Sequence record: NZ_CP123987.1 | DNA length: 64,000 nucleotides | Source: a plasmid | Strand: one strand, 5' to 3' | Shown here: positions 1 through 64,000 of the stretch, one piece after another | Numbering within the stretch: the stretch's first letter is position 1 | How the letters are laid out: every line of letters starts with the position of its first letter | Position numbers and translations under genes: made by a program | Notes under the pieces: generated by a model | Databases searched by the model: none | The model's input: the letters and a program-made list of their open reading frames with translations, nothing else | What the model was told of the DNA's origin: nothing

Positions 1-378
1 ACGTTGATTGCTTGATAACCTTGAAATTCCGTATAAATTGCAGTTGCTGTTACCCTAATTCCTTCAGCCTTTAGTTTTTTCATGACTTCTAACCCATCTA
101 AAGTAGTTGGAACTTTGATGTATACATCCTTACCTACTTCATCTACAATTTTATGAGCTTCATCTATCATTCCAGATACTGAAGGTGCCACAACTTGTAC
201 GTGGAGTTCTCTTTCATCTTCAATGATTTCCTTTATTTTTTTAAGATGTGCGAATAAATCATCGCCTACTCCATCTTTTTTTAGAATCGTTGGATTAGAA
301 GTTACTCCTTTAACATTTAATTTATCACAGTAATATTTAATCTTTTTCAAATCAACTGTATCTAATAAAAATTCCATA
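1..378 (-). CDS. Fructose-6-phosphate aldolase / transaldolase family protein (Fsa/TalC-like), 3' end cut by window edge
   Basis: Reverse-strand translation from ATG at 376-378 gives MEFLLDTVDLKKIKYYCDKLNVKGVTSNPTILKK..., matching the N-terminus and the TSNPS(T)I motif of Fsa/Tal proteins. Gene extends past position 1. Confidence 0.7.
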
Positions 379-443
379 TCTATTTTGTCCTTTCATGCTA
401 GAAAAGCATAGAGAAACCTCAACGCTCCCTATGCTTCCCTAAT

Positions 444-824
444 TTATTTTATAATAGCAATCTTTGTACCTTCATTAATTTTAGGGTATTCCTTTTCTTC
501 TACGTACATTGATCCTGGTAATGTAGCAGTTTTATCCCCTGTGAAGTTAATGGCTATATGACCTAAGTTCTTCAAGTTAGTTTGAACTTCGTTACCTACT
601 GCTGTTATTTTATATTTTTCATCGTCAATTTGTAAAGTCATACCTGCCTTTATTTCACCAGATAATTCGTTTACTTTAATGATGTAGCAGGATGGTCTAA
701 GTGCATCTGGAGCCCCTTCACCAAATAAGATAACCATCTTAATTTCCTTGAAATTCTTAGCTTCTTCACCAATTTCTATAACTTCTGTTTCATAAAGCTT
801 AGTCTTTTTCTTTTGTAAGAACAT
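444..824 (-). CDS. srlB: PTS glucitol/sorbitol-specific EIIA component
   Basis: 126-aa ORF of the size and sequence character of SrlB/GutA. Last gene of an srl/gut operon on the minus strand. Confidence 0.8.
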   Translation of the reverse strand: MFLQKKKTKLYETEVIEIGEEAKNFKEIKMVILFGEGAPDALRPSCYIIKVNELSGEIKAGMTLQIDDEKYKITAVGNEVQTNLKNLGHIAINFTGDKTATLPGSMYVEEKEYPKINEGTKIAIIK

Positions 825-860
825 AACAAATCACACCTCATCATCAATTCATTTTTACTT

Positions 861-1886
861 TTATTTTCCTGAATATAATCCGAAACTAGCTAACCATGCT
901 ACAAATACTCGAGGTAAACCGTTTAAGAAACGTGAGTACAATACAGATGTAACCCCAACTTCAACTGTTTCTGGCTTAGCTTCTTCAAGACCTAAACCAA
1001 CAGGAATGAAGTCACAGGCATTTTGAGTATTGATAGCGAACAATGCTGGTAATGCATATTGTGGAGGAATATGACCTTTACCAATTTCAACACCAATTAG
1101 AGTACCGATAACTTGGGCAATTACAGCACCTGGTCCAAGCAATGGTGATAAGAATGGCAATGAACAAATGAAACCTAAAATCATCAAGCCCCAAACGTTA
1201 CCTGCAAGAGGTACCATGATTTTAGCGAACCAGTTACCAATACCGGAACCCATGATAATACCGATTAGCAAAGCAACAAATGCCATAAATGGAATAATTG
1301 TATTCAAAACTGTTTGTACTGATTCCTTAGCAGCTTGGTTAAATGTAGCAACAACTTTACCTACACCAATACCAATCTTAGCGATAAATCCGCCACCATG
1401 ACCTTGTTGTGTCAATGTTTTAGAAGTATCTATTCCGTCTTCTTTATCATCTGCAACTTCTTCTTTGGTAGCCTTTTCATTTTGTTGTTTAACAATTGCT
1501 TCTGCATCTTCAGCATTTACTAATGAAATTTGCTTTGGAGTTACAGCAGATACATATAATTCTGGAGTAATGTATTTAGCTAAAGGACCACTTTTACCTG
1601 TTGGAAGAACATTTACTGTTAAAATATTTTTACTTGGGTAAATACCACAACGTAAGGTACCACCACAGTCAACGATTGCTAATGCGATTTCTTCATCAGG
1701 AATTGCTGTCTTAAAACCATCAATAGCTTCCATACCTGTTAATTCAACAATTGTATCAACAATATCTGGTCTATTACCACCTGTTACATAAACTACTTTA
1801 TGTTTTTCTTCTGTTGGTGTTACAACGATTGGACCACCCCAACCACCTGAGCCTTTTACGATTTTAATACTGTTCCATTTACTCAT
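861..1886 (-). CDS. srlE: PTS glucitol/sorbitol-specific EIIBC component
   Basis: 341-aa ORF with a hydrophilic IIB-like N-terminus followed by a membrane domain. Operon context with srlA and srlB. Confidence 0.8.
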
Positions 1887-1902
1887 AGTTCATTACCTCC
1901 AA

Positions 1903-2445
1903 TTAATCCACTGTCTTAGATAACTTGATTCCAGTTGTGCGACATACATAAGCAGTTGTAAAGTCAGTTACCCAACCACCGATGAAGTTCATAACTAAAC
2001 CTACTAATAAGTATCTAATAGCTAAGTCCATACTATTCAAACCTAATTTTTGTACACCTTGTGCGATACCCATCCATACAAACAATTCACCTGGATTGAT
2101 GTGAGGGAATACCCCATTACTTGTATGACAGAATTGAGCTTGTGCAGCGTAGTAACTTGGCTTGTAGTATTCAGGTAAGAAACGAGCCATTGTAAAGGAC
2201 ATTGGATTACCTAACATAAATGCTGATAAGAATGGCAAAATTAGATAACGTGTAAAGATGTTCTTAGATGCCCCTCTAGCAATCTTATCCATCTTTTCTT
2301 CACCTAAGAATGCAATAATTGTATTCATTAAAACCAATAATAGCAATACAACTGGTACGATTGTCTTCATCCAACCAATGAATGTTTTTCCACCTGTTTC
2401 AAAGAGGTTCATAAAACCTGATGCAAGATTTACAACTATATCCAT
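1903..2445 (-). CDS. srlA: PTS glucitol/sorbitol-specific EIIC component
   Basis: 180-aa membrane protein of SrlA/GutC size, lying between gutM and srlE. Confidence 0.8.
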   Translation of the reverse strand: MDIVVNLASGFMNLFETGGKTFIGWMKTIVPVVLLLLVLMNTIIAFLGEEKMDKIARGASKNIFTRYLILPFLSAFMLGNPMSFTMARFLPEYYKPSYYAAQAQFCHTSNGVFPHINPGELFVWMGIAQGVQKLGLNSMDLAIRYLLVGLVMNFIGGWVTDFTTAYVCRTTGIKLSKTVD

Positions 2446-2456
2446 GAGATCATCTC

Positions 2457-2954
2457 CTAATTAAATTTCTTTGACATATTTGCCTTCAAATTGTTTGCCA
2501 TTAAACCAATCTTTGTAAATAATGGCATGTTGAACACATTTACACTTGTATCGTAAGCACTTGCTGACAATTTTTGTGTCTTAAAATCAACAAAAGTTTT
2601 GTAAGCATTCAATAAACATTGTCTAGTCAATTTATTCATTCTCTTTAACTCTTGATAATCTGCAGCTAAAACCGCGATGTTTTTACCTTCGAGTTTCTTC
2701 AATGTTCTAAATTTAGCGAACACTGTAACCCCTTGCATTAAACGAGCTTCTTTTATATTTCCATCATTATCTATCGCTATCAACATCAATGAACCTGAAA
2801 AGAAGCGTTTAGGATTTTTACCAATCAGAATGCGATAAGGTCCTAGTAATCTTAGTTCACGATAATTTCTGGAAAAATTTTTAATTTGAAAGATTCCAAA
2901 CAATCCTTGTAAGAGAAACGCCCCTACAACAATCAATCCTATTAAAATAATCAT
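2457..2954 (-). CDS. gutM: Glucitol operon activator protein GutM
   Basis: N-terminal TM segment plus conserved QI..F.R and TVFA motifs that align to E. coli GutM. Position between regulator and PTS genes as in gutFRMCBA operons. Confidence 0.75.
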   Translation of the reverse strand: MIILIGLIVVGAFLLQGLFGIFQIKNFSRNYRELRLLGPYRILIGKNPKRFFSGSLMLIAIDNDGNIKEARLMQGVTVFAKFRTLKKLEGKNIAVLAADYQELKRMNKLTRQCLLNAYKTFVDFKTQKLSASAYDTSVNVFNMPLFTKIGLMANNLKANMSKKFN

Positions 2955-4814
2955 CTATATTCCCTCCGTTATCTGTGTTAATGGTAAATCCATGTCATAT
3001 TCCAACAAATTATTATAAATTTCATCATATCCTGAAATCATAAAGATTAAGTCGTATACGCGAGACAGAATCTTACTCAATTTAGAGTTTAGATTTTGCG
3101 GTATACCTATTAAGAAAATGATTCTTACTTCTTTTCCCTGATATTTTACAGCTTTTGATAAGATGCCAACTGTCAACAATATTCTAGAATGATTAGATTT
3201 ATCAACCATATGCGGAATTGCAATCCCATTTTGGAAGACATTACTCATTTTTTCTTCTCTTTTCTTCCAATCTAGCTTAAATTCTGGTAATAATTCACCT
3301 GTTGAAATTTCTGTATCAATTAAATTCTCAACAGCTTTCAAATAGGAAATTCTTTCTTCAAATCTTTGAATTCTAAATTTTACTTGTTGGCTACTAATTC
3401 CCGCCATAACTTGCGATAGAGTTACTTTGCTAACTAATTCGTCATTCTTAAAGATACTCTGAATTCTAACAATTGGAGTTGTAACATCTTTACTTTCAAG
3501 TGGTAAAGTTGAAAATACAATCAAGTAACGTTCGGACGATTTCTTGAAACTTTCACTACTCTTGAAAACATCTGCTTCAGTTGTTCCTTGAAAAGTTTCA
3601 TTTAACCTACTAATAATCAAATTTTGAATACTTTTACTTACTTCACCAACAATCGCAACTTTATGATATTGAGGATTCCCTCTTTTTTCATCTTCTATTT
3701 CCATTTGATAATAAAGTGCTAAATAACCCAATTCTTTATCTGAAATCTTAATATGCAGTTTACTTTCTAATAAATTAACTGTCATAATAGCTAAATCTAC
3801 TGCCACTGGATATTTTTCAACAATTTCTCGACTGAATAGATCATCATTTCTCATATATGTGGCACTTCTATTTATCATGAAAATTGAATGATACTTTATC
3901 TGTTCAAAGACTCGATTGTAATCAATATCTAGACTGATATTTTCCTTAACTTGACTAAAAATTTCTGCAAATAATTCATCTATCCACATCAAGCGTTTAT
4001 TTATTCGTTCAGTATTTCTATTACTATAATTGATATTCAGTGGTATTAATAGGAAGCTTTTTTCTGCTTCTGTTATTTCCTTTGAATGTAAATACTTCTT
4101 TAATATAGATAGAATTTCGTCATTTACTTCAGAACTAGTTAATTCATAATAACAATCTGGCGTCGTTGAAATTTTTCTACCATGCTCATGTAAGAAGTTA
4201 AGTATTTTCAAATGTCTTATTATTAAATTACGTACTGTTTTACTTTTATCGTACTTTCTAACTAATTTGGTTATTTCCTGCTTTTCTTCAATTGCTAGTT
4301 TCTCACCCAAATCATAGTAGTCACAAACAAAGTTACGTAGAATGAAAGCAATCTGACAGTCTTCCTTACTTTCTAACATTACTCCGTTGTTACTTACCGA
4401 TCGAATAGTAGTATCGTAATCTTTTAATAGAAGTTTTATTTCTTTAATATCACGATTGATTGTACCTTTACTTACCATCAAATATTCAGATAAATCATCA
4501 AGTAACATATATCCTTTAGATTTAATCAGCATCAATAATATATATGCTTGACGTTTTAAAGGATTATTGAAATCCAAAGTTGTCTTTAAATAATGCGTCT
4601 GAAATTTAGCTAATCTAGCATAATCTTCGACTTTCAAATAATATTTTTGATTTTTTTCTTGAATCTCAGCTATTTCGCCTAATTCTTCATTCAAACTCGT
4701 TATATACTTTTGTAAAGTTTTCTTAGATACCTGTAACTCACTAACTAACCTATCTACTGTAATCGAATCATTTGTCGTAAGAATCTTAAACAATTGATAG
4801 TTTAATACATTCAT
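2955..4814 (-). CDS. gutR: Sorbitol operon transcriptional regulator (HTH plus PRD domains, BglG/GutR-like)
   Basis: 619-aa ORF with an N-terminal HTH-like region and PRD-like histidine-containing segments. Located between the dehydrogenase and gutM. Confidence 0.7.
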   Translation of the reverse strand: MNVLNYQLFKILTTNDSITVDRLVSELQVSKKTLQKYITSLNEELGEIAEIQEKNQKYYLKVEDYARLAKFQTHYLKTTLDFNNPLKRQAYILLMLIKSKGYMLLDDLSEYLMVSKGTINRDIKEIKLLLKDYDTTIRSVSNNGVMLESKEDCQIAFILRNFVCDYYDLGEKLAIEEKQEITKLVRKYDKSKTVRNLIIRHLKILNFLHEHGRKISTTPDCYYELTSSEVNDEILSILKKYLHSKEITEAEKSFLLIPLNINYSNRNTERINKRLMWIDELFAEIFSQVKENISLDIDYNRVFEQIKYHSIFMINRSATYMRNDDLFSREIVEKYPVAVDLAIMTVNLLESKLHIKISDKELGYLALYYQMEIEDEKRGNPQYHKVAIVGEVSKSIQNLIISRLNETFQGTTEADVFKSSESFKKSSERYLIVFSTLPLESKDVTTPIVRIQSIFKNDELVSKVTLSQVMAGISSQQVKFRIQRFEERISYLKAVENLIDTEISTGELLPEFKLDWKKREEKMSNVFQNGIAIPHMVDKSNHSRILLTVGILSKAVKYQGKEVRIIFLIGIPQNLNSKLSKILSRVYDLIFMISGYDEIYNNLLEYDMDLPLTQITEGI

Positions 4815-4829
4815 AACCTATCCCACTTT

Positions 4830-5633
4830 CTATCCGCGAGATTTTCCTCCGGCAACGTTTGTTGTAACACCTGTTATATAACTTGATCTGTCTGATAAGT
4901 AGTAGGCAACTAAATCAGCAACTTCTGATAATTTACCACTTCTTCCTAATGGTGTAGTACTCTTACTCTTGTATCCTGCACGGACATCTTCAACCGTTTT
5001 ATGTCTTGTATATGCCAAAGCTTCTTCATAAGCTAGTGTTCTTAAACCTGTTGCTTCCATAATTCCAGGAGCTACACCTACTACACGAACATTGAATTCA
5101 CCTAATTCTTTTGCCCATGAACGTGTTAAACCTACGATTGCTGCTTTAGTTCCTGAATAAATGCTTTGTCCTTGTGAACCTTCCAGACCAGCTTCAGAAG
5201 CCATATTAACAATTACACCTGATTTTTGTTTTACTAATTGACGAGCAACAGCTTGTGACATCAAAAATACACTCTTTACATTGACATTAAACATCTTGTC
5301 AAAATCATTTTCAGTTAATTCATATTTGCTATTGCTTTCCTTAGCATCTACTAACAATCTTGGTAAGTTAATACCTGCATTATTTACAACACCATCAACA
5401 TGTCCATGTTCTTCAACAACTCTAGCAACTAATGCATCAACTTGTCCTTTATTTGTTACATCTGTCTCTACAAATGTTAAATGATCATGTTCTTCCTTAG
5501 CTGGTTGTAAATCTGCATCATATACATATGCGCCGTCATTTAATAATTCTTTTACAATTGCTTCCCCGATACCAGAAGAACCACCTGTTACAATGTACAC
5601 CTTTTCATTTAAGTTCAGCCAGTTCTCACTCAT
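4830..5633 (-). CDS. srlD: Sorbitol-6-phosphate 2-dehydrogenase (SDR family)
   Basis: Rossmann TGGSSGIG motif, SDR catalytic YxxxK region, 267 aa. First gene of the gut operon. Confidence 0.8.
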   Translation of the reverse strand: MSENWLNLNEKVYIVTGGSSGIGEAIVKELLNDGAYVYDADLQPAKEEHDHLTFVETDVTNKGQVDALVARVVEEHGHVDGVVNNAGINLPRLLVDAKESNSKYELTENDFDKMFNVNVKSVFLMSQAVARQLVKQKSGVIVNMASEAGLEGSQGQSIYSGTKAAIVGLTRSWAKELGEFNVRVVGVAPGIMEATGLRTLAYEEALAYTRHKTVEDVRAGYKSKSTTPLGRSGKLSEVADLVAYYLSDRSSYITGVTTNVAGGKSRG

Positions 5634-5682
5634 AAGAATTCCTCCAATAACTTTATATCTTTATTACAATTCTTATTTTAGT

Positions 5683-5696
5683 GTTAACGGTTACAA
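5683..5696. promoter_or_regulatory. Candidate catabolite-responsive element (cre) upstream of the gut operon
   Basis: TGTTAACGGTTACA fits the cre consensus TGNNANCGNNNNCA and is near-palindromic. It lies about 50 nt upstream of the srlD start. Confidence 0.5.
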
Positions 5697-5999
5697 CAAT
5701 TAATACCAAGAATTTCTAAAATCTGAGAAAAATATTGCATGAATTAAATATTTAAATAAAATTATACAGTTAACATAAATTTAAATCAATATATAGTAGG
5801 TAATTATTTTAAATAATATTTTTTATCATCTTATATCCTTTAATACGATATTATTATTTTTTCTTTCCTATTTTCTCTAACTTACACAAAAGTTACTAAA
5901 AAGTACCTATGTTACTTTAAAGTTCGTACTTACAAAAAGTAACTAAATAGTATATATTATCTTCATCAACTTAATATATGAAAGGAAAGAATTTTTAAG

Positions 6000-7202
6000 A
6001 TGAATAAAATTTCACCTCGTTTAACATTATTTGCACTGGCTATTAATGCTTTTGCAATAGGTTCTACTGAATTTATTAGCGTTGGATTACTTCCAATGAT
6101 CGTTAAAAGTTTCAATATTAGTTTATCTCAAGCTGGACTAACTGTTTCATTGTATGCTTTAGGCGTAACTATTGGCGCACCTTTGTTAACGATTTTAACT
6201 GGTAAATGGAGCCGCCATTCCTTAATGCTAGGAATCATGACTTTATTTATAATAGGTAATTTACTTGCAGCTTTTGCTCCGTTTTTTGCTATTTTACTAT
6301 TGGGTAGAATTTTAGCCGCTTTAGCTCATGGAATATTCATGTCAATTTCAACAGTTATAGCTGCTGATGTAGTTGAACCATCTCGTCGTGCTAGTGCTAT
6401 TGCAATTATGTTTACCGGACTAACTGTTGCAACTGTTACAGGTGTTCCTTTGGGTACTTTTATTGGTCAACAAACTTCTTGGAATATGTCTTTTATCTTC
6501 ATCGCTACCGTGGGACTTATTGGTTTAATTGCTGATTATTTTCTAATTCCTAAATCTTTACCAATTCCTGGAAAAGTAGATTTGCATGGTTTTATTCGTA
6601 TCTTTACTAACAAACCTTTAGTTCTATCATTCCTGATTACTGCTTTTGGCTATGGAGGAACTTTTGCAGCATATACTTATCTTTCTCCATTATTAGAAGG
6701 AGTAGGCTTTTCAGCAAACGCCATTGTTATTATTTTAGTTATTTACGGAGTAATGGTCGCTATTGGCAATACTTTAGGAGGACGTTTTGCTAATACTAAC
6801 CCTCTTAATTCTTTAATAAAGATGTTTGAGTTGTTAATGACTACCTTACTTTTCCTTTTTGTTGCAGTTTTAGCTAATAATGGGATACTAACCTTACTAG
6901 CAAGTATATTACTTGGTCTATTCGCCTTTATGAACGTTCCAGGCTTGCAATTATATGTAGTTCAATTAGCTGAAAAATATGTACCTAATGATATTACTCT
7001 GGCTTCTGCTTTAAATATTGCAGCTTTTAATATCGGTATAACACTAGGATCATTTATCGGTTCCAGTGTGACTGATACTTTATCAGTTATATATACACCT
7101 CTATTTGGAGCCATAGTCGTGATTATCGCTATTGTACTAATTCTATTCATTAGAAACGATCGTCAATCTGTCTCTGATGTAATTCCTGAAGAAAATAAAT
7201 AA
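6000..7202 (+). CDS. MFS transporter (12-TM, sugar-efflux / DHA1-like)
   Basis: 400 aa with repeated hydrophobic helices and the MFS signature region GRILAALAHG. RBS GGAAAG upstream. Confidence 0.75.
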   Translation: MNKISPRLTLFALAINAFAIGSTEFISVGLLPMIVKSFNISLSQAGLTVSLYALGVTIGAPLLTILTGKWSRHSLMLGIMTLFIIGNLLAAFAPFFAILLLGRILAALAHGIFMSISTVIAADVVEPSRRASAIAIMFTGLTVATVTGVPLGTFIGQQTSWNMSFIFIATVGLIGLIADYFLIPKSLPIPGKVDLHGFIRIFTNKPLVLSFLITAFGYGGTFAAYTYLSPLLEGVGFSANAIVIILVIYGVMVAIGNTLGGRFANTNPLNSLIKMFELLMTTLLFLFVAVLANNGILTLLASILLGLFAFMNVPGLQLYVVQLAEKYVPNDITLASALNIAAFNIGITLGSFIGSSVTDTLSVIYTPLFGAIVVIIAIVLILFIRNDRQSVSDVIPEENK

Positions 7203-7207
7203 TCTTT

Positions 7208-7255
7208 ACAAAAACACGCTAAGGATAAAAATTTTTCTCCTTAGCGTGTTTTTAG
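7208..7255. terminator. Bidirectional rho-independent terminator
   Basis: AAAAACACGCTAAGGAG...CTCCTTAGCGTGTTTTT perfect hairpin flanked by A and T runs, between convergent genes. Confidence 0.85.
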
Positions 7256-7274
7256 CTTCAGTATTATTTTTTTA

Positions 7275-8174
7275 CTATTCCTTCATTAAATCAGAAATAA
7301 TTTCCGCAGCACTTTTACTCTCATGAATCATTCCAGCAACTGAACCAGCAAATATTATTCCATTTTCTACATCATCTTGATAAACAGCCTTCTGATATGC
7401 CTCATCTAACAATTGATTGAATTTTAACTTATCAGTCATTTTGTCTTCCAACTCATATAGCTCTTTAGCTTTCTTATTTACAACCGTTCGACTGGCTACT
7501 CCCATTTTTGTACCAATTACACCAATAGAAGTGTCCTTTGATTCAATAATCGTTTTCTTCCAATTATCACCAACGGGACTTTCCTTAGAAATCGAGAAAA
7601 TTGTACCACATTGTACACCTTCAGCTCCCATCGCCATTGCTGCCTTCACTCCACGATTATCAGCAATTCCTCCGGCTGCAATAACAGGAATATTTACGGC
7701 ATCAACAACTTGAGGCCAAAGAGTTTGCGATGCCATAGTTCCGATATGTCCTCCACTTTCCATACCTTCAGCAATAACAGCATCTACACCTAGATCTTCC
7801 ATCTTTTTAGCAATTTTTACATTTGGAATTACAGGCATTACTTTTATTCCTGCTTCCTTTAGTTTAGGCATATATAATTTAGGTGTACCAGCACCAGTTG
7901 TTACAATTTTTACTCCTTCTTCAATGACAACATCAACGATTTCTGGAGCCCTCTTATTTAAAAACATCAAGTTGACAGCAAATGGCTTATCAGTTAATTC
8001 TTTTACTTTATGGATTTCTTCGCGTACCTGTTCAGGTGTATCTTGCCCTGAAGCTAGCACCCCTAAACCACCAGCATTAGAAACAGCTGCCACCAATCCG
8101 ACTTTAGCTACATCTTGCATCGCTCCTTGAATAATTGGATATTTAATTCCTAACATTTCTGTAATTCGATTCAT
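7275..8174 (-). CDS. NAD(P)H-dependent flavin oxidoreductase, nitronate monooxygenase / FabK-like family
   Basis: 299 aa. The MLGIKYPIIQGAM N-terminus and GG(I/H)xG FMN-binding motifs are typical of the NPD/FabK family. Confidence 0.75.
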   Translation of the reverse strand: MNRITEMLGIKYPIIQGAMQDVAKVGLVAAVSNAGGLGVLASGQDTPEQVREEIHKVKELTDKPFAVNLMFLNKRAPEIVDVVIEEGVKIVTTGAGTPKLYMPKLKEAGIKVMPVIPNVKIAKKMEDLGVDAVIAEGMESGGHIGTMASQTLWPQVVDAVNIPVIAAGGIADNRGVKAAMAMGAEGVQCGTIFSISKESPVGDNWKKTIIESKDTSIGVIGTKMGVASRTVVNKKAKELYELEDKMTDKLKFNQLLDEAYQKAVYQDDVENGIIFAGSVAGMIHESKSAAEIISDLMKE

Positions 8175-8278
8175 GATTTCTCACCTCAATTATTTAAAAT
8201 ATAAAAAGGATATCTTACAACCATATAGTTATAAGATATCCCAATTGATATTAATGGTAATTACAATTTACTAAATAA

Positions 8279-10936
8279 TTAGAATTGATCGATCAACAAT
8301 TGACGAATTTCTTCCAAGTATGGTTGACGAGGATTTGCAGTTGTGCATTGATCATCGTAAATACGATCAACCATCTTATCAAGAGCTTTTTCAAATTGTT
8401 CTTTAGTTACACCATTTGCAGATAACTTAGGTTCAACGTCTAACTTCTTCATTAAATCGTTAATCTTGTTGCATAATGCATCTACTAATTCAGCATCTGA
8501 GTTGCCTTTCAAGCCTAATGCACGAGCAATATCTGCATAATCTTTTTGAGCACGATATACTTCATAACGTGGGAATGGTGTACGCTTTACACGACCAGAA
8601 GCACCGTTAAATTTAATTACATGTTGCATAGCGATGGAAATTGCCAAACCATGTGGTAATCCAAATTCCCCACCAGTCTTATGAGCGATTGAGTGGTTGA
8701 TACCTAAGAATGCGTTAGCAAATGCCATACCTGCTAATGTTGCAGCATAGTGCATGTTTTCACGAGCCTTTTCACCTTCCAATGTAGGATGTTTTGGATC
8801 GTAGTTGTATGAAGCTTCCAAGTTTTCAAATACTAACTTGATAGCTTGCATTGACCATGGACGTGTGAAGTCAGATGCCATAACTGATACATATGATTCA
8901 AGGGCATGTGATAAACTATCCAATCCAGACAATGCTACAGTTCTCTTAGGAACAGTCATAACAAATTCTGGGTCTACGATTGATACTTGTGGTGTCAATT
9001 CATAGTCTGTTAATGGATACTTAACATGTGTATTGTCATCTGTAATAACAGCATATGGTGTTACTTCGGAACCTGTACCAGATGTTGTTGGAATTGCAAA
9101 CATTCTTGTCTTCTTTGCATGATGGAACTTAACAATTCTCTTACGGATATCAACGAATTTTTGTTGTAATTCTTTAAATACTTCACTAACTTTTTCGTAG
9201 CTATCTAAGAATCCTGGTTCTTGATCTAAGGAGTATTCGTAGATATAACGAGCAATCTTTGTAGCATCCAATGCGGAGCCACCACCGATAGCAATAACTG
9301 TATCTGGTTCGAATTGTGCCATTTGTTGAGCAATTTCAATTGTTTGTCCTAACATTGGGTCAGGTCTTACAGTTCCATAAAGAGATATTTTAACTTCATT
9401 TTCTCTTGCTGCTAATTGATCGTAAACTTTGTCTACAAATCCAAACTTAACCATTCCTGGGTCAGCTACGATGAATGCACGGTTAATATCTTCAGTTTCA
9501 TCTTGTAGATAGCTGATAGCATTCTTTTCGTAGTAGATCTTTTCTGGTAAACGAACCCATTGAGGCCTGTTACGTCTCTTAGCAACTGTCTTAACATTTA
9601 ATAGGTCTGATGTTGATAAATTATGTGACAATGAATTCTTCCCCCATGATCCTGTTCCAAGTGTCAAACTTGCACGTAAGCCATCTGTGTAAATATCACC
9701 AATACCACCAATGGAATCAGGTTGATTTACCAAGATACGAGCTGCTTTAGTTCTATCACCAAATTCTTTTACAAATGGATCGGATTGAGAACCAATTTGG
9801 ATAGCAGCGTTATGGCCTGCACCTTGATAATCTAATAATGCAGCAACGGTCTTAATACCATCTTCACGATCTTTTGCTTTATATACTGACAATAATGGAG
9901 AAAGCTTTTCAGATGATAGTTTTTCACCGATGTTCTTAGCAGAAAGTTCGAATAACATTACATCTTTACCTTCTGGAAGTTCTACACCAGCTTGTTCAGC
10001 AATCCAGCGAGCTGGCTTACCAGCAACTGGACCATTTACACCATGTCTATCATTGAATACGAAATCTTCAATCTTCTTATAGTCTTTCTTAGGAACAACG
10101 TATGCTCCTTTTTCTTCCATCTTCTTTAGCCATTCATCATAGATAGGAGCTTCAACAACTGCAGAGTTTTCAGTAGCACAAATCATACCGTTATCAAATC
10201 TCTTAGATAGAAGTAAATCTTCAACAGCTCTGTCAAGGTGTGCTGTATGATCAACGTAGATAGCACCATTACCAGCACCTACACCCATTGATGGATTACC
10301 AGACTTCAAAGCTGCATTAACCATTCCTGGACCACCAGTAGCCAAAATAGAAGCAATCTTTGGATTTTGAATAAGAGCTGTTGTCTTTTCTAGACTTGGT
10401 TCTTCAATCCATTGAATAATGTTCTTTGGAGCACCAGCTTTTACAGCTGCATCATAAACGATCTTTGCAGCATGTGCTGAACTCTTTTGAGCTTGTGGGT
10501 GGAAAGCGAATACAATTGCGTTTCTAGTCTTCAATGCTAATAATGACTTAAACATTGCTGTTGATGTTGGGTTTGTTGTAGGTACAATACCTGCTAAAAC
10601 ACCAAGTGGAGCTGCAATTTTTACTTCGCCTTTAATCTTATCTTCTTCAATTACACCAACTGTTTTATCATTCTTAATAGCATTATAGACATTTTCAGTT
10701 GCGAAACGGTTCTTTGTATCCTTATCTTCTACAACCCCACGTCCAGTTTCATCTACTGCTTCATGAGCTAAAATCAAAGCAGCCTCTGAGCCAGCCAAAG
10801 CAGCAGCTGCAACAATCTTATCTACTTGTTCTTGTGAGAAAGTAGAATATTCTTGTTCAGCTTTTAATGCTTTTTCTACTAAACCATCAGTGTATACACG
10901 AGCATCTTCTTCTTTGTTGTTTGTCTTGTTAACCAT
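8279..10936 (-). CDS. adhE: Bifunctional acetaldehyde-CoA / alcohol dehydrogenase
   Basis: 885 aa with an N-terminal aldehyde dehydrogenase domain and a C-terminal Fe-ADH domain carrying GGGSxxD and histidine metal ligands. Sequence collinear with AdhE. Confidence 0.9.
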   Translation of the reverse strand: MVNKTNNKEEDARVYTDGLVEKALKAEQEYSTFSQEQVDKIVAAAALAGSEAALILAHEAVDETGRGVVEDKDTKNRFATENVYNAIKNDKTVGVIEEDKIKGEVKIAAPLGVLAGIVPTTNPTSTAMFKSLLALKTRNAIVFAFHPQAQKSSAHAAKIVYDAAVKAGAPKNIIQWIEEPSLEKTTALIQNPKIASILATGGPGMVNAALKSGNPSMGVGAGNGAIYVDHTAHLDRAVEDLLLSKRFDNGMICATENSAVVEAPIYDEWLKKMEEKGAYVVPKKDYKKIEDFVFNDRHGVNGPVAGKPARWIAEQAGVELPEGKDVMLFELSAKNIGEKLSSEKLSPLLSVYKAKDREDGIKTVAALLDYQGAGHNAAIQIGSQSDPFVKEFGDRTKAARILVNQPDSIGGIGDIYTDGLRASLTLGTGSWGKNSLSHNLSTSDLLNVKTVAKRRNRPQWVRLPEKIYYEKNAISYLQDETEDINRAFIVADPGMVKFGFVDKVYDQLAARENEVKISLYGTVRPDPMLGQTIEIAQQMAQFEPDTVIAIGGGSALDATKIARYIYEYSLDQEPGFLDSYEKVSEVFKELQQKFVDIRKRIVKFHHAKKTRMFAIPTTSGTGSEVTPYAVITDDNTHVKYPLTDYELTPQVSIVDPEFVMTVPKRTVALSGLDSLSHALESYVSVMASDFTRPWSMQAIKLVFENLEASYNYDPKHPTLEGEKARENMHYAATLAGMAFANAFLGINHSIAHKTGGEFGLPHGLAISIAMQHVIKFNGASGRVKRTPFPRYEVYRAQKDYADIARALGLKGNSDAELVDALCNKINDLMKKLDVEPKLSANGVTKEQFEKALDKMVDRIYDDQCTTANPRQPYLEEIRQLLIDQF

Positions 10937-11792
10937 TACTTTAGCCTCCTACTATAGCTAAATAAACTATAAGTTAATATTTAACCATTAATAAACGATA
11001 CAAATATAATTATGTTATCGTGAATTAATTCACAAATATTACACTTATAAAATAACATCATATACACAATAAATCAATACTATTTTTAAATTTATTTTAT
11101 TTTTTCTTTTATTTTGTTAAATAAGTCACTTACTTAAACGGATTAAAAATATAAATAAAGTATATAGAAAATATTAAAAATATTTTTTGTAATCGTTTTC
11201 TATAATGATTTAATCATATCTTATATACTGTTTTTTTACAATATATTTCAACAAATTTATCGATAAAAATACTTTAATATCAATTAAACAGCATGTATCA
11301 ATTCTAATTATGATTAAAATAATAATTCTTTACCCTTTCATTAGCCCTACCTAAGTTTATAAACCTAAAACTTATTGTTACTTAGTTTTAATTAATCCAC
11401 AATAATATAAGAATTTTAGATACATTAGTACTCACTACATATAATTTGCTTCTCTTCTTTTTTATTCTTTATCTTCTTGGTTAAACTATGAAGAAAAATA
11501 TAATTTTTTGTTAAATTTATTTGAAGAAATGTTTGAAAAAATATTTATTTTACTATATTCTAAAAGGGACGAAATGTATGAAAACGAATAAAATCATCAT
11601 AAAAATATCAAGTTACATTGTTCACATAATTAAAAATCAGAAGTTAGACTTATCTTTTACTATTTATACTTATTGTACTTTTCTAGATAACTATCAATAA
11701 TTATATTTTCTTATTTCTGATTAACTCTAAATTTATGATTTTCCATTCAATCCTGAGCATTTCTTAATTACTTTTAGAAAGGACAGATTAAT

Positions 11793-14700
11793 ATGCTTAA
11801 CAAGAATAATCATTATGGCAAACAACTTGCTAATACTCCACATACACCTCGCTACGCTCTTAGAAGGCTTAAAGTTGGACTTGTTTCAGTCGCTCTTGGA
11901 ACTGTCTTTTTCTTTACACCACAAGCTCTAGCTGATACAACTAGTGGAGTTGATACGAGTACAGACCCTTCTACATTAACCACTACTAATGCAGCTGAAA
12001 ATCACACAACTAATGCTTTGAGTAGTGCTAATGCTGCCAACAAAGTCAGTTTAACTAATACTACTTCAAAGAATACAGTCCAGGCATCTTCTACTTCCAA
12101 TAACACTGAAACTGTTACAAATATATCCACGCCGACTACTACAAGTGGAACAGAAAACAATACTGCTAATACTCAAAGTAGCAACACCAATGCTATCGAA
12201 AATAACACAGCTACCGATACTACAATAAAAGCTAATAATAGTAAGGTTCAATCGAAGCTACAAGCTACTCCAAGTAATACTAGTGCTTCAATCAGTGATA
12301 ACAACACTAATCAAGTAACACTTTCTCATGGTCAAGCACAAGGACAACGTGTCGTTAATATTACTACTGACGCTACTAGTGGGGACACTTTTACAATTGA
12401 AGTACCTTACATTTTTACAGCCACAAACAATGCTAATGGAGATCTCTTCTCTGCAGAGACGAAACTTACTCCCGTAAATAATCCTGCTTTTATTTCGAGC
12501 AAACCGCTCTTTAATACTACTTTTATTTATCATATTAAAAATGTTAATGGAAATATTTCATTTAACGTCAATTTATTACCACAGTTACGTGACTGGGCTC
12601 TATTAAAACCCGGTCAAGTATTCAAATTAACAGTAGCTCGCAATAATCAACAGGTAGGCGATATCACTTACACAATTGGCCCACAACCTTTAATAAATGA
12701 TGTAACGATTACCTTTGATCATAATCAAAGCAACAACTTACTTCCTAACCAGACATATATGGTAGGAATTGGACTACCTAATGATGGAGTAAATGACGGC
12801 GATAACTTCACTGGAACAATTAAGGTTGATGTTCCAGATGGATTTGTCTTTGATTCTAGCCGTTCTAATGGCGTGGTTACCGGTTCTAATATTGGTGACG
12901 ATTTAGGTATGTTTAATACTTTAGGTTCGATGGAAGGGATATCCATCAGTCAAGAAGCTGCTGGAAAACCTATTATCATTGAATATAACCGTACAAAATC
13001 TGAATTAGGTAAAGGATTCATCCTTCTTTACGGTCACTACACTAAGAATATTGATGCTAGTCAAAACACTTTCACAGCTACAGTAACAGCAACAACAACT
13101 AATGCAGATGGCGATAAAGCAAACTATGATGGATCAATTCAAACAATTACCAAGAGTCGTAATATTAGTATGCCAGTAGAAAATCCGGCTCGAAATTCTC
13201 TCGACTCTTCATTTGCTATTGGGGAAAACAATATTTATCGTGACCAGGTCAATCCAGATGGTAGTCATAGATCTGATGATCCAAAGTTAACATATGGGGC
13301 ACAACGTCGGATTGAAATTATCAATAATGGAAACCAAACTCAACAAGATGTTACTACCCATATCAATCTAGAACCTGGAACAGTACTTGTTAAGTTAAGT
13401 AATGGAAAATATGGATTGCTACTAAATTCTTCAGATATCAACAAACCAAAGTCAATAGTAGCTACTCTCGAGGACGGAAGAAAAGTAAATATTCCTATTA
13501 ATATCTCTACTTTCAGCGATGGTCGTAGTATTGGCTATGCTGCACTAATTACTTCTGACTTAGTTAATTCAGGAGTAAATGCAGACGGAACAAATATTAC
13601 TTCTCTTGATGTTACCTATACTTCACTGGAACCAGGAACAAAATTAGAAATTTCTTTTGGAAATAACGGTTTGATTTCTGACAAGAAACCTGGAGAAGTT
13701 GCTACTTACTCCTATACAGTAACCTCTGCTAATGGAGCTAGTCATAACGGAGTTCAATCTATTCCGATTGCCGATCCAAAGGGGTTTCAATATCAATTTA
13801 CTGGTTGGATTAACTTTGCTGGTGGCGATTACCAACCCAACAGTGAAAATGGTGGAAATATTGCCAAAATTTCCTATACTCTTCAACACGTTAATTATTC
13901 AGATGAAGCAAGTTCTTACCTAATTGAAATTCCTAGAGGATTCACTGTTAACCCAAGTGATCTTCGTCTCTTTCAAAATAATAAAGAAGTAAAAGATGGA
14001 AAGATTGAATATTTAGGGACTGTTGGAGAACACGGGGAACAAACTTTTGTTATTTCTCTCCCATTCATGCCCTTTTACGGAATTCCAGTTTATGTGAAGG
14101 ATGCTAATAACCAAGACTTAACCATAACGGCAACACCTAACCAAGCACCTGCGAACTACTCATATGCTCCAACTTTGGTTGATACTAATCCTTTAATTGC
14201 TGAAATTGTAACAGATAAGAATAAATTTACTCCAGTTTCATACCAAGCGTTCCATACTATTACTCGTGGTAATCAGACCTTTACTATTCTTAATATGCCT
14301 GGTTTCGGCCCAAACTGGGTTAACTATTCTTTTAGTTATGCTTCAACTTATAGTAGTTTTGATTCAATTCGTTCTAATGGCGATTATATTCAAGCTGGTG
14401 ACAGCTTAACTAATCCACCTAAATTAAACTATATTCAAAACGGCCAAGTGGATAACACCAACGGAAGTCTTAAACTTAATACTTATTTATCTGATCTTGG
14501 AAAATCTGATTGCAGTTATAACCTAGTAAATTTACCAGACGTTGCACTTGGGGATAATACAACTATTTCACTTACTGGACAAGGAACAATCAGTGAAAAT
14601 AGGAACGGAGAAAATGTACAGCTTCTTTACTCTACGAAACATATTAACAAAACTGAAGCTCTCACTGAAGATGACTTCAAAGACTTTATAACTGCTGATA

Positions 14701-16306
14701 AAGTTACAGATTGGTCTGCTATTAAAACTGTACTCCTAAAAGCTGGTACTCTTACTAGTCCAGGAAATATCACTGCTGAATTGCCGTTCAAAGTTACTGA
14801 GATGAAAGATGGAGAGATTAATACTAACGTAATCTTCAACACTAACTTCACTGGTTTTCATAATGCAATTACTCATAGTAATCCACAACTAGCACTTAAT
14901 GTGCAACGTTATATCAACGTTACTACCAAATGGGTAGACGATGATACTGATCAAGAGCTAGCTCCAAGTACTACCCAAATGGTACGCTCTGGCGATACTT
15001 ACCAAACTATCGCTAAGCCAGCTGATCTTAATCCAAATTATCGTCTTGAACGTGTAGAAGGAAATCAATATGGAGTTACTGGTGCTAATGATCTTATTGT
15101 TACTTACCATTACAAGGCTCTAACAGATGACTCGTTAAAAGAAAGCAAATCCATAACTAGAACTATTAACTATGTGGTTAATGATGGTCAAGTCCAAGCT
15201 CCAGATACGGTAGTCCAAGCTGTTACTCTCATTCGCCATGGAAGTAAGAACTTGGTAACTGGTAATATAACTTGGGGACAATGGAGTGATGATCAATGGA
15301 ATGAAGTTGTTTCTAAAACAGTTAAGGATATCACCCAGATAAAGAATCTGTAGCTCAACAAAAAGTAACAACAAACACTGATAATACAACAATAACTGTA
15401 CACTATATTAAGAATCCGATTGTATCTTCTACTGAAAGCAAGACTGTTAAACGTACTATTAACTATCTCGTTGATGGCAATGAAGTTTCTGCTCCAGATT
15501 CCGTAAACCAAGAGTTCACCTTCTCTCGTGATGTATTCACTGATACCATCACTGGTGATGTTACCTACGGTAACTGGAACGTCGATAATACTTCTTTTGA
15601 AGCTGTCGATTCTCCTTCATTGAAGGGTTATACTCCGGATCTTAAATCTGTTACGGCTTTAACTGTTACTCCAGATACTAAGGACACAGTCATTACTGTT
15701 ACTTATACTAAGAATCCAATTGTAACTTCTACTGAAAATAAGACGGTTAAACGTACTATTAACTATCTCGTTGATGGCAATGAAGTTTCTGCTCCAGATT
15801 CCGTAAACCAAGAGTTCATCTTCTCTCGTGATGTATTCACTGATACTGTCACTGGTGATGTTACCTACGGTAACTGGAACGTCGATAACACTTCTTTTGA
15901 AGCTGTCGATTCTCCTTCATTGAAGGGTTATACTCCGGATCTTAAATCTGTTGCGGCTTTAACCGTTACTCCAGATACTAAGGACACAGTCATTACTGTT
16001 ACTTATACTAAGAATCCAGTTGAAGTTCAACCAACTCCTAAACCAACAGAATCGGTTGACTCAAATAAGACTGATCCTGCTGATTCAACAAATACAATGA
16101 CAAAACATGTTAACTCAACTACAGTAACTGCTAAATCACAAATAATAAATCAAGTTGTTCCTTCCCAACCAGTTACAAAATCTAAGAAACTTCCACAAAC
16201 TGGTGAAGAACATAATAGTTTAGCTACTATCGGTCTCTTAATACTTTCATTAGCAACTGGCCTTGGTTTAAAGAAACGAAAAAAAATTAATCTTTTAATT
16301 GATTAG
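11793..16306 (+). pseudogene. LPXTG-anchored mucus-binding-type surface protein, split by a 1-nt frameshift near 15322-15328
   Basis: YSIRK-like signal peptide (RYALRRLKVGLVSVALG), a Ser/Thr-rich region, MucBP-like repeats, and a C-terminal LPQTG anchor with hydrophobic segment and KKRKK tail at the end of the second ORF (15620..16306). ORF1 stops at 15351-15353. Adding one G in AAGGAT restores a continuous frame through the 300-bp repeats. Confidence 0.8.
15395..16020 (+). repeat. Coding tandem repeat, two near-identical 300-bp (100-aa) units of a MucBP-like module
   Basis: 15421-15720 and 15721-16020 are about 97% identical (KTVKRTINYLVDGNEVSAPDSVNQEF...). An upstream diverged copy at about 15130-15330. 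Confidence 0.85.
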
Positions 16307-16311
16307 ATACA

Positions 16312-16341
16312 AAAAAGACGCCTAGAAAGCGTCTTTTTTTG
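16312..16341 (+). terminator. Rho-independent terminator of the surface-protein gene
   Basis: AGACGCCTAGAAAGCGTCT hairpin followed by a T7 run. Confidence 0.8.
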
Positions 16342-16375
16342 TACCCTTTTTCTTCAGTTGCTTTTTACTACCTAA

Positions 16376-16412
16376 AAAAACATCATCTCAAACTAGTTTT
16401 GAGATGACGCTC
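16376..16412 (-). terminator. Rho-independent terminator of fbp
   Basis: CATCTCAAAACTAGTTTTGAGATG hairpin. On the minus strand it is followed by a T run, directly after the fbp stop. Confidence 0.75.
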
Positions 16413-16415
16413 TAT

Positions 16416-18395
16416 CTAATCATAATTTCTCAATAAATTATACAAAACTCTAATTTTTTCTTTAATATTTTCACCAATATCAGTATCCGCAACTGATTTT
16501 CGTTGTAATTCATGCTTTACCACTCGAACCGTTGAAACGATATCTTTCCCGCTTCTAATAGCATCTTGTTTTGAAGTAAATGGTTGATGCGAAACTAGTT
16601 GCAAGCCATATGAATTATACAATAATGTATATCCAGCGATCCCTGTTGTTGGCTGATAGGCTTTGGAGTATCCTCCATCAATTACCAACATATAACCCTC
16701 TGCGCAGATTGCATTATGTCCCCTTTTAACTGGAGTGTGACCATTGATAATATGATTAGTATCATCGCCAGTAAATCCAAATTCTTGTAAAATTTTGATG
16801 CAGAAATCCTTATTTTCCCTTAATTTATAATATGGATTCTTTACTTCTTCATGACAAGCTTTATCTGCAATAAAATAACGTTCAAAAGTAGTCATAGATT
16901 TCTTACCGAACAGTGGGGAAAGAGCTCCTTGCCATAAATACCACATAAAATCAGTGGCAAAATCATCTTTTACATTTGGATTAGAGTAAGCTTTTCGAAT
17001 CATTTTTTCAGAAAAATCAAACAATTTTTTGCCAGAATATTCTTTACTACCAATCTTCAAGCTACAGAAATTTCCTTCTTCATCTGCAGGAATACATCCA
17101 TGGAATAAGAGATTGCCATTATATGTACGGTACATACTACCTTTATTCATCATAAAATCTAGATGACGTTTTAATTTTGTAGAATGTTGAATGGAAATTA
17201 ATAATTCATCTACAATCGCATTTTCTTCATCTGTTAATTCACTAGGATTTTTAGGGTCTACAGTGTTGAAACAAGTATTTTGTAACGGATATTCTTTACC
17301 ATTTAAACTAATTACATTTTTCTTGTAATCTATCTTATTAAGTAAATCTCGATCATCCATTTCCAATTCTGGTCTTCTAGCTATAACTTTCCCTTCAAGC
17401 TTAAATTGCATCATCGCAACAGCTTGATGAATTTGCGTGATTTGTAGCTTTTCGCCGTTGAATCTATACCCATCACCATTAGTCAATTTAGGTCTAAATT
17501 GAGGATTATCCTCATATTGCTCCTCAGCAAATCTCGAAAGGTGACGTAAGTTAATCCCATAAGCATCTTCTATGATGTTCAAGTTATTATATCTTGCACA
17601 AATTCTCAATAAATTCAACATACATAGTTTTGAGCCTGCCATTGCACCTAGCCATAGTAAATCATGATTTCCCCATTGCATATCGACAGAATGATAATTC
17701 ATCAATCTATCCATAATTTTGTCTGGTTCTTCTCCCCTATCGTAAACATCGCCCAGAACATGTAAGTGATCTACTACTAATCTTTGAATTGTGTAACAGG
17801 TAGCAATAATAAATTTACCTGCTTGATCTAATTTCAAAATATTCTTCAAAAGTTGATTAATATAACTTCTCTTATTAAATTCTTGTGGATCGTTATATAA
17901 TAATTCTTCTGTTATGTATACAAAATTAGGATTTAGTGCTTTACGAACCTTTGAGCGCGTATACTTGCTTCCTGATAATTCTAAAAATTCTAATAAGTGG
18001 GAAATGTTATCTAAGTACCATTGTTGTAGCTCATTTTCTGTACGTAATTTTTTCTTTACTAGAGCCAATTCATCTTCAGGATAGTAGATTAGCAAAGCAA
18101 AATCTTGCATCGTTTGTTCTGTCATTCTATCTGAAAAGTAATCTTGAATTTTCTGTTTAATACTCCCAGAACCATTTCTTAAAACGTGATCAAATGCTGT
18201 ATACTCCCCATGCAAATCACTTACAAAGTGTTCAGTTCCCTTTGGAAGATGCAAAATTGCTTCCAAGTTCATAATTTCGGTAATCACATCTTGTTTCGTA
18301 GGATATTTTTCTTTTAATAAGTTATGCGAATAAGCATTCATGTCAACTTGCTTATTTACTAATTCTTCATTATCATCAAAATTCATCGCCATCAA
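16416..18395 (-). CDS. fbp: Fructose-1,6-bisphosphatase class 3
   Basis: 659 aa. Size and sequence typical of Firmicutes Fbp (YydE), with calcineurin-like metallophosphatase motifs GDxxDRG. Confidence 0.85.
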   Translation of the reverse strand: MMAMNFDDNEELVNKQVDMNAYSHNLLKEKYPTKQDVITEIMNLEAILHLPKGTEHFVSDLHGEYTAFDHVLRNGSGSIKQKIQDYFSDRMTEQTMQDFALLIYYPEDELALVKKKLRTENELQQWYLDNISHLLEFLELSGSKYTRSKVRKALNPNFVYITEELLYNDPQEFNKRSYINQLLKNILKLDQAGKFIIATCYTIQRLVVDHLHVLGDVYDRGEEPDKIMDRLMNYHSVDMQWGNHDLLWLGAMAGSKLCMLNLLRICARYNNLNIIEDAYGINLRHLSRFAEEQYEDNPQFRPKLTNGDGYRFNGEKLQITQIHQAVAMMQFKLEGKVIARRPELEMDDRDLLNKIDYKKNVISLNGKEYPLQNTCFNTVDPKNPSELTDEENAIVDELLISIQHSTKLKRHLDFMMNKGSMYRTYNGNLLFHGCIPADEEGNFCSLKIGSKEYSGKKLFDFSEKMIRKAYSNPNVKDDFATDFMWYLWQGALSPLFGKKSMTTFERYFIADKACHEEVKNPYYKLRENKDFCIKILQEFGFTGDDTNHIINGHTPVKRGHNAICAEGYMLVIDGGYSKAYQPTTGIAGYTLLYNSYGLQLVSHQPFTSKQDAIRSGKDIVSTVRVVKHELQRKSVADTDIGENIKEKIRVLYNLLRNYD

Positions 18396-18734
18396 CCCCT
18401 ATATTATGGTCATCAATATGGTTTTTACATTACGCCTTGAAAAGGTTTTTGTCAATACATTTTAATTATTTAATTACAAACACTTATTTATAAATATTAA
18501 AACTTATTTATATGTAAATTAACCATAACTAACACTTAATTAAATGCAAAATTTTAAAAAAATAAACTTACCTAGCATTTATCGAATTATATGCAGATCT
18601 CTTTACTCAATATTTAAGTTAATTATATAAAGATACCCTCAAAAGATTCTCTATAACGCTTTTGAGGGTATCTTTGTATGTGATATAATTTCAGTAGTTA
18701 TAGTTGCAACGTAATTTTTAGTGAGGTGTTATAT

Positions 18735-19556
18735 ATGGAGTACCCTTATCGTGAAAAATTTCTATCTTGGGCTAAAGATGTTAAACATTATCGTGAAAGT
18801 ACCGTAATGTTGTACGATTATACCGTCAATAGTTTCTATAACTATTTTTATAGTCAATCAGAACATGGTAATGATATTCGTCTTGTCCGACCTCAAGATA
18901 TCACTAACTATCTTGTAAATATTCAAGAACAACATCATATTGTTGCTAATACTGCTAATAAATACTATTTTCACTTGAAAAAGTATTTTACTTTTCTCTA
19001 TAGTAATCAGTTGATTGATGAATATCCTTTAATCGATTTAAAAACTTACAAAGTCAATAAATACACTAATATTACACTTGGTTGGCAGCAATATCTACCT
19101 GAAATTTTCAAAATTGCGGAACTTTCTGATGATGCAAAATTAGAACTTTTTCTAATCTCTCAAAATATCGAACCAAAGGGATTACTTAATATTACTTTTG
19201 GACAGCTTCGAAACTTTAATACAGAAAATATTGGAATTTTGCTAGATAATATTGAAGTAAAACCTGATAATTATTTCGTATTCTCACTAAAAAACGATCC
19301 TGAAAAACCATTGAATTCGTTAAATTCATTATTAATGAGAGTTAGACCTGATGAAGAAATTTTGAATATGACACTAGCCCCTTCAAAATTAAGACAAAGT
19401 TATATTTACAATTATCTCCTTACTAATAAAGATAAATCCGAAATTGAACTTCTAGATCATCTTCATCTATCTATTAAGTCATTAGTATATTATCGTCAAA
19501 ACTTGCTCAATATTGACTTTAATAATTTTGTTTATGAAACTCCAAAAGAAAAGTAG
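18735..19556 (+). CDS. XerD-like tyrosine-recombinase family protein, possibly catalytically degenerate
   Basis: N-terminal core-binding (SAM-like) domain pattern. No clear R..H..R..Y catalytic tetrad visible. RBS GTGAGGTG before ATG 18735. Confidence 0.45.
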   Translation: MEYPYREKFLSWAKDVKHYRESTVMLYDYTVNSFYNYFYSQSEHGNDIRLVRPQDITNYLVNIQEQHHIVANTANKYYFHLKKYFTFLYSNQLIDEYPLIDLKTYKVNKYTNITLGWQQYLPEIFKIAELSDDAKLELFLISQNIEPKGLLNITFGQLRNFNTENIGILLDNIEVKPDNYFVFSLKNDPEKPLNSLNSLLMRVRPDEEILNMTLAPSKLRQSYIYNYLLTNKDKSEIELLDHLHLSIKSLVYYRQNLLNIDFNNFVYETPKEK

Positions 19557-19591
19557 TTTTTGCCCTTTCTCATCATAAGGAGATAATTAAA

Positions 19592-19858
19592 ATGAAAAAA
19601 TATTTATTATTTATTTTATCTATTGTTGTTGCACTACTAACTTGGATTCCGAACACTCGTCTATTTTTAACGGATTCCAATATAGGAACTATTCTTATAT
19701 TAGTTTTGACTATTTTTGTATGTGTTTTTTCTGTAATTTATAATAAACACTCTCGTTCTCTTTGGTATATATTTTCTTTTATATTAGGATTAAGTCCTAT
19801 ACTATTTTTAATTTTCGTTGGTATTTTTTTAGCATTAGAAATGCCTTTTGCACCATGA
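19592..19858 (+). CDS. Small membrane protein (hypothetical)
   Basis: 88 aa, 2-3 predicted TM helices, RBS AGGAGA upstream. Confidence 0.5.
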   Translation: MKKYLLFILSIVVALLTWIPNTRLFLTDSNIGTILILVLTIFVCVFSVIYNKHSRSLWYIFSFILGLSPILFLIFVGIFLALEMPFAP

Positions 19859-19891
19859 TTAACTTTCAAGTAGAAACCGGAAAAATTTAAA

Positions 19892-19930
19892 AAATCGCCA
19901 AAGATTTGCACTAATCCTTGGCGATTTTTA
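19892..19930. terminator. Bidirectional terminator hairpin
   Basis: AAAATCGCCAA...TTGGCGATTTT 11-bp stem. Confidence 0.7.
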
Positions 19931-19964
19931 CTTGGCGTAAGCTATTAAATTTTATCTTAAGTAT

Positions 19965-20822
19965 TCAGTCAGATTCGCATCCAGAATCCTTAACCCATCT
20001 TTCAAAGATAGCGTCACGTCTTGCTTCTTTATCCTTCAACATTCCATGTGTTTGTAACCAAACGTTTTTCGCAAAATTCAGTACTGCTTGCTCATATGTA
20101 TTACCACCACAATCCAAAGCAATATCATGATAGTAAGTTGTTGCGTATGGGACATCAGTATCATCTAAAACATGATATCCACCCTCAGCCCACCATTCTA
20201 CTTTTCCACTTGTTTCACTAGAAGTTGGATAAATATCCATAAAGTTTAAATTCATGTGTGATGTCTCCCAGAAGACTCTATTCCCATGAACATTTTCTTT
20301 CCAGAAATTAGGATGTGTCCTAAGCCATTCATAAATTAATAGAAAATTTTCATGCGTAAAACTGTCTTCTTTGACTTTCTTATCCAAATTTTTCCATTCT
20401 TGGTACTCATCTTCTAGGTTCTTAACACTATAGTCACCATGGTGTCTGAAAATTAGGTGATTCTTTGTCCAAAAGAAATCATCGCTCAAATTTCCAAATT
20501 CTCCTTTTTCATTAAGATCTTCATCTTCAGGTTCACCAAATACTTCATGTGCTATTTCATCTGAAAACCAAACTTCTCCGTCATTATCAGCTTGAGAGTA
20601 GGCTTCCAAGAAAGAATCATATACATAATCTACTTTTCCTAAATTTTCCTTATATTCCAATGAATATCCTAATTCCTCACTAAAGTAGATCCCCCATTTA
20701 TCATGTTTATTCTTTAGGATGATACGTTCTTTTTCAAATAGTTTTAGGTAATTAGGTGATTCTTTTACAAAATTAGGTATATCATAATTCAAAAATTTTT
20801 CTTCCATGTCATTCATCCTCAC
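19965..20822 (-). CDS. Hypothetical protein (Trp-rich, no recognisable domain)
   Basis: 285-aa ORF with coding-like composition. No family assigned from sequence alone. Confidence 0.5.
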   Translation of the reverse strand: MRMNDMEEKFLNYDIPNFVKESPNYLKLFEKERIILKNKHDKWGIYFSEELGYSLEYKENLGKVDYVYDSFLEAYSQADNDGEVWFSDEIAHEVFGEPEDEDLNEKGEFGNLSDDFFWTKNHLIFRHHGDYSVKNLEDEYQEWKNLDKKVKEDSFTHENFLLIYEWLRTHPNFWKENVHGNRVFWETSHMNLNFMDIYPTSSETSGKVEWWAEGGYHVLDDTDVPYATTYYHDIALDCGGNTYEQAVLNFAKNVWLQTHGMLKDKEARRDAIFERWVKDSGCESD

Positions 20823-21152
20823 TTGTTAATCTACAATAATCCTACCCTAATCTTTACGAAATAAAAATCTACCAGTGGTTTAATGGTAAAGAATATTCAA
20901 AAAATTTTTATTAATTATTATTTTTTAGAACGTTTTACTTTTGCAGCAACTAAGATAAGAAATAGTGGAATAATACCGGCAACTCACCCATATTTAAAAA
21001 TATCAATTATTCAATAGTAATAATACAATAAAAACTAGTATTGACTTTTTCATATGTACTCCTTAACTTCAAAATAAAAAATTAAGAAAAATCATTAAGT
21101 AAAAATATACTTTTTTAATTTGATTTTTCCTAACTTTCTTACTCTATTGATT

Positions 21153-21350
21153 TTAACGCTTTCTTTCATAACGTTTTGTTGTCACCAATGATTGATAGAC
21201 ATATCTTATACCTAGGTAAGTAAATAATATATCAATAATTGCAAATAAAAAATATCCTTTATCAAGAAAAATACTTCCTACTGCTATTGATAACATTACT
21301 AAACCGATATAAAAAGTATAATTTTTATAAAAATTTTTATTTATTTTCAT
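21153..21350 (-). CDS. Small membrane protein (hypothetical)
   Basis: 65 aa, 2 TM segments. Confidence 0.35.
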   Translation of the reverse strand: MKINKNFYKNYTFYIGLVMLSIAVGSIFLDKGYFLFAIIDILFTYLGIRYVYQSLVTTKRYERKR

Positions 21351-21857
21351 ATATTACTCTCCATTTCTACTAATAACTTCAGCTAGATTTTTCCATTATA
21401 TAATTTCATTTCCTAGTTTTAATTTATCATATTCTCAAATCATCGTGCCTAAATTATCGAATTAGGTCTTTTTTAATACATATCTGGCTTAACCAAATAC
21501 GCTTTAAAAAGTTCATATTAGGCTTGAAAAATCATCCTATCTTTCATTTGAAATACAATAACTATAGGTAATTATCTTAAATAAGGATGTGAAAAAAGTG
21601 AATAAAAGAATAGACTACTTTATTGGTATAGCCAATATATGTACAGGAATCCTAATGTTGTTTAATAGTAATAACTTATATCCCTTAATTTTTTGTATGA
21701 TGGGATTAATTTCTATAATTGCAACTACATTGAAGAAGTGAATACTAACTTTTATCTAATTTTGTTTAACATATTTAGCGACCCATTACTTTATATTGTA
21801 AATATATTAATAATAGTCAATAAACATTTGCAAAGATAATCATGAGATGTCATATAA

Positions 21858-21893
21858 AGAGGGTTGGAATACCCTAAGTTCCAACCCTCTTTA
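21858..21893. terminator. Terminator hairpin downstream of the QS operon
   Basis: AGAGGGTTGGAA...TTCCAACCCTCT perfect 12-bp stem. Confidence 0.8.
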
Positions 21894-22139
21894 TTAATTA
21901 TATTTTCTATTTTGTCTAATTTCTTTAATCAACATAACTATAAAAATCATTAATGTTCCCAATAAGATTAAACCTCTCATTGTTAACATAGGAGTTCGCA
22001 TAAGCCCATTTAAATTCAGTAATATTAACAATAGAAACCCTGCATACTTACTATTTCTCGTAAAATTCACTTTCAACCTTGAAATTACCATAAACCCTAC
22101 AATTAGCAATATAATAATACTTGTTTCTACCATGATCAT
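21894..22139 (-). CDS. Small membrane protein encoded downstream of the response regulator
   Basis: 81 aa, 3 TM segments. Last gene of the HK-RR operon. Confidence 0.5.
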   Translation of the reverse strand: MIMVETSIIILLIVGFMVISRLKVNFTRNSKYAGFLLLILLNLNGLMRTPMLTMRGLILLGTLMIFIVMLIKEIRQNRKYN

Positions 22140-22168
22140 TCACCACCTACACTAATAAACACAAAAAA

Positions 22169-22963
22169 TTAAACTGTTTTCAAATTATACCTTTCAATCA
22201 AACTTTTCATTTTAGCCTTACTTCTCCTAGGAAAAGTCTCCTTATATCCATCTTTAAAAGAAATACTCCTTGTTGACAGGTTAATTTCAACAATATTACT
22301 TGGATTAGCTAAACAAGATTGTGATATTTTTTCTAGAAAATCATTTTCTACCTCTAACTTCTTAATATCGCCTGTAAACTCACCCATACCATTAACTGTA
22401 ACTATTTTCAATCTATGTGACTTAGGAGTGGTAATAATATATAGAATATCATTGATATTTTCGTTAATAATTCTTCTGCCCATTTTATAGCTAAATGTCA
22501 TTTTCTTTATGGCATGAGATTCCCTAATTCTCCTTGCAGCTAATGATAAAGTCTCATTTAGTCGTTTTTGAATCACTTCATCATTATCATTTTTAGTAAT
22601 AAAATCCAATGCTCCAGTACGACGTCGATAAGTCATTGCTGCTAGATTTTCATAAGCTGTAATAAAAATTATCTGTGCATTTGGATCTTTTTGTCTAATA
22701 AATTCAGCTAAATCTATCCCATCTCTATCTGCTTTATCTTTACTAAGTTCAATATCTAAAAAATAAACTCCACTATCTACTTTGTTATCTTCCAAATAAT
22801 CGGCTACTTCAATATAACTATTAGCTTCCAAAGTTATTTTAAATTTTTTACCTTTACTGTCAGCAGAATCTTCTAAAGACCAAATAGCATATTTAACTAG
22901 ATCATGTATCCTTCTAACTTGATCCTTCTCATCGTCACAAATAATAATTCCATATTCTTCCAA
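22169..22963 (-). CDS. LytTR-family response regulator (AgrA/PlnC-like)
   Basis: N-terminal receiver domain (IIICDDE... D.. K) and C-terminal LytTR DNA-binding domain (YIITTPKSHRLKIVTVNGMGEFTGDIKKLE). Confidence 0.85.
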   Translation of the reverse strand: MEEYGIIICDDEKDQVRRIHDLVKYAIWSLEDSADSKGKKFKITLEANSYIEVADYLEDNKVDSGVYFLDIELSKDKADRDGIDLAEFIRQKDPNAQIIFITAYENLAAMTYRRRTGALDFITKNDNDEVIQKRLNETLSLAARRIRESHAIKKMTFSYKMGRRIINENINDILYIITTPKSHRLKIVTVNGMGEFTGDIKKLEVENDFLEKISQSCLANPSNIVEINLSTRSISFKDGYKETFPRRSKAKMKSLIERYNLKTV

Positions 22964-22976
22964 ATTAAACTACCCC

Positions 22977-24264
22977 TTAAATGCTCATAACCATAAGGAA
23001 AGTAAACCAACCATCTTTAATTTGATAATTAATAAAAATATCATTATAAGATTGACTTAATTCTTCTATATTAGCTAATCCTAATCCGTCATGATTCTTC
23101 TTAGTTGTAAAACCTGATTTTTTTATATCTTGAATTGTTAGATCGGTATCTCGATAACGATTTCTAATCTCAATTTCAAGTTCACCATTTTCTTGATAAA
23201 TCATAGTATCTATCTTAGCTTCATCACCAAACTCAAGACTTTCTTCAATTGCATTATCGTACACAATTCCTAATATTCTAACAATGTCAAACGAGTTATA
23301 CTTATTCGACAAGTTTTCTATCACAATTCGACATTCAAAAGAATATTGAATATTGTTTTGAAAGATTCTATTCAACTTACTGATAAATAGACTCTTTAAT
23401 AATTCATCTTTAACATTGTCAACATCATTAAACTGCCATAATACTTTATCTTCTAAAGTCTTACTTGAATATTCAGCTAGTTTATCTATTAACTCTTTAT
23501 CATGACTTTTTTTACACTGAGTTTCAAGCTTAATAGCATATTTTGATAATCGTGCTTAAATTTACGTAAACCTCGCTGGCTACTTTCTAACTGTTGTGTA
23601 TAAATTTTTAGATCATTAATTTGTTGTAAACTTAATTTATCCTGCCGTATTTTCTTATTAATGGAATATACAAATAATGAAAAGAACAATTGGCTAACAA
23701 CAACTACCGTAGCTATAATATACGATACTGCATCTATATTAAATACATATGTTGTTAGATAGTAAATAACCATTGAACTAATCCATATGTATAAAATTAA
23801 ATAAAAATACAATAATCCATACTCATCATCTAGTTTCTCTATTATAGTCGTCTTTGTTAAAATTATATATTCAAAAATGTTTAATGACACATCTAATATT
23901 ATCACACTGACCATTGTGTAATAATTTGTAAATAATGTAAAAAATAATGCTGAAGCACCGAATGTTATATAGGAAAATAAATCTAGCATTAACAACCTTC
24001 CACATAATCTGTAATCCAAAGTTAGTTGTCTGTATACAATATAAAAAATAAAAATTTCAATAAATGGTGCAAAAAAACCAATAATATCTCCAACACCATT
24101 AATTAAAAGAATTACAGGAAAAGTAAGAAGTATAAATAATAAATTATACTTCTTACTTTTCCTAGTAGGGGTCAAAAGATAAAAAAACTATATCTACAAA
24201 AAGTATTTATAAATAAAATTAGTGTAGCTACTATATAACCAGATGTTGAATTTAAATTAACCAT
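22977..24264 (-). pseudogene. AgrC-like (HPK10) histidine kinase, frame-disrupted
   Basis: ATG at 24262-24264 overlaps the IP stop (TAATG). The frame is lost at an A7/T7 tract at 24181-24187. The TM sensor plus H-box (RKFKHDYQNML) ORF runs 23489..24175. The HATPase part (GLGLANIEE) 22977..23375 is in the same frame but separated by TAA, TAG, TAG. The intervening 45 nt read sensibly (SHDKELIDKLAEYSSK) only in another frame. Confidence 0.7.
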
Positions 24265-24380
24265 TATTTACAAACACCAAAAAATGTGAATATACATTGC
24301 CATCTTTTAAAGCCACCCTTTTTGGTTGCTCCCCCAGCTATTTTCTGTAACTTCTTTTCTGTTAACACTTCAAACTTCAT
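24264..24380 (-). CDS. Induction-peptide (autoinducer) precursor with double-glycine leader
   Basis: Unannotated 38-aa ORF MKFEVLTEKKLQKIAGG/ATKKGGFKRWQCIFTFFGVCK. RBS GGAGAG 7 nt upstream. Immediately upstream of and overlapping the HK start. Classic IP-HK-RR arrangement. Confidence 0.75.
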   Translation of the reverse strand: MKFEVLTEKKLQKIAGGATKKGGFKRWQCIFTFFGVCK

Positions 24381-24499
24381 AAAAAATCTCTCCTTTGTTA
24401 TCTTTATTACAAATATAGTTTAACATTTTTTAATCTACTTTATTCGTTTTTTATCATATTCGGTTCATTTTAATGCTTATTTGGATGAAATTCTTAAAA

Positions 24500-24688
24500 C
24501 TATAGCCACCACATAAAATTTAACACCCACGCTCTCACATAACTTATTTTCTTATTCTTTTCTATGACTTTCTCATCAAATAACTTATGATGCCCCTCTT
24601 CTTTTAGACTAGTATAAATACTGATAAAAATACTATATGCAACTATTACAGTAATCCCAAATATCATATACTCACTTCCTAATCCCAA
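24500..24688 (-). CDS. Small membrane protein, candidate bacteriocin immunity protein
   Basis: 62 aa with one TM segment, directly downstream of the two bacteriocin peptide genes. Confidence 0.4.
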   Translation of the reverse strand: MGLGSEYMIFGITVIVAYSIFISIYTSLKEEGHHKLFDEKVIEKNKKISYVRAWVLNFMWWL

Positions 24689-24811
24689 AATATATTATGT
24701 TCTATTAAAAATAAAAGTAGTGTCAAATTTAGCTATATACTATAACTTACACTTGACACTACTTGAAGAAAAATAGATTTATTTCTTATTTTCTAATTCA
24801 TTAGACTTATT

Positions 24812-25018
24812 CTAACGGCAACTTGTAAAGCCACCAGAAATTCCACCCGCTACGGCTGACCAGGGTCCACCGATAGCTCCAATTAAAGCTCCACCTACGA
24901 TGCCAGCTCCACAGTGAACCCAGCGATTTCCACTACCACCATAACCATTTTTACCACCATTTACTGATGCTAAGTTATCTTCAGTCATAATTGTGAATCT
25001 TTTATCTAGATTTTTCAT
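24812..25018 (-). CDS. Class IIb bacteriocin peptide (beta-like), GG-leader, Gly-rich
   Basis: MKNLDKRFTIMTEDNLASVNGG leader, then KNGYGGSGNRWVHCGAGIVGGALIGAIGGPWSAVAGGISGGFTSCR with multiple GxxxG motifs. Resembles LafX/GatX-type peptides. RBS AGGAG 9 nt upstream. Confidence 0.8.
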   Translation of the reverse strand: MKNLDKRFTIMTEDNLASVNGGKNGYGGSGNRWVHCGAGIVGGALIGAIGGPWSAVAGGISGGFTSCR

Positions 25019-25035
25019 TTTAAATTACTCCTATA

Positions 25036-25227
25036 TTATAAACAAGTAAGTGCTCCGCCTACCATTCCTAAGTTTGCTCCACCTACAATACCAGCTGGTC
25101 CAAGTGGAACTCCTGCAGCTGCTCCAGCAAATAGACCACCTAAAAAGTTACCTACACAGTTAGGACCACGTTTCCCACCATCAACCTTTGCTAACTCACA
25201 TTCTGTCAATACTGTAAATTCCTTCAT
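25036..25227 (-). CDS. Class IIb bacteriocin peptide (alpha-like), GG-leader, Gly-rich
   Basis: MKEFTVLTECELAKVDGG leader, then KRGPNCVGNFLGGLFAGAAAGVPLGPAGIVGGANLGMVGGALTCL (GxxxG-rich, 2 Cys). RBS AAAGGA upstream. Start chosen at MKEF; an alternative ATG lies 3 nt upstream. Confidence 0.8.
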   Translation of the reverse strand: MKEFTVLTECELAKVDGGKRGPNCVGNFLGGLFAGAAAGVPLGPAGIVGGANLGMVGGALTCL

Positions 25228-25235
25228 CATGATAA

Positions 25236-25493
25236 TCATCCTTTCATATGTTTATTTACTTTCATCGCAGTATCTAATAAGTAAAGTAGTGTACTACCAC
25301 CTACTAGACAAAAAATAGTGACTATTATCATTTTAGGCGTTTGAATATAATCTAAATAAGACATTTCCTCATTACCAAACAGCCATATTCCTAGTGGAAT
25401 CAATAGTGCCCAAATAACTGGAGCAATAACATATCTCTTCTTTCCTCTAATGAATCCACCATCCAACCAAGTCTCCCATAGTTTTTTTAGCAT
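25236..25493 (-). CDS. Two-TM membrane protein translationally coupled to peptide alpha (immunity / accessory candidate)
   Basis: Stop overlaps the peptide start (ATGA). Start chosen at MLKKLWETW because of the RBS AAAGGGTG. Confidence 0.45.
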   Translation of the reverse strand: MLKKLWETWLDGGFIRGKKRYVIAPVIWALLIPLGIWLFGNEEMSYLDYIQTPKMIIVTIFCLVGGSTLLYLLDTAMKVNKHMKG

Positions 25494-25622
25494 GTAAGAA
25501 CACACCCTTTCTAAAACACTTGTGAAACATATACTTACACTTTTATTGTATTATCATTCCGTATTCAAATATCGATTTAGCGTAAAATACGTTATTCTAT
25601 ACCTAGTTGGTTACATTTCTTT

Positions 25623-25796
25623 TTAACTACAAATATTTTGATTTGAGTGTCTTAATCTTTTAAAAAATTTAGTATTAGCAATTGTACAGCCTATATCGTA
25701 ACCAAACTGTCCGCTATCTATATAATCATAAGAATTTCTTCCACCAATTATATGTGCCAATTCTTTCTTATCAACTTGTACAAAATTATTATTCAT
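25623..25796 (-). CDS. Unannotated GG-leader peptide (bacteriocin-like or pheromone-like), 57 aa
   Basis: MNNNFVQVDKKELAHIIGG/RNSYDYIDSGQFGYDIGCTIANTKFFKRLRHSNQNICS. RBS GAGGTG 9 nt upstream. TATAAT box about 30 nt upstream. Below the ORF-track length cutoff. Confidence 0.65.
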   Translation of the reverse strand: MNNNFVQVDKKELAHIIGGRNSYDYIDSGQFGYDIGCTIANTKFFKRLRHSNQNICS

Positions 25797-26028
25797 AACT
25801 TCAACACCTCATAATTTTAAAAATTTATTATAGCTATAATTTACACTTATAATTATTCACTTCATCTGCTCTTTTTGACTATTTCTTCTAATTTTGCTAA
25901 ATTTTATTCTTATTCTCTTTTTTCAACCAGATAGGCACCGCTTACTACCAAATTGGAAAAATCCCCTCAATTCATCACTTTCTATGTGATAATAAAAATA
26001 CTTTTATAATGAATTGAGGTAAAAAATT

Positions 26029-26292
26029 ATGAATAGTTTTTCTAATAATATTAATTTCAGCAAAATTTCTGTTTCACTAATTACTTTATTCCTGTTGATC
26101 TGGACATTAGTTGATGGAAATCTAATTCATCTTGGTATATTGGCTTTTTCTTCTTTGGTTACAACCATGCTACATTTTCACTATTTTGAATCTACTGATG
26201 ACAAACATCCATTAAATAGAATTGATTTTGGATTACAATTACTATTTATCTTTATTTCTATTATTAAGTTTTTCTTGATTTCAGGAAGATAA
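26029..26292 (+). CDS. Small membrane protein (hypothetical)
   Basis: 87 aa, 3 TM segments, RBS GAGGTAAA. Followed by the terminator at 26299-26340. Confidence 0.45.
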   Translation: MNSFSNNINFSKISVSLITLFLLIWTLVDGNLIHLGILAFSSLVTTMLHFHYFESTDDKHPLNRIDFGLQLLFIFISIIKFFLISGR

Positions 26293-26298
26293 CAATAA

Positions 26299-26340
26299 GC
26301 CTATCAGGTATCAAATTACACCTGATAGGCTTATTTATTA
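26299..26340. terminator. Bidirectional terminator
   Basis: AAGCCTATCAGGT...ACCTGATAGGCTT 13-bp perfect stem. Confidence 0.8.
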
Positions 26341-26650
26341 ACAATTTTGTACTTCTTTTTAAATTTTCTTTCTGGTATAATTTTACGATTAGTGAAATCC
26401 AAGTAATCGCCTATATACCCACTTGCATAAGTTGCCCACCAACCTGAAGGCTCATTAAATAAAGTCTTAAAATTCGTCCAAGCACTAATTTTAACAGGTG
26501 CCTTAACTCCATTCATAATAAATAACAATTTATCACCTGATCACTTTAGATAGTTAGCTTTAAATGCTTCTTTTATCCATTCAGGTTGTTCTGCTGTTTT
26601 ACTTATCTGCCATATTTGTACTTCTTTACCTTTATAGATTGCTTTCATAG
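26331..26650 (-). pseudogene. Paralog of the 28767..29120 protein, inactivated by an in-frame TGA
   Basis: MKAIYKGKEVQIWQISKTAEQPEWIKEAFKANYLK*SGDKLLFIMNGVKAPVKISAW...KKYKIVNK is collinear with MKAIYRGRKVDVWQVSRDNVQPDWVKDAFEHNGLRWLHGSGNKVRIYWPAV...KKYRIVSED. TGA replaces the Trp codon. Confidence 0.6.
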
Positions 26651-26869
26651 AAATCACCTTCTACATATAATTAAAGAGCTCTATTAATTACATTTTCATT
26701 ATACTATTTTCATAATACATCCAATGCTAAATTTCTTAACTAGCACTATTTCTTACTTATTTGGTAAATAGTCCAAATAAGTAGTTATTGCTACCATTCC
26801 AGCAGTTTATCACACTATGTAGACATTATTTGCAATAATTACATATATACGATTAGGGGGATTGAAAAA

Positions 26870-27841
26870 ATGAGATACATTAAATTTACTTTACTAATAT
26901 ATTCTTTTTTACTAACTTGGGGAATCACCACGAATAGTATATCAGCGGATGAAGTTACACCTACTACAACATCTGAAACAACAGTTACGCCTCAAAGTCA
27001 AAGTACACCTGTTGATTCTAATGATGAGGATGCTGCAATTGAAGAAAAATTTTACTCTCATGATGTTACAATCGATAAATATAATCAAAATGTGGCAAAC
27101 TTCAATAAAGTTAATACTGATACTGTTAAAACCATGGTTACTGAAAATAGCAACAATCTAGACCAAGTTCTTTACATTGGACGTCCTACTTGTTATTTTT
27201 GTCGGCAAGCTTCTCCACATCTACGTGATTTTAACCAACTAATAAATAATCAGCTTTACTACTATGATATTGATGCTGAACCTAATGCTCATGATTTTGC
27301 ATTTAAAGAAATTGGAATTTCTGGAACCCCAACAACTATGCGTTTAAAGAATGGTAAAGTTGTCAGTGCTTGGATTGGTGGCGAAAAAACAGGACAAGAA
27401 TTTTATGACTTTTTATTTTCTGCAGATGCTAACAAGTTAGCAGATTCCTATATCATAAAGAAAACTGTAAGCACGGATACTTCAAATCCTGTTATTACAA
27501 ATAATCAAAATGTTGAACCAACTGTTAAGCCTATATCAACAAATATAAATCAGCTTAAAGAGGAAAAAACTACTCCTGAATTGGTTAATACTACTTCACA
27601 ATCATCTAAACCTGTTAAAAAAATTCATAATCAAACTACTAATAAGAAAAACAAAAATTCTGTTCTACCACAATTAGGGGTTGTCCCTCTTTATCATCAT
27701 CCATTATTTAAACTTCCTATTCCTCGAATTATCCCTAAGCAATTAGAACGTACTATAATGTTAATTACTTTTCTAGTTCTGTATTTGGGGTTCTTAATAT
27801 ATTTATGGTTGAGCTGGAAAGACATAAATAAAAGGAAGTAG
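26870..27841 (+). CDS. Secreted thioredoxin-like (CxxC) protein with C-terminal TM anchor
   Basis: Signal peptide, CYFC motif in a thioredoxin-fold-like region (YIGRPTCYFCRQASPHL), Thr/Asn-rich linker, and a C-terminal hydrophobic helix plus KDINKRK tail. Confidence 0.6.
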   Translation: MRYIKFTLLIYSFLLTWGITTNSISADEVTPTTTSETTVTPQSQSTPVDSNDEDAAIEEKFYSHDVTIDKYNQNVANFNKVNTDTVKTMVTENSNNLDQVLYIGRPTCYFCRQASPHLRDFNQLINNQLYYYDIDAEPNAHDFAFKEIGISGTPTTMRLKNGKVVSAWIGGEKTGQEFYDFLFSADANKLADSYIIKKTVSTDTSNPVITNNQNVEPTVKPISTNINQLKEEKTTPELVNTTSQSSKPVKKIHNQTTNKKNKNSVLPQLGVVPLYHHPLFKLPIPRIIPKQLERTIMLITFLVLYLGFLIYLWLSWKDINKRK

Positions 27842-28005
27842 ATAAAGACGTAAAATATGCGATATAGCAATAGGACCAATTAGAAAATTTATGCAAATAA
27901 TCGATTTTTGTAGATTCAAAACTACATTTTTGCATAAATTAGTAAATTGGTCCTATCTTTATATTCAACTTTTTTTATTATGTTACTTTTATTATGCGGT
28001 AACTG

Positions 28006-28656
28006 TTATTTTGTTTTTAAATAATCAATAACATCGTTTAATGTTTTACAAACAGCAATAGTTTTCTCTAAATATTCTTTTGCTGGTCTTTTCATATCAG
28101 GTATACAAATAACTGGAATATGTGCATTGTAGGCAGCCATAATACCATTTTCACTATCTTCTAAAACTATTGCTTCATTAGTTGATACATTTGTTTTTTC
28201 ACAAGCTTTTAAGAAAACTTCTGGATTAGGCTTACTTAGTGTTACATCTTCACTAAATACAAATTCGTCAAAGTAGCTGAGAATATCGTACCCTTTTAAA
28301 ATAGAAATCGCTCTATCTTTGGTACTTGATGTTGCCAAAGCTACTTTATAATTATTCTCTTTTAGGTACATAAGTAGAGATTTTACCCCTACTTTTAATT
28401 CCACACCTTGTGAAATAAGTTTGCGTTCAATATTCAAAACTTCATCTAAACATTCCTGATAAGATACCGATAAGTTATATGTATCTATAAAACGTTTAAT
28501 ATTTTCTTTTTCTGTTTTCCCACTATAATGTTTTGCATATTCTTCTTTAGTAAAACTATATCCATATTCAGATAATAATTCCTGATATATTTTTAAAGAT
28601 ACGATTTCTGTATCCACTAGCAATCCATCAAGATCAAATATAGCCGCTTTAATCAC
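28006..28656 (-). CDS. HAD-superfamily hydrolase (subfamily IA, beta-phosphoglucomutase-like)
   Basis: DLDGLLVDTE motif I, S/T motif II, K and DD motifs. 216 aa. Confidence 0.8.
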   Translation of the reverse strand: MIKAAIFDLDGLLVDTEIVSLKIYQELLSEYGYSFTKEEYAKHYSGKTEKENIKRFIDTYNLSVSYQECLDEVLNIERKLISQGVELKVGVKSLLMYLKENNYKVALATSSTKDRAISILKGYDILSYFDEFVFSEDVTLSKPNPEVFLKACEKTNVSTNEAIVLEDSENGIMAAYNAHIPVICIPDMKRPAKEYLEKTIAVCKTLNDVIDYLKTK

Positions 28657-28766
28657 AATAAATCAACCACCTTTCATAATACATATTTATTATATCATAT
28701 AATTATTCAATCTTATTTTGACGTAAAAGTTGATTATCTTGTCATAGACAATTTAATACCTTTACC

Positions 28767-29120
28767 TCAATCTTCAGACACTATCCGATATTTCTTGGCG
28801 AACTTTTCGGCTGTAACGACCTTAGAATTGGTAAAATCGATAACATCTCCCTCAAAGCCAATGTCATACATCGACACGCTGCCACCAGCTATACCAACAA
28901 AAGAAGCTGAAATATCATTCAAAATAGTTCGTACTATTCCCTTTTTTGCCCTAGTAACTGCTGGCCAATAAATTCTGACTTTATTACCACTGCCATGTAG
29001 CCATCGCAACCCATTATGCTCAAAAGCATCTTTAACCCAATCAGGTTGGACATTATCTCTACTCACTTGCCAAACATCTACTTTTCTACCTCTATAGATT
29101 GCTTTCATTTGCTTTATCAC
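28767..29120 (-). CDS. Hypothetical protein (intact member of a 2-copy paralog family)
   Basis: 117 aa. Paralog of the 26331..26650 pseudogene. Confidence 0.5.
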   Translation of the reverse strand: MIKQMKAIYRGRKVDVWQVSRDNVQPDWVKDAFEHNGLRWLHGSGNKVRIYWPAVTRAKKGIVRTILNDISASFVGIAGGSVSMYDIGFEGDVIDFTNSKVVTAEKFAKKYRIVSED

Positions 29121-29128
29121 CTTTCTTA

Positions 29129-29398
29129 TTACTTTTTCCTATCCTTAATAGCCATAACTAATCTATATATCACTAATACTACATATACCAACAGTGCTAT
29201 TAATACTATTATATATAGTATTTTATTCTCATAACCTTCATCAAATATTGTAGTTACTATTAGAAATGTTCCTAATGTTGCTTGCTTTCTAGCTCGTTTA
29301 TCTAATTCACCATATTTTTTCTTATAATTAACTTCCAAAATTGCTGATGTTATAAAAAATATCCAAATAATTGCCTTAATAACTAAATAATCCATCAT
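29129..29398 (-). CDS. Small membrane protein (hypothetical), upstream gene of the 117-aa protein
   Basis: 89 aa, 3 TM segments. Confidence 0.4.
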   Translation of the reverse strand: MMDYLVIKAIIWIFFITSAILEVNYKKKYGELDKRARKQATLGTFLIVTTIFDEGYENKILYIIVLIALLVYVVLVIYRLVMAIKDRKK

Positions 29399-29582
29399 TC
29401 CACCACCTATTCTCTATTTTTGCCATTATTATACTATTTTAATTAAATTTAATTCTATATTTTCTTAATTAATACTATTTTCTGCTTATTTGGTTAACAA
29501 CATATCCATGTATATTATTTCAATAATTTATCTTTTCAAAAAAATAGCGACAAAAACATCGCTGTCTTGCCACTATTCCCAA

Positions 29583-30761
29583 CTATTTAAATAAATTAAG
29601 TTTTGCGATTCTATCAACTGCCTCTTCTAAACGTTCTGGTTCAATTAACAAACCAATTCGTACATAACCTTCTCCATATTCGCCAAAACCATTCCCAGGA
29701 GCTACTGCTACTCCAGCTTCATTTAAAAGCAGATCTGCAAATTCTTCACTACTATATCCCTTTGGTACTTCCATCCAAGCGTAGAACGTTCCCTTAGGTA
29801 CAAAAGCTTTCCATCCGATTTTTTCAGCAGCTTGGATGAACGCATTTCTTCTAGTTTCGTAACGATCTACAATCTTACTGATTTCAGCATCGCGTTCTGG
29901 GGCTTTCAAAGCATCAATTCCTGCATATTGTAGAGCTGGAAAGATACTTACAAATAAATGATCTTGGATAAGATTTAAAGCATCAATGATATCAGCATTT
30001 CCTACCGCAAAAGCAACTCGCCAGCCTGCCATGTTAAAAGTCTTAGAGAAGGTATAAAATTCGATACCAACATCCTTAGCTCCTGGAATCTCCATAAAAC
30101 TTAATGGTCGCTCTCCATCAAAACCAATTGCACCATATGCAAAATCGCTGATGATACCTACTTCATATTTCTTTGCCCAAGCAACTAATTCTTCGTAAAA
30201 TTCTCGAGTTGCGGTCGCACCCGTTGGATTATTAGGGTAGTTAATATAGAAGAATTTAGCCTTTCTAGCAAGTTCTTCTGGAATAGATTTCAAATCTGGT
30301 AAGAAATTATTCTCTTTCAAAAGCGGAACTTTCTCAAAAGTGACCTGCCCAAGTGTAGCTCCAGACCAATAATCTGGATAACCAGGATCAGGTAATAAAA
30401 ATACATCACCAGGATTCATCAAAGCTAGTGGTAGTTCGACTAGGCCAGTTTTAGAGCCACCAAGAACTGCAACTTCTTTTTCTGGGTCGAATGTAGTTTG
30501 ATACTTTTCTTGATAGAAGTCTGCTACAGCTTGTTTAAATTCTGGCTGTCCACGAAACAATGAGTACTTGTGACTTTGCGGACTAGCTACCCATTTTTGT
30601 GTGCTCTTGACGATATATTCAGGAGTTTGTTTATCAGGATTACCTTGTCCTAGATTGATAACATCTACTCCTTCTGCAATTTTTTTGTTAACTTTGATTA
30701 CCAAATTAGCAAAGAATTGCTTTGGTAGATTCTTTAGAATTTCGGATTTCTCAAATTCCAT
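29583..30761 (-). CDS. Class I/II pyridoxal-phosphate aminotransferase
   Basis: 392 aa with the SKTFNMAGWR PLP-lysine motif. Confidence 0.85.
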   Translation of the reverse strand: MEFEKSEILKNLPKQFFANLVIKVNKKIAEGVDVINLGQGNPDKQTPEYIVKSTQKWVASPQSHKYSLFRGQPEFKQAVADFYQEKYQTTFDPEKEVAVLGGSKTGLVELPLALMNPGDVFLLPDPGYPDYWSGATLGQVTFEKVPLLKENNFLPDLKSIPEELARKAKFFYINYPNNPTGATATREFYEELVAWAKKYEVGIISDFAYGAIGFDGERPLSFMEIPGAKDVGIEFYTFSKTFNMAGWRVAFAVGNADIIDALNLIQDHLFVSIFPALQYAGIDALKAPERDAEISKIVDRYETRRNAFIQAAEKIGWKAFVPKGTFYAWMEVPKGYSSEEFADLLLNEAGVAVAPGNGFGEYGEGYVRIGLLIEPERLEEAVDRIAKLNLFK

Positions 30762-30778
30762 CGTCTTTCCTCGCTTTC

Positions 30779-31564
30779 TTAGTCGTATAATTCTGGTCTA
30801 CGATCTTCAAATACATGAATTTGTTGAGTGAATTTTTCCATTTCGGATGTATCTAAATCATAAACTGTCAATGTTTCTTGATCGCCACTATCACTTAAAA
30901 CTTCACCTAAAGGATTAATTATCAGTGAATGACCATTAAATTTATTGTCAGGATTATCGCCCACTCGATTAACTGCAACAACATAAGCTTGATTTTCAAT
31001 CGCTCTTGCAACTAACAAGGCTTTCCATTGTTCAATTCTAGTTTGAGGCCATTGAGCCACGACATAGATTACACTCAATTTTTTCTTGGCAACTGTCCGC
31101 AACCATTCTGGGAATCGGATGTCATAACAGATGAACGATGCACTCTTCACACCAGCTAATTCAAAAACATTTTTTTGATCACCAGCAGCTAAATACTTAT
31201 CTTCATCCATCAATCTAAACAAATGAACTTTACGATACTCACTAATAAGCTTACCTTGTTTATCAACTATATAAGTTGTATTGTAAAACTGTTCATGCTC
31301 TTTAATCGCAACTGATCCACCAACAATGTTAACCTTATAGTCTTGTGCTTTAGCTTGTAGAAATTCTTTAGTTCGCTTCCCTTCAACATCTGCGATTTCT
31401 TCTAACCTTGCTAGGTCATAACCTGTATTCCACAATTCTGGTAAGACAACTACATCCACCTTAGCTTGTGCTGCCTTGCTTAAATATTGATCAACCTTTT
31501 TGTAATTTTCTTCAGGTTTCCCGTGTTCAACAGGAATTTGTGCCAATGCAATCCTTAATGTCAT
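30779..31564 (-). CDS. Carbon-nitrogen hydrolase family protein (omega-amidase / nitrilase-like)
   Basis: E-K-C catalytic triad context (LPELW..., ICYDIRFPE). 261 aa. Co-oriented with the aminotransferase. Confidence 0.8.
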   Translation of the reverse strand: MTLRIALAQIPVEHGKPEENYKKVDQYLSKAAQAKVDVVVLPELWNTGYDLARLEEIADVEGKRTKEFLQAKAQDYKVNIVGGSVAIKEHEQFYNTTYIVDKQGKLISEYRKVHLFRLMDEDKYLAAGDQKNVFELAGVKSASFICYDIRFPEWLRTVAKKKLSVIYVVAQWPQTRIEQWKALLVARAIENQAYVVAVNRVGDNPDNKFNGHSLIINPLGEVLSDSGDQETLTVYDLDTSEMEKFTQQIHVFEDRRPELYD

Positions 31565-31680
31565 GCAATCACCTCTTATTCAAGTAATTATGATAATTTA
31601 ATTATACTCTATCATTTTTAAACGAAAAATACGAATAAAAAATAAGGATCAAGACTTACATATCTTAATCCTTATTTTCA

Positions 31681-32181
31681 TTATTTGTCTAATCTATCTA
31701 AAATTTCTTTAGCCACTTCATGATTAGTATACATCCAGAAAATGTGACCCAATACTTCTGACAAGTGTTCTTCTAAAGGTTGACGTTTAGCACTTGGAAT
31801 AGTCTTCATAGCTGGCATAATTACCAAGTGGAAAGCGATCCACATAGCTACACCAAATGGAATACCTTGTTTCTTAGTTAACCAATTCATTTTCTTTTCC
31901 AATGCTAATGCATATGTTGTCGCAAAAGTTACTGAAAATCCAAAGTGAATTAGGAAACTAGCCCATGGCATTCTATGACCAGAATATTTATAAGTTGATT
32001 GTGTTATCTCTGCCGGTACTCCCAATTGTTGTAAGAAAGTTTGTGGAGGATTAACTTCATCGCGTTCTGGAGTTCTAGGTGGCATAATATTTTCCCAACC
32101 TAATTTAACTAAACCAGAAATAATCCCTGATGCAGTTCCAGCAATTAAAACATTTTTTAGACTTTTGTTCACAAAAATCAC
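31681..32181 (-). CDS. DUF1440 / YagU-like membrane protein
   Basis: 166 aa, 3-4 TM segments. Family call from overall pattern only. Confidence 0.4.
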   Translation of the reverse strand: MIFVNKSLKNVLIAGTASGIISGLVKLGWENIMPPRTPERDEVNPPQTFLQQLGVPAEITQSTYKYSGHRMPWASFLIHFGFSVTFATTYALALEKKMNWLTKKQGIPFGVAMWIAFHLVIMPAMKTIPSAKRQPLEEHLSEVLGHIFWMYTNHEVAKEILDRLDK

Positions 32182-32198
32182 CCCTCTTTGAATTGCTA

Positions 32199-32513
32199 CT
32201 AGTGTATCCCTAAAGCTAACTTAGCGTATCGACTTAAACGGTCTGTCGTCCACATTGGCTCCCATACAAATTCAACATCTACGTTCTTTATCTCTGGAAT
32301 ATCTCTCAAAGCTCTTGTAACCATATCTGCCAAAATGTTAGTAAGTGGGCAACCCATTGTAGTCAATGTCATTTCTACCAAACAGATGCCATCTTCATCT
32401 AAGTCAACGTTGTAAATTAATCCTAAGTTAACAATATCTATATTCAATTCGGGATCAACCACTGTTGTTAGCTTCTCTATTATATCATCTCTGACCTCTT
32501 TATTACTTCTCAT
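32199..32513 (-). CDS. DUF59 / MIP18-family Fe-S cluster assembly protein (SufT-like)
   Basis: Start set at MRSNKEV because the longer ORF would overlap sdaAA. Strong RBS AGGAAAGGA. Conserved D..V.L...CP motif (TTMGCPL). Confidence 0.6.
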   Translation of the reverse strand: MRSNKEVRDDIIEKLTTVVDPELNIDIVNLGLIYNVDLDEDGICLVEMTLTTMGCPLTNILADMVTRALRDIPEIKNVDVEFVWEPMWTTDRLSRYAKLALGIH

Positions 32514-32529
32514 ACGACTTGGTCCTTTC

Positions 32530-33411
32530 CTATAGATTTTTACCAAAAATACGCATTCTAATTTCTTGTCCAGTTGGAGTTCCTGCCAAACCACCAATTC
32601 CAGTTTCTCGTAGTGACTCTGGCATATTTTTACCGACCTTGTCCATCGCACTAATTACTTCATCTGCTGGAATCATACTTTCGCAACCAGCCAGTGCCAT
32701 GTCTGCAGATATCAAAGCATTGCTAGAACCAATAGCATTACGATTAATACAAGGCACTTCTACTAAACCTGCAATAGGATCACATACCAAACCTAATAAA
32801 TTACTAATTACAATCGCCATTGCATTAGCACTCTGTTTAGGAGTCCCGCCTGCTACTTCTACAGCCGCAGCTGCTCCCATTCCAGAAGCACTACCTACTT
32901 CAGCTTGGCAACCACCTGTAGCACCTGCAATGCAAGCATTGTTAGCAATAACCATTCCAAATCCACCAGCAGTAAATAAAAATCTCACCATTTGTTCTTC
33001 ATCTAATCCCAACCTCTTTTCAAGAGTAAATAATACTCCTGGAAGAGTACCTGAAGATCCTGCTGTTGGAGTTGCACATATAACTCCCATCGCTGCATTA
33101 ACTTCATTTGTAGCAATGGCTGATTGTACTGCTGACATTATCATATCTCCAGATAATGTTTTGTGAGATTTTCGATAATCTTTTATTTTTACAGCATCAC
33201 CACCTGTTAATCCTGTTTTAGAGTGTACTCCAATTCCATGGGCACCCCGACTAACTGCTAATCTCATAGTGTCTAAATTATGTTTCATTTTTCTCCATAC
33301 ATCATTTCTGGAAACGTTCATATCGTTACACTCAGCTTGAATAACCAATTCAGATATTGGTAAGTTTTTAATTGTAGCATCGCTAACTAATTCTTCTATA
33401 CTTGCATACAT
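32530..33411 (-). CDS. sdaAA: L-serine dehydratase, Fe-S dependent, alpha subunit
   Basis: 293 aa, collinear with SdaAA. Confidence 0.85.
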   Translation of the reverse strand: MYASIEELVSDATIKNLPISELVIQAECNDMNVSRNDVWRKMKHNLDTMRLAVSRGAHGIGVHSKTGLTGGDAVKIKDYRKSHKTLSGDMIMSAVQSAIATNEVNAAMGVICATPTAGSSGTLPGVLFTLEKRLGLDEEQMVRFLFTAGGFGMVIANNACIAGATGGCQAEVGSASGMGAAAAVEVAGGTPKQSANAMAIVISNLLGLVCDPIAGLVEVPCINRNAIGSSNALISADMALAGCESMIPADEVISAMDKVGKNMPESLRETGIGGLAGTPTGQEIRMRIFGKNL

Positions 33412-33423
33412 TTTAAATTCCTC

Positions 33424-34086
33424 TTATAGACAGATGATATTTTCATATTTATTAACAAAAAATCCTCTTATTCCTTCTTGTAATTGTTGTTTCAAATCAA
33501 ATTCATATATTGTATATTCATTATTTTTTAAAACTTGTTTCTTATCAAATGGAGCTAACCTATTCAAGTCCTCAATAAGTGATATTCCGTTATTCCTTTC
33601 TGTATTGGTGGTTACGTAAAGTATAATTGATAGTGGTCCGGTTGGTTTAATATCTATTCCATGAAGTCTAATATTACGAATCTCTATGGTTCCTCCACCA
33701 ATGGAACAACCTGAAATTTGCACCCTTTTATCTCCACCAATCAAATCTAAAACTGCAGTATTAGGATGATGAATAGGACTTTCACCGCTCTCTTCTACAA
33801 ACCTAATATCTATTCCTTGTTCTCTAGCAATTTGTCTAGAATTAGGAACTCGTGGATCTGATGCATCAAATCCTAAAACTCCTGCTGCAATTGCGTAATC
33901 TGTTCCATGACCGCGATGCGTCTTAGCAAATGAACCATAGTAATGTACGATTACTCTTTCAGGAATTCCGCCAAATAAATCATTAGCTGCCCTTCCAATT
34001 GCAACCGCACCAGCAGTATGAGAACTTGAAGGACCTATCATGATCGGTCCAATAATATCAAAAACACTTCTATATATATTACTCAA
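33424..34086 (-). CDS. sdaAB: L-serine dehydratase, Fe-S dependent, beta subunit
   Basis: 220 aa, conserved GPSSSHTAG motif. Confidence 0.85.
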   Translation of the reverse strand: MSNIYRSVFDIIGPIMIGPSSSHTAGAVAIGRAANDLFGGIPERVIVHYYGSFAKTHRGHGTDYAIAAGVLGFDASDPRVPNSRQIAREQGIDIRFVEESGESPIHHPNTAVLDLIGGDKRVQISGCSIGGGTIEIRNIRLHGIDIKPTGPLSIILYVTTNTERNNGISLIEDLNRLAPFDKKQVLKNNEYTIYEFDLKQQLQEGIRGFFVNKYENIICL

Positions 34087-34204
34087 ACCGAGTACCTACT
34101 TTCACTAGGATATTTGTCTACATTATTATAGCACACTGTTTAAAATATCACTTTTAATTATTTTTATATTTTTCACAAGTAATATATAATTTTTACCTAC
34201 TTAA

Positions 34205-34955
34205 ATCATAACCACCCGTAAAACGGGTGGTTTGCTCCACGGCTATAAGCCGTTAAGAACAGCCAGCGTCTCAAGGCGCTGGCTTTCTCTTCGTTCAAGC
34301 CAAATTGCTATGATTTCTTTGCCACCACTTTAAGTGGTATTAGTATCACTTTAACTTATTACCCTTAAAAGGGTCTGAATATTCTTTAGTTGTCAATTTA
34401 TCTATCGATAAATCATGTTTTTCTTGATCTCTTATATATTTTCGAATTGTTTGTTCATTCAATCCTACTGTACTAACATAATACCCTTCAGACCAAAAAT
34501 GTCTATTTCCAAATTTGTACTTTAAATTCGCATGTCTATCAAACATCATCAATGCACTTTCCCCCTTTAAGTATCCCATAAAACTTGATACACTCTGCTT
34601 TGGGGGAATACTTACTAAAAGATGTACATGATCTGGCATCATATGTCCTTCTATAATTTTTACTCCTTTATATTGACATAATAACTTTATAATCTCTATT
34701 AAATCTTTTCGGTATTGATAATATATTATTTTACGTCTATACTTTGGAGTGAATACGATATGGTATTTACATAACCATTTTGTATGGGCTAAACTATTTA
34801 GTTTATTAGCCATTTCAAATTATCTCTTTTCTTTTTTATTTTTTGGCCTGAACAACTTAATCTTAAAACCAAAAGAGTAATTTGTATATAATACTTCATT
34901 TTCCACTCGCATAGCGAGTGGTTTTTTGTTTCGTACGCTTTAGCGTACTCAACCA
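34205..34955 (-). mobile_element. IS200/IS605-family element (or RAYT-like) with GC-rich subterminal hairpins
   Basis: tnpA (HUH Y1 transposase) flanked by CCACCCGTAAAACGGGTGG (34211-34231) and CCACTCGCATAGCGAGTGG (34902-34920). Further palindromes at 34238-34252, 34261-34284, 34322-34340 and 34933-34948. Confidence 0.7.
34346..34813 (-). CDS. tnpA: IS200/IS605 family transposase TnpA (Y1 HUH)
   Basis: 155 aa with the HVHLLVSIPP HUH motif. Confidence 0.85.
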   Translation of the reverse strand: MANKLNSLAHTKWLCKYHIVFTPKYRRKIIYYQYRKDLIEIIKLLCQYKGVKIIEGHMMPDHVHLLVSIPPKQSVSSFMGYLKGESALMMFDRHANLKYKFGNRHFWSEGYYVSTVGLNEQTIRKYIRDQEKHDLSIDKLTTKEYSDPFKGNKLK

Positions 34956-34974
34956 GGTCTAAAGACATAATAAA

Positions 34975-35011
34975 AATTGCTGGTAACTTATTAAAAATTA
35001 CCAGCAATTGT
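34975..35011 (-). terminator. Terminator of the SSS transporter gene
   Basis: CAATTGCTGGTAA...TTACCAGCAATTG perfect 13-bp stem. Confidence 0.7.
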
Positions 35012-35027
35012 CACATTCAAATTGTAA

Positions 35028-36533
35028 TTATTTTTTAGTATACTCTACATCGATAGTTCTAACTGTTAATCCTGTTACATCTTTTCTATATTGTGGTGTA
35101 ACTAGACCTACAAGATAACTTACTACAAATGAAGTCAAGAAAGATACACTACTTGTAATGAATGGAGAAATATTCAAGGATTGTACGTAGTATGTTAAAC
35201 CAGCTGCAACAATCAAAGCAATTACAGCACTAACAGTATTTGCTTTTTCTGTAAAAATACCTGCAGCGAAAATACCTGCAATAAAAACACCAAATAACCC
35301 AGTTACTGCTAAGAATAAGTTCCATGTTTCTGAAGTATTACCAACTAATAAATAAATAGCAACTGCTAAACTAAATAAACCAGAAATTATAATAATCCAA
35401 CGAGCTAATGCAACATCACTAACGTTCTTAAATTTATCATTAAAAAATCTTTGTTTAAAGTCAACAATGCCACAAGAAGAGATAGCATTCAAACTAGAAG
35501 CAATAGTTGATTGAGCAGCAGCAAAAATAGCAGCAATAACTAATCCAGCAATACCAGCAGGAAGTTTGGTTACAATGAAGTATGGTACAACTGCACTTGT
35601 ATTAAATCCTTTTGGTAACATTGCTGCGTGGTTGTAGAAACTAAATAGAACTGTACCCATTCCATAAAAAATAGGAATTGTGATAAATGCTAAAATACCA
35701 TTTGTCCAAAGAGATTTTTTTGTTTCTTCCATTGTTGCTGTTGTTTGATAACGTTGTACAACATCTTGACTACCAGTGTATTGATACAAACTATTAAAGA
35801 ATTGACCTGCAAATATCAAGGGTAAGAATTTGGATAAGTCACTTATTTTCATATCAAATCCAGAAATTAATTTATGATGTGTAATTGCATCAGAAGCTAC
35901 AGTAGCCCAGCCCCCATCAATATAATGTGCACCTAAAATAATAACTAATAAGGCACCACCAAGTAGTAAAATGCCTTGGATAACATCTGACCAAATAACC
36001 CCTTCAATACCACCAAGGAATGTGTAAATGATACATAATCCACCAACAAATAATGCAATGATAATTGGATTAATATCAGAAACAGATGTAATTGCAATTA
36101 TAGGTAGGTAAATAACAATAGCTACTCGAGCAATATGATAAAGCATAAATAGTAAGCTACCTAAGATTCTCATTACTGGACCAAATCTTTCTTCTAAATA
36201 TCCATAAGCTGTTGGAACTTTTAATTTTCTAAAAAATGGAACATAATATTTAACCAAAATTGGAATAATAGCAATAATTGCTAGATTACCAATTGAGTAT
36301 GCCCAGTCGTTTAAGAAAGCTTGTTCAGGAGTAGACATAAATGTTATTGCGCTTAAAGTTGTTGCATATATACTAAATCCTGCGGCCCAAGCTGGAATTT
36401 TACCTTCGGCTGTAAAAAATGAATCTGTATTCTTACTTGCTTTTTTAGTAAAATATGCACCGACAGCTAACATTGCTAATAAATATAGAACTAGAACAAT
36501 CCAATTAAGAGTACCAAAACCTACTTTTTCCAT
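35028..36533 (-). CDS. Sodium:solute symporter (SSS family), sialic-acid transporter candidate by context
   Basis: 501 aa, about 13 TM segments, SSS-family signature. Neighbours nanK/nanA/nanE. Confidence 0.7.
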   Translation of the reverse strand: MEKVGFGTLNWIVLVLYLLAMLAVGAYFTKKASKNTDSFFTAEGKIPAWAAGFSIYATTLSAITFMSTPEQAFLNDWAYSIGNLAIIAIIPILVKYYVPFFRKLKVPTAYGYLEERFGPVMRILGSLLFMLYHIARVAIVIYLPIIAITSVSDINPIIIALFVGGLCIIYTFLGGIEGVIWSDVIQGILLLGGALLVIILGAHYIDGGWATVASDAITHHKLISGFDMKISDLSKFLPLIFAGQFFNSLYQYTGSQDVVQRYQTTATMEETKKSLWTNGILAFITIPIFYGMGTVLFSFYNHAAMLPKGFNTSAVVPYFIVTKLPAGIAGLVIAAIFAAAQSTIASSLNAISSCGIVDFKQRFFNDKFKNVSDVALARWIIIISGLFSLAVAIYLLVGNTSETWNLFLAVTGLFGVFIAGIFAAGIFTEKANTVSAVIALIVAAGLTYYVQSLNISPFITSSVSFLTSFVVSYLVGLVTPQYRKDVTGLTVRTIDVEYTKK

Positions 36534-36550
36534 TTTGTTTCACCTCATAA

Positions 36551-37741
36551 TTAATTAATTTGCTTCTTCGTGTAAATATCTTCTCTTTCTGTTCTTTGTA
36601 TATAAAATTTTAAAATTAATGGTGCAATCAAAGTTGTAATTACAGTCACAATTATCATGGCAGTATAGTGATTCTGATCAACCACATGTGCATTCAATGC
36701 CACATTTGCTACAACTAATGCCATTTCTCCACGTGATACCATCCCTGCACCTACAACATTCGATTCATCCCAAGTTAGACCAAAAGCTTTTGCTCCAAGC
36801 CCACAACCTATTTGTTTTCCAAGAATTGCTATAATAATTAACAATATTATAAAGAAAATATCATTTTTCATTCCTTTAAAACTAATACTCAATCCAATAC
36901 TTACAAAAAATACTGGTATAAATACAGCATATCCTATAGGCTCTACCTTCAGTGACAGTTTCTCTTTAAATTTCGTTTCAGAAATTGCTAGCCCTGCAAA
37001 GTACGCACCTAAAACATCACTCATTCCCATGGATACAGCTAAAGCAGCAAAACCAAAACATAAAATGATCGCTGCAGTTGTATCGTTTTCGCTTGCGTTC
37101 AATTTACTAAAAATTTCTAGAAATCTAGGAACAAACCATTTCCCTACAAAGAATGCGATTACAAAAAATAGCATCTTTGGACCAATTAATTTTAATAATG
37201 TTATTCCCGATGCTCCATTACTTCCAACAAAACTAATACACAACCCTAATAAAATAACACAAATAATATCATCAGCTACTGCAGCACCTAGAATCATTGC
37301 ACCTTCTTTACTATTCATACGATTCATCTCTCTAAGTACTTGAACTGTAATACTCACAGAAGTTGCACTTAAAACTAATCCAATAAATAATGCGGTTTCC
37401 CAAGAAAAACCAAATACTAATGCACATAAAAGCGCTGCACTCCCAGTCGGAACAATTACACCTAATATTGCAATTGTCACAGATGGTTTCCAATACTTCA
37501 TCAACATCTGTAAATTTCCTTCCAAGCCCGCGATAAACATTAGGATAATTACTCCTAGTTCTGAAAAATAGTGAACCAAATTAGTTGGGGTTAAAATCCC
37601 AAGCACTGCAGGTCCCGCAATAATTCCTACTAATAATTCTCCGATAACACTCGGAAAATTGAATACATTAGACACATGAGCCCCTATTTTGGTCAAAAGT
37701 AGTATTATAAATAATTCAATGAGATACGTCATTGATAACAC
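36551..37741 (-). CDS. Cation:proton antiporter (CPA family, Na+/H+ exchanger-like)
   Basis: 396 aa, polytopic. Confidence 0.7.
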   Translation of the reverse strand: MLSMTYLIELFIILLLTKIGAHVSNVFNFPSVIGELLVGIIAGPAVLGILTPTNLVHYFSELGVIILMFIAGLEGNLQMLMKYWKPSVTIAILGVIVPTGSAALLCALVFGFSWETALFIGLVLSATSVSITVQVLREMNRMNSKEGAMILGAAVADDIICVILLGLCISFVGSNGASGITLLKLIGPKMLFFVIAFFVGKWFVPRFLEIFSKLNASENDTTAAIILCFGFAALAVSMGMSDVLGAYFAGLAISETKFKEKLSLKVEPIGYAVFIPVFFVSIGLSISFKGMKNDIFFIILLIIIAILGKQIGCGLGAKAFGLTWDESNVVGAGMVSRGEMALVVANVALNAHVVDQNHYTAMIIVTVITTLIAPLILKFYIQRTEREDIYTKKQIN

Positions 37742-38473
37742 CTACCGTTTCATCAGTACATCCTCTACCTTCTTCATTTCATCAATTATTTTATTCTCAT
37801 CAATTCCATACTCTAGAAATACTGGTATATTTTCACCTAGTTTATTTAACATATATCTCCAATCTGTATCTCCATTATTTAACATCATCGTATTTTTGCT
37901 TTTAATATCTTTTAAATGAAATACAGAAATATTTTCTCTCAATTCATCAAAAGCAACATGAGGGTTTTCATTTATCCAATACCAATTTCCAGAATCAAAT
38001 GTATACCCTAATTTAATGTGATTATCATTCAAATAATTAAGTGCTTTTTTCATTTCTACTAAGGAACCATTATCATTAGGTTGATTTTCAATAGTCACAT
38101 TTACAGATGTATTATTTAAAATATCATTTAATTCATTAATATCTGTATTTTTAACATTTATATGACCTAAACTGTATTTTAAGTTTGAAACATTATATTT
38201 TTCTGCTAATGCAATTTTATTTTCTATATCTTGATTGAAACCATCTGAATTAAATAATTCTTGTGGAACGGAGTAAAATAATTTCCATCTATTCTTTTCA
38301 CATAAATTAGAAATTTCTTCTAATTCTTCTTCAACTCTTTCTTCATCAAAAAATTCTCCACGTACTTCAATACTATCTATTATTTTATCTGGTAATCTTT
38401 CTAAACATTCTAACTGACTTTTACCTTTTTTTATTTCATCTTCGAAAACAGCTGTGTTTATAGATAAATGCAT
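37742..38473 (-). CDS. Sugar phosphate isomerase/epimerase (xylose-isomerase-like TIM barrel)
   Basis: 243 aa with HLKD and metal-binding Glu pattern. Family-level call only. Confidence 0.45.
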   Translation of the reverse strand: MHLSINTAVFEDEIKKGKSQLECLERLPDKIIDSIEVRGEFFDEERVEEELEEISNLCEKNRWKLFYSVPQELFNSDGFNQDIENKIALAEKYNVSNLKYSLGHINVKNTDINELNDILNNTSVNVTIENQPNDNGSLVEMKKALNYLNDNHIKLGYTFDSGNWYWINENPHVAFDELRENISVFHLKDIKSKNTMMLNNGDTDWRYMLNKLGENIPVFLEYGIDENKIIDEMKKVEDVLMKR

Positions 38474-38712
38474 TTATATCCAACCGCCTTTCTTAATATT
38501 AACCCGGTGCAGTATTATATCCGAAGGTAGCACGTTTAAATAAAACGTTTTCATAAAACAACATTATTATATAAAAAGAAAATAAATATTTCAACACTTA
38601 AAAAAGATATTTATTTTCAAAACAAGGTTATAATTCTCTTATATCAGCATTTTATAGAAAGTAAATTTTTTTATTTTGATAAAAGTAAAAATATAATATC
38701 TGTAAAATAAAG

Positions 38713-38753
38713 AAAGCTAAGAATCACGTTAAATTAGTGTAATTCTTAGCTTT
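38713..38753 (-). terminator. Terminator of ndk
   Basis: AAAGCTAAGAAT...ATTCTTAGCTTT perfect 12-bp stem followed by a T run on the minus strand. Confidence 0.8.
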
Positions 38754-38768
38754 CATCTTTATTTACTT

Positions 38769-39206
38769 CTAAAAATTAAATTCTGGAAACCATATTTTAA
38801 TTTCACGTTGCGCACTTTCTACACTATCTGATGTATGCACCACGTTTTGGATATGTTTATAAGGCCATTCTCGCCCATAATCTCCACGGATAGTTCCAAA
38901 TTCAGCTTCTCCTGGATTTGTATTACCAGCCATTCGATGCATTGCTTTAGTAATATTTGTACCTGCCGCAACTATCCCCACAATTGGACCTGATTGCATG
39001 TAAGATAACATATCTGGAAAATATGGTTTGTCAACCTTATCATTGTAATGTTGTTTTAATTGATCCTCTGTAGCTGATACAACCTTTAAAGCTTCAATTT
39101 CATATCCTTTGCGCTCAATTCTAGTGATAATTTCACCTACATGACGACTTGAAACTCCATCTGGTTTAACTAAGATAAGTGTTCTTTCTTCTGCCAAATT
39201 TGTCAC
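38769..39206 (-). CDS. ndk: Nucleoside diphosphate kinase
   Basis: 145 aa with the NVVHTSDS active-site His region. Confidence 0.85.
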   Translation of the reverse strand: MTNLAEERTLILVKPDGVSSRHVGEIITRIERKGYEIEALKVVSATEDQLKQHYNDKVDKPYFPDMLSYMQSGPIVGIVAAGTNITKAMHRMAGNTNPGEAEFGTIRGDYGREWPYKHIQNVVHTSDSVESAQREIKIWFPEFNF

Positions 39207-39290
39207 TTCTCTTTCTCTTCTCGTTAAATTTACCTATCATTACCTATAAGTATAATCTAACACTAATGAATACTCAACAAATTTTTTTAT

Positions 39291-40154
39291 TTATATATTT
39301 ACTAGCTCAGCAATTCCACCTAAAAGTTGTGCTTTATTTGCTAAATGACTAACCTTAATTTGTGTCTGTATCAATCCTTTAGGAACATATTCTTCAAGAT
39401 GTCTTTCTACTAAATCAACTAGATATTCTCCTTGTTTAGCAACTGCTCCACCTAATAAGATAAGTTCAGGATCAAATAACAAAATAATTTCTGCCACACC
39501 TCGTGCTACTTCATCTCCCCAATCTTCAATAATCTTTTCAAATCTTTCATCACCAGCTTTAGCTTTTTCAAAAGCATCAATTACAGATATATCAAATTTT
39601 TTCAAGTAAGCTTCTAGACTTAAAGTAGCTGCTCTTTTCTGATAGTCTGTTTTAGTATTTTTATCATAAAGAGTATAACCAATAGAATTAGCACCAGCAT
39701 GAGCACCAGAAAATAATTTCCCTTCATAAAAATATGCACCACCTATACCAGTACCTAACGCTATACAATAAACATTGTCACTGCCTTTCGCACCACCAGC
39801 TAAACGTTCTCCTAATAAAGCAGCATCTACATCATTAACTACTGATACTGGTAATCCAGATAATTCCTCTAACTCCTTCTTTATAGGTGTTCCTATATAT
39901 CCTGGGATTGTTGGACCAGCATATTGAATTTCACCATTTTTACCAACAATACCAGCTGTACTAACACCAATTCCTAGTAAAGTGTAAGAATTCATCATTT
40001 CTTCAGTAATTTTCTTTAGGCTTTTTAAAATATGACCATCTTTATTTTCTAAAGTTGGACAACTACTACTTTCGATAATATTTAATTCAGAATCAATCAA
40101 GCCATATTTAATGGTAGTACCACCTACATCAAAACCTAAATAATATTTTTTCAT
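39291..40154 (-). CDS. nanK: ROK-family N-acetylmannosamine kinase
   Basis: DVGGT N-terminal ATP motif. 287 aa. nan-cluster context. Confidence 0.75.
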   Translation of the reverse strand: MKKYYLGFDVGGTTIKYGLIDSELNIIESSSCPTLENKDGHILKSLKKITEEMMNSYTLLGIGVSTAGIVGKNGEIQYAGPTIPGYIGTPIKKELEELSGLPVSVVNDVDAALLGERLAGGAKGSDNVYCIALGTGIGGAYFYEGKLFSGAHAGANSIGYTLYDKNTKTDYQKRAATLSLEAYLKKFDISVIDAFEKAKAGDERFEKIIEDWGDEVARGVAEIILLFDPELILLGGAVAKQGEYLVDLVERHLEEYVPKGLIQTQIKVSHLANKAQLLGGIAELVNI

Positions 40155-40350
40155 TTGATTACCTTCTTTCTAAAGGAATTTATTATAACCGCTTTCAATA
40201 TAGCATAAGATACTTTTTTTCTCAAATTAATTTTATAAAAATAATTATCACATTGATATAACAACGTTTACAGCTAATTATGATAATTATTATCTAAATA
40301 TGTTGTTGAAATAATTTTTTTCGTATTGTATAGTATAAACGAAGGTAGTT

Positions 40351-40364
40351 AAAGCGTTATCAAA
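40351..40364. promoter_or_regulatory. Possible cre-like site upstream of nanA
   Basis: TTAAAGCGTTATCA has one mismatch to the cre consensus. Confidence 0.3.
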
Positions 40365-40683
40365 AATGAATTGTGAGGTAATAGATTATGAAAAAACTTT
40401 ATTCTGCTCTTATGACTGCATTTAACGAAGATGGTTCTGTTAACTTAGACGGTGTTCGTGAAATGGTTCGTTACAATATTGATGTAAATCATATCGATGG
40501 ACTTTATGTAGGTGGTAGTACTGGTGAAACTTTCATGCTTAGTACAGAAGAAAAAAAGAGTATCTTCAAGGTTGCTTATGAAGAAGCTGCTGGCAAAACA
40601 CATCTTATTGTAAACACACTATAGTGTGACATTACAGATAAAAAGGCCCTCAAAATCACATTTTCCTAGTGATTTTGAGGGCC

Positions 40684-42210
40684 TTACTTTGTACAAATTT
40701 CTTTAACTTTAGAATTCCATGGCAAATAAGCTCCAACCTTGACATTTTCTCGTTTTTCTAATAGTGAGAAAATGTAGTTGAAATACTTGAATATATCTAA
40801 GCCATTCAACTTGGCTGTTTGAACTAAACTATAAAATATTGCACTAGCTTTGGCACCATCAACGCTTCTCGCAAACAATGAGTTCTTACGAACTAAGGTA
40901 GATAGCCTAATCACTTGTTCTATCGGATTGTTTGATAGAGGGAGTTCGCCAATTTTATATATATTTTCTAATCTAGGCTGAAATTTTTTGGCATATTCAA
41001 CAGCTTTCTTTAATTTACTGCTAGGATTAGGGATAGTATCCAGAAAATCGTAGAATTCATCAACATATTTTTTCAAATGAAGCTTCCGCTTCAGTACTTT
41101 TTCTTCTGCATTTTGATACTCAAGCTTCTTTTCTTCTTTAAAAATACGATTTAATAATTCTACCGCTCTTACTGCATATGATCCTCTTCCTTGTTTTAAA
41201 GATTTGACTATTTCCACAAAATGTCTGCGTATATGCACCAAACAGCTACCATATGTAATTTGTGGATACATTTCACTGCTATAGGCATTATAACCATCAC
41301 ACATAATTGCTCCAGTGTAAGCTCCAACCAGATTAGAAATATTTTCTTGCTTTCGGCTACTAGAGTAATTAAACACCACTATTTGATGATTTGAAAATTC
41401 TTCTGTCGTTCTCATTACCCAAAAATACGATTTACTTCGATTCTTTTCTTCCAACACCTGAAAAGGAGTTTCGTCCATATGAATAACCGGATTTTTCAAT
41501 AAAATCTTAGTAAGTTCATCGTGAACCGTTTCTAACTGTTCACTCAATTTAATGATGGCACGTGCCATATGCTTTGTATCTATTGGTAAGCCAATATGTT
41601 TAAAATATATTGCTTGTCTATTCAATGGTACAGCCATTAAATATTTAGAAGTAACTACTTGAGCCAATACACTACTGGAAAAATAACTATGTGGAAAAAT
41701 AGGACTAGTAGGTACTTTACCGGCAACTATTTTATCGCCACCTTTTGGGTGGCAATTTTCACATTTATAGGTTTGCTGATAATGATTACGACAAAAAAGC
41801 TCAGGTTGTTTCAAGCCTACCTCTCGATAAACACATTTTTTGCCAATTAGAGTGAGTTTTTCATGACAATCAGCACAATTTTTTTGTTCAAGATCATGAA
41901 CGACATCTACTTGTACTAAAGTATCAAGAAACTCAGCTCGTTGACCACGTGGTTTAACTTTTCGGTGGCAAACTACTCTAAGCTCTACTTCAACTTCTTC
42001 ATTTTCTTTAGATGAAATATCAGAATCTATATCTAATTCTTCTAATTCAGCCTCTGAAAAAAATGAAAGTTGATTTTTATCTAATTTTTCCGTTTTTTTT
42101 CCAAAAATACGGGCATTGAGAAGCTTAATAGTTTCAGACAATTCTTCAATCTTTTTATGAAGTTGTTGATTTTCCTTTTCAAGCTCCTCTATTCTTTTGT
42201 CTTTATCCAT
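40684..42210 (-). CDS. tnpC: IS66 family transposase TnpC
   Basis: 508 aa with a leucine-zipper-like N-terminus, CxxC...CxxC zinc finger and DDE region. Confidence 0.85.
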   Translation of the reverse strand: MDKDKRIEELEKENQQLHKKIEELSETIKLLNARIFGKKTEKLDKNQLSFFSEAELEELDIDSDISSKENEEVEVELRVVCHRKVKPRGQRAEFLDTLVQVDVVHDLEQKNCADCHEKLTLIGKKCVYREVGLKQPELFCRNHYQQTYKCENCHPKGGDKIVAGKVPTSPIFPHSYFSSSVLAQVVTSKYLMAVPLNRQAIYFKHIGLPIDTKHMARAIIKLSEQLETVHDELTKILLKNPVIHMDETPFQVLEEKNRSKSYFWVMRTTEEFSNHQIVVFNYSSSRKQENISNLVGAYTGAIMCDGYNAYSSEMYPQITYGSCLVHIRRHFVEIVKSLKQGRGSYAVRAVELLNRIFKEEKKLEYQNAEEKVLKRKLHLKKYVDEFYDFLDTIPNPSSKLKKAVEYAKKFQPRLENIYKIGELPLSNNPIEQVIRLSTLVRKNSLFARSVDGAKASAIFYSLVQTAKLNGLDIFKYFNYIFSLLEKRENVKVGAYLPWNSKVKEICTK

Positions 42211-42284
42211 AGTTCGCCACCTCCTCTTTTAAGATTATGCTTAAAAGCATACCAGTAGGCAGCGTTTTTAGTAAAGAAAAATTT

Positions 42285-42641
42285 TTAATAAAATGCACCT
42301 TTTGGTGCTAAATGTACTTTGGGTTGTGGTAAAGGATTAAGTCCACTTAAAAGTAAGTCAATTTGTTGGTTATCTAATTCTTTAACTTCTTCACTAGTTT
42401 TCGGCCAAGTTAAATTACCATTTTCGAAACGTTTATAGAGTAGTATAAAACCTTCACCATCCCAATAAAGAGCTTTAAATCTGTCGTTTCTTCGACCACA
42501 GAACAAGAAGATTGAATCATTATAAAGATTCATACCAAAATTATCGGCAATTAAAATTGCCAGTGTATCGATTCCTTTACGTAAATCAGTGTTGCCACAA
42601 ACAATATATACATGTTTAGGAGAGTGATAATTAACTAACAT
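42285..42641 (-). CDS. tnpB: IS66 Orf2 (TnpB) accessory protein
   Basis: 118 aa, conserved IS66 Orf2 pattern (DLRKGIDTLA...LYWDGEGF). Confidence 0.8.
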   Translation of the reverse strand: MLVNYHSPKHVYIVCGNTDLRKGIDTLAILIADNFGMNLYNDSIFLFCGRRNDRFKALYWDGEGFILLYKRFENGNLTWPKTSEEVKELDNQQIDLLLSGLNPLPQPKVHLAPKGAFY

Positions 42642-42882
42642 ATTTCTTTATCAACTCCCAGACGTCATTCATTACTTCAGTATCAACTCCGTGACACAAC
42701 AAAATTTTCACCTTATCAAATTTAATTTCAGCATCTAAATTCAATTTGGTTGTTTTAATTTTAGTTGCTGTTTTCCGTTTTTTAGTTGGTTTTACTTCAA
42801 CAATTTCAGTTTCTTCCATTGTATAAAAAATCCTCCTATACTTTTTATGATAATAGTATAGGGGGATTTCAAATTTTTTCAT
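42631..42882 (-). CDS. IS66 Orf1 (TnpA-like) small protein
   Basis: 83 aa, overlaps Orf2 as is typical for IS66. Confidence 0.5.
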   Translation of the reverse strand: MKKFEIPLYYYHKKYRRIFYTMEETEIVEVKPTKKRKTATKIKTTKLNLDAEIKFDKVKILLCHGVDTEVMNDVWELIKKYVS

Positions 42883-43586
42883 ATTCAGCTCATTATAAAG
42901 TACTTACATCTTATTGCTCAAGTAGGGTCTTTGAATTTAAATGAAGCAAAAGAATTAGCTAAATATGTGACTGATTTAGGTTACCCTATGATTTCTGCTG
43001 TTACACCTTTCTATTATAATTTCTCATTTGAACAAATTAAGAATTATTATAATTCAATTCTTGAAGGTGTAGATAATAAACTTATTATTTATTCTATTCC
43101 AGCTTTAACAGGTGTAGCATTATCTCTAGATCAATTTGCTGAATTGTTTGAAAATCCAAAAATTGTAGGTATTAAATATACTAATGCCGATTTCTATCTC
43201 CTAGAACGTGTTCGTAATCGTTTCCCAGATAAGTTAATTCTTTCAGGTTTTGACGAAATGCTATTACCTGCTCTTGCATTGGACGTTGATGGTGCAATTG
43301 GTTCAACATTTAACTTAAACGCTCCTCGTGTTAAAGAAGAAATTGCAGCTTTCGAGGCTGGAGATATAGAAAAAGCTCGTGAACTTCAAACATTAAGTAA
43401 TGACTATATTACTGATCTTTTAAATAATGATTTATATCCAACTATTAAGTTAGTATTTGAAAAAATTGGTGTTCATGCTGGCTACTGCAAAGAACCTATG
43501 AGCAAGCCAACTCCTGAAATGGAAGCTGGAGCTCAAAAGATTTATGAAAAATATTTCAAAGAATAGTAGAAATTGGGGTGAAGATT

Positions 43587-44276
43587 ATGGAAAATACCTT
43601 TCTTGATCAAGTTCATGGAAAATTAATTATTTCTTGTCAAGCACTTGAAGGTGAGCCTTTACATAGCTCCTTCATTATGGCACGTATGGCACGTGCTGCT
43701 AAAATGGCTGGTGCTCCTGCAATTAGAGCTAATTCTGTCGTTGATATTCAAGCTATTCAAGACGAGACTGGACTTCCAATTATTGGAATTATAAAAAAAG
43801 ATTATCCAGATTCTGACGTATATATTACTCCAACTCTTAAAGAAATGCGTCAAGTTGCTGCTACTGGAGTTGAAGTTGTTGCTTGCCAAGTAACAGGACA
43901 AGCACGTCCTAATGGAGAAAAATTGGAAGAAATCATTCCTCAATTCCGCGAAGAATTTCCTAATACTCTTCTTATGGCTGATACTGGTGATCTCAATGAT
44001 GTCAAAGAAGCTAATAGACTTGGTTTCGATATTATCGGTACGACTATGCATGGCTATACCCCTACTACTAAAGGTATGAATATTGCTGATAATGATTTTG
44101 AATATTTAAAAGAAGTTCTAAAAGTTGCTGAGCATCCAGTTATTGCTGAAGGTAAAATTGATCTCCCCCAAAAAGCTAAACGTGTTTTAGAATTAGGTGT
44201 ACATGCCTTAGTAGTTGGTGGCGCGATTACTCGTCCACTAGAAATTGCAAATAAATTTATGGACGCAATTAAGTAA
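43587..44276 (+). CDS. nanE: N-acetylmannosamine-6-phosphate 2-epimerase
   Basis: 229 aa collinear with NanE. RBS GGGGTGAAG before ATG 43587. Confidence 0.85.
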   Translation: MENTFLDQVHGKLIISCQALEGEPLHSSFIMARMARAAKMAGAPAIRANSVVDIQAIQDETGLPIIGIIKKDYPDSDVYITPTLKEMRQVAATGVEVVACQVTGQARPNGEKLEEIIPQFREEFPNTLLMADTGDLNDVKEANRLGFDIIGTTMHGYTPTTKGMNIADNDFEYLKEVLKVAEHPVIAEGKIDLPQKAKRVLELGVHALVVGGAITRPLEIANKFMDAIK

Positions 44277-44312
44277 AAAATTGTGCTATACTTGAGATAA
44301 ATTATATCAGGG

Positions 44313-45146
44313 GTGATGTTGATGAATTTGCTTAATAATATAGAAGCAATTTTCTCCACACTTTCTCGCCAAGAACGTAAAGTAGCTTTAAAAGTTCTTC
44401 AAAATCCTCAAGAAGTACAATCTATGAATATTACTAAATTAGCTAAAAAAGCGGGTGTTAGTAATGCTACTATCACTCGCTTTGTGCGTAGAATGGAATG
44501 TTCTGATTTTCATGATTTTAAATTAAAGCTCGCTATATCTGCTGCTAGCTCTCCTGAGGTTCCAGTTTCTTCTGAAAGCGATTCTATGGGAGATAAAGTT
44601 TACGAATTCTATCAAAAAGTACTTCAAGGTACTTGGAAGCAACTAGATACTGACACTATTCATAATATTGTCCATGCTATTACTAAGGCTCGTCGTGTCT
44701 ACGTTTACGGTTTAGGAAGTTCAGGTTATACTGCACAAGAATTCACTCAACGACTAATTCGTATGGGAATTGCTGCTTTTTGTACAGTCGATAGCCATAT
44801 GATGTTTATAGATAGTACTATTGTAAACTCTGATGATGTTATCATCGCCATTAGTCAATCTGGTAATACTGATGATGTAAATGTTGCTTGTTCTTTAGCA
44901 AAACAAAAAGGAACAAAAATTATCAGCATCACTGGATTTTATCAAAGTCCACTTATCGAACTCTCTACTTGGAGTGTAGTTGTTAAAAACAGTAATTTTG
45001 TTGATAATACTCGCTTTATTAATTCTCAGCTAGCGATCGTTTATGTTATCGATATTATTACAATGGAACTGATGGAAAAATCTGAATATAGTTCTACTAT
45101 GAATAAGACCGTTGAATTAATCATGGATCGAAAATTATCTAAATAA
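44313..45146 (+). CDS. RpiR/MurR-family transcriptional regulator (HTH plus SIS)
   Basis: N-terminal HTH (ITKLAKKAGVSNATITRFVRR) and C-terminal SIS domain. nan-cluster context. Confidence 0.8.
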   Translation: MMLMNLLNNIEAIFSTLSRQERKVALKVLQNPQEVQSMNITKLAKKAGVSNATITRFVRRMECSDFHDFKLKLAISAASSPEVPVSSESDSMGDKVYEFYQKVLQGTWKQLDTDTIHNIVHAITKARRVYVYGLGSSGYTAQEFTQRLIRMGIAAFCTVDSHMMFIDSTIVNSDDVIIAISQSGNTDDVNVACSLAKQKGTKIISITGFYQSPLIELSTWSVVVKNSNFVDNTRFINSQLAIVYVIDIITMELMEKSEYSSTMNKTVELIMDRKLSK

Positions 45147-45197
45147 CAACACCAATTGGGGTTTCTCAGTTGGTGTTTTTTGAAAGAAGGCATCGCT

Positions 45198-45815
45198 ATG
45201 AAAATTACCGTCGTTGGTGGAACTGGATTAGTCGGTCAAGGGATATTGTCCGAACTATCTAAAGATAAATCACTAGATCTCCACTCTATTTCACGTAATG
45301 GTAAACGTCCTAATTCCATTACTGGTATCACCTACCACTCTTTTGACTTAGCTCATGACACTAATTGGCATTATTTACTTCAAACTTCTGATTGGGTTAT
45401 TGATTGTATAGGAATTCTTTTCCCTAATAAGTCAAAAAATCAGACTTATGAAAATAGCAGCATTCAACCTGCTAAGTTAATTATTGATAATATCGTTGAT
45501 TCTGATAATAAATTTTTGTTCATCTCTGCCAATTCAGCTCCATTCTTTTTAAATAATTATTTACAAGCTAAAAGAACTGTTGAAAATTATGCTAGTAGAA
45601 AACTAGGTAATCGTGCAATATCAGTCTATCCTGGATTAATTTATTCTAGATTTAGAAGAAGCAACTATTATCCTGCTGTAATATTAGACTTTTTATTAAA
45701 ATTCAAACTATTTAGTTTCCTAAGAAAATTTCGCCCAATTAGTAGAGAAAGATTTGCTAAAGAAATACATTACATAATAGAAGGAAAAAATAGTAGTCTT
45801 ACTTATAGAATTTAA
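45198..45815 (+). CDS. NAD(P)-binding Rossmann-fold protein (NmrA / epimerase-dehydratase-like)
   Basis: MKITVVGGTGLVG dinucleotide-binding motif. Start moved to this ATG. Confidence 0.55.
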   Translation: MKITVVGGTGLVGQGILSELSKDKSLDLHSISRNGKRPNSITGITYHSFDLAHDTNWHYLLQTSDWVIDCIGILFPNKSKNQTYENSSIQPAKLIIDNIVDSDNKFLFISANSAPFFLNNYLQAKRTVENYASRKLGNRAISVYPGLIYSRFRRSNYYPAVILDFLLKFKLFSFLRKFRPISRERFAKEIHYIIEGKNSSLTYRI

Positions 45816-45987
45816 AAGCAATTAAATTTAATCATAATTTAATTTTTTATCATTATAATTTAAATATATTTACAGAAGATATTAAATCAATCAATTATTA
45901 AATTAATCATCTTTTTCTTAATTACTCAACTTTGTTTTAATCATTATATGCTAAAATAATCTTTATCATTTTTAAAGGAGATTTTTT

Positions 45988-47475
45988 ATGAATGATAAAA
46001 ATAAAAAAATAGGCTTATTTAGCTTAATCATGATGATTTTTTCAAGTATTTTTGGTTTTGCTAACATGCCAGTTGCTTTTTTGCAAATGGGATATGCTAG
46101 TATCATCTGGTATATTTTTGCAGCCATCTTTTTCTTTCTGCCAGTATCTATGATGCTTGCAGAATATGGCTCAACTTTTAAAGATGAGCAAGGTGGTATT
46201 TATGCTTGGTTAAGTAATACTATTGGTGAAAAGCTTGCATTTATCGGAACTTTCATCTGGCTTTCTAGTTGGATAGTTTGGTTAATAAATATTTCATCAA
46301 AAGTATTTATCCCCTTCTCTGCCTTATTATTTGGTAAAGATATGACACAAACTTGGGCTTTTGGTCCTTTCAGTGCTACCCAAGTAGTTGGAATTTTAGC
46401 TATTCTTTGGATTATTTTCGTTACTTTCTTTGCAAGTCGTGGTGCAGATGTTATTTCTAAGGTTTCTAGTATTGGCGGAACTTTCGTAACTGGAATGATT
46501 TTTGTATTTTTAATTGCTACTTTCATTTCTTTGTTTGTTACTCATGGACACTTCGAACAACCAATTACAGCATCTGCATTTGTTAAATCACCTAACCCTG
46601 CTTTTACTAACCCGGTTGCTACTCTATCTTTTGTTGTATATGCTATTTTTGCTTATGCTGGCATGGAATCTTTAGGTGGAATGATTGATAATATTGAGGA
46701 GCCTGAAAAAACTTTTCCTAAGGGTTTATTGATTTCTTCAATATTAATTGCAGTTGCTTACTCCTTCATGATTCTTTTATGGGGTGTCAGCGTAAATTGG
46801 AAAGATGTTCTTTCTAGTGACTCTGTTAACCTAGGAAATATCACTTATATAATGATGCAACATCTTGGTATCTACCTCGGACATAGCTTAGGATTATCTG
46901 CAAGTGTAAGTAATTTAATCGGAAATATTTTTATCCGTTTTGTTGGTTTAGGAATGTTTTTAGCTTATGTTGGTTCATTCTTTATTTTGATTTATTCTCC
47001 AATTAAATCATTTATCTTAGGATCTAAACACTTATGGCCAGAAAAAATGACTAAACTTAACAAGCACGGCATTCCAGAATTTGCAATGTGGATGCAGGCT
47101 CTACTTGTATGTATCTTGATATTCTTAATTTCATTTGGCGGTGGTCAAGCTAAGAGTTTCTACACGATTTTAACTGATATGTCTAACATATCAACTTCGT
47201 TTCCTTACTTATTCTTAGTTGGTGCCTTCCCTATATTTAAGAAAAAAGGATTTAAGCAACCATTTATTGCTTATAAAAATCATACTTGGACAAAAATTAT
47301 TACCTATATATGTTTCTCAATTATCTTATTTGGTATCATTTTCACTTGCGTTGATCCATTTATACAAGGTGATTGGGTAACCGGATTTTGGACTGTTATT
47401 GGACCAATTTTCTTTGGTTCTCTAGCTCTAGGAATTTATACTCGAGCAACAAAGAAAAATAAGAATAAAAATTAA
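45988..47475 (+). CDS. APC-superfamily amino acid permease
   Basis: 495 aa, 12-13 TM segments, APC family pattern. Confidence 0.75.
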   Translation: MNDKNKKIGLFSLIMMIFSSIFGFANMPVAFLQMGYASIIWYIFAAIFFFLPVSMMLAEYGSTFKDEQGGIYAWLSNTIGEKLAFIGTFIWLSSWIVWLINISSKVFIPFSALLFGKDMTQTWAFGPFSATQVVGILAILWIIFVTFFASRGADVISKVSSIGGTFVTGMIFVFLIATFISLFVTHGHFEQPITASAFVKSPNPAFTNPVATLSFVVYAIFAYAGMESLGGMIDNIEEPEKTFPKGLLISSILIAVAYSFMILLWGVSVNWKDVLSSDSVNLGNITYIMMQHLGIYLGHSLGLSASVSNLIGNIFIRFVGLGMFLAYVGSFFILIYSPIKSFILGSKHLWPEKMTKLNKHGIPEFAMWMQALLVCILIFLISFGGGQAKSFYTILTDMSNISTSFPYLFLVGAFPIFKKKGFKQPFIAYKNHTWTKIITYICFSIILFGIIFTCVDPFIQGDWVTGFWTVIGPIFFGSLALGIYTRATKKNKNKN

Positions 47476-47477
47476 AT

Positions 47478-47530
47478 TTAAAGCCCTAATTAGTTGCGAT
47501 GATTTATCGGACTAACTAAGGCTTTTTCTT
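47478..47530. terminator. Bidirectional terminator
   Basis: GCCCTAATTAGT...ACTAACTAAGGC imperfect 12-bp stem followed by a T run. Confidence 0.6.
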
Positions 47531-47635
47531 ATTTATTCTTTTTATGTGCTTTAATTATTTTAAGCGCACGTTTCTTAGTCTTACGATTACTGCTTCGCAA
47601 ACGACGATAAGCACTTGATAAATCTGTCTTTTCCA
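47528..47635 (-). CDS. Unannotated 35-aa highly basic peptide co-oriented downstream of rpsN
   Basis: MEKTDLSSAYRRLRSSNRKTKKRALKIIKAHKKNK. Starts about 20 nt after the rpsN stop. Below the ORF cutoff. Confidence 0.35.
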
Positions 47636-47655
47636 TTATATTCACCTCTCTTTAA

Positions 47656-47925
47656 CTACCAACTTGCTTTATGGACACCTGGTATTTTTCCTTGATGTGC
47701 CAACTCTCTAAAATTAATACGTGACATTTTAAACTTACGCATATATGCACGTGGACGACCATCAATTTCATCTCTATTTTTTAATCGTATAGGGTTAGAA
47801 TCTTTAGGTAATTTTCGCAAGCTCTCATAATCATGATTTACTTTCAACTGTTTTCTTATCTCTGCATATTTAGCAACTAACATTTGCTGTTTTCTATATT
47901 TAGCAATTTTTGATTTTTTAGCCAA
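47656..47925 (-). CDS. rpsN: 30S ribosomal protein S14, long cysteine-free (zinc-independent) type
   Basis: 89 aa collinear with S14 and containing no Cys residues. TTG start with GAGGT RBS. Confidence 0.85.
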
Positions 47926-47945
47926 AATTATACCTCATTTCATTT

Positions 47946-47966
47946 AAATAGTAATTATTACTTTTT
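47946..47966. promoter_or_regulatory. Candidate Zur (Fur-family) box
   Basis: AAATAGTAATTATTACTTTTT contains a 6-1-6 palindrome AGTAAT-T-ATTACT. It matches 17/21 positions of the Firmicutes Zur box AAATCGTAATNATTACGATTT and lies 21-41 nt upstream of the C-minus rpsN paralog. Confidence 0.45.
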
Positions 47967-48126
47967 TAAATGATAACAATTACTATTTAAAAAGTCAATA
48001 AAAATTATCATATTCAGAGTAAAGTTAAATAATTTGATTACTTTTTTTCAATTTTCTACAATTATCTTATTAACTACTCTAAGATTAGAAGGGAGAACGG
48101 CATTTTTTTTATTGCCTATTAATTCA

Positions 48127-50046
48127 TTGAAATATATTGTTACTGGAATTATTGCCAATGTTGATGCAGGAAAAACTACTCTTTCTGAAGCATTACTATA
48201 TCAAACGGGAAATCTACTCAATTTAGGTCGCGTTGATAACGGCAATACTTTCTTAGATACTGACCAACTAGAAAAAAAGCGTGGTATTACTATTTTTTCA
48301 CACCAAGCAAATTTAGAATATAATGATCTTTCACTGACAATTTTAGATACTCCAGGACACGTTGATTTTGTTACTCAAACCGAACAAGTTTTAAGTGTTC
48401 TTGACTATGCTATATTAGTTATTTCTGCTACTGATGGAATTACTAGTCACACTAGATCTCTTTGGAATTTGCTAAATCATTACCATATTCCTGTATTTAT
48501 TTTTGTTAATAAAATTGATATCAGCACTAATAAGGCCTCACAGATTTTATCTCAATTAAAAAGTGAATTAGATGAATCAATTATTGATTTTTCTTCTGAT
48601 AATATGATTGAAGATATTGCAACGTGCAATGAATCATTATTTGAAGAGTATTTGCAAATTAATACCATATCTGATGAAAAAATTCTATCACTAATCTCTG
48701 ATAGAGTTATTTTCCCATGCTATTTTGGCTCTGCTTTAAAGTTAGATGGTATTGATAAATTTTTACAAGGATTCAATCAATGGACAAAAAAGTTACACTA
48801 TCCGAATAATTTCCAAGCCAAAGTATTTAAAATTTCTCACAACGATAAAGGTGAACGTCTAACCTGGCTTCGTATTCTAGGCGGCTCTCTAAAAACTAGA
48901 GATGAATTATTACCTGAACAAAAAATTAGTCAAATTAGAGTATATAATGGTGAAAAGTTTTCAACTTACCCAACTGTTACTGCTGGTCAAGTTTGTACAA
49001 TTCCTGGGCTAGTAAATACCTATCCTGGTTTAAGCATTGGTAAAAAACAAGTAGATACAATTCCAATCGTTACACCTGTTTTAAGTTATGCTCTTGACCT
49101 CAATGGCAATGATATTCAAGCTTGTTTAAAAGCTCTTCATGAATTAGAAGATGAAGATCCTAAGTTACATGTTACTTGGTCTGAACATCTCAAAGAAATT
49201 AGTGTACAAATTATGGGAGAAATTCAGTTAGAAATCCTAGAACAAATACTCCTTGATCGATATAATTTAAACGTCACTTTTACTAAAGGAAATATTTTAT
49301 ATAAAGAAACTATCACTAATTCTATTGAGGGAGTTGGTCACTTCGAACCACTTCGTCATTATTCAGAAGTACATTTATTATTAGAACCTGGAGAAAGAGG
49401 CAGTGGTCTCCAGTTCGAAAATCAATGTAGTCTAGAAGTCTTAAATAAAAATTGGCAACATCAAATTATATACAATCTCAAGTCTAAAGAGCATCTAGGT
49501 GTATTAACTGGTTCCCCTCTTACTGATGTAAAAATTACCCTTTTAGGCGGGAAAGCTAGCAATGTACATACAGTTGGTGGAGATTTTCGTCAAGCATGTA
49601 GTCGTGCAGTTCGACAAGGTTTAATGATGCTCAGAGAAAATAATAATTGCCAACTCTTAGAACCTTGGTATCGTTTCAGACTAAAAGTTGATCGTACTCA
49701 AATTGGTCGTGCAATCAATGATATTCAACGAATGCATGGTACCTTGGATGAACAACAAGTTGAGGGGATACTAACTGGAATTGCTCCTGTTTCAGAAATG
49801 TACAATTATGCCACCAATGTACGCGCATATACTCATGGGAATGGCACACTAGAATTGGAAATTGCTGGTTATTATCCTTGTCATAATTCGACAGATATAG
49901 TATCTCAACAAAATTATGATCCTGTATCAGATTTAGAAAATACTCCACAATCTGTTTTCTGTGCTCATGGAGCTGGATATACAGTTGACTGGAAAGATGT
50001 ACCTACAACTATGCATTGCGAGTATTTTTGGAATGGGATGAATTAG
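48127..50046 (+). CDS. TetM/TetO-family ribosomal-protection-type GTPase (EF-G paralog)
   Basis: G1 motif ANVDAGKTT and the VDNGNTFLDTDQLEKKRGITI segment parallel TetM [21 protein letters not shown]. Also DTPGH and NKID motifs. About 640 aa from TTG 48127. The ORF track extends to 48034. Confidence 0.7.
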   Translation: MKYIVTGIIANVDAGKTTLSEALLYQTGNLLNLGRVDNGNTFLDTDQLEKKRGITIFSHQANLEYNDLSLTILDTPGHVDFVTQTEQVLSVLDYAILVISATDGITSHTRSLWNLLNHYHIPVFIFVNKIDISTNKASQILSQLKSELDESIIDFSSDNMIEDIATCNESLFEEYLQINTISDEKILSLISDRVIFPCYFGSALKLDGIDKFLQGFNQWTKKLHYPNNFQAKVFKISHNDKGERLTWLRILGGSLKTRDELLPEQKISQIRVYNGEKFSTYPTVTAGQVCTIPGLVNTYPGLSIGKKQVDTIPIVTPVLSYALDLNGNDIQACLKALHELEDEDPKLHVTWSEHLKEISVQIMGEIQLEILEQILLDRYNLNVTFTKGNILYKETITNSIEGVGHFEPLRHYSEVHLLLEPGERGSGLQFENQCSLEVLNKNWQHQIIYNLKSKEHLGVLTGSPLTDVKITLLGGKASNVHTVGGDFRQACSRAVRQGLMMLRENNNCQLLEPWYRFRLKVDRTQIGRAINDIQRMHGTLDEQQVEGILTGIAPVSEMYNYATNVRAYTHGNGTLELEIAGYYPCHNSTDIVSQQNYDPVSDLENTPQSVFCAHGAGYTVDWKDVPTTMHCEYFWNGMN

Positions 50047-50093
50047 CAAAAAGCGAAGTTAGACGAAAAGGTTAATATATTGGTTGTGTAATA

Positions 50094-50135
50094 TTTAGGA
50101 CTGATAATGTAGAATTTTTTACATTACGGTCCTTC
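50094..50135 (+). terminator. Terminator hairpin after the GTPase gene
   Basis: AGGACTGATAATGTA...TACATTACGGTCCT imperfect stem followed by a T run. Confidence 0.55.
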
Positions 50136-50342
50136 TTTTATTTTCTTCATTTTGCGTCAAAATAAAAGAGAGAGCCCACACGTCAATCTAATTAAAAAAA
50201 GGACACCATCTCTATGGATATACTTTTACTTGGAATTACAGACCCTAATTTAACTATTGATCTTAAATATCAATATATTTCGTATATTGAAGAAAAAACT
50301 ATTAAAAATAGTAAGGTTTTGCTCTGTCATCTATAGCGGTCG

Positions 50343-50500
50343 CCCATCTATTTCACCTTTATTTTTTTACGTACAAGATTAGAATCCTTAGGTAATTTCC
50401 GTAAACTCTCATAATTGTGAGCTGTTTTTAATTTTTTCTTAGCTCCACATATTTAGTAATCAATATTTGTTGCTTTCTGTACTTTGTAATTTTTGATTTT
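50343..50500 (-). pseudogene. Degenerate duplicate of the rpsN 5' region
   Basis: About 80% nucleotide identity to 47775-47925 (promoter-proximal half of rpsN), with multiple stops in every frame. Confidence 0.65.
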
Positions 50501-50506
50501 TTAGTA

Positions 50507-51316
50507 TTGGCTATTCTTCCAGAAGCATGGTTTGTTAATTTTATTATTTTAAGTGTGCTTCTAATTCTCTTACTTGCTTGTTTGTCAGCAACGGCAAGAA
50601 GACTTAGAGACGTTGGATATAGTGGTTGGTTTACTTTCCTATCTTTTATTCCTTATTGTGTAGGACTTATAATACTTTTATTTTTCACAACAAAACCCTC
50701 TAAAAAAGAAAACAATAAGTACATAGAAGATACACAATCTAATTTGGGCAAGTTTCTTATGCAATCGAATAGATCATTTATTGGTTCTTTATTAGTATTA
50801 GCTTTATTATTTGGTGCTATTGGCGCAACAGATACTGATAATAACAGTGGAAATAACAATAGTTCTTTTGCTGCGAATAAACACAGTTCAAAGCATAAGA
50901 ATAATAGCAGTCGCCATAAAAAGAAAAGTAGTTCTTCAAGTAAAAAGGATGAAGATAAACATGAAAGTAGTAGTTCTTCTGAAAATTCTAGTTCATCTAG
51001 CGTAGTAGAAGATTATCATCCTATAACTTATGATGAATTAGCTCGTAATCCCCAAAGTCATATGAGTGAGCATATTCAAGTTTCTGGTAGTGTAGTACAG
51101 GTTGTAGAGAGTTCTAAAGCGTTACTCGTAGACTTAAATGATGACCCAGACCAAGCAGTTATTGTAAGAATGTTAAAGAGTAATAATAATAACCGTATTT
51201 TAGAAGGTGATTGGGTAAACATTCAAGGAACCAGTGTTGGAACAATAGATTATAAAACTGTAATGGGAAACACAAGAACTGTTCCTGCTATTACCACTAC
51301 AAATATAACAAGATAA
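50507..51316 (+). CDS. DUF805-domain membrane protein, apparently 5'-truncated, with Ser/Asn/Lys-rich low-complexity region and C-terminal domain
   Basis: Contains only the C-terminal half of a DUF805 domain (ATARRLRDVGYSGW). The only available start is a TTG abutting the rpsN-like remnant. Confidence 0.5.
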   Translation: MAILPEAWFVNFIILSVLLILLLACLSATARRLRDVGYSGWFTFLSFIPYCVGLIILLFFTTKPSKKENNKYIEDTQSNLGKFLMQSNRSFIGSLLVLALLFGAIGATDTDNNSGNNNSSFAANKHSSKHKNNSSRHKKKSSSSSKKDEDKHESSSSSENSSSSSVVEDYHPITYDELARNPQSHMSEHIQVSGSVVQVVESSKALLVDLNDDPDQAVIVRMLKSNNNNRILEGDWVNIQGTSVGTIDYKTVMGNTRTVPAITTTNITR

Positions 51317-51399
51317 ATAACCATACAGGTATTGGTTCTGATGAGCTAATACCTATTTTTGTATGCAAATATGCCTGTTAGACGTACTTTAAGCATAAG

Positions 51400-51915
51400 T
51401 TCAAGTTATAATATGAATAAATCTCACAAAATGAGTTGCCAGATAAAATTATAAAACTTAGCTTTAATCGTTATAATACACGGAAAGATAAGTATGGGTT
51501 TAAGAGAAATTTAAAGATATATCAAGCTAACAAAATTCAACTATCATCAAAGTTAGATAAACTAGCTAAAACGCCTAGTAGACGTCAATAACAAATTCAA
51601 GTTAATCAAACTTGGAATTATTATAAAGAAAAAATAAAAGAAAACCTCTCTAGTGATGAAGGACAGGCCATTTATCGTCGTCGTAAGTATGATGTAGAAC
51701 CTGTTTTTGGTCGTATGAAGAGGAATTTTGGTGTGCGAAGAACACATCTTAGAGGACAAAAATCCGTTGAAAACGATATAGGATTAGTTTTAATGAGTAT
51801 GAATTTAGTAAAATGATAGCTCAGTTTAGTGCTAGATATATAGAATATATAAAAATTCGACTCCAAATTTTGAATTATTCAGAATTTTGGAGTCGAATTA
51901 TTTTTTAGGAGCTAG
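51400..51915 (+). mobile_element. IS1182/IS5-type transposase 3' remnant with terminal hairpin
   Basis: The last about 70 codons read ...YRRRKYDVEPVFGRMKRNFGVRRTHLRGQKSVENDIGLVLMSMNLVK*, the conserved C-terminal block of IS1182-family transposases. Upstream frames are broken. The inverted repeat AATTCGACTCCAAA...TTTGGAGTCGAATT lies at 51866-51912. Confidence 0.6.
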
Positions 51916-52055
51916 AAATCAATAGTTTTTTCATCCTCTTTATCAGTATATTATACATTATATTTTATTTATTTATATTATGGTAATTCATTAACACAAT
52001 GTTATTGTTTATCTTTTGTGATAGTTTAAAGATATCTCATTCCTACATTTAGATT

Positions 52056-53810
52056 CTACTTTCCACCAAATATTTTCCCAAAGAATCCTTTTTTCTTTTT
52101 ATTTCTCTCATCCATTGCGTCAACCACTTGTTTAACTAGATCTTTTTGTAAATCCATTTGAATTTGTGCTTGCATCTTAACTTGCCTATATGTTTCCTCT
52201 TTCTTATCAGTAATTCCGTGAGTATCCTCATACTTTTTGCGAAGAACAGGCTCTCCCATCCATTTATCGAAGTTATCTACATCGATCATGAATCCAGAAG
52301 TACCATACTTACTACTATCAGAAATTTCATACTTACGCGGAAGATTATTATAGTACAACCCCATCTGTGAACTACCATTATTTTTATTGGTCCCATCTGA
52401 CAATTTATTAAACGCTTGTTTATTAAATTGTGCTTGTAGCTGCTTTCTATAAAAGAAAAATCGTCTGGTTCTTTTACCTGTTCTATTAACATATGCCAAT
52501 CTGACTTACCTCTATATAAAGCATAGTCATAGTTATCTTTTTCAAAAAATTTCTCAATTTCTTGAAAAAGATCATATTTAACAAGTAAGTCCTTTAAGAT
52601 TTTCTTAATTGGATACAAAAAGTCTGCCTGAATTTTTATAGCATCCTCTTCTGAAATATCTTTAAAATATTCTTCCAATAATTGTTGGCATAAGTAATAT
52701 AGATCAGAGTCAGCACGATTTAGTAGTTCATCTACTTTCAAATCTCCTTCTTTACTGTTACCTTTAAATGATGATTCAAAAGATAAGAACCAAATACGTC
52801 TTGCAATTTCATGACGATTAGATACAACGCCCTTAGAATCATCCTCTTTATTCATTGTAAATATTGCAGTAGGCATTGGGCCAGTTATAGAGTTTGAATT
52901 GCGTTTAATCATATCTTCAAAATATTGTCTAGTTGTTAAATCAGGACGAACATCATCAATCATTAATGGACTAACTGGACCTGATGTTTGTAAATATTCA
53001 TTAATAACATCACTTATTGCTTTGTTAACATATTTATTTCTTTCTTCAAACTCACCACTACCCGTAAAATTTAGTGCACCTGTCAACTTAGCGGCTAATC
53101 TTCTACCTAATGTCGATTTTCCCGTCTTACCTTGTCCAATCAAAGCAACTGCTATTGGAACATCTTCTCTATGTTTGCTTTTATCCGCTAAATCATATAA
53201 ATCTCTTACCCTCCAAATAAAAGGTGCTTCATATAAATATAATAAAAATCCTAACGTCTGCCATCCTTCTCCTGATAACTTATACGTATCATACTCGTTG
53301 ACAATATCGCAGAATAATTGTAATTTTTCTTTTAATTCTTCATCACTCAATGAAACTTGTTTTAAAACTTGACCACCTTCGCCTACTTTGGATGCAGTAA
53401 ATAATTTTTCAAATTCATTATTCCAAATTAAAGCTGGTTTAGGGAAATAATCCACATCATTTTTTTTCTTAGATGATTTTTTTGAATTTTCTTGATACTC
53501 AATAATTTGATTTAAGTTTAAGATTTCACTAGTAGCTTTCTTTAAGGTCTTTTCTTTTCTCAGATTACCTAGTTCTGTAAATAACTTAATTGTTTGATTA
53601 ACAGTTACAGCTTCCTTTTTACCTAAATTGCCATTTTGAATTTCCTTAGTTGTATCATTTAAATACACTTTTACTTCATCAGAAGGAAAGTTTACCTTTT
53701 CATCTGTATCGGCAGAATTACTTAACATATTGATAGAATCAGTGTACACATTAAGCTGTGTTTGTTTTGAATTATCTTTTACAAGAAAACCTTTTAAGCG
53801 TTTTGAATCT
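52056..53810 (-). pseudogene. C-terminal part of a VirE/primase-associated P-loop ATPase gene, internally frameshifted
   Basis: Walker A motif VALIGQGKTGKST. The reading frame switches between the 52286..53836 and 52056..52499 ORFs at an A5 tract near 52452-52460; one extra A gives a continuous ...EPDDFFFYRKQLQAQFNK... frame. The N-terminus is continuous with 55328..55650 across the IS3 insertion. Confidence 0.65.
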
Positions 53811-53867
53811 TGAAGTGCCTTACAATTGTTAGACAAAGTCTAGCGATTGTGAGGTGCTTTTTTCGTA

Positions 53868-54385
53868 TGACTAAATATACTCAAAAATTCAAATTAGATC
53901 TTATTCAGGAATACCTAGATACTGGCTGTTCACAACGATGGATAGAAAATAAGTATTCTTTACCAAAGGATACCTTAAAAAAATGGTGGACTGTATACAA
54001 TTTAAAAGGACCCGAAGGGTTGAAATTACGACATTTCAAACGTAAATTTACTGTTGATTTTAAACTTCGTGTGATAAACTACTACCTAAATAATGATGTT
54101 TCAATGTCCAAAGTGGCAGCTTCCCATAATCTTTTGTGTTCACAGATATCTATCTGGTTGAAGTTGTTTATGGAAGGTGGATCTGAGGCCTTGAAACCCA
54201 AGAAGAAAGGTAGGCCAAGTAAGATGTCAAAAATGACAAAGAAGGATGCACGCAAAATCTTAAAAAAGGAAAGTGATGAAATTGCGGCACTAAAGAGTGA
54301 ATTACGTCAAGTCAAAATGGAGCGTGATATCTTAAAAAAATCGTTGACCCTGTTCGGACCCTCAAAGCCAAGGAGAAAACAATAA
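53868..54385 (+). CDS. IS3 OrfA (HTH transposase subunit)
   Basis: MTKYTQKFKLDLIQEY... with HTH and leucine zipper. RBS GAGGTG. Ends after the slippery A7. Confidence 0.8.
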
Positions 54386-55285
54386 TTGTGGATCAGATCA
54401 GGGTGGACCAACAAAACTTGCCCAAAAAGGAACGATATGGGATTGGTGAGCTTCTAAAAACGATTGACTTGAAGCGACCAACCTATTACGATGAACGCAA
54501 ACGTATCATCAATAAAAATGATAAGTATGCTGATGTTAAGGTGGTAATCAAGGAAATAGCGGAAAAAGGTAAATGGAGAGGTTCTTACACATACGGCTAT
54601 CGCCGTATAATGCCACTTCTTGAAAAAGCTGGATATCACATGGCTGAAGCCACTTTACGTCGCCTAATGAACGAATTAGGTGTACAACCAGCTATGTATA
54701 ATCGTCGTAAAAATAATCACTATTCTTCTTATAAAGGTACAGTTGGTAAGGTAGCTGATAACTTGTTAAACCAAACATTTGATGCTACATCTCCTTTTAC
54801 CGTTCTTCATACGGATGTTTCACAGGTACGTCTAGGTGATTCGACCTGGGCTTACATGTCAGTCATTTTAGATCAAGCTACCAAGGAAGTTTTAGCCGCT
54901 TCTGTTAGCCAAAGCCCAAATAAATTGTTGATTATGGATACATTAAACCAGCTTGAGGATAACCTCCCTAATAACTTTAGTCCAATTATCCATTCTGACC
55001 AAGGATGGCACTACCAATTAGAATATTACCGTGAAAAGATTGATTCGTTAAGTTTAATTCAAAGTATGTCCCGCAAGGGAAACTGCCTAGATAATGCCCC
55101 CAATGGAAAGCTTTTTCTATCTTTTTAAAGTTGAATCACAGCCTGAAATAAAGAAATGTAAGAGTATTTCTCAGTTCACACATTTCTTTAACAAGTATGT
55201 CAATTGGTACAATAATGACCGAATTTCCAATAAAACAAAAAACATGAGTCCGGTTGATTACCGAACCCATGTCTTAGCTGCTTAA
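54334..55285 (+). pseudogene. IS3 OrfB (DDE transposase) with extra C in a C-run near 55095-55102
   Basis: DDE region HSDQGWHYQ. The frame breaks at CLDNAPNGKLFLSF*. Reading GCCCC as GCCC restores CLDNAPMESFFYLFKVE...YNNDRISNKTKNMSPVDYR, the canonical IS3 C-terminus. Confidence 0.75.
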
Positions 55286-55327
55286 AAATATTTTATTTTT
55301 GTCTAACTTTTTTGTTGCACTTCATCT

Positions 55328-55872
55328 AGATATGTAGCAGAATTTTTCTTTATATCATCATACATTTGCTTATACAATTGATATAAATCATCATTTTTAC
55401 TTCCATAATCCCATATCAATTGCTCAAAGTTCTTTGACACTGCAGTTTCAGTTAAATTCATTGAACCTGTAAAACATTGATAAGTATTTTGTTCTTTATT
55501 TTCCATCAAGTAAACTTTAGAATGGATCAACTTATCTTTAGTAAATCGCAATCTTAAAGAGCCATCTAATATTCTTTTGGCAAATTCACTTTCCAAATTA
55601 TTTTCAACATAATTTACCCACGAAACACGCTTATCCATCAATTCCTGCATTCTTTATCCAATAGAATTATTACCATTATCTGATAGGCCTAGAATTAACT
55701 CTATATCTTGATAAAATGGTAACAACTTTTCTTCAATAAATTTTATAGATGAAACAAAACTTACTCCATAAAAACAATCATTCTCTTCTTTCCTACTTAA
55801 TTCCCAGAAATTTCCATCTGAATATAATTTATTTTTTTCTCTATCTAGGATTTGCAATGTCATTCTGCTCAC
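55328..55872 (-). pseudogene. 5' part of the IS3-interrupted VirE/primase-like gene (two same-frame ORFs separated by TAA at 55654-55656)
   Basis: The 55303..55650 ORF reads ...KKNSATYLD, then 6 codons of IS3 terminal repeat and a stop. After removing IS3 plus one TSD copy, the frame continues as ...ATYLDSKRLKGFLVKDNSKQ... into 52056..53810. Confidence 0.6.
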
Positions 55873-56038
55873 ACCCTTTCTTTTCTTATTTAATCGTTTG
55901 TTTATACACTAGACTCTTAACATAGCTTTCTTTGTCATTATAAACTTTTTTGTTTACTTTTTCATATTTAACTTCTTGTTATAATATAGATAGTTAAATA
56001 TTAATTTTGGTTCGTTATTTAAAAGGGGGGAAGTTACA

Positions 56039-56206
56039 TGACATATTTTTGGATTAGAACAATTGCTGGTATCCTAGTAGTAGCTACCATTTCTACATCA
56101 TACTATTTAAAAACCGGACACGCCTGGATTTTTATTGTTGTGGTAATATCTGCCCTAATAGAAATTCCTTTATCTTACTATCAGGAAAAGAAGAAAAATA
56201 AATAGC
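56039..56206 (+). CDS. Unannotated 55-aa small membrane protein
   Basis: Strong RBS AAAGGGGGGAAG before ATG. MTYFWIRTIAGILVVATISTSYYLKTGHAWIFIVVVISALIEIPLSYYQEKKKNK. Terminator follows. Confidence 0.5.
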
Positions 56207-56242
56207 CCAAAAGTTCAATAAACTTTCAGGCTATTTATTAAA
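56204..56242. terminator. Bidirectional terminator
   Basis: AAATAGCCCAAAAGTT-CAAT-AAACTTTCAGGCTATTT, about 16-bp stem. Confidence 0.75.
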
Positions 56243-56735
56243 AATTCCATTCCCAAAAAGCATTGCCATTCGCTACAATAAACATCTCTAACCATTTTAG
56301 AAAAGTACATTTAAAACACTTATCCATTTCCATACCTGGATAAGTTAAATAATCCTTTTTTTGCTTATAATTTCTGATATTGATACACATTTCACCATAA
56401 TCACGGAAAAGTAGTATAGGAATTAAGTCTTTATCTATTGATTCTTGATATCTTTGTAAAATTTCCTGTCCAGAATAAATTTTACAAACAGGTCCACCTA
56501 ATTCCATACCTTTGAATTCATCTTCGAATAAATTCAATCCATTAGTATACCTTAGTAGTTCAATTACTTCATCAGGTAAATTAAGTTCAATAAGTTTATT
56601 TGCTACATCATTAGGAATTTTATCAAAAAAAGTTATTCTAAAATTAAATACTCCACCAAAATCAGTGACAGGATATTTCTTATTTCCATTATCTGATATT
56701 TCTTTCAACATCGAAATAATACTTTCAGCTGTCAT
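56238..56735 (-). CDS. SMI1/KNR4 (SUKH-1) family protein, immunity-protein-like
   Basis: 165 aa with the LPDEVIELLRYTNGLNLF segment and C-terminal aromatic pattern typical of SMI1_KNR4 domains. Family call by pattern. Confidence 0.5.
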   Translation of the reverse strand: MTAESIISMLKEISDNGNKKYPVTDFGGVFNFRITFFDKIPNDVANKLIELNLPDEVIELLRYTNGLNLFEDEFKGMELGGPVCKIYSGQEILQRYQESIDKDLIPILLFRDYGEMCINIRNYKQKKDYLTYPGMEMDKCFKCTFLKWLEMFIVANGNAFWEWNF

Positions 56736-56899
56736 ATTATCCCCTCTCTAATTTAAATAAACATATCTCTTCCTATTATATATAATAAATTTCAGAGTGT
56801 AAGGTTAGTCTATAAAAATAAATTTTTAATTCATAAACATTATAGATATACATAATGTAAAAAACACATAACATTACCACAATGTATAATGTTATGTGT

Positions 56900-57400
56900 T
56901 TTTGATACTATTTTTACACTTCGAACATTATATTGTGCTCGAGGTGTAAAAATAGTCTTTTTTATACAGACTATTTTTACACTCCGAATAGATTCTGTCC
57001 CTTTTCCCTGTATTTCCTTACATTCCAACTTCTTTTTTTAGCTCTATTTAGACTATTCTTACACTTCGAAGTGGTCAATATGACCATTTCGGAGTGGAAA
57101 AATATCTTATTCCCCTTTTTCTTTTATTTTAAAAGACTATTCTTACACTTCGAACATTATATTGTTGCAAAAAAGGCCTTAAATTGCGCGTGTAAGCCTT
57201 GACATATCAAGATTCTTCAATTTTAATAAAATTATCAATTATATACTAAAGTGTTCTTTTCTCACTGTTATTAGATTTCTTGTGATTCGCATAATTACAA
57301 GCTTTATCTATGTAAAAAGTGCATAAGACCGGGATTGGTTTATGTCGAGGTGTAAAAATAGTCTGTAATGTATATCTATTTTTTCGCTGTGTAAGAATGG
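56900..57400. repeat. Iteron-like repeat array (7 copies of AGACTATT(T/C)TTACAC(T)TCGAA in both orientations)
   Basis: Copies at about 56906, 56945 (reverse complement), 56965, 57049, 57137, 57347 (reverse complement) and 57383 (reverse complement). Immediately upstream of a Rep_3-type rep gene. Confidence 0.7.
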
Positions 57401-57524
57401 TCTATAAATTCATTCAATTATATTGTAATTATTAATTCTATATGATTATAATAAACATAATGATAATTTATAGATGTTTCTATGATAATTCTTAGTTACA
57501 TCTTGTGTATTGTGAGGTGTTTGT

Positions 57525-58289
57525 ATGTCTAAAGAACCTGTTGTCCAACAGGAAATTGTAACAGCCTTCCCTAATACCAAGGAAGTTCGTTACGATAATG
57601 AATTAAACCGTATTCCTATTGGGTTTATGAATGAAAGTGAACAGAATATTTTCTTCGCTATCCTAAGTCAGGTTAAAGAAACTAGTGAAAGAAAGACCAA
57701 ATTATCTTTTACTCAAATTCGTGAATTAGCAAGTTTTCAGAAGACTTCAAACAAAGAGTTAATCAAGTCTCTTGATAATATGACAACAAAACTAGCCTCT
57801 TTAAATGTTCGAATCCATAACCAACAACAAATTATTAAGTTTACCCTATTCCCAACTTTTCAAATAGATGGGGATCAGCAAACTCTAACTGTTGCTGTTA
57901 ACGAAGATTTTCGCTATATCGTTAATGATTTAGCCAAAGGATTCGTAACTAACTTTGACATTGAAGAATTTACTTCTATCAAATCTAAATATGCGAAAAC
58001 AGCTTTTCGTTTAGCTAGAGAACACGAAAATGAAGTCTTTGATGTTGTATTAAAGGATTTTAAAGAACTTTTCTCTATTCCTAAATCTTATCGACCAACG
58101 GATATCAATAGATTAATTTTAACAAAAGTTAGTAAAATCCTACAGGAGTATTTTACTGTTTTTGAAATTACACCTGTACAAGATGAAAAAGGTAAAGCTC
58201 ATCGAATTATAGCTTACCGTTTTAATATTGGAAAACGTATTTTAAGAAATCTTGACGAACCACGTCAAATTTCATTATTGGATGACTAA
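57525..58289 (+). CDS. repB: Plasmid replication initiator, Rep_3 (RepB) family
   Basis: 254 aa. The N-terminal pattern ...NELNRIPIGFMNESEQNIFFAILSQV... is typical of Rep_3 initiators of theta plasmids. Preceded by iterons. Confidence 0.7.
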   Translation: MSKEPVVQQEIVTAFPNTKEVRYDNELNRIPIGFMNESEQNIFFAILSQVKETSERKTKLSFTQIRELASFQKTSNKELIKSLDNMTTKLASLNVRIHNQQQIIKFTLFPTFQIDGDQQTLTVAVNEDFRYIVNDLAKGFVTNFDIEEFTSIKSKYAKTAFRLAREHENEVFDVVLKDFKELFSIPKSYRPTDINRLILTKVSKILQEYFTVFEITPVQDEKGKAHRIIAYRFNIGKRILRNLDEPRQISLLDD

Positions 58290-58573
58290 ATAAAAAAGCC
58301 CCTACCGACCAAAGTAAGGAGCTTAGAAACTGTATGTGACCAGCATACAGTAAAATCTCAGTCAAGTACCACCAAGACTAAGAACAAATAATTAATATCA
58401 AACTTACGATAGCTCTTTATAAAAGTTAATTAAGCACCACCAAAATTAACTTGAGTTTTTTGCACTCATTTTTCGCTATCTATGTTTCTAATTATAGCAT
58501 TATTATGTCTTTTTTTCATCATTTTTAGTCTTGTGTGTACTTCAAATATTTTTTATGGAAGGAAGTTTACACA

Positions 58574-59566
58574 ATGAAAAGTCTTACATCTCGTGCATTT
58601 TTACCAATAAACACTGATTTATTCAACAATCCTAAGTATCAAGAATTAAGTTGCGATGCTATGGTTTTATATTCACTATATTCTCAAAGAAAAGAAGTAT
58701 CTGCTTTTCATTCTCAAACCGGTAATGACACTTTTACAGATTCAGAAGGTATTTTTATCTATTTTTCTAATGACGAAGCTTCAAAAATCCTTCGTATGTC
58801 TGTAAGAAAAATCTCTACTTTACGCTCTCAACTTATTGACTGTGGCCTAATAAGTGTTGTTCGTCATGGTCTTAAGAATTTTAAGATCTATGTAAATACA
58901 CCAGAAACAACTCCGGCTGAAACAGATCTTGTTTTGCCTTGGGCCAATTTTGACTTTGAAAAGCCTATTAAATCCGTTCCTGCAAATTCTGCTAGTACGA
59001 AGTCGCAAAAATTGCCTATAAATCAATCTAACAATAATCAAACCAAATTATTATTATCAAAAGAATCAAATGAATCAGTACCACAAAATCAGAGTAATAC
59101 TCCGGTTACACCTAAAAAATCCGAAAAAGATGGTTTAAATGATCTATCTTTAGATTCAATTATTACAAGACTTAAAGATACATTTAGTCTTCCTGTAGTT
59201 TCTAGATTGAAAGTATTAGCAAACAATTCATATACAAAATTAAAATGGTTTAGTGACACTATTTTTAAAGCTAAAAGTCAAGTAACTAAAAAATTATTAT
59301 CTAATGCTAAATGGCTATATAATCCTGCTAGTCAAGAAGCAACTCATTTTGAATCCAACGAGTTGTTAAAACGAGGATTGGAATCTGCTTTACTTCAGAT
59401 TGCTGAAATAGTCTATAAGGGTAAAGAAAAAGTACAAAATGAAGCCAAGTTTATTTATGTTTACTTACGTAATTTTATGGCAAATGCAGTAAAACAATAT
59501 TTGATAGACAATTATGAATTAACTGAGGATGATGAAATAGATTTGAATTTATTATTAAGATTCTAA
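58574..59566 (+). CDS. RepA_N-family replication-initiator-like protein
   Basis: The F.PIN..LF.....ELS.DA..LY.L...R...S.....GN........G..Y...S..E...IL..S..KI......L...GLI signature matches RepA_N. Start chosen at MKSLTS after RBS GGAAGGAAG. Confidence 0.6.
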   Translation: MKSLTSRAFLPINTDLFNNPKYQELSCDAMVLYSLYSQRKEVSAFHSQTGNDTFTDSEGIFIYFSNDEASKILRMSVRKISTLRSQLIDCGLISVVRHGLKNFKIYVNTPETTPAETDLVLPWANFDFEKPIKSVPANSASTKSQKLPINQSNNNQTKLLLSKESNESVPQNQSNTPVTPKKSEKDGLNDLSLDSIITRLKDTFSLPVVSRLKVLANNSYTKLKWFSDTIFKAKSQVTKKLLSNAKWLYNPASQEATHFESNELLKRGLESALLQIAEIVYKGKEKVQNEAKFIYVYLRNFMANAVKQYLIDNYELTEDDEIDLNLLLRF

Positions 59567-59616
59567 AAAAAGAACCTGTAATCATACAGATTCTTCTGGA
59601 AAACTTTTATATTAAA

Positions 59617-62969
<3,353 letters not shown>

Positions 62970-62987
62970 TATAAAATCCTCCATTTG

Positions 62988-63035
62988 AATTTAGTAAATG
63001 AAGGTTTAGCCAACTGAATGTAACTATCCAATAAT
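62988..63035 (-). promoter_or_regulatory. RAT element overlapping a terminator (BglG/LicT antitermination target)
   Basis: On the minus strand, GGATAGTTACATTCAGTTGGCTAAACC resembles the RAT consensus GGATTGTTACTG.....GGCAAAACC. It overlaps the hairpin CCTTCATTT...AAATGGAGG. Confidence 0.6.
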
Positions 63036-63041
63036 GATTTA

Positions 63042-63890
63042 CTAATCTGTATTTGTGTGTCTAATTAATTTTTCAATATGTATAGTTAGATAGATTAATT
63101 CATCACTTGCGAGTTCACAATGATATTCGTTTTGTATAAATTCCAGCACCTTTTTAGCAGCCTGGTAGGCCTCAGGATATTGAAGACTAATCATATCAAG
63201 CATAGAAGAATCATTTTTCTCTACAGATATTTGTTTAGAAAAAATTCTTTGTGCTAAATAACGTAAGTGAGTTATAAAGCGATAATAATAAGCTGAGTGC
63301 TCATTAATTTCTTGATGACAAGCATATTTTAGAATTTGAATTACTTTTTGGATAAACTGTGTCAATCCATCTAAATCGTCAATAGTCTGATTCATTTGTG
63401 CTTCTACAATATGCATTGTAATAAAACCTGCCTCATCTTCAGGTAGTTTAATTCCAAATTGTTGATTAATAATATCTAGTGCTTCTTTACCGACTTTGAA
63501 TTCTTCAGGATAGAATCTTTTAATTTTCCAAAGTAAATTATTTTTTAATTCAATACCAGAATTATATCGTTCTAATGCACTATGGATATGGTCACTAAGA
63601 GCAATAACTTTTGAGTCACTAACTTTGGTATTAAAAATATCTTCGGCATAATTTAAAATCTGGGTGGCAACCCTAATATCTTCTAAAGAAATATTGGATA
63701 ATAATTGAGAGACTGAAGATTCTTCATTATCTGATGAACTAAGAGAAAAACGTTTTTCAATTAAATTTTCATCGATATTATTTCCAGGTCGTTGTTTGAA
63801 ACCTAATCCTCTACCCATCAAAATAATTTCTTGATTATTTTGATCGAGAGTAATGACAATATTATTATTAATAACTTTAAAAATTTTCAT
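63042..63890 (-). CDS. licT: BglG/LicT-family transcription antiterminator
   Basis: CAT RNA-binding N-terminus (MKIFKVINNNIV) and two PRD domains. Strong RBS AAAGGAGGA. Confidence 0.85.
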   Translation of the reverse strand: MKIFKVINNNIVITLDQNNQEIILMGRGLGFKQRPGNNIDENLIEKRFSLSSSDNEESSVSQLLSNISLEDIRVATQILNYAEDIFNTKVSDSKVIALSDHIHSALERYNSGIELKNNLLWKIKRFYPEEFKVGKEALDIINQQFGIKLPEDEAGFITMHIVEAQMNQTIDDLDGLTQFIQKVIQILKYACHQEINEHSAYYYRFITHLRYLAQRIFSKQISVEKNDSSMLDMISLQYPEAYQAAKKVLEFIQNEYHCELASDELIYLTIHIEKLIRHTNTD

Positions 63891-63932
63891 GGTATCCTCC
63901 TTTCTGAATAGTAATAAAAAAACCAATATACA

Positions 63933-63990
63933 TCTTTGTAGAGACTACAACAAAAAAGATGTATATTGGTTTAGCTTACCCAAGCGCAAT
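63933..63990 (-). terminator. Hairpin plus T-run upstream of licT (terminator of the preceding gene or second RAT/terminator)
   Basis: AACCAATATACATCTT...AAGATGTATATTGGTT 16-bp stem followed on the minus strand by TTTTTTTATT. Confidence 0.55.
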
Positions 63991-64000
63991 AACTATCCAA

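What the first reader, a model, noticed from the sequence alone, without database searches (positions are those of the whole stretch)
15300..15360. Single-base deletion converts a 1,504-aa LPXTG mucus-binding adhesin into a secreted, unanchored 1,186-aa product
ORF1 stops at 15351-15353. Inserting one G at AAGG^AT (15322-15328) restores VKGYHPDKESVAQQKVTT... and continues through the two 300-bp repeats to LPQTG. As sequenced, the strain would secrete the N-terminal binding region without the cell-wall anchor. The downstream 228-aa remnant with the sorting signal has no signal peptide.
Basis: seen in the sequence. Interest (0 to 1): 0.6.

Follow-up and report, generated by a model that had tools for sequence, protein, structure and literature searches.

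The report
Frameshift-broken plasmid adhesin gene, Ligilactobacillus salivarius
A real, inherited one-base deletion splits a large cell-wall-anchored mucus-binding-type adhesin gene on a Ligilactobacillus salivarius megaplasmid, an ordinary and already well-known kind of gene decay in this species.

Summary
ORF1 (11793-15353, 1186 aa) stops at TAG 15351-15353. The -1 frame then runs from 15326 through a 300-bp x2.1 tandem repeat to LPQTG (16190-16204) and a stop at 16306. Repair gives 1504 aa: YSIRK signal, about 860 aa of Ig-like beta domains, one MucBP, three Muc_B2, and an LPXTG anchor.

An intact 1504-aa allele exists at the same adhE-fbp locus in other strains, 99.78% identical in DNA. 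It shows that the lost base is an A (GTT AAA GGA to GTT AA GGA), not a G.

The truncated allele is not a sequencing error. It appears in hundreds of independent isolate and human-gut metagenome assemblies. It sits on one haplotype, with 6 linked SNPs separating it from the intact allele.

Nothing suggests recoding: no slippery site, no repeat tract and no downstream RNA structure. Some sub-lineages carry further lesions on the same background (Q11* and a second 1-bp deletion). Other alleles of the gene are broken elsewhere, and UCC118 has lost almost all of it.

Best reading: a recent, decaying pseudogene of a sortase-dependent adhesin. An anchorless secreted product is the formal prediction but is unproven. 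Sortase-substrate pseudogenes in L. salivarius and mucus-binding pseudogenes in lactobacilli are already documented. Interest is low.

The parts
11778..11783 (+). Ribosome-binding site AAAGGA, 9 nt before the ATG of ORF1
   Evidence: Read directly from the sequence.
11793..15353 (+). ORF1: truncated adhesin reading frame, 1186 aa. The last 8 residues (DITQIKNL) are out-of-frame. Stop is TAG 15351-15353.
   Evidence: Identical to P0009 / WGT61020.1.
11793..11933 (+). YSIRK-type signal peptide (aa 1-47). Cleavage after ALA47 is inferred.
   Evidence: Pfam PF04650 aa 20-41, E=1.6e-6. TIGR01168. The cleavage site is inferred from the AxA motif.
11934..12314 (+). Low-complexity Ser/Thr/Asn-rich linker (aa 48-174)
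   Evidence: Translation. A 51-aa deletion variant, P0018, maps within aa 1-1178; its exact position was not determined.
12315..14912 (+). N-terminal head or stalk of about 866 aa with no Pfam family; all-beta, tandem Ig-like domains
   Evidence: No Pfam hit. AlphaFold2 model, pLDDT 67, all strands. Foldseek top hits are PrgB Ig-like domains, antigen I/II C123, SdrD and ClfA, with low TM-scores. Only 26 representative clusters among 1.84 billion proteins.
14916..15116 (+). MucBP domain (aa 1042-1108)
   Evidence: PF06458, E=3.7e-7.
15129..15424 (+). First Muc_B2 domain, interrupted by the frameshift. About aa 1113-1178 are in ORF1 frame and the rest is in the -1 frame; the ends are approximate.
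   Evidence: PDB sequence hits 3nz3_A and 3i57_A (L. reuteri Mub) to aa 1111-1177, covering chain positions 14-78 of 112. Pfam Muc_B2 with 3 stretches.
15324..15325 (+). Lesion: AA where intact and outgroup alleles have AAA (1-nt deletion; GTT AAA GGA to GTT AA GGA)
   Evidence: Alignments A1 and A3. Shared by all 12 frameshifted loci in the 14-locus alignment and, with no gap against the window, by the 4 loci examined.
15326..16306 (+). Remnant in the -1 frame: 326 codons plus stop, holding the end of Muc_B2 no. 1, two full Muc_B2 repeats, a linker and the sorting signal. No signal peptide, and no Shine-Dalgarno sequence before the TTG at 15620.
   Evidence: PGAP annotates it in strain 2102-15 as a separate 'LPXTG cell wall anchor domain-containing protein'.
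15404..16022 (+). 300-bp tandem repeat, 2.1 copies, encoding Muc_B2 repeats 2 and 3
   Evidence: Tandem Repeats Finder. Polymorphisms occur at positions exactly 300 bp apart in the two copies.
16190..16204 (+). LPQTG sortase motif, followed by a hydrophobic stretch and a KKRKK tail
   Evidence: PF00746 E=1e-8 and TIGR01167.
16315..16341 (+). Hairpin AAGACGC-CTAGAAA-GCGTCTT plus a T-run: likely intrinsic terminator shared with the convergent fbp gene
   Evidence: Read from the sequence. The consensus scanner did not list it.

Best explanation
The window is part of a repA-type megaplasmid of Ligilactobacillus salivarius. Between adhE and the class III fructose-1,6-bisphosphatase gene lies a strain-variable gene for a sortase-dependent surface protein. 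Its parts are a YSIRK signal peptide, a Ser/Thr/Asn-rich linker, about 860 aa of Ig-like beta domains, one MucBP domain, three Muc_B2 repeats and an LPQTG anchor.

In this strain one A of an AAA triplet (Lys1177) has been lost. Translation shifts frame inside the first Muc_B2 domain and stops 8 codons later.

Shown:
- the lesion is real;
- it is derived, because outgroup alleles have AAA;
- it is inherited on a single haplotype and is widespread in human-associated strains;
- no recoding signal is present;
- the gene keeps acquiring further inactivating lesions, both on the same background and in other alleles.

Inferred:
- The gene is a recent pseudogene produced by relaxed selection, or by selection against the anchored adhesin.
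- If ORF1 is still transcribed and translated (its ribosome-binding site and signal peptide are intact), the product would be exported by Sec and cleaved. Lacking LPXTG, it would be released rather than linked to peptidoglycan by sortase A.
- That product would carry a misfolded partial last domain.
- The remnant, which holds 2.3 Muc_B2 repeats and the anchor, is not expected to be translated or exported.
For: Identity and locus: 99.9% identical to pLS2102-15_1 with the same adhE / gene / fbp order.

Architecture of the repaired protein.

Intact allele: 1504 aa at the same locus, 99.78% nt identity, differing by one gap. Outgroup alleles (Ren 1899 aa; the 85% allele) also have AAA.

Not an error: the 1186-aa product P0008 is on 333 contigs and in 654 index blocks, spanning NCBI isolates and ENA/JGI/Logan metagenomes. 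The window's exact ORF1 comes from at least 8 separate runs. An independent complete genome has it.

Single origin: all 12 frameshifted loci in the 14-locus alignment share the deletion. They differ from the intact haplotype at 6 linked SNPs.

No recoding: there is no X XXY YYZ heptamer and no homopolymer of 5 or more in the 28-nt overlap. Downstream RNA folds no better than shuffles (z = +1.39).

Continuing decay: Q11* (C to T at 11823) in GCA_009863695.1, and a second deletion at 15164 in the P0013 lineage (20 contigs), both on the frameshifted background.

Independent lesions elsewhere: frameshifts near aa 62, 127 and 1371. A G5 to G7 run in the 85% allele. Internal deletions in five poultry/fish-derived plasmids. 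Near-total loss in UCC118 and CECT 5713.

Literature: UCC118 has 10 sortase substrates, of which 6 are pseudogenes (PMC3619620). [quoted passage not shown] Possible selective pressure reducing LPXTG proteins in L. salivarius (PMC5610712).
Against: Most copies of the frameshifted allele still keep the full 1186-codon ORF1 with its ribosome-binding site and signal peptide. A released product therefore cannot be excluded.

The truncated form greatly outnumbers the intact form of this allele: hundreds of contigs against about 15. That could reflect selection rather than drift or clonal spread, although the sampling is not independent.

Synonymous and non-synonymous counts within the truncated lineage (3 against 3) are too small to show relaxed constraint.

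No expression data were available.
Confidence: 0.8

Rival explanations
1. The anchorless 1186-aa protein is a functional, selected product: a released adhesin or decoy. Alternatively, loss of anchoring is itself adaptive in the human gut. On this view the frameshift is an adaptive truncation rather than neutral decay.
For: ORF1 keeps its ribosome-binding site, start codon and YSIRK signal. The truncated allele dominates observed copies of this allele family and occurs in many human gut metagenomes and isolates. The experimentally established precedent is truncated, secreted InlA of Listeria (Nightingale 2005, as cited in PMC5131979).
Against: Sub-lineages destroy ORF1 itself: Q11* removes the start and signal peptide, and a second frameshift lies at 15164. 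Other alleles are broken early, near aa 62 and 127, or deleted. The cut falls inside a domain, leaving an incomplete Muc_B2 fold. Nucleotide diversity across the locus is under 0.25%, so the prevalence can be explained by recent clonal or plasmid spread.
Confidence: 0.13
2. Sequencing or assembly error: the strain really has AAA and an intact gene.
For: A single-base indel is the commonest assembly error. The window carries at least one other frameshifted gene, abpK.
Against: The run is only 2-3 bases long. The identical lesion is present in a separately sequenced complete plasmid. It is also present in hundreds of independent assemblies and in at least 8 separate runs giving the window's exact protein. 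It is linked to 6 SNPs that distinguish it from the intact haplotype.
Confidence: 0.02
3. Recoding or phase variation: a programmed -1 ribosomal frameshift, transcriptional slippage or reversible slipped-strand mutation restores some full-length anchored protein.
For: The LAB-Secretome authors raised strand-slipping as a possibility for mucus-binding 'pseudogenes' (PMC3017865). The overlap contains ATA AAG, where an A-site tRNA-Lys could in principle slip to AAA. A different allele does carry a G7 run.
Against: There is no X XXY YYZ heptamer or homopolymer in the 15326-15353 overlap. There is no downstream structure. The sequence around the site is the same in intact alleles, so it was not shaped as a recoding signal. 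AA/AAA is far too short for slipped-strand switching. Intact and broken states sit on different haplotypes rather than switching within one.
Confidence: 0.03

Closest known systems
Sortase-dependent protein pseudogenes of L. salivarius UCC118 (van Pijkeren et al. 2006; Claesson et al. 2006, as summarised in PMC3619620)
   Same: Same species and same class of genes (LPXTG surface proteins, several of them mucus-binding homologues, some on the megaplasmid). Six of ten are pseudogenes or fragments. The same adhE-fbp locus in pMP118 holds only a 73-aa leftover.
   Different: This allele is absent from UCC118. Here the gene is nearly complete and broken by one specific 1-nt deletion. I found no paper describing this allele. 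My recollection that the UCC118 leftover is the published fragment LSL_1902b could not be checked (one search found nothing; PMC1489637 is not held).
MUB / MucBP-type mucus-binding proteins of lactobacilli (L. reuteri Mub, PDB 3i57; LaCOG01470/03211/99309 in PMC3017865)
   Same: YSIRK signal, MucBP and Muc_B2 repeats and an LPXTG anchor. Sequence match to the solved Mub repeat. That paper notes that many of these large genes are frameshifted pseudogenes.
   Different: Only one MucBP and three Muc_B2 units. Most of the protein is a rare, unannotated Ig-like N-terminal module (26 representative clusters). Mucus binding was never tested for this protein.
inlA premature-stop alleles of Listeria monocytogenes
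   Same: Point or 1-nt lesions remove the LPXTG anchor of a signal-peptide-bearing adhesin. The alleles are inherited, lineage-linked and common in particular niches. The product is truncated and secreted (Nightingale 2005, cited in PMC5131979).
   Different: For InlA, secretion and loss of function were shown experimentally and the ligand is known. Here nothing has been measured, and further inactivating lesions suggest plain decay.
Ig-like domain arrays of Gram-positive adhesins (PrgB 8beg; antigen I/II C123 6e3f/3qe5; SdrD; ClfA)
   Same: Best structural matches to the N-terminal 866 aa (Foldseek E = 3e-13 to 1e-6).
   Different: About 10% sequence identity and TM-scores of 0.1-0.3, from a medium-confidence model (pLDDT 67). 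This is a generic fold resemblance, not family membership.

Membership tests
LPXTG sortase-anchored surface protein | N-terminal Sec signal peptide | tested here: met
   YSIRK signal PF04650 / TIGR01168 at aa 20-48 of ORF1.
LPXTG sortase-anchored surface protein | C-terminal LPXTG motif, hydrophobic segment and basic tail in the same polypeptide as the signal peptide | tested here: not met
   The sorting signal (16190-16306) is in the -1 frame, downstream of the ORF1 stop.
LPXTG sortase-anchored surface protein | A sortase A in the same genome | not testable with these tools
   The window is megaplasmid only. All 43 L. salivarius genomes studied have srtA according to PMC5610712.
MucBP / Muc_B2 (MUB-type) mucus-binding proteins | MucBP (PF06458) and/or Muc_B2 (PF17966) repeats above the gathering score | tested here: met
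   Muc_B2 225 bits (3 stretches) and MucBP 31 bits in the repaired protein. ORF1 alone keeps MucBP and about two thirds of one Muc_B2.
MucBP / Muc_B2 (MUB-type) mucus-binding proteins | Demonstrated binding to mucus or mucin | not testable with these tools
   No experiment was found for this protein or its close alleles.
Frameshift pseudogene | Intact orthologue at the same locus, with the lesion being the derived state | tested here: met
   L004/L005 are intact at 99.78% identity. The outgroup alleles have AAA.
Frameshift pseudogene | The lesion is genuine and heritable | tested here: met
   Hundreds of independent assemblies and one haplotype.
Frameshift pseudogene | Relaxed constraint or further degradation after the lesion | tested here: inconclusive
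   Secondary Q11* and a 15164 deletion occur in sub-lineages. The majority haplotype still has an open ORF1, and SNP counts are too few for dN/dS.
Frameshift pseudogene | Loss of the functional product | not testable with these tools
   Needs transcript and protein data.
Programmed frameshift / phase-variable contingency gene | Slippery heptamer or a simple-sequence tract at the shift site | tested here: not met
   There is none in 15326-15353. The site is AA against AAA.
Programmed frameshift / phase-variable contingency gene | Stimulatory downstream RNA structure | tested here: not met
   MFE -4.9 kcal/mol, weaker than the shuffles.
Programmed frameshift / phase-variable contingency gene | Both states on the same genetic background | tested here: not met
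   The intact and broken states are separated by 6 linked SNPs.

The most novel reading that the evidence does not exclude
The AAA to AA truncation is an adaptive allele. Human-gut L. salivarius lineages that shed the anchor of this megaplasmid adhesin have spread worldwide. They either release a soluble Ig-like/MucBP protein or simply lose a surface antigen. The 1186-aa product would then be a stable secreted effector rather than debris.
Probability: 0.1. Interest if true: 0.45.

Novelty: new member of a known kind. Interest (0 to 1): 0.2.

Why it matters
Mainly for annotation and strain characterisation.

RefSeq/PGAP lists the two halves as separate, apparently normal proteins: 'MucBP domain-containing protein' and 'LPXTG cell wall anchor domain-containing protein'. 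Genome-based probiotic screens that count adhesin or LPXTG genes will therefore over-credit strains carrying this allele.

The locus is also a compact example of how adhesin repertoires differ between L. salivarius strains. At one site there are intact alleles of 1402 to 1899 aa, and at least seven independent kinds of lesion.

The AA/AAA site is a simple marker for a widespread human-associated plasmid lineage.

It adds no new mechanism.

Tried and rejected
1. Exact-pattern scans of genome contigs and metagenome contigs for the site, in both states, found nothing, although the pattern works on fetched loci. Those collections simply lack this allele, so they gave no frequency estimate.

2. I suspected that the 85%-identical allele (P0005, ending ...KDIIQTKNL) shared an ancient conserved frameshift, which would have implied long-term maintenance. 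This was rejected. It carries AAA at the site and a different lesion 50 nt upstream (G5 to G7) that runs into the same out-of-frame stop.

3. Programmed frameshifting, slippage and phase variation were rejected.

4. The extra length of the remnant in L011 is a scaffold gap of Ns, not biology. The missing repeat in L012/L021/L022 may be repeat collapse in short-read assemblies.

5. Comparing SNP density between ORF1 and the remnant was abandoned. Most remnant 'SNPs' are exchanges between the two 300-bp repeats.

6. Word-based homologue searches with the N-terminal region returned only L. salivarius clusters. The exhaustive HMMER search was needed to find relatives.

7. The original UCC118 sortase-substrate paper (PMC1489637) is not held, and a search for 'LSL_1902b' found nothing. 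The link of the UCC118 leftover to that published fragment therefore rests on my memory only.

8. The terminator scanner did not flag the hairpin at 16315-16341. It was read by eye.

Full report
**What is in the sequence.**
The mechanical ORF list gives 11793-15353 (+, 1186 aa, ATG) followed by 15620-16306 (+, 228 aa, TTG). ORF1 ends ...NEVVSKTVKDITQIKNL* at TAG 15351-15353.

The -1 frame is open from 15326 and reads GYHPDKESVAQQKVTT.... It continues through two near-identical 100-aa units to KKLPQTGEEHNSLATIGLLILSLATGLGLKKRKK and a stop at 16306. Tandem Repeats Finder reports a 300-bp repeat, 2.1 copies and 95% matches, at 15404-16022. Adding one base at the site yields an uninterrupted 1504-aa protein.

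The repaired protein has these features:
- a YSIRK signal (aa 20-41);
- one MucBP domain (aa 1042-1108);
- three Muc_B2 domains;
- a Gram-positive LPXTG anchor (aa 1460-1498).

A ribosome-binding site, AAAGGA, lies 9 nt before the ATG. A hairpin plus T-run follows the remnant's stop.

**Where it comes from.**
The region is 99.9% identical to plasmid pLS2102-15_1 of Ligilactobacillus salivarius strain 2102-15 (human isolate, Russia). The window matches that plasmid at 99.95% or better over about 50 kb.

The gene sits between adhE and a class III fructose-1,6-bisphosphatase gene on the repA-type megaplasmid. The window also carries the replication genes. The window's GC content is 31.9%.

**Ancestral state and the exact lesion.**
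An intact 1504-aa protein (P0011 = WP_241690223.1; also P0016) belongs to the same 90% cluster. It differs from the repaired window protein at only 4 residues.

Its loci (L004, a metagenome contig; L005, isolate GCA_009865705.1) show the same adhE / gene / fbp arrangement. They match the window gene at 99.78% with a single gap.

The alignment shows GTT AAA GGA TAT in the intact alleles against GTT AA- GGA TAT in the window and in strain 2102-15. Two more distant alleles also have AAA: strain Ren (1899 aa, intact) and an allele about 85% identical.

So AAA is ancestral and the window has lost an A (window AA = 15324-15325).

**Real mutation or error?**
The 1186-aa product with the frameshifted tail exists as several near-identical proteins. 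The commonest, P0008, is recorded on 333 contigs and in 654 index blocks. These span NCBI isolate genomes and ENA, JGI and Logan assemblies of human-gut metagenomes. The protein identical to the window's ORF1 (P0009 = WGT61020.1) was assembled from at least eight separate sequencing runs.

I aligned 14 loci. All 12 frameshifted ones share the same deletion. They differ from the two intact ones at six further linked positions: 11798, 13105, 13445, 14249, 14512 and 14576.

The lesion is therefore genuine and inherited, and it arose once on a distinct haplotype. Overall divergence is below 0.25%, so it is recent.

**Could the frame be restored during expression?**
The two frames overlap only between 15326 and 15353. 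That stretch has no X XXY YYZ heptamer and no homopolymer. The 100 nt downstream fold more weakly than shuffled controls (z = +1.39). The flanking sequence is identical in intact alleles.

A 2-3 base run is too short for slipped-strand switching. The two states also lie on different haplotypes. I consider recoding and phase variation very unlikely.

**Pseudogene or purposeful truncation?**
Two further lesions were found on the frameshifted background:
- C to T at 11823 turns codon 11 (CAA) into TAA in isolate GCA_009863695.1. The annotated protein there (P0010) begins at an internal TTG without a signal peptide.
- A second 1-nt deletion at 15164 shortens the ORF to 1139 aa in the P0013 lineage, which is seen on 20 contigs.

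Elsewhere in the gene family there are independent lesions:
- frameshifts near residues 62, 127 and 1371;
- a G5 to G7 expansion plus further breaks in the 85% allele;
- internal deletions in five poultry/fish-derived plasmids;
- near-complete loss in UCC118 and CECT 5713, where a 73-aa ORF remains.

Intact versions of 1402, 1499, 1504 and 1899 aa also circulate.

This pattern fits repeated loss of a dispensable accessory adhesin. It agrees with published statements:
- UCC118 has ten sortase substrates, of which six are pseudogenes (PMC3619620).
- Many large mucus-binding genes of lactobacilli are pseudogenes (PMC3017865).
- L. salivarius may be under pressure to reduce LPXTG proteins (PMC5610712).

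**What the broken gene would make.**
This part is inference. ORF1 keeps its ribosome-binding site and signal peptide, so if it is expressed the product should be exported and released rather than anchored.

That product would retain the Ser/Thr/Asn-rich linker, the ~860-aa N-terminal module and the MucBP domain. It would also keep about two thirds of the first Muc_B2 domain, since PDB relatives 3nz3 and 3i57 align only to aa 1111-1177. It would end in eight foreign residues.

The N-terminal module has no Pfam family. It has only 26 representative relatives among 1.84 billion proteins, all at the N-terminus of YSIRK...MucBP/Muc_B2...LPQTG proteins. The model is all-beta (pLDDT 67). It resembles Ig-like domain arrays of PrgB, antigen I/II, SdrD and ClfA only loosely.

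Calling this module 'the binding region' is therefore a guess. Most of the Mub-type repeats lie beyond the break.

The 228-aa ORF, like the 304-aa CDS that PGAP calls from an ATA codon in strain 2102-15, has no leader and no Shine-Dalgarno sequence. It is best regarded as untranslated remnant.

The predominance of the truncated allele could reflect selection. It is equally explained by spread of one plasmid lineage and by non-independent sampling. The SNP counts (3 synonymous, 3 non-synonymous within the lineage) cannot decide between these.

**Comparison with known cases, and verdict.**
Mechanistically this is the same kind of event as the premature-stop inlA alleles of Listeria, which give truncated, secreted internalin A (Nightingale 2005, cited in PMC5131979). 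It is also the same kind of event as the documented sortase-substrate pseudogenes of L. salivarius.

As encoded, ORF1 fails the defining test of an LPXTG protein, because the signal peptide and the sorting signal are not in one polypeptide. The repaired gene passes.

I found no paper on this particular allele. It is therefore a new member of a well-known kind: useful for annotation and strain typing, but not surprising.

Noticed in passing
window 22977-24175 (- strand): The AbpK-like histidine kinase of the salivaricin (Abp118-type) bacteriocin regulatory module is frameshifted just after its H-box (…RKFKHDYQNMLLSLK…). It is split into a 228-aa membrane part (23489-24175) and a 132-aa GHKL part (22977-23375). 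AbpK is a single gene of about 430 aa in JCM1046 (PMC4165912). Strain 2102-15 shows the same split, and its response regulator is split as well, whereas the window's is intact (264 aa).
   Followed up: partly
window 40611-42905, and 42931-43566: An IS66-family element (transposase 40684-42210, TnpB 42285-42641) is inserted into the N-acetylneuraminate lyase (nanA, DHDPS family) gene. Only profile positions 81-281 remain in the ORF 42931-43566. The near-identical plasmid pLS2102-15_1 lacks the insertion and has an intact nanA. A sialic-acid (mucin sugar) catabolism gene is therefore broken in the same strain as the mucus-binding-type adhesin.
   Followed up: partly
window 48034-50046 (+): A ribosomal-protection tetracycline-resistance-type gene (EF-G-like domains) lies on the megaplasmid, with an IS3-type transposase pair further downstream at 53810-55128. 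In the near-identical plasmid it is annotated as TetM/TetW/TetO/TetS family. This is relevant to probiotic safety screening.
   Followed up: partly
L016-L019 (for example L018 5870-5890); corresponds to window 15271-15283: In the 85%-identical allele of the same gene, a G-run is G7 (TTGGGGGGGCAATGG). It is G5 in the intact Ren allele and GGGGA in the window. This +2 shift runs into the same out-of-frame stop as the window's lesion, so unrelated lesions give look-alike C-termini (…KDIIQTKNL). A G7 tract could be hypermutable.
   Followed up: partly
L001 9893-10807 (= window 15392-16306): In strain 2102-15 PGAP annotates the remnant as a free-standing 304-aa 'LPXTG cell wall anchor domain-containing protein'. 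By coordinate mapping to the near-identical window sequence, it starts at an ATA codon. ORF1 is annotated as an ordinary 'MucBP domain-containing protein'. Neither is flagged as a pseudogene.
   Followed up: yes
window 15404-16022 and the same region of L006-L015, L021, L022: Most polymorphisms in the remnant occur at positions exactly 300 bp apart (15519/15819, 15547-8/15847-8, 15583/15883, 15589/15889). This indicates exchange between the two Muc_B2 repeats, either by gene conversion or by short-read assembly mixing. Some assemblies show only one repeat. An intact 1402-aa variant (P0015), about 100 aa shorter and probably lacking one repeat, also exists.
   Followed up: partly
window 16280-16286: An A7 run lies in the codons for the basic tail after the membrane segment. 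Variant P0015 ends …KKRKKKLIF instead of …KKRKKINLLID, consistent with a 1-nt length change in this run. It falls after the sorting signal and is probably harmless.
   Followed up: no
window 18726-19556 (+): A site-specific integrase gene (weak Phage_int_SAM_1 match) lies next to fbp. It borders the variable adhesin locus in every megaplasmid examined where the adjacent region was shown.
   Followed up: no

Follow-up and report, generated by a model that had tools for sequence, protein, structure and literature searches.

Can a two-peptide bacteriocin locus that has genes for its own inducing peptide, kinase and regulator still make its product without an exporter? A sequence-only reading of the 64-kb window (the whole stretch of DNA analysed here) raised this question, describing such a locus as served by a transporter elsewhere or else as decaying or cheating. 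Our results identify it as the ABP-118/salivaricin B locus of a repA-type megaplasmid of Ligilactobacillus salivarius, very probably no longer functional and in decay; the earlier observation is confirmed and its interpretation partly supported.

The locus corresponds to abp118 of UCC118

The window belongs to an L. salivarius repA-type megaplasmid: it is about 99.95% identical to pLS2102-15_1, its nearest plasmid, and its gene layout is syntenic with that of pMP118 of strain UCC118. The ORF list bore out the minus-strand order proposed earlier (salB, the DUF5976 gene, abp118alpha, abp118beta, abpIM, abpIP, abpK, abpR, orf79), and a Pfam search of the locus ORFs backed the gene calls well above chance level. 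The abp118 locus of pMP118 has the same order from salB to orf79 and the same flanks, with a thioredoxin-like protein on one side and a hypothetical protein, an integrase and FBPase on the other. At the amino acid level, the two loci share 100% identity in alpha, beta, the inducing peptide (IP) and the DUF5976 protein, 97% in AbpR and 89% in AbpIM. UCC118 differs in having abpT, abpD and an intact abpK, whereas the window lacks these and has orf65 and an orf44 pseudogene instead. In addition, UCC118 carries the immunity-gene segment twice, the second copy (about 560 bp) being diverged and holding a 'bacteriocin-like prepeptide' gene; the window has no such copy. ABP-118 itself has been a characterised bacteriocin since 2002 (Flynn et al. 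2002, as cited in PMC5610712 and PMC10095417).

In the canonical locus of UCC118, AbpIP is made as a GG-leader precursor, cleaved and exported by the C39-peptidase ABC transporter AbpT with the accessory protein AbpD, and sensed by the membrane kinase AbpK, which activates the LytTR regulator AbpR. In front of the operons, AbpR then binds direct repeats of 9 bp spaced by 12 nt and induces the immunity-alpha-beta operon, salB, abpIP-K-R and abpT-D; AbpT/D exports the two GxxxG-rich peptides, which act jointly on target membranes. This circuit is broken at two points in the window: abpT and abpD are gone, with orf65 and a frameshifted orf44 in their place, and abpK carries two frameshifts. Since both exporter genes are absent and the kinase gene is frameshifted, the pheromone, alpha, beta and SalB are predicted to be neither processed nor exported, pheromone sensing would be lost, and the operons would remain at basal level; the cell would make no Abp118, and its immunity would stay uninduced.

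A short segment replaces the exporter genes

We searched the 64-kb window by tblastn with AbpT and AbpD of UCC118 (E<=10) and recovered a single 16-residue noise match; the C39 domain alone matched nothing in the window. The absence of a peptidase-domain ABC exporter and of an accessory protein, claimed for the surroundings of the locus, therefore holds for the entire 64 kb. Against the whole 140.8-kb nearest plasmid, AbpT, AbpD and the C39 domain gave ABC ATPase-domain matches only, the best being a NisT-like gene. In UCC118, abpT-abpD directly follow abpR-orf79; in the window, that place is occupied by a 933-bp segment (20923-21855) replacing the 3.4-kb abpD-abpT segment of UCC118. Homology with UCC118 and CECT 5713 restarts at 21854-21856, and the right boundary of the differing segment is a 17-pair terminator hairpin (21854-21894), found by terminator scan, that closes the regulatory operon. 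On the other side, UCC118 homology restarts at 20922, the abpD stop codon, so that nothing of abpT or abpD remains.

Plasmid comparison defined the contents of this segment. The orf44 pseudogene (20923-21053, minus strand), for a small membrane peptide, lies at the position of the UCC118 abpD end; the window copy is frameshifted, and five other exporter-less plasmids encode the intact 44-aa form. The 65-aa, 2-TM product of orf65 (21153-21350, minus) is 83-91% identical in eight other plasmids and had no match in the Pfam search; in JCM1046, orf65 lies between orf79 and abpT. A 325-bp insertion with a 50-aa plus-strand ORF (21488-21812) is present in full, among the plasmids compared, only in the window and pLS2102-15_1. 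The same exporter-less structural allele occurs in six other plasmids (SNK-6, from a hen, and five more), and exporter loss is a recurrent, already described allele.

The kinase gene is frameshifted twice

The abpIP gene (24264-24380, minus) encodes a 38-aa inducing-peptide precursor with a GG leader and the predicted mature sequence ATKKGGFKRWQCIFTFFGVCK. It shows no nucleotide difference from UCC118, matches Pfam DUF5836 (the AbpIP family; 5e-30) and is annotated in RefSeq as 'induction peptide AbpIP family'. In contrast to the textbook three-component system described from the sequence, abpK (22977-24264, minus), for an AgrC-type HPK10 histidine kinase, is a pseudogene in the window: aligned with the intact 429-aa AbpK of UCC118, it falls into three fragments (30, 228 and 132 aa) with two frameshifts between them, and HATPase_c_5 (2.5e-14) is restricted to the last. 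The lesions are single-base deletions, T8 to T7 near 24188 and A8 to A7 near 23514. Both sit in homopolymer runs, which are classic sites of sequencing error. We found both deletions also in CECT 5713 and 2102-15, and the frameshifts are seen again in three or four independent assemblies. Moreover, the second deletion is accompanied by an adjacent C-to-T substitution that is shared too, which speaks for a genuine, inherited change and against a read error in the homopolymer. An intact abpK is found in other exporter-less plasmids (LPM01, SNK-6, S32 and 2D).

The abpR gene (22169-22963, minus) is intact and encodes a 264-aa LytTR-family response regulator (Pfam Response_reg and LytTR) that is 97.0% identical to that of UCC118 and the same as the CECT 5713 protein. 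The final gene of the abpIP-K-R operon, orf79 (21894-22133, minus; ORF-list span 21894-22139), encodes a small membrane protein with no match in the Pfam search; its position is kept in UCC118, CECT 5713, JCM1046 and others. Further marks of decay are the orf44 frameshift in the window and, in the sister plasmid pLS2102-15_1, an extra 1-nt deletion in abpR and a further frameshift in the abpK 5' end. The terminator scan also found a perfect 20-bp hairpin within the abpK 5' coding region (24116-24163, minus; dG -29.3 kcal/mol, z -9.4 by RNA folding), which is kept in UCC118, LPM01 and SNK-6 and, speculatively, may be an intra-operon attenuator after abpIP.

The pHN3 abp118 locus of CECT 5713 resembles the window in both abpK homopolymer frameshifts, in its AbpR, orf79 and SalB proteins, and in its flanks (99.7-100% identity), but differs in having intact abpT and abpD and neither orf65 nor orf44. 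According to PMC11241558, which cites Langa 2012, CECT 5713 makes no bacteriocin owing to its abpK frameshift.

AbpR-type boxes are retained

The strict AbpR-box pattern, CCNNNTNNG-N12-CCNNNTNNG (9-bp direct repeats, 12-nt spacer), matched three times in 64 kb against 0.18 expected, each time inside the locus. One box (CCAAATAAG-N12-CCGAATATG; 24455-24484, minus) precedes the abpIP ATG by 75 nt; another (CCAGATATG-N12-CCTAATTCG; 21458-21487, minus) lies upstream of orf65 and is homologous to the UCC118 box upstream of abpT. The third (25927-25956), matching in plus orientation between salB (minus) and a divergent 87-aa membrane ORF (26029-26292, plus), is a putative LytTR (AbpR)-type regulatory box. 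A stretch at 25581-25610 (minus), ahead of the immunity-alpha-beta operon, fails the strict pattern; its two repeats (CCAACTAGG on the left, TATTTTACG on the right), followed about 37 nt further on by the -10 hexamer TACAAT, and its alignment with the other boxes suggest, with low confidence, a degenerate AbpR box. These boxes would presumably be bound by AbpR. A putative terminator follows beta (24706-24763, minus) and consists of an 11-bp stem, AGTAGTGTCAA...TTGACACTACT, and then TTTTATTTTT; it was read by eye from the letters, its loop of about 26 nt being beyond what the terminator scan reports.

Immunity genes and comparison with non-producing strains

Upstream of alpha, the window encodes an 85-aa, 2-TM DUF5976 protein (25236-25493, minus; longest ORF 25236-25505, the true start probably being the ATG at 25493). 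This putative Abp118/salivaricin P immunity protein matches Pfam DUF5976 (1.8e-35) and is 100% identical to that of UCC118; PMC11617682, citing O'Shea et al. 2012, places the immunity function in the gene that precedes the core peptides. The 55-aa small membrane protein AbpIM (24500-24667, minus; ORF 24500-24688, ATG at 24667) is 89.1% identical to the UCC118 protein and had no match in the Pfam search; abpIM was named as the immunity gene by Flynn et al. 2002.

The closest published counterpart of the window is the abp118/salB cluster of strain P1CEA3, whose sequence has the accessions CP116812-CP116815. There, abpK is in three ORFs and abpT/abpD are missing; relative to UCC118, AbpIM is 89%, AbpIP 100% and AbpR 97% identical, alpha and beta carry 1 and 2 nt substitutions, and SalB has V6 (PMC10095417). 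Each of these published descriptors is matched by the window; the two were compared at the level of these descriptors, and no difference was demonstrable. The P1CEA3 genome also encodes a nisin S cluster, and on the window's nearest plasmid a cluster of the nisin S type lies about 2.8 kb past the window's left end. LC-MS/MS detected neither Abp118 nor SalB in P1CEA3, which is itself highly sensitive to in-vitro-made Abp118 (PMC10095417). We infer that the source strain would behave in the same way, producing neither peptide and being sensitive to Abp118.

These comparisons bear on the suggestion, already in print for L. salivarius (PMC11617682), that such a strain is an immune cheater or eavesdropper, having dropped the costly exporter and kept an inducible immunity with which it senses its neighbours' pheromone beside Abp118/salivaricin P producers. 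Poultry 'Type B' salivaricin P loci, like the window, lack lanT (abpT) and hlyD (abpD) and keep the structural and upstream immunity genes; these strains are non-producing, and the chicken isolates resist salivaricin P and coexist with producers (PMC11617682). The model fits the exporter-less plasmids LPM01, SNK-6, S32 and 2D with their intact abpK, and in the window the DUF5976 protein, AbpIM, AbpR and the regulatory boxes are all intact. However, with abpK broken twice, the window's cognate kinase cannot sense exogenous pheromone, and while Type B strains are reported immune, the matching strain P1CEA3 is sensitive. The cheating reading is therefore unlikely for the window.

We consider it less likely still that the locus is a functional producer in trans, with a C39-peptidase ABC transporter elsewhere and kinase frameshifts that are assembly errors or are bypassed. 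In its favour, abpR and all four genes for GG-leader precursors are intact, and assembly often introduces indels into homopolymers. The 64 kb is all that is visible of the source genome, so that such a transporter could lie on the chromosome or on another plasmid. Another kinase could in principle activate AbpR: a second GHKL/LytTR pair, its regulator annotated as two separate CDSs, lies about 5 kb past the window's right end on pLS2102-15_1. Against this, the whole nearest plasmid is without a C39 domain, the frameshifts recur across assemblies with a linked substitution, and non-production accompanies these abpK lesions in two papers (PMC10095417; PMC11241558, citing Langa 2012). Furthermore, deletion of abpT alone ended bacteriocin production in UCC118 (PMC3281923), indicating that, in UCC118 at least, no second exporter can stand in.

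The structural peptides are those of ABP-118

The alpha prepeptide (25036-25230, minus, from the annotated start; ORF 25036-25239) has 64 aa, a leader ending in VDGG and the mature sequence KRGPNCVGNFLGGLFAGAAAGVPLGPAGIVGGANLGMVGGALTCL; the beta prepeptide (24812-25018, minus) has 68 aa, a VNGG leader end and the mature sequence KNGYGGSGNRWVHCGAGIVGGALIGAIGGPWSAVAGGISGGFTSCR. Both are Gly-rich with GxxxG motifs, and each is 100% identical to its UCC118 counterpart, with one synonymous nucleotide difference in alpha and two in beta. Mature beta is the Abp118 form (T44, R47) and differs at T44A and R47H from the two other beta alleles compared, those of JCM1046 and SNK-6. Made in vitro, alpha and beta are active together (PMC10095417). 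The third GG-leader peptide is presalivaricin B (57 aa; 25623-25796, minus), named SalB and inactive when made in vitro (PMC10095417). It has a ComC-type leader (Pfam 4.8e-4) and is the V6 allele, the same protein as in CECT 5713, its sole change from UCC118 being I6V, in the leader.

The family search proposed by the sequence-only reading matched both Gly-rich peptides to Bacteriocin_IIc (1.1e-15 for alpha, 8e-14 for beta), so that their likeness to lactacin F and gassericin T holds at most at family level. GG leaders and GxxxG motifs are shared by members of that broad family. The suggestion of a class IIb bacteriocin akin to these two and not yet characterised is refuted: the prepeptides are residue-for-residue Abp118alpha and Abp118beta of UCC118, with the same RefSeq ids (WP_003703435.1 and WP_003703485.1).

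What counts against decay is that the structural, immunity, IP and response regulator genes are intact and that alpha, beta and IP carry no non-synonymous change, which could reflect continuing selection instead of recent decay. The decayed state of this locus is already published in two papers (PMC10095417, PMC11617682), and we conclude that the window most likely holds a silent copy of an ordinary, well-studied type of bacteriocin locus.

The locus encodes Abp118

The minus-strand ORF list for 21894-25796 gives the gene order that the sequence-only reading had described: a 57-aa GG-leader peptide (peptide 3; 25623-25796), a 2-TM protein (25236-25505; 85 aa counted from the ATG at 25493), the Gly-rich GG-leader peptides alpha (25036-25239) and beta (24812-25018), the small membrane protein AbpIM (24500-24688; 55 aa counted from the ATG at 24667), the 38-aa GG-leader inducing peptide AbpIP (24264-24380), kinase-like ORFs (abpK), the 264-aa response regulator AbpR (22169-22963), and orf79, a membrane protein of about 80 aa (21894-22139). 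In Pfam, alpha and beta matched Bacteriocin_IIc (PF10439; 1.1e-15 and 8e-14, both over the gathering score), which, with their leaders (...VDGG/K and ...VNGG/K) and several GxxxG motifs, bears out the class IIb assignment made earlier. AbpIP matched DUF5836 (5e-30) and the 2-TM protein DUF5976 (1.8e-35), HATPase_c_5 was found in the last abpK fragment, and Response_reg and LytTR were found in the regulator; these matches are well above chance level. A search of NCBIfam gave alpha, beta and the immunity proteins no specific assignment. The predicted mature AbpIP peptide is ATKKGGFKRWQCIFTFFGVCK, and the masses expected of alpha and beta are about 4.1 kDa and about 4.3 kDa.

Megablast of 20800-27000 against annotated plasmids matched only Ligilactobacillus salivarius megaplasmids (27 records), the best being pLS2102-15_1 of strain 2102-15 (99.9%), with which the window is collinear throughout at about 99.95%, an IS66-family insertion at 40611-42905 excepted. 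The locus shows synteny with abp118 of strain UCC118, carried on the megaplasmid pMP118. Compared with their UCC118 counterparts, the alpha and beta prepeptides, AbpIP and the DUF5976 protein are each 100% identical in amino acid sequence (with 1, 2, 0 and 3 nucleotide differences, respectively), AbpR is 97.0% identical (25 nucleotide differences), AbpIM is 89.1% identical (8), and peptide 3, named presalivaricin B (SalB) in PMC10095417, carries a single leader change, I6V (7). The alpha and beta RefSeq identifiers are the same in the near-identical plasmid and in UCC118. From these comparisons we conclude that, as judged from sequence identity, the locus peptides are ABP-118 itself, the class IIb bacteriocin known from UCC118, and not the uncharacterised variant that had been proposed; the two adjacent GG-leader prepeptides contain the mature sequences of Abp118alpha and Abp118beta, and their likeness to lactacin F and gassericin T is at most one of family level, through the broad Pfam family Bacteriocin_IIc. 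Peptides of the same amino acid sequence, made in vitro, inhibit indicator strains jointly and not singly (PMC10095417). The immunity-gene candidates, encoding the DUF5976 protein and AbpIM, adjoin the structural genes, and both ORFs are intact.

Beta of JCM1046 and SNK-6 differs from the window and UCC118 beta at two C-terminal residues, in accord with the two residues that separate Abp118 from salivaricin P (PMC5610712). UCC118 and CECT 5713 also have a second, diverged DUF5976 segment (about 71% amino acid identity) with a 'bacteriocin-like prepeptide' gene (UCC118 L002:11309-11871); the segment is single-copy in the window (25236-25613), pLS2102-15_1 and JCM1046. Recombination between repeats, removing or adding about 560 bp, could account for this variation in copy number.

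The exporter genes are absent

In the intact system, AbpIP, Abp118alpha, Abp118beta and SalB are made with double-glycine leaders, and AbpT and AbpD remove these leaders and export the peptides. Outside the cell, AbpIP is sensed by the kinase AbpK, leading to activation of the LytTR regulator AbpR.

We found that a tblastn search of the whole 64-kb window with UCC118 AbpT and AbpD (E<=10) returned one 16-residue noise match alone, and that a C39 domain query returned no match. Likewise, the 140.8-kb nearest plasmid, searched whole, contained no C39 domain and no AbpD homologue; its AbpT-related matches were ABC ATPase domains only, the best being a NisT-like gene. The lack of an exporter noted in the sequence-only reading thus holds across the window, and the locus differs from a complete UCC118-type production locus in the absence of the C39-peptidase ABC transporter AbpT and of AbpD.

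In UCC118 and CECT 5713, abpT (encoding a 719-aa 'peptide cleavage/export ABC transporter') and abpD (encoding an HlyD family protein) come straight after abpR-orf79. In the window, 933 bp (20923-21855) occupy the place of the 3.4-kb abpT-abpD segment of UCC118. Within this segment lie orf65 (21153-21350), a 65-aa 2-TM ORF with a regulatory box ahead of it, and, downstream on the minus strand, the small orf44 (20923-21053), which is frameshifted in the window and pLS2102-15_1 and intact in LPM01, SNK-6, S32, ZLS006 and 2D, where its product is a 44-aa membrane peptide (MKKSILVFIVLLLLVIDIFKCGRVAGIIPLFLILV...). A 325-bp insertion (21488-21812) with a 50-aa plus-strand membrane ORF separates the orf65 box from the orf79 terminator; among the plasmids compared, it is complete only in the window and pLS2102-15_1, with partial similarity in B4311. 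The order in JCM1046, box1-orf65-box2-abpT-abpD, indicates that orf65 is a variable cassette of the locus and that the window is without the box2-abpT-abpD part.

Other readings of this segment did not survive comparison. The 933 bp are not unrelated replacement DNA, as the orf65 cassette with its own box is present in JCM1046 too; nor is the orf65 box a leftover promoter of the exporter operon, as orf65 and abpT each have a separate box in that strain. An abpD or abpT remnant at the junction (the last 12-15 nt or so of abpD) was likewise rejected: UCC118 homology restarts at the abpD stop codon. When the 137-bp junction piece was compared with abpTD by short-word BLAST, only chance matches were returned.

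In JCM1046 itself, abpT (L005:3673-5830) is split by a frameshift at about codon 288, and tblastn recovers it in two frames. As judged from this alignment, the frameshift is another independent decay route of the locus.

The kinase gene carries two frameshifts

The three-component cassette recognised in the sequence-only reading is present, with the inducing peptide and response regulator intact; its kinase, which that reading took for a single gene, is broken by two frameshifts into fragments of 30, 228 and 132 aa. Relative to the intact 429-aa AbpK of UCC118, LPM01 and SNK-6, abpK has a single-base deletion near 24188 (T8 to T7) and another near 23514 (A8 to A7), the latter with a C to T change alongside. 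Both deletions are common to CECT 5713 and 2102-15. This recurrence in independent assemblies, together with the linked substitution, argues for inherited mutations rather than read errors. Programmed frameshifting or phase variation behind the lesions would be speculation drawn solely from their homopolymer context. With the exporter absent and abpK twice frameshifted, the earlier suggestion of a decaying locus gains support.

The A8 to A7 change also occurs in ZLS006, which retains the preceding C and the whole T8 tract; the slip may therefore have arisen more than once. JCM1046, S32, 2D and B4311 carry the abpK/abpIP allele of another pherotype, with an AbpK that is 68-70% identical, a different inducing peptide, and AAAGAAAA in place of A8. 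In addition, a perfect 20-bp hairpin (24116-24163, minus strand; dG -29.3 kcal/mol, z -9.4) lies in the 5' coding region of abpK just past abpIP. UCC118, LPM01 and SNK-6 also conserve this hairpin, which could act as a transcription attenuator that raises expression of the pheromone gene over that of the kinase and regulator genes.

Putative AbpR boxes

A box made up of two 9-bp direct repeats set 12 nt apart (CCNNNTNNG-N12-CCNNNTNNG) occurs three times in the window (21458-21487, 24455-24484 and 25927-25956), against an expectation of 0.18, and this count was reached in 0 of 100 shuffles. All three boxes fall inside the locus. One precedes orf65, one precedes abpIP, and the third separates salB from a divergent membrane ORF of 87 aa. 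The three can be aligned with both JCM1046 boxes and with the one that lies ahead of UCC118 abpT, and a degenerate copy is found ahead of the immunity-alpha-beta operon. Given these LytTR-type direct repeats upstream of regulated operons, we infer that AbpR binds the boxes. The pattern was recognised only via promoter comparison across genes and strains; searching the region by itself for 9-mer repeats spaced 19-23 nt apart gave so many AT-rich chance pairs that any signal was swamped.

The box at 25927-25956 fits the consensus in the plus orientation, 73 nt upstream of the 87-aa multi-TM ORF (26029-26292, plus strand), and this box-to-gene distance is the same as that of abpIP. The regulon may include this ORF, for example in a role in SalB immunity.

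Published equivalents and predicted state of the locus

The locus closely matches that of strain P1CEA3, in which abpK is frameshifted into three ORFs, abpT and abpD are absent, AbpIM, AbpIP and AbpR are 89%, 100% and 97% identical to those of UCC118, 1 nucleotide substitution in alpha and 2 in beta leave the peptides unchanged, and SalB has V6 (PMC10095417). The window reproduces every one of these reported values. LC-MS/MS of P1CEA3 shows neither Abp118 nor SalB, and P1CEA3 itself is highly sensitive to cell-free-made alpha and beta, which are active only in combination (PMC10095417); this sensitivity indicates that immunity is not expressed in P1CEA3. The window also corresponds to the 'Type B' poultry isolates, in that it has no lanT/abpT or hlyD/abpD and keeps both the core peptide genes and the immunity genes upstream; those isolates are non-producing and still immune, and their loss was described as polyphyletic (PMC11617682). 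The retained immunity of Type B probably does not hold for the window locus, because the matching strain P1CEA3 is a non-producer and yet Abp118-sensitive (PMC10095417). The bacteriocin, its regulation, the exporter and both breakages of the window copy are thus already published for L. salivarius.

Without AbpT and AbpD, none of the four precursors would be matured or exported, and with abpK broken, the cell would not respond even to the pheromone of its neighbours. A missing exporter and a broken kinase together imply a locus that is most likely silent. A clean deletion of abpT ends bacteriocin production in UCC118 (PMC3281923), and a passage of PMC11241558 that cites Langa et al. 2012 describes CECT 5713 as a non-producer owing to the abpK frameshift.

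Neighbouring features of the replicon

On the nearest plasmid, a nisin-family lantibiotic cluster in the order A-B-T-C-R-K-F-E-G (NZ_CP090412.1 102578-112965; L010:1679-12066) sits, in that plasmid's coordinates, about 2.8 kb past the left end of the window. The mature peptide that the cluster encodes, ITSYSLCTPGCKTGALMGCTMKTASCGCHVHISK, carries T20 and S25, the residues unique to nisin S, and P1CEA3 expresses its own nisin S cluster (PMC10095417). The replicon type that carries the dead abp118 locus thus holds a second bacteriocin cluster.

In several of the compared plasmids as well as in the window, a divergent gene beside the locus (26870-27841, plus strand) encodes a 323-aa thioredoxin-like protein that has a CYFC motif and a hydrophobic stretch at each end. 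The mature parts of alpha, beta, AbpIP and SalB have exactly two cysteines each, and the thioredoxin-like protein may thus aid formation of their disulfide bonds.

The IS66-family insertion (40611-42905), not found in the otherwise 99.95% identical pLS2102-15_1, contains a 508-aa ORF (40684-42210; DDE_Tnp_IS66, 4e-74). Further along, an ORF at 48034-50046 (plus strand) has an EF-G/Tet(M)-like domain set, is annotated on the near-identical plasmid as a TetM/TetW/TetO/TetS-family ribosomal protection protein, and has IS remnants near it; this putative TetM-type ORF may be of note, given that the species has probiotic uses. About 5 kb past the right end of the window, the nearest plasmid encodes a second GHKL kinase and LytTR regulator pair (NZ_CP090412.1, L009:31039-32730), with the regulator annotated as two separate CDSs; cross-talk from this pair to the AbpR boxes is conceivable.

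Distribution of decay states among L. salivarius plasmids

We compared the window with 11 loci from other plasmids. abpT and abpD are absent from the window, 2102-15, LPM01, SNK-6, S32, S35, ZLS006 and 2D, and abpT is frameshifted in JCM1046; abpK is broken in the window, 2102-15, CECT 5713 and ZLS006; and alpha and beta are replaced or absent in ZLS006 and 2D. These varied combinations depict a mosaic of decay. Among the L. salivarius plasmids of PLSDB, 11-12 have abpTD, and about 15 contain the locus but not these genes. The abpK lesions of the window are found as well in CECT 5713, a strain that retains abpTD, and this suggests that, in the window lineage, the kinase was probably lost ahead of the exporter cassette, an order that recombination could blur.

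The exporter-less plasmids all align unbroken with 20600-21487 of the window (in LPM01, as far as 21474), a stretch that takes in the 137-bp junction piece with its two boundaries, and therefore carry one structural allele, that of the window being the same as in SNK-6, LPM01, S32, ZLS006 and 2D. The 7 exporter-less plasmids examined, whose strains were isolated from human, pig, hen, horse and badger sources, have common junctions and the AbpR-box-headed orf65-orf44 cassette of small membrane proteins. What was called a polyphyletic loss of the exporter may instead reflect a single cassette allele that has spread. Similarly, the T8 and A8 tracts of abpK in the UCC118 pherotype may be slippage hotspots that repeatedly turn off quorum sensing: A8 to A7 is found on two sequence backgrounds, and the allele of the other pherotype has an interrupted tract. 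Together, the two processes would generate producer, eavesdropper and deaf-mute states at one locus. This whole reading, the spread of one allele and the slippage hotspots included, is tentative, and we consider it rather unlikely; if true, abpK slippage would resemble the agr-defective variants of staphylococci. What is new here is mild, and speculative: one exporter-less allele across hosts, and a possible homopolymer hotspot in abpK.

Genome-mining tools and sequence readers will mark this locus as that of a bacteriocin producer, and the strain is best predicted to be an Abp118 non-producer. L. salivarius strains are sold as probiotics on the strength of Abp118, and such an annotation is relevant for this reason. 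Exporter loss, kinase loss and structural-gene replacement, in differing combinations, form a small population-genetic picture, and the plasmid comparison could be used to study the social evolution of bacteriocin loci.

Follow-up and report, generated by a model that had tools for sequence, protein, structure and literature searches.

The abp118 locus and its surroundings

The window, by which we mean the whole 64,000-nucleotide stretch of plasmid DNA considered here, carries a bacteriocin locus with the gene order abp118 alpha and beta, abpIM, abpIP, abpK, abpR (Table 1). The immunity gene bears the name AbpIM at the equivalent position in JCM1046 (PMC4165912). As to abpIP, a sequence-only reading of this DNA had delimited the ORF correctly, omitting its strand (minus), and had also been right in likening this class II bacteriocin locus to plnA and sppIP, where the pheromone gene likewise comes directly before those of a histidine kinase and a LytTR regulator. 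The regulator, AbpR, is 97.0% identical to that of Ligilactobacillus salivarius UCC118. The kinase gene, abpK, is a pseudogene, the last fragment of which contains a HATPase_c_5 domain (Pfam). The stop codon of abpIP (TAA, 24266-24264) has one base in common with an ATG at 24264-24262, as ...AAATAATGG...; from this same overlapping ATG the kinase gene of UCC118 runs as an intact 429-aa ORF. Of the TAATG overlap previously described as the classic coupling to a kinase start, the overlap itself stands and the classic start does not: just 30 codons are open from this ATG in the window, because the kinase gene is frameshifted, and the overlap belongs to the UCC118-type allele only, other pherotypes having TAAAATG with a 1-nt gap.

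Table 1. Features in and around the abp118 locus, with positions counted along the window
Feature	Position	Strand	Remarks
Terminator-like hairpin at breakpoint	21854-21894		abpT promoter, abpT and abpD of UCC118/CECT 5713 missing beyond
abpR	22169-22963	-	LytTR-family response regulator, intact, 264 aa; Pfam Response_reg and LytTR
abpK pseudogene	22977-24264	-	HPK10-type histidine kinase; three frames: 24172-24264, 23489-24175, 22977-23375
abpK lesion 2	23507-23513	-	UCC118 A8 to A7; second -1 frameshift, about codon 253
abpK lesion 1	24181-24187	-	UCC118 T8 to T7; -1 frameshift, codon 29
abpIP CDS including stop	24264-24380	-	translation MKFEVLTEKKLQKIAGGATKKGGFKRWQCIFTFFGVCK, then stop; DNA and protein identical to UCC118; Pfam DUF5836; TIGR01847
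abpIP stop codon	24264-24266	-	TAA
AbpIP predicted mature part (codons)	24267-24329	-	ATKKGGFKRWQCIFTFFGVCK, from the 38-aa precursor
AbpIP leader (codons)	24330-24380	-	MKFEVLTEKKLQKIAGG, from the 38-aa precursor
Shine-Dalgarno	24388-24393	-	GGAGAG, 7 nt upstream of abpIP ATG; unchanged in six pherotype variants
Putative AbpR (LytTR) operator	24458-24487	-	9-bp imperfect direct repeats CATCCAAAT, GAACCGAAT
abpIM	24500-24688	-	small membrane immunity protein; directly upstream of abpIP promoter; 89% identical to UCC118
abp118 beta prepeptide	24812-25018	-	GG leader, 2 mature Cys; Bacteriocin_IIc E=8e-14; WP_003703485.1 in relatives
abp118 alpha prepeptide	25036-25239	-	GG leader, 2 mature Cys; Bacteriocin_IIc E=1.1e-15; WP_003703435.1 in relatives
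PedC/BrcD-like thioredoxin-fold protein	26870-27841	+	divergent, 323 aa, CYFC motif; TIGR01295; Pfam Thioredoxin

Unlike UCC118 and CECT 5713, the window has no abpT and abpD, the exporter genes. Homology with CECT 5713 stops at 21854 and starts again at 20922; tblastn found no AbpT-like sequence in the 64-kb window, and ten ORFs scanned with Pfam, either large or next to the locus, included neither a C39-peptidase ABC exporter nor an accessory protein. This loss is a deletion in the strain, not a property of the AbpIP family. Beyond the structural genes, the divergent thioredoxin-fold gene, kept beside the locus in relatives, codes for a protein matching TIGR01295 over positions 11-147 of the 152 of the profile (E=1.4e-15), with 57.5 bits, below the equivalog cutoff of 120; its Pfam Thioredoxin score also lies slightly below the cutoff of that model. 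It may act outside the cytoplasm as the enzyme that forms disulfides in the two-Cys peptides encoded by the locus.

Upstream of abpIP, the putative operator has the form CATCCAAAT-n12-GAACCGAAT, with a 12-bp AT-rich spacer and a 21-bp register, followed by ATGATAA. It is the same in UCC118, with which 71 bp of the abpIP promoter are identical, and it is near-invariant among pherotypes. In the abpT promoter of UCC118 and CECT 5713, a 36-bp box with repeats spaced by 21 bp matches the abpIP box at 27 of 36 positions, a value reached by none of 300 shuffles (22.0 +/- 1.1). This layout agrees with that of the CS-regulated promoters of Carnobacterium, where a pair of imperfect repeats, each some 10 bp long, likewise flanks a 12-bp AT-rich spacer (PMC1634752). 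AbpR would be the protein binding this repeat box.

The pattern CCRAAT-n15-CCRAAT, allowing at most one mismatch, has four matches in the window against 1.5 expected, the abpIP site alone being convincing. Taking the repeats for a window-wide regulon motif was discarded: a strict search gave no second copy in the window, and the only other copy of the box came from relatives, in their abpT promoter. Judged by eye, the promoter of the abp118 structural operon displays a looser version of the repeats, with 19-bp spacing. A sigma-70 consensus scan returned 24 sites against 30 in shuffles, with none in the 24381-24499 intergenic region, and no -35/-10 elements are assigned; Rfam, used at a permissive threshold over 21500-26500, gave no credible match. 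A perfect 20-bp hairpin at 24116-24163, considered as a conserved abpIP/abpK attenuator, was set aside: it has no counterpart in four other pherotype alleles.

The induction peptide and its pherotypes

We hold it very likely that the ORF is abpIP, the pheromone precursor gene of the Abp118/salivaricin class IIb system carried by the megaplasmid of L. salivarius, and that the circuit to which it belonged is dead here. The gene is identical to that of UCC118 over 117 of 117 nucleotides and 38 of 38 residues; in the abp118 locus of that strain (plasmid pMP118) it likewise lies between abpIM and abpK, with the same TAATG overlap. The precursor matches Pfam PF19154 (DUF5836) from end to end (residues 1-38 on profile positions 1-38 of 38; 103.7 bits, cutoff 25; E=5e-30), and its residues 3-17 pass the double-glycine leader model TIGR01847 (bacteriocin_sig) with 19.9 bits against a cutoff of 15.7. 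It fits the AbpIP family by profile, by identity with the founding member and by its place immediately upstream of abpK-abpR, abpK being frameshifted; it fits the GG-leader pheromone class by its leader and by a co-operonic membrane histidine kinase and LytTR regulator, the kinase being a pseudogene in the window.

The description of this ORF as unannotated does not hold. The identical protein is in RefSeq as WP_003703471.1, "induction peptide AbpIP family protein", carried by UCC118, CECT 5713, 2102-15 and other plasmids; in JCM1046, LSJ_2167 is the "AbpIP induction peptide" (PMC4165912), and AbpIP is also annotated in cp400 (PMC3924384). abpIP is a known, routinely annotated gene, neither new nor generally unannotated. 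A HMMER search with AbpIP of 1.84 billion representatives gave just two true relatives, and the family is therefore narrow; the top match (P0001) was rejected as a relative, being an unrelated multi-GG-repeat protein aligned through leader-like repeats only. Likewise, a bioRxiv paper using the name AbpIP was put aside, as it concerns an unrelated AbpT/AbpI toxin system.

The precursor consists of a leader of 17 residues ending in Gly-Gly, after which cleavage is expected, and of a predicted mature part of 21 residues. The 21-aa cationic peptide announced by the sequence-only reading is thus borne out: the mature part contains five K/R and no D/E, with a computed charge of +5 and a pI of about 10. 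Its reduced form has a calculated average mass of about 2452.9 Da, and a disulfide form would weigh about 2 Da less. Its cysteines are at positions 12 and 20, the first having been misplaced by one (11) in that reading, and a single residue, Lys, follows Cys20. The term amphipathic finds no support in its helical sense, since the hydrophobic moment is 0.60 against 0.59 in shuffles, 46% of which reach 0.60. The peptide is bipartite: its N-half is polar and cationic, with a mean Kyte-Doolittle value of -1.59, and its C-half is hydrophobic, at +1.71.

Each of the 26 related plasmid loci has an AbpIP-family ORF, so that the absence from such loci, which was to speak against the earlier claim, is not what is seen. 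The variants, of the UCC118, ZSA5, S35, 2D, BNS11 and C2-1 types, differ by a whole-codon indel and display a coding-type pattern of variation. Their leader is near-invariant (mean pairwise identity 0.93), the N-half of the mature peptide is hypervariable (0.34), and the C-terminal CxFxFxGxCK is conserved (0.72) as a C-x7-C-K tail; the GG does not change among six variants, and the Cys pair is invariant across AbpIP-family peptides. On the side of the kinase, identity is 43-44% in the AbpK sensor (residues 1-205) and 80-91% in the kinase core. To judge from these alignments, the N-half of AbpIP and the AbpK sensor domain are co-diversified into pherotypes within the species, and the comparative data support a pheromone role for AbpIP. 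Pneumococcal ComC/ComD and BlpC/BlpH are such intraspecies pherotypes with a co-diversified kinase sensor. AbpIP/AbpK resemble them in combining a conserved leader with a varied mature peptide and, apparently, a sensor that diversified with it. AbpIP differs from ComC in that it falls under the curated cutoffs for ComC/BlpC membership (PF03047, 17.3 against 20.4; NF033214, 21.6 against 50), the leader alone matching.

In the intact locus of UCC118, the C39-peptidase ABC transporter AbpT and its accessory protein AbpD would cut the 38-aa precursor after the Gly-Gly leader and export the peptide, which would build up outside the cell as a 21-aa cationic molecule, possibly with a Cys12-Cys20 disulfide ring. 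The polytopic N-terminal domain of AbpK would sense it, AbpK would phosphorylate the LytTR regulator AbpR, and AbpR would activate promoters with paired direct repeats, namely those of its own abpIP-abpK-abpR operon (autoinduction) and of abpTD, turning bacteriocin production on. Flynn and colleagues are said to have found, in 2002, that AbpIP induces Abp118 production. In two later papers citing that work, Abp118 production is autoregulated by AbpIP, AbpK and AbpR, with AbpIP as the inducer (PMC10095417; PMC2850506).

AbpIP could instead be mainly, or additionally, antimicrobial, a small one-peptide class II bacteriocin and not a pure signal. A cationic (+5) peptide with a hydrophobic C-half, made behind a GG leader, would suit this role, plantaricin A is a peptide pheromone that permeabilises membranes as an antimicrobial (PMC2850506), one plasmid record (H33) labels an AbpIP homologue "bacteriocin", and there is some similarity to Pfam PF10439, Bacteriocin_IIc. 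However, the latter match (18.4 bits, below the cutoff of 27.1) is restricted to residues 2-22, that is to the leader; abpIP heads a kinase/regulator operon and no immunity gene comes after it; variation in the mature N-half goes along with variation in the kinase sensor, as expected of ligand-receptor specificity and not of killing; and the literature names AbpIP as the inducer (PMC10095417, PMC4165912, PMC3924384). We consider an antimicrobial role unlikely.

Decay of the circuit

abpIP does not differ between UCC118 and the window, and its promoter is intact and identical as well, yet the circuit around it differs and appears to be dead, because abpK is twice frameshifted and abpT and abpD have been deleted together with their promoter. 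This would be a loss of function. Judged on these 64 kb, AbpIP is probably neither exported by its own transport system nor perceived by the cell that makes it; a second GG-leader exporter or kinase could lie elsewhere in the genome. An induction assay in the strain carrying the window would fail regardless of the peptide, for want of both a working kinase gene and an exporter; the sequence-only reading had asked for a strain whose kinase is intact.

One might object that sequencing errors in homopolymers account for the frameshifts, the kinase being intact and the abpIP-abpK-abpR module still at work. Indeed, both lesions are single-base changes in 8-nt homopolymers, a class of error typical of some platforms. 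However, the same two alleles, T7 and A7, are common to the window and to the assemblies of 2102-15 and CECT 5713, each of which has its own different deletion nearby; a frameshifted abpK is in print for CECT 5713, a non-producer (PMC11241558), and for P1CEA3 (PMC10095417); and abpT and abpD would be missing even were the kinase intact. Sequencing error is a very improbable account of this locus, and we return to genuine decay.

The published case closest to the window is P1CEA3, to which it corresponds in architecture and in identity values, the comparison being made through the figures published for that strain: AbpIP, AbpR and AbpIM are 100%, 97% and 89% identical to those of UCC118, deletions split abpK into three ORFs, abpT and abpD are absent, and secretion of Abp118 is not expected (PMC10095417). 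The abp118 genes of P1CEA3 are probably not expressed, to judge from the high sensitivity of the strain to Abp118 (PMC10095417). CECT 5713 is non-bacteriocinogenic owing to its abpK frameshift (PMC11241558); its locus (plasmid pHN3) is unlike the window in having kept abpT and abpD and in a further small deletion close to codon 15. Strain 2102-15 lacks the exporters as the window does, and differs from it in that abpR is split and another 4 nt are deleted. The decayed configuration, with a frameshifted abpK and without abpT and abpD, is thus already published for L. salivarius strains. The strain carrying the window is predicted to be an Abp118 non-producer, although the structural, immunity, pheromone and regulator genes are intact. 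This is of practical use for annotation and for the prediction of phenotypes, and has little weight as a discovery.

Ring chemistry and kindred pheromones

The sequence-only reading spoke of an autoinducing-peptide precursor. In the sense of a GG-leader pheromone this stands; in the Agr sense, that of an AgrD-like precursor of a thiolactone macrocycle, it does not. To be sure, AbpK and AbpR are members of the broad HPK10/LytTR class that also takes in AgrC and AgrA, AbpR has a weak match to the AgrA model (92 bits, cutoff 400), and there is a Cys near the C-terminus of AbpIP. However, the genes flanking abpIP are abpIM and abpK, with no AgrB-like gene among its neighbours; its double-glycine leader passes TIGR01847; it ends one residue beyond the second Cys, and so has no recognition tail of the kind required at the C-terminus of AgrD; and intact relatives have a C39-peptidase ABC exporter instead. 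Anatomy effectively refutes the Agr-type reading, to which we give hardly any credence, and if AbpIP forms a ring at all, a disulfide would close it rather than a thiolactone. As for a chance ORF of AT-rich DNA yielding no product, 38-codon ORFs are frequent in the six-frame list, but the full-length DUF5836 match (E=5e-30), the strong and invariant Shine-Dalgarno sequence and the presence of the ORF in 26 of 26 loci leave this idea with practically no standing.

We come back to AbpIP as a GG-leader pheromone. Plantaricin A (plnABCD) and SppIP (sppIP-K-R) are cationic peptides that share with it a GG leader and an operon made of an induction peptide, an HPK10 kinase and a LytTR regulator. Neither is known to have cysteines, and both act as linear peptides, unlike the Cys-paired AbpIP family. 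They autoinduce through direct-repeat promoters, as proposed for the AbpIP system (PMC2850506, PMC3546714).

A Cys12-Cys20 ring in AbpIP is plausible, and two other pheromones offer a parallel. These are CS (CbnS, with CbnK/CbnR) of Carnobacterium maltaromaticum and the sakacin A pheromone of Latilactobacillus sakei, which we take to be TNRNYGKPNKDIGTCIWSGFRHC. The latter peptide is listed as a quorum-sensing peptide only (PMC5762210). Like AbpIP, both have a GG leader and a gene placed ahead of those for a histidine kinase and a response regulator; the three mature peptides are 21-24 aa long and have a C-terminal C-x7-C loop that is similarly composed in each, CIFTFFGVC in AbpIP, CVFSFFKKC in CS and CIWSGFRHC in the sakacin A pheromone (PMC1634752, PMC5762210). 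By contrast, their N-terminal halves are unrelated to that of AbpIP, which has an extra Lys after the second Cys, and HMMER gave no link between AbpIP and these peptides at E<=0.001 among the 1.84 billion representatives. The likeness is one of motif, not demonstrated homology.

Tentatively, then, and with less than even confidence, we propose that AbpIP may be a disulfide pheromone, in which the invariant C-x7-C ring would activate the kinase, the hypervariable N-terminal tail would set pherotype specificity, and the PedC/BrcD-like enzyme encoded beside the locus would form the bond. If this is true, AbpIP with its disulfide ring would represent a distinct subclass of GG-leader pheromones, and an intact abpIP in decayed loci would be either a relic or, if another exporter is encoded elsewhere in the genome, a signal for cross-talk.

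The peptide gene and its neighbours

The 38-codon ORF that a sequence-only reading had proposed is present, on the minus strand, with a Shine-Dalgarno GGAGAG 7 nt 5' of its start. The proposed overlap with the kinase start is borne out as well, the final A of the TAA stop being the first base of the next ATG (…AAATAATGG…). Cutting after Gly-Gly yields a 17-aa leader and a 21-aa mature peptide, cationic as foreseen, with five K/R, no acidic residue and a pI of ~10. Its cysteines occupy positions 12 and 20 (the first had been put at 11), and amphipathicity does not hold in the helical sense (hydrophobic moment 0.60 vs 0.59 in shuffles); the mature peptide is bipartite, its N-half polar and cationic and its C-half hydrophobic.

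The gene had been deemed unannotated. It is in fact routinely annotated: the identical protein WP_003703471.1 is named 'induction peptide AbpIP family protein' by RefSeq in pLS2102-15_1, pHN3 and pMP118, from Ligilactobacillus salivarius 2102-15, CECT 5713 (two strains with decayed loci) and UCC118 (the intact reference). The 4.2-kb stretch around abpIP has matches only in L. salivarius plasmids, with identities of 99.9%, 98.5% and 96.2%, respectively, to these three, and no base of the coding DNA and its 71-bp 5' flank differs from UCC118. Pfam DUF5836 matches AbpIP over its full length (103.7 bits, E=5e-30), and the leader scores above the cutoff of the curated double-glycine model TIGR01847. 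The neighbours are those of the known abp118 locus: the Abp118 alpha and beta prepeptides, immunity gene abpIM, abpIP, abpK (GHKL histidine kinase) and abpR (LytTR response regulator). The abstract of the 2002 study by Flynn and colleagues is said to show a role of AbpIP in regulating ABP-118 production. In two later papers, autoregulation of Abp118 production is ascribed to the AbpIP/AbpK/AbpR three-component system and credited to Flynn et al. 2002 (PMC10095417, PMC2850506), and AbpIP is listed in further genomes (PMC4165912, PMC3924384). The guess that the ORF encodes a pheromone precursor was essentially right; the gene is the already known abpIP, and the decayed form of the locus that carries it has been described before.

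Features of the abp118 region in the window
Feature	Position	Strand	Remarks
Tiny membrane-protein ORF	21153-21350	(-)	in filler
Tiny membrane-protein ORF	21589-21741	(+)	in filler
abpK pseudogene	22977-24264	(-)	two -1 frameshifts in homopolymers; three frames
abpK lesion 2	23507-23513	(-)	A8 to A7 vs UCC118
Inverted repeat	24116-24163	(-)	perfect, 20-bp stem; inside abpK 5' end, ~100 nt downstream of abpIP
abpK lesion 1	24181-24187	(-)	T8 to T7 vs UCC118
abpIP ORF	24264-24380	(-)	38 codons; MKFEVLTEKKLQKIAGGATKKGGFKRWQCIFTFFGVCK
Putative AbpR operator	24458-24487		5' of abpIP; 9-bp imperfect direct repeats CATCCAAAT and GAACCGAAT, 12-bp AT-rich spacer
DUF5976 protein, 85-89 aa	25236-25505	(-)	annotated 'bacteriocin'; Pfam E=1.8e-35
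GG-leader peptide, 57 aa	25623-25796	(-)	leader MNNNFVQVDKKELAHIIGG, then RNSYDYIDSG…NICS; own upstream region
CYFC thioredoxin-fold protein, 323 aa	26870-27841	(+)	divergent

Decay of the locus

AbpK, intact in UCC118 (429 aa), is here broken by two homopolymer lesions. The T7 and A7 alleles are common to the window, 2102-15 and CECT 5713, the latter two each carrying one more private small deletion near codon 15; this combination argues against sequencing error. The inverted repeat within abpK (as RNA, -29.3 kcal/mol, z = -9.4) is found in the UCC118-type allele, and no counterpart was seen in four alleles of other pherotypes (types of AbpIP with matching AbpK sensor). It may serve as an attenuator or stabiliser particular to this allele; alternatively, it may be a quasi-palindrome that templated mutation has 'corrected'.

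The exporter and accessory genes abpT and abpD are absent together with their promoter box, and tblastn across the 64 kb found no AbpT-like sequence. Homology with CECT 5713 ends at a terminator-like hairpin (21854-21894), breaking exactly at 21854, and restarts at 20922; ~930 bp (within 20923-21894) fill the place of the two genes and their promoter. Another 20 L. salivarius plasmids contain the first ~575 bp of this filler with 92-94% identity, adjoining the locus where mapped. Identities to UCC118 (AbpR 97.0%, AbpIM 89%, AbpIP 100%), the three-ORF abpK and the lack of abpTD are all as published for strain P1CEA3, whose authors expect neither production nor secretion of Abp118 (PMC10095417). 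Export-gene loss has been published for 2102-15, P1CEA3 and other strains (PMC11617682). A frameshift in abpK is reported to make CECT 5713 non-bacteriocinogenic (PMC11241558).

Further upstream, RefSeq labels the 57-aa peptide 'bacteriocin' or 'ComC/BlpC family'; its positional counterpart in JCM1046 is a gene called 'Nonfunctional salivaricin B precursor'. The DUF5976 gene lies directly upstream of abp118 alpha in the same orientation; its product resembles a small membrane protein, no double-glycine leader being seen in its sequence, and may have an immunity or accessory role instead of being a bacteriocin. Between these two genes (window ~25236-25613) UCC118 and CECT 5713 have ~0.5 kb extra, including a 'bacteriocin-like prepeptide' gene, a stretch lacking in the window and in 2102-15.

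A putative operator and a possible disulfide ring

The direct repeats 5' of abpIP are kept across pherotypes despite the diverging coding region downstream. A near-identical 36-bp box 5' of abpT in UCC118 and CECT 5713 shares 27/36 identities with the abpIP box (shuffles: 22.0 ± 1.1; 0/300 attain 27). We infer that the repeats form a putative AbpR operator; their geometry matches that of the repeats put forward as the site of CbnR in the CS system of Carnobacterium (PMC1634752).

The cysteine pair had suggested a cyclic pheromone. An Agr-type thiolactone is ruled out by anatomy, AgrB and a C-terminal tail being absent and a GG leader present. A disulfide ring is plausible, on several circumstantial counts. 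The CS pheromone (…CVFSFFKKC) shares the invariant C-x7-C spacing of AbpIP, as does TNRNYGKPNKDIGTCIWSGFRHC, taken here to be the sakacin A pheromone. The related quorum-sensing 10-mer CVFSLFKKCN oxidizes spontaneously to a C1-C9 disulfide (PMC5762210), and each of the four GG-leader peptides encoded by the locus carries exactly two Cys in its mature part. Finally, the thioredoxin-fold protein, whose gene also adjoins the locus in UCC118, CECT 5713 and 2102-15, has its best NCBIfam match (E=1.4e-15) to the PedC/BrcD bacteriocin-maturation disulfide isomerase model, although its 57.5 bits fall short of the equivalog cutoff of 120; it possibly acts on the locus peptides.

A narrow family, probably split into pherotypes

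Absence from related loci would have spoken against the pheromone reading; tblastn with the peptide found a homologue in all 26 locus-carrying plasmids, 6 identical and 20 ~60% identical. The TAATG overlap is restricted to the UCC118-type allele, other pherotypes having TAAAATG, so that close juxtaposition of stop and start is conserved and the overlap itself is not. The family is narrow: in an HMMER search of 1.84 billion representatives, its relatives amounted to one other pherotype and one frameshifted AbpIP. The top match, P0001 (a 497-aa database protein from outside the window), was reached through leader similarity only; it carries four GG-leader-like segments in tandem, each with a Cys-rich core after it (…ELxxIAGGATGDGGxCxPWECGHNHNE…), has a long C-terminal domain fused to them, and looks like an unrelated multi-core precursor.

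An earlier paper had noted an inducer and a kinase sharing just 59% and 62% identity with their classical counterparts (PMC4942445). In an alignment of six variants, the AbpIP leader is conserved (mean pairwise identity 0.93; first 12 residues and GG invariant), as is the tail C-x-F-x-F-x-G-x-C-K with both Cys invariant, and the mature peptide is hypervariable in its N-terminal half (0.34). Likewise, between the UCC118 type and the others, the membrane sensor domain of AbpK (residues 1-205) shows 43-44% identity vs 80-91% for the cytoplasmic kinase part. As judged from these alignments, such parallel variation is the expected signature of ligand-receptor co-diversification into pherotypes.

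Follow-up and report, generated by a model that had tools for sequence, protein, structure and literature searches.

The 64 kb of plasmid DNA analysed here (the window) belong to a Ligilactobacillus salivarius megaplasmid of the repA type. Matches to a 2.4-kb query around abpK are confined to plasmids of this species, the best being pHN3 of strain CECT 5713 and pLS2102-15_1 (both 99.8%) and pMP118 of strain UCC118 (98.3%), and a 24-kb query matches pLS2102-15_1 with 99.9% identity. The minus-strand region summarized in Table 1 is the abp118/salivaricin locus. It contains the two structural genes of the bacteriocin, a homologue of the abpIM immunity gene, the gene for the induction-peptide precursor AbpIP, the remains of the sensor kinase gene abpK and the response regulator gene abpR.

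Table 1. Features of the abp118/salivaricin locus in the window
Feature	Position	Strand	Evidence or remark
abp118-alpha, structural gene	25036-25230	-	100% identical to UCC118
abp118-beta, structural gene	24812-25018	-	100% identical to UCC118
abpIM, immunity gene homologue	~24503-24667	-	55-aa match, 89% identity to UCC118
abpIP, induction-peptide precursor, 38 aa	24264-24380	-	intact, 100% identical to UCC118
abpK pseudogene, former 429-codon sensor histidine kinase gene	22977-24264	-	translation, alignment
abpK fragment 1: 28 genuine codons, 2 out-of-frame codons and TGA (30-codon ORF)	24172-24264	-	
abpK lesion 1: T7 versus T8 in intact alleles (1-nt deletion)	24181-24187	-	alignment
Perfect 20-bp hairpin with 8-nt loop, inside abpK coding sequence	24116-24163	-	dG -29.3 kcal/mol, z = -8.6
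abpK fragment 2: remaining membrane sensor domain and H-box FKHDYQN (His238), second frame	23515-24180	-	
abpK lesion 2: GTGT+A7 versus GTGC+A8 in intact alleles	23507-23514	-	alignment, repair
abpK fragment 3: rest of dimerisation helix region and ATP-binding domain, third frame	22977-23506	-	
abpR, LytTR-type response regulator, 264 aa	22169-22963	-	intact
79-aa membrane-protein gene	21897-22133		
Site of abpT (ABC transporter/peptidase) and abpD (accessory protein) in UCC118 and CECT 5713	20808-21896	no strand	tblastn, synteny

The regulatory genes are tightly packed. AbpIP is encoded immediately 5′ of abpK, the ATG of which overlaps the abpIP stop codon (TAATG), and abpR lies 13 nt 3′ of abpK. 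The AbpIP peptide sequence is ATKKGGFKRWQCIFTFFGVCK; the precursor has a double-glycine leader ending in ...KIAGG and followed by ATKKGG..., and it matches PF19154 (E = 5e-30). AbpR retains both its Response_reg and LytTR domains and is 97% identical to UCC118 AbpR, in agreement with an earlier note on this DNA that had described the regulator as intact. A nisin precursor was not found in the 64-kb window, and a promoter scan returned a count no higher than in shuffled sequence. Repeat searching upstream of abpIP and the structural genes gave one 10-nt pair (TAATCCCAAA), 28 nt apart at 24652-24689 near the start of abpIM, and no convincing AbpR-box direct repeats upstream of either.

The functional reference for this locus is UCC118, where the orthologous abpK occupies the same place between abpIP and abpR on pMP118. 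In that strain, AbpT and AbpD export and cleave AbpIP, AbpK senses AbpIP and phosphorylates AbpR, and AbpR switches on the bacteriocin, immunity and regulatory operons (PMC10095417). The loci differ in that (i) the two longest homopolymer runs of abpK are T8 and A8 in UCC118 but T7 and A7 in the window, which has no full-length kinase and (ii) abpT and abpD are present downstream in UCC118 and are missing from the window.

The second of these differences had escaped the earlier note. A tblastn search with UCC118 AbpT and AbpD found no match anywhere in the 64-kb window, although the genes could be carried by another part of the genome. The interval from the 79-aa membrane-protein gene to the next conserved gene (which ends at 20807) is ~1.1 kb in the window, versus the 3.5 kb of abpT/abpD. 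Synteny places the same exporter-less layout in 2102-15, LPM01, ZLS006 and SNK-6 as well. The window differs from LPM01 and SNK-6 in that its kinase gene is also broken, whereas theirs are intact. Comparable 'Type B' salivaricin loci, in which the exporter genes lanT/hlyD (abpT/abpD) are gone and the structural and immunity genes are kept, have been described in chicken isolates of L. salivarius, where the loss is polyphyletic; the Type B non-producers stay resistant to the bacteriocin, and their non-production was attributed to the loss of the exporter (PMC11617682).

Two single-base losses in abpK

The abpK gene carries two breaks, each of which is a 1-nt loss in a homopolymer run, and neither is compensated. 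Its span of 1288 nt is 1 modulo 3 and reflects a net change of -2 nt relative to UCC118, and in a three-frame translation the reading frame steps from 1 to 0 to 2 along the gene, as two single-base deletions predict. We aligned the window gene with abpK from seven other L. salivarius megaplasmids (UCC118, LPM01, SNK-6, ZLS006, CECT5713, 2102-15 and B4311); the window allele shows two 1-nt deletions and no other indel. The earlier note had arrived at a gene broken three times, with a compensated double frameshift that left both halves in the same frame. That reading came from an error in frame tracking, since the H-box half lies in frame 0 and the HATPase half in frame 2. At the proposed third lesion (23460-23461) the window does not differ from intact UCC118 abpK, and removal of a base there would itself shift the frame.

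The first break is as originally described. Translation from the ATG at 24264 gives a 30-codon ORF in which the frame is lost at the T7 tract, read as U_UUU_UUU in the incoming frame, and addition of one T at 24181-24187 restores ...YSFFYLLTPTRKSKKYNLLFIL.... The tract is T8 in UCC118, LPM01, ZLS006 and SNK-6, and T7 in the window, CECT 5713 and 2102-15.

At the second break, a 1-nt deletion in the A-run (23507-23513) is accompanied by an adjacent C→T substitution that produces A251V. The run reads A_AAA_AAA in the incoming frame and lies 14 codons past the phospho-accepting histidine. Adding one base to the gene-strand A7 gives ...SVKKSHDKELIDKLAEYSSK..., after which the frame is unbroken through SSKTLEDKVLWQF... 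to the stop at 22977. The homopolymer and the restored peptide proposed previously for this site are thus borne out by the repair, but the compensating removal of a C at 23460-23461 is not. In the unrepaired sequence, the frame of fragment 2 runs on to stops at 23489-23494, and the middle ORF (24175-23489) ends in ...VKKVMIKS, two stops, IN and a further stop. The reported series of TAA, TAG, two sense codons and TAG is indeed present, but it is out-of-frame noise past a single frameshift and not a separate lesion.

The two lesions fall in the only two 8-nt homopolymers of intact abpK, which are its longest runs. Repair at both sites (+1 T and +1 A) yields a 1290-nt ORF of 429 codons, and 427 of the 429 residues (99.5%) of its product are identical to UCC118 AbpK, the exceptions being M186T and A251V. 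Over the gene, abpK differs from the UCC118 allele by four substitutions, compared with ~30 in abpR.

The repaired protein is an AgrC-like (HPK10-type) sensor histidine kinase of the AbpK orthologue group, as the earlier note had supposed from its sequence. Staphylococcus aureus AgrC is its best match among solved structures (PDB 6e52, E = 1.1e-17), with the H-box FKHDYQNML (His238) aligned to FRHDYVNIL, and residues 324-426 match PF14501 HATPase_c_5 (E = 2.4e-13, 50.3 bits against a cutoff of 22). A Kyte–Doolittle scan of the reconstructed protein shows hydrophobic segments clearly at six places from residue 44 to residue 198; a weaker segment at approximately residues 9-27, below the scan threshold, was read by eye. 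The gene also has the expected operon neighbors, a double-glycine pheromone gene on its 5′ side and a LytTR regulator gene on its 3′ side. AbpK and S. aureus AgrC have in common a polytopic sensor domain, an FxHDY H-box, a HATPase_c_5 domain and pairing with a LytTR regulator and a peptide pheromone gene. They differ in signal, which is a linear double-glycine peptide for AbpK and a thiolactone made by AgrB/AgrD for AgrC, and in output, which is bacteriocin production for AbpK and virulence for AgrC. Assignment to staphylococcal AgrC proper (the NCBIfam equivalog NF046015) was rejected, with a score of 68.4 bits against a cutoff of 500.

In the window, however, no uninterrupted ORF joins the sensor, H-box and ATPase regions, and three frames are needed to read them. 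Fragment 3 by itself still contains the N-box YDNAIE and the G-box DGLGL and is recognized by PF14501 HATPase_c_5 (E = 2.5e-14), and no GGAGG-type ribosome-binding motif is visible by eye just upstream of its TTG start. The window abpK is a pseudogene of the AgrC-like kinase family and not a functional member of it.

The same haplotype in sister strains

The broken allele is an ordinary pseudogene of a kind that is already known, with abpK* published for CECT 5713 and P1CEA3. CECT 5713 makes no bacteriocin, which is put down to a frameshift in abpK by Langa et al. (2012), as cited in PMC11241558. It shares the T7/A7 haplotype with the window, but unlike the window it has kept abpT and abpD. 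In P1CEA3, a strain with an Illumina-sequenced genome, abpK* is split into ORFs of 17, 166 and 75 aa, abpT and abpD are absent, Abp118 was undetected and Abp118 made in vitro is active against the strain (PMC10095417). P1CEA3 probably carries the T7/A7 haplotype, judging from its ORF sizes, and the strain resembles the window both in the absence of abpT/abpD and in its identities to UCC118 (89% for AbpIM, 100% for AbpIP and 97% for AbpR).

An additional lesion near 24216-24219, toward the 5′ end of abpK, is found in CECT 5713, P1CEA3 and 2102-15 and is lacking in the window. In 2102-15 it is a 4-bp deletion that reduces the first ORF to 17 aa, and the same is true of P1CEA3, judging from its 17-aa ORF; CECT 5713 has its own net loss of 2 nt near 24216. 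The published ORF sizes thus group P1CEA3 with the 2102-15 type and speak against its being the strain of the window. Beyond the 4-bp abpK deletion, 2102-15 has acquired a frameshift in abpR, and a metagenome contig with the haplotype (OGGB01010525.1) contains a 30-nt insertion. With its 30-aa first ORF, the window appears to represent an earlier point in this decay, as far as can be judged from these sequences. A different situation is seen in ZLS006, where A7 occurs on another haplotype that retains the C and has a divergent 3′ half. This allele would be explained by a second, independent slip in that run or by an error of the ZLS006 assembly.

Alternative readings of the two runs

We considered three ways in which the T7/A7 allele might be something other than an inherited pseudogene. 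In the first, the 7/8-nt runs are contingency tracts that reversibly switch the sensor OFF and ON by phase variation. In S. aureus, phase variants of agr have been reported, and isolates commonly carry inactivating frameshifts at poly-A/T runs of agrC and agrA. The idea draws on the placement of both lesions exactly at the two longest homopolymers of abpK, on the A7 of ZLS006, which suggests recurrent slippage because it lies on a different haplotype, and on the fact that gain of a single base would revert each lesion. Both tract states do occur across strains. Within the clade, however, T7 and A7 are always found together as a fixed, linked haplotype, and recovery of the kinase would require joint reversion of two tracts. 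The 8-mer A/T runs are short for efficient switching, and they are interrupted in the divergent abpK alleles of B4311 and C2-1, which argues against a conserved design feature. The further lesions of the sister strains (the 4-bp deletion, the 2-bp lesion, the abpR frameshift and the 30-nt insertion) lie outside runs of 7 nt or longer, and together with the deletion of abpT/abpD they carry the signature of relaxed selection. We regard reversible phase variation as distinctly unlikely. A broader proposal would have the 8-mer runs of UCC118-type abpK act as a slippage-prone ON/OFF or 'leaky' switch, with lineages toggling between producers and silent 'cheaters', or with a trace of sensor made by -1 slippage at both runs, helped at the first by the hairpin. 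If this were true, the broken state of abpK would be no dead end, but we give the proposal only a slim chance of being correct.

In the second reading, -1 frameshifting or transcriptional slippage at both sites would let a little full-length AbpK be made. Each site is a perfect X_XXY_YYZ heptamer at which a -1 shift would yield the wild-type amino-acid sequence, and a very stable hairpin follows the first of them (Table 1). The hairpin reaches 23 bp when flanking UAC/GUA pairs are included (24167-24113), and this longer stem begins 13 nt downstream of lesion 1, a spacing greater than the usual 5-9 nt. It is scored as terminator-like. Intact UCC118 abpK has the hairpin too, the divergent alleles B4311, C2-1 and H1 do not conserve it (in B4311, ~10 of 20 positions are complementary by hand count), and no structure follows the second site (z = -0.4). 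Combining two independent low-efficiency events would leave a negligible yield, orthologues are as a rule in frame, the sister strains have gathered extra lesions and non-producer phenotypes have been published. Leaky recoding of this kind is highly improbable. Classification as a programmed -1 frameshift or slippage gene was likewise rejected, given the 13-nt spacing, the absence of structure at site 2 and the in-frame orthologues, although the heptamers are present.

In the third reading, offered in the earlier note as homopolymer miscalls, abpK has T8 and A8 and is intact, and the sequencing platform or the polisher read each run one base too short. Contraction of 8-mer A/T runs by one base is a classic error mode of 454, PacBio and Nanopore data, and the A7 at the second site of ZLS006, being on a different haplotype, could be such a platform error. 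The CECT 5713 sequence (2010) is said to have been obtained by 454. General homopolymer noise in the assembly was examined and rejected. None of 34 homopolymers of at least 7 nt differs in length between the window and 2102-15 over 49.7 kb, and of the 24 compared with UCC118, the only two that differ are those in abpK. The only two indels between the window and pLS2102-15_1 are lesions of 2102-15, namely its 4-bp abpK deletion and the loss of 1 bp from its abpR.

The allele itself recurs widely. Among NCBI assemblies, 10 contigs carry the C-terminal ORF of the window unchanged. Over 2401 nt, GCA_009866265.1 matches the window at 100% identity. GCA_048381415.1 departs from the window by a single base; both have T7 and A7, as do CECT 5713 and 2102-15. 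A scan of JGI/ENA metagenomes with a pattern accepting both alleles gave three contigs with C+A8, of which the two that reach the first site are both T8, and one contig with T7/T+A7, the OGGB01010525.1 described above. At least four isolate assemblies of independent origin, together with one metagenome contig, thus share the identical T7 and (C→T)A7 haplotype. A collection of 15 billion proteins (NCBI, ENA and Logan) has the 166-aa middle fragment on 32 contigs, the 115-aa C-terminal fragment on 509 and intact UCC118 AbpK on 330, and assemblies from Logan and ENA are among those with the fragments.

Three further observations tell against an artefact: the 166-aa middle ORF of Illumina-sequenced P1CEA3 requires A7, the A-run deletion is linked to a neighboring C→T substitution and neither CECT 5713 nor P1CEA3 produces the bacteriocin. 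For a systematic under-call of 8-mers to explain the allele, it would have to be shared by several platforms and confined to these two runs. A sequencing artefact as the cause of the abpK breaks is very unlikely; with the allele recurring in independent assemblies, some of them Illumina-based, miscalls are effectively excluded.

A probably deaf and mute locus and the proposed order of its decay

The window abpK is very probably a genuine, inherited pseudogene of the sensor in the AbpIP–AbpK–AbpR circuit for the two-peptide bacteriocin Abp118. The alternative favored by this result, also raised in the earlier note, was recent pseudogenisation giving a deaf locus, and it fits both the repaired protein, only 2 of 429 residues removed from UCC118 AbpK, and the published non-producer status of the sister strains that share the allele. 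Slipped-strand mispairing would be the likely cause of the T8→T7 and A8→A7 changes. Translation from the native ATG is predicted to end after 30 codons, and an internal restart could at best produce a membrane and H-box piece that ends 14 residues past the histidine and lacks the ATPase domain. Because the first ORF ends with codon 30 and the ATPase domain needs a third frame, there would be no kinase to phosphorylate AbpR, and the locus would not be inducible. With abpT and abpD missing, AbpIP and the bacteriocins would be neither processed nor secreted. As predicted from its gene content, then, the locus would be both 'deaf' (no sensing) and 'mute' (no secretion).

The sister strains also suggest an order of events. 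Because CECT 5713 has T7/A7 yet keeps abpT and abpD, the kinase lesions probably came first, followed by loss of the exporter and then by the further decay observed in the sister strains. Inactivation of the kinase with subsequent decay under relaxed selection is the simplest reading of the sequences. This order assumes that the plasmids have not recombined with one another; the loci are visibly mosaic, which could blur it.

Genome-mining tools will report a cluster with intact structural genes on the megaplasmid of the window, yet a strain that carries it should be counted among the non-producers of Abp118/salivaricin; like P1CEA3, such a strain may even be bacteriocin-sensitive. This bears on the screening of L. 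salivarius for probiotic use, where its practical meaning is modest. Taken as a whole, the clade forms a small staged series in the decay of a quorum-sensing/bacteriocin locus, in which the sensor would go first, the exporter next and the regulator last. Such staged decay opens no new question and fits what has been reported for L. salivarius and for the agr and blp systems.

Annotation and divergence of the abp118 locus

Both the ORF itself and the original annotation of UCC118 make the abpK sensor kinase 429 aa long, whereas the RefSeq entry for the intact gene (UCC118, LPM01 and SNK-6; locus positions 3513–4526) has 337 aa. RefSeq places the start 276 nt too far downstream: the real ATG overlaps the stop codon of the induction-peptide gene abpIP. 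Many database entries therefore lack two to three transmembrane segments at the N terminus.

Substitutions relative to UCC118 are unevenly distributed, with about 30 in the response regulator gene abpR (795 nt) and only 4 in abpK (1288 nt). This mosaic pattern points to a recombination breakpoint close to the junction of abpK and abpR. The UCC118 copy of the salivaricin B-like prepeptide, which shares 98% identity with that of the window, is listed as a nonfunctional salivaricin B precursor (PMC4165912).

Features of the window and corresponding positions of indels in related sequences
Feature	Position	Strand	Remark
abpR	22169–22963		
1-bp deletion in pLS2102-15_1	22486 (matching position)		splits abpR
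abpK	22977–24264	-	
30-nt insertion of OGGB01010525.1	~24044–24063 (corresponding position)		abpK membrane-domain coding region
Perfect inverted repeat	24116–24163	-	20 bp, 8-nt loop; abpK codons ~34–50
4-bp deletion in pLS2102-15_1	24216–24219 (matching position)		in abpK
Salivaricin B-like prepeptide gene	25623–25796	-	57 aa; upstream of abp118 genes
Insertion relative to pLS2102-15_1	40611–42905		2.3 kb
Transposase-like ORF	40684–42210		508 aa; IS66-family pair, named from sequence reading, not family scan
TnpB-like ORF	42285–42641		118 aa; IS66-family pair, named from sequence reading, not family scan
Lyase C-terminal remnant	42931–43566		211 aa

An inverted repeat within abpK

The arms of the abpK inverted repeat (AGGAAAAGTAAGAAGTATAA/TTATACTTCTTACTTTTCCT) fold as RNA with a dG of -29.3 kcal/mol (z = -8.6), and GTAATTCTTTT follows; a scan scored the hairpin as terminator-like. 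The abpIP stop codon is about 100 nt upstream of it. One possible role is that of an attenuator controlling the ratio of abpIP to abpK transcripts. The repeat could also be a quasi-palindrome that was made perfect through template switching. The hairpin sequence is identical in UCC118, where abpK is intact, and by hand count only about 10 of the 20 positions are complementary in the divergent B4311 allele.

Indels in related sequences and an interrupted lyase gene

The ZLS006 plasmid carries the A8 to A7 contraction (locus about 4010) without the neighboring C to T change, retains T8 at the first site and is divergent in the 3′ half of abpK. Its A7 tract reflects either a separate slippage event at this run or a homopolymer error of long-read sequencing. 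The metagenome contig OGGB01010525.1 has the T7/A7 allele of the window together with a 30-nt insertion and a few altered bases; the insertion is either an additional lesion or an assembly chimera.

The 2.3-kb insertion interrupts an N-acetylneuraminate lyase gene, and about 11 bp of pLS2102-15_1, the sister plasmid, align on either side of it. The window strain appears to have had a second gene inactivated in this way.

Across 49.7 kb, the window and pLS2102-15_1 are separated by only two indels, the deletions in abpK and abpR. That both fall within the already dead regulatory module suggests that its decay is continuing or that the module is selected against.

Follow-up and report, generated by a model that had tools for sequence, protein, structure and literature searches.

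The open reading frame (ORF) at 25623..25796 of the 64,000-nt stretch of DNA analyzed here (the window) is very probably salB, the known gene for the salivaricin B prepeptide in the abp118/salivaricin locus of Ligilactobacillus salivarius, and silent in this strain, our high confidence applying to the two statements taken jointly and not extending to what the mature peptide does. It is a rediscovery of what is already known, and it carries little weight as a discovery because salB has been named, published, and annotated.

Identity of the gene

The window derives from a L. salivarius megaplasmid: within the plasmid collection, the only matches to the region are in 26 L. salivarius plasmids, and it shares 99.95% identity with plasmid pLS2102-15_1 across 14.2 kb. 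In pLS2102-15_1, salB is annotated as WP_041823193.1 ("bacteriocin"), with a translation identical to that of the window ORF. The window peptide also agrees at every residue with the "Salivaricin B" listed for strain P1CEA3 (57/57; Table 4 of PMC11594732), so that no peptide-level difference separates it from the salivaricin B of P1CEA3/M6/M7, and it matches the UCC118 pMP118 copy (WP_003703486.1) at 56/57 residues, V6I being the sole change. The exact peptide occurs on at least 1000 public contigs, and PGAP has annotated it across many genomes. Names differ among variants: in UniRef, the UCC118 variant (ABE00725.1) is entered as "Nonfunctional salvaricin B", and the JCM1046 variant is named "ComC/BlpC family leader-containing pheromone/bacteriocin" by PGAP. 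A reading made earlier from the sequence alone (hereafter the sequence-only reading) had described the ORF as unannotated. This does not stand, as RefSeq and UniRef entries exist and the sequence is printed in PMC11594732; the ORF was absent only from the first ORF track.

The position of the gene also matches the published one, i.e., on the megaplasmid, upstream of a DUF5976 gene and abp118 alpha/beta, and in the same orientation. The UCC118 copy corresponds to "ORF3 (presalivaricin B)" of the Flynn 2002 locus (PMC10095417), and the name salivaricin B goes back to L. salivarius M6/M7 (Cataloluk 2001, as cited by PMC10095417). The peptide has been placed among the class IId bacteriocins of L. 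salivarius (PMC3809560; also PMC11594732). The lantibiotic "salivaricin B" of Streptococcus salivarius K12 is unrelated, and has only the name in common with SalB.

Organization of the locus

The minus strand carries, in order, salB, the DUF5976 gene, abp118 alpha, abp118 beta, an abpIM-type ORF, abpIP, abpK, and abpR (Table 1), with 130 nt separating salB from the DUF5976 gene. SalB is thus encoded on the same strand as abp118 alpha, abp118 beta, and abpIP, in agreement with the co-orientation reported in the sequence-only reading. No terminator was found between salB and the DUF5976 gene, so salB transcripts probably continue into the DUF5976 and abp118 alpha/beta genes. The UCC118 locus differs from that of the window in having abpT and abpD, a continuous abpK, and a further, truncated DUF5976 paralogue that lies after salB and ahead of the DUF5976 gene.

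Table 1 Features of the salB locus and its surroundings in the window
Feature	Position	Strand	Evidence or remarks
Site of missing abpT/abpD	20922..21856		Keeps a 65-aa ORF and a repeat pair
abpR, LytTR response regulator gene, 264 aa, intact	22169..22963	minus	97% identical to UCC118 AbpR
abpK* histidine kinase gene, three ORFs	22977..24264	minus	1-nt deletions at ~24187 and ~23514
abpIP induction peptide gene	24264..24380	minus	100% identical to UCC118; repeat pair at 24455-24484
abpIM-type ORF, 55 aa, downstream of abp118 beta	24500..24667	minus	89% identical to UCC118 ORF
abp118 beta prepeptide gene	24812..25018	minus	100% identical to UCC118; Pfam Bacteriocin_IIc
abp118 alpha prepeptide gene	25036..25230	minus	100% identical to UCC118; Pfam Bacteriocin_IIc
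DUF5976 gene, 85 aa, two hydrophobic segments	25236..25493	minus	Pfam PF19401, E = 1.8e-35; hydropathy
salB prepeptide gene, 57 aa	25623..25796 (stop codon included)	minus	ATG start; translation is MNNNFVQVDKKELAHIIGG followed by RNSYDYIDSGQFGYDIGCTIANTKFFKRLRHSNQNICS
Predicted SalB mature peptide RNSYDY...NICS, 38 aa, RNSYDYIDSGQFGYDIGCTIANTKFFKRLRHSNQNICS	25626..25739	minus	
salB double-glycine leader MNNNFVQVDKKELAHIIGG, 19 aa	25740..25796	minus	TIGR01847, Pfam ComC, strict consensus regex
salB ribosome-binding site GAGGTG	25805..25810	minus	8 nt before ATG
salB -10 box TATAAT	25827..25832	minus	30 nt between box and ATG; poor -35 (TAATTA)
Direct-repeat pair CCAGATAGG-N12-CCAAATTGG	25927..25956	plus	Between salB and the divergent ORF
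Divergent predicted membrane protein ORF, 87 aa	26029..26292	plus	92-100% conserved

The DUF5976 protein is immunity-like and may be regarded as a candidate immunity protein for SalB. A search for the gene pair in other species returned no DUF5976 homologue outside L. salivarius. We considered and rejected the identification of the DUF5976 gene as abpIM, since it is the 55-aa ORF following abp118 beta that has the 89% identity given for abpIM (PMC10095417). In some strains, salB and the DUF5976 gene are separated by an additional DUF5976 paralogue with ~70% identity, the window having a single copy; this paralogue is full length in SNK-6 and has a stop codon inside it in UCC118 and CECT 5713 ("bacteriocin-like prepeptide"). 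In the compared loci it lies at 7701-7853 (L002), 1761-1952 (L003), 1798-2052 (L008), and 597-851 (L005). The PGAP label "bacteriocin" on these DUF5976 membrane proteins looks to be a misnomer.

Leader, mature peptide, and expression signals of salB

The 57-aa ORF noted in the sequence-only reading is present on the minus strand with an ATG start, and the leader described there as canonical fits the double-glycine consensus on direct reading at every key position (G-1, G-2, I-4, L-7, E-8, V-12, and F-15). SalB scores above the cut-off of TIGR01847 bacteriocin_sig (16.8 vs 15.7 bits). Its best Pfam match is ComC (PF03047), 0.1 bit below the cut-off (20.3 vs 20.4 bits) and restricted to the leader (residues 3-26), and the score with Bacteriocin_IIc (PF10439) is below its cut-off (13.7 vs 27.1). 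When the strict leader regex was applied to all small ORFs of the window, it returned AbpIP, Abp118 alpha, and SalB. Together with a reading of the beta leader, this gives four double-glycine-leader peptide genes in the locus (alpha, beta, AbpIP, and SalB), so that salB is the fourth of its kind and not the third, as had been stated.

The mature region, described previously as 38 aa long and cationic with two Cys residues, has a computed pI of 8.8 and a net charge of ~+1.8, with Cys at mature positions 18 and 37. The charge is distributed unevenly, the N-terminal half being acidic (-2.2) and the C-terminal half basic (+3.8). The peptide has a computed average mass of 4433.85 Da, which falls to 4431.83 Da if one disulfide forms. 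The GAGGTG ribosome-binding site and the TATAAT box ~30 nt upstream were both located where the sequence-only reading had put them (Table 1). We rejected a classical sigma-70 promoter, as the -35 element is poor (TAATTA).

Conservation and selection

We found salB by tblastn in 23 L. salivarius megaplasmids, in 22 of which the frame is intact, with identities of 96.5% or more. The sequence-only reading had listed lack of conservation in orthologous loci, together with lack of a detected transcript or peptide, as what would refute it; the ORF is conserved. Nei-Gojobori comparison with JCM1046 gave 10 synonymous and 2 nonsynonymous differences (pN/pS ~0.04), with 6 and 1 against UCC118, and 6 and 0 against SNK-6. 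The expression signals are similarly conserved: the -10 stretch TGTAAATTATAGCTATAAT is identical in all 8 strains compared, the divergent C2-1 included, and the GGTG core of the ribosome-binding site is unchanged in the 8 strains, with only C2-1 having A for the first G. The only clear loss is that of C2-1, whose salB has a 1-nt deletion in the leader. Three plasmids have related loci without salB (26 region matches vs 23 salB matches).

An ORF of only 57 aa, with a ComC score 0.1 bit under the cut-off, might be an open frame arising by chance rather than a gene. We give this next to no probability: the synonymous substitution pattern already refutes it, and the conservation of the frame, the low pN/pS, the retained ribosome-binding site and -10 box, the TIGR01847 score over the cut-off, and the PGAP annotation in many genomes (at least 1000 contigs) all speak against it. 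Judged by its pattern of substitution, salB is a real gene under strong purifying selection.

The gene is also narrowly distributed. The full prepeptide, searched against an index of 5.8 billion proteins, matched six clusters only, all of them SalB variants or fragments. A homology search with the mature region only, a check that had been named beforehand, was run as an exhaustive phmmer search of the 38 aa against 1.84 billion representatives, and it returned nothing but SalB itself. A PDB sequence search gave 0 matches at E up to 10. As far as these searches reach, salB is restricted to L. salivarius, and no relatives are detectable outside the species. AlphaFold2 without an alignment suggested only short helices, with a pLDDT of 77.5 for the best model; the model is unreliable because the other four reached only 47-55, and Foldseek of the model against the PDB gave 0 matches.

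Export and sensing in this strain

AbpT and AbpD have no tblastn match anywhere in the 64-kb window, and its large ORFs contain no C39 or ABC domain. DNA comparison shows that abpT-abpD of UCC118 is replaced by ~0.9 kb, which retains a 65-aa membrane ORF (21153-21350, minus) and a repeat pair (21458-21487, minus); in JCM1046, the counterpart of this ORF and repeat pair sits just before abpT. A tyrosine-recombinase-like ORF lies near the site (18726-19556). The kinase gene is broken as well, the two 1-nt deletions having turned the continuous 430-codon abpK frame of UCC118 into three ORFs. The regulator gene abpR is intact in the window and split in the otherwise 99.95% identical pLS2102-15_1.

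With abpT and abpD missing, SalB is probably neither processed nor exported in this strain, and with abpK broken, induction of the locus is unlikely. Reading the locus as it stands, we consider that SalB, if made at all, is most likely an unsecreted, unprocessed prepeptide in the cytoplasm. The locus of P1CEA3 has exactly the same architecture, with abpK* present as ORFs 10-12, abpT and abpD absent, abpR at 97%, abpIM at 89%, and abpIP at 100% identity (PMC10095417). Colony MALDI-TOF, purification, and LC-MS/MS all failed to reveal SalB or Abp118 in P1CEA3 (PMC10095417). The nisin S gene, looked for as a sign that the window might come from P1CEA3, is absent from it.

The window is only 64 kb long, and SalB might still be processed and secreted here by a double-glycine-leader ABC transporter encoded outside it. 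Lactobacilli often have more than one C39 ABC transporter, and a compatible one could sit elsewhere in the genome. We nevertheless consider this very unlikely, given that P1CEA3, with the same architecture, yielded no detectable SalB or Abp118 in supernatants or colonies, and that the broken abpK makes induction unlikely.

By megablast, abpT was detected in only 10 L. salivarius plasmids vs 23 with salB, so orphaned loci are common, with the caveat that about ten of the records counted are near-identical badger isolates. A rival reading takes salB to be a relic that has lost its function throughout L. salivarius and is carried along in the locus. Several observations are in keeping with this: the UniRef name "Nonfunctional salvaricin B", the failure to detect either activity or peptide (PMC10095417), the double loss of salB in C2-1 (one copy of the region lacking the gene and the other frameshifted), the three plasmids with related loci and no salB, and the low share of salB-bearing plasmids with a megablast-detectable abpT (10/23). 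A true relic, however, would gather nonsynonymous changes and stop codons, whereas salB shows 10 synonymous vs 2 nonsynonymous differences in one comparison and 6 vs 0-1 in the others, an intact frame in 22/23 plasmids, and an invariant -10 box and ribosome-binding-site core. A species-wide relic therefore seems unlikely to us, and we regard it as equally improbable that SalB is functionless in those strains that have kept the transporter.

Direct repeats and the divergent ORF

Upstream of abpIP and of abpT (in UCC118) are direct repeats in 21-nt phase, with a consensus of ~ACCAAATWKG, located at distances of 105-107 and 84-86 nt from the start codon and followed ~30 nt downstream by a TG-extended -10. 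By analogy with LytTR systems in general, we presume that these 21-nt-phased repeats are the boxes of AbpR, a LytTR regulator. A similar pair between salB and the divergent 87-aa ORF (25927-25956) is present in 8/8 loci. Relative to the divergent ORF at 26029, the pair lies at -103/-82, the better match, with a TG-extended -10 ~31 nt downstream; relative to the salB ATG, it lies at -160/-139, the poorer match. As the repeats are 139-160 nt from the salB ATG and fit the divergent gene better, control of salB by AbpR is only putative, and salB may instead be expressed from its own TATAAT promoter; the orientation and spacing suggest that the pair serves the 87-aa ORF rather than salB. The degenerate repeat pattern is expected to match 0.07 times by chance in the window; because it was built from these very sites, only the third match, at 21458-21487 (one mismatch), is semi-independent.

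The 87-aa ORF is intact in all 8 strains, with 92-100% conservation, and it is unannotated or shortened in some records. Its protein belongs to no Pfam family, and a hairpin terminator follows it (26294-26335). It could be an inducible gene of the immunity type. In C2-1, the repeat region is duplicated (L005 430-600 and 1440-1660), one copy being without salB and its promoter; in this salB-less copy the upstream repeats directly adjoin the promoter of the DUF5976 gene, which is thereby preceded by three half-sites spaced in 21-nt phase.

The 38-aa and 65-aa ORFs at 26331-26657 (minus) appear to be the remains of one gene, frameshifted and paralogous to the 117-aa ORF at 28767-29120 (minus), with which they share the N-terminal motif MKAIY.G..V..WQ.S and the C-terminal motif FTN.K...E.KF.KKY.IV.

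Class and function of SalB

If SalB follows the biology of other double-glycine-leader peptides, the C39 peptidase domain of the ABC transporter AbpT would cleave its prepeptide behind Gly19, and AbpT with the accessory protein AbpD would export it as a 38-aa, 4.43-kDa peptide, which may be closed by a Cys18-Cys37 disulfide. Among known classes, SalB resembles the class IId bacteriocins (e.g., salivaricin L and bactofencin A) in being a small cationic peptide with a double-glycine leader and two Cys residues that are possibly looped, and in being encoded in a quorum-regulated class II locus next to a small membrane protein gene. It has no sequence relative among them, according to the exhaustive phmmer search with the mature part, and it differs from bactofencin A, which is 22 aa long and highly basic, in its 38 aa and acidic N-terminal half.

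Other classes fit less well. The YGNG[VL] box of class IIa pediocin-like bacteriocins is absent from the mature sequence, and we rejected membership in the two-peptide class IIb: SalB has one GxxxG motif (GYDIG), but salB has no adjoining partner prepeptide gene, its next neighbor being the DUF5976 gene. Nor does SalB fit a pheromone of the AbpIP/PlnA type (the ComC/BlpC family), with which it has the leader type in common. Such peptides are ~19-27 aa long and encoded directly upstream of the kinase/regulator pair, and neither length nor position fits. Mature AbpIP has 21 aa and its gene already occupies the pheromone position, whereas mature SalB has 38 aa and salB is separated from abpK by 1.2 kb and four genes. 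The three functions offered in the sequence-only reading accordingly fare differently. The second pheromone is not supported, as the mature peptide has 38 aa and not ~20, the gene is not beside the kinase/regulator pair, and the locus has one kinase; for an enhancer peptide we found nothing in support, either here or in the literature consulted. The class IId bacteriocin is in part upheld, in that the literature places SalB there, and in part called into question, because SalB synthesized in vitro killed 0/9 indicator strains, whereas Abp118 alpha + beta made in the same manner were active (PMC10095417).

With these results, our tentative reading, held with somewhat less than even confidence, is that SalB acts as a narrow-spectrum bacteriocin of class IId type in strains with an intact transporter, with the DUF5976 protein as the candidate immunity protein. 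In an alternative reading, SalB is secreted and conserved for some purpose other than killing, e.g., as a signal, as an interference peptide, or to assist Abp118. In its favor, selection is strongly purifying, yet SalB made in vitro left nine indicators unaffected; "a different biological function" was raised by the authors of PMC10095417 themselves, and salB is kept beside different two-peptide bacteriocin genes, e.g., in strain H1. Yet the locus lacks a second kinase/regulator pair, the mature 38 aa is about twice the length of AbpIP-type pheromones, salB is not adjacent to abpK/abpR, Abp118 alpha + beta made in vitro are active without SalB, and the gene after salB encodes a small membrane protein of two segments, an arrangement resembling that of bacteriocin-immunity pairs. 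As a general account of SalB, this alternative has in our view a low probability, and when limited to transporter-intact strains it is somewhat less improbable, though still doubtful. A more specific version, in which SalB is a species-restricted secreted non-bacteriocin that signals or modulates competition, is kept independently of the neighboring two-peptide bacteriocin, and has as its partner either the DUF5976 protein or the divergent 87-aa membrane protein, the latter being driven by the AbpR boxes, also appears unlikely.

Other features of the window

Two large ORFs elsewhere in the window deserve mention. One (48034-50046, plus) encodes a 670-aa EF-G/Tet-like translational GTPase. Among NCBIfam families it scores best with tet_protect, but the 379 bits reached are under the cut-off of 775, and by this criterion it is no bona fide tetracycline-resistance protein. 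The other (11793-15353, plus) encodes a surface protein of 1186 aa that carries both a YSIRK signal peptide and a MucBP domain and is probably an adhesin for mucus.

Implications

The clear purifying selection on salB argues for a function, whereas the activity tests of PMC10095417 were negative; for a probiotic species as well studied as L. salivarius, this poses a modest question, one already put in the literature. In the present strain, the locus has neither the transporter genes nor an intact kinase gene, so that genome mining tools will report "salivaricin B" and "Abp118" although the strain probably secretes neither of them.
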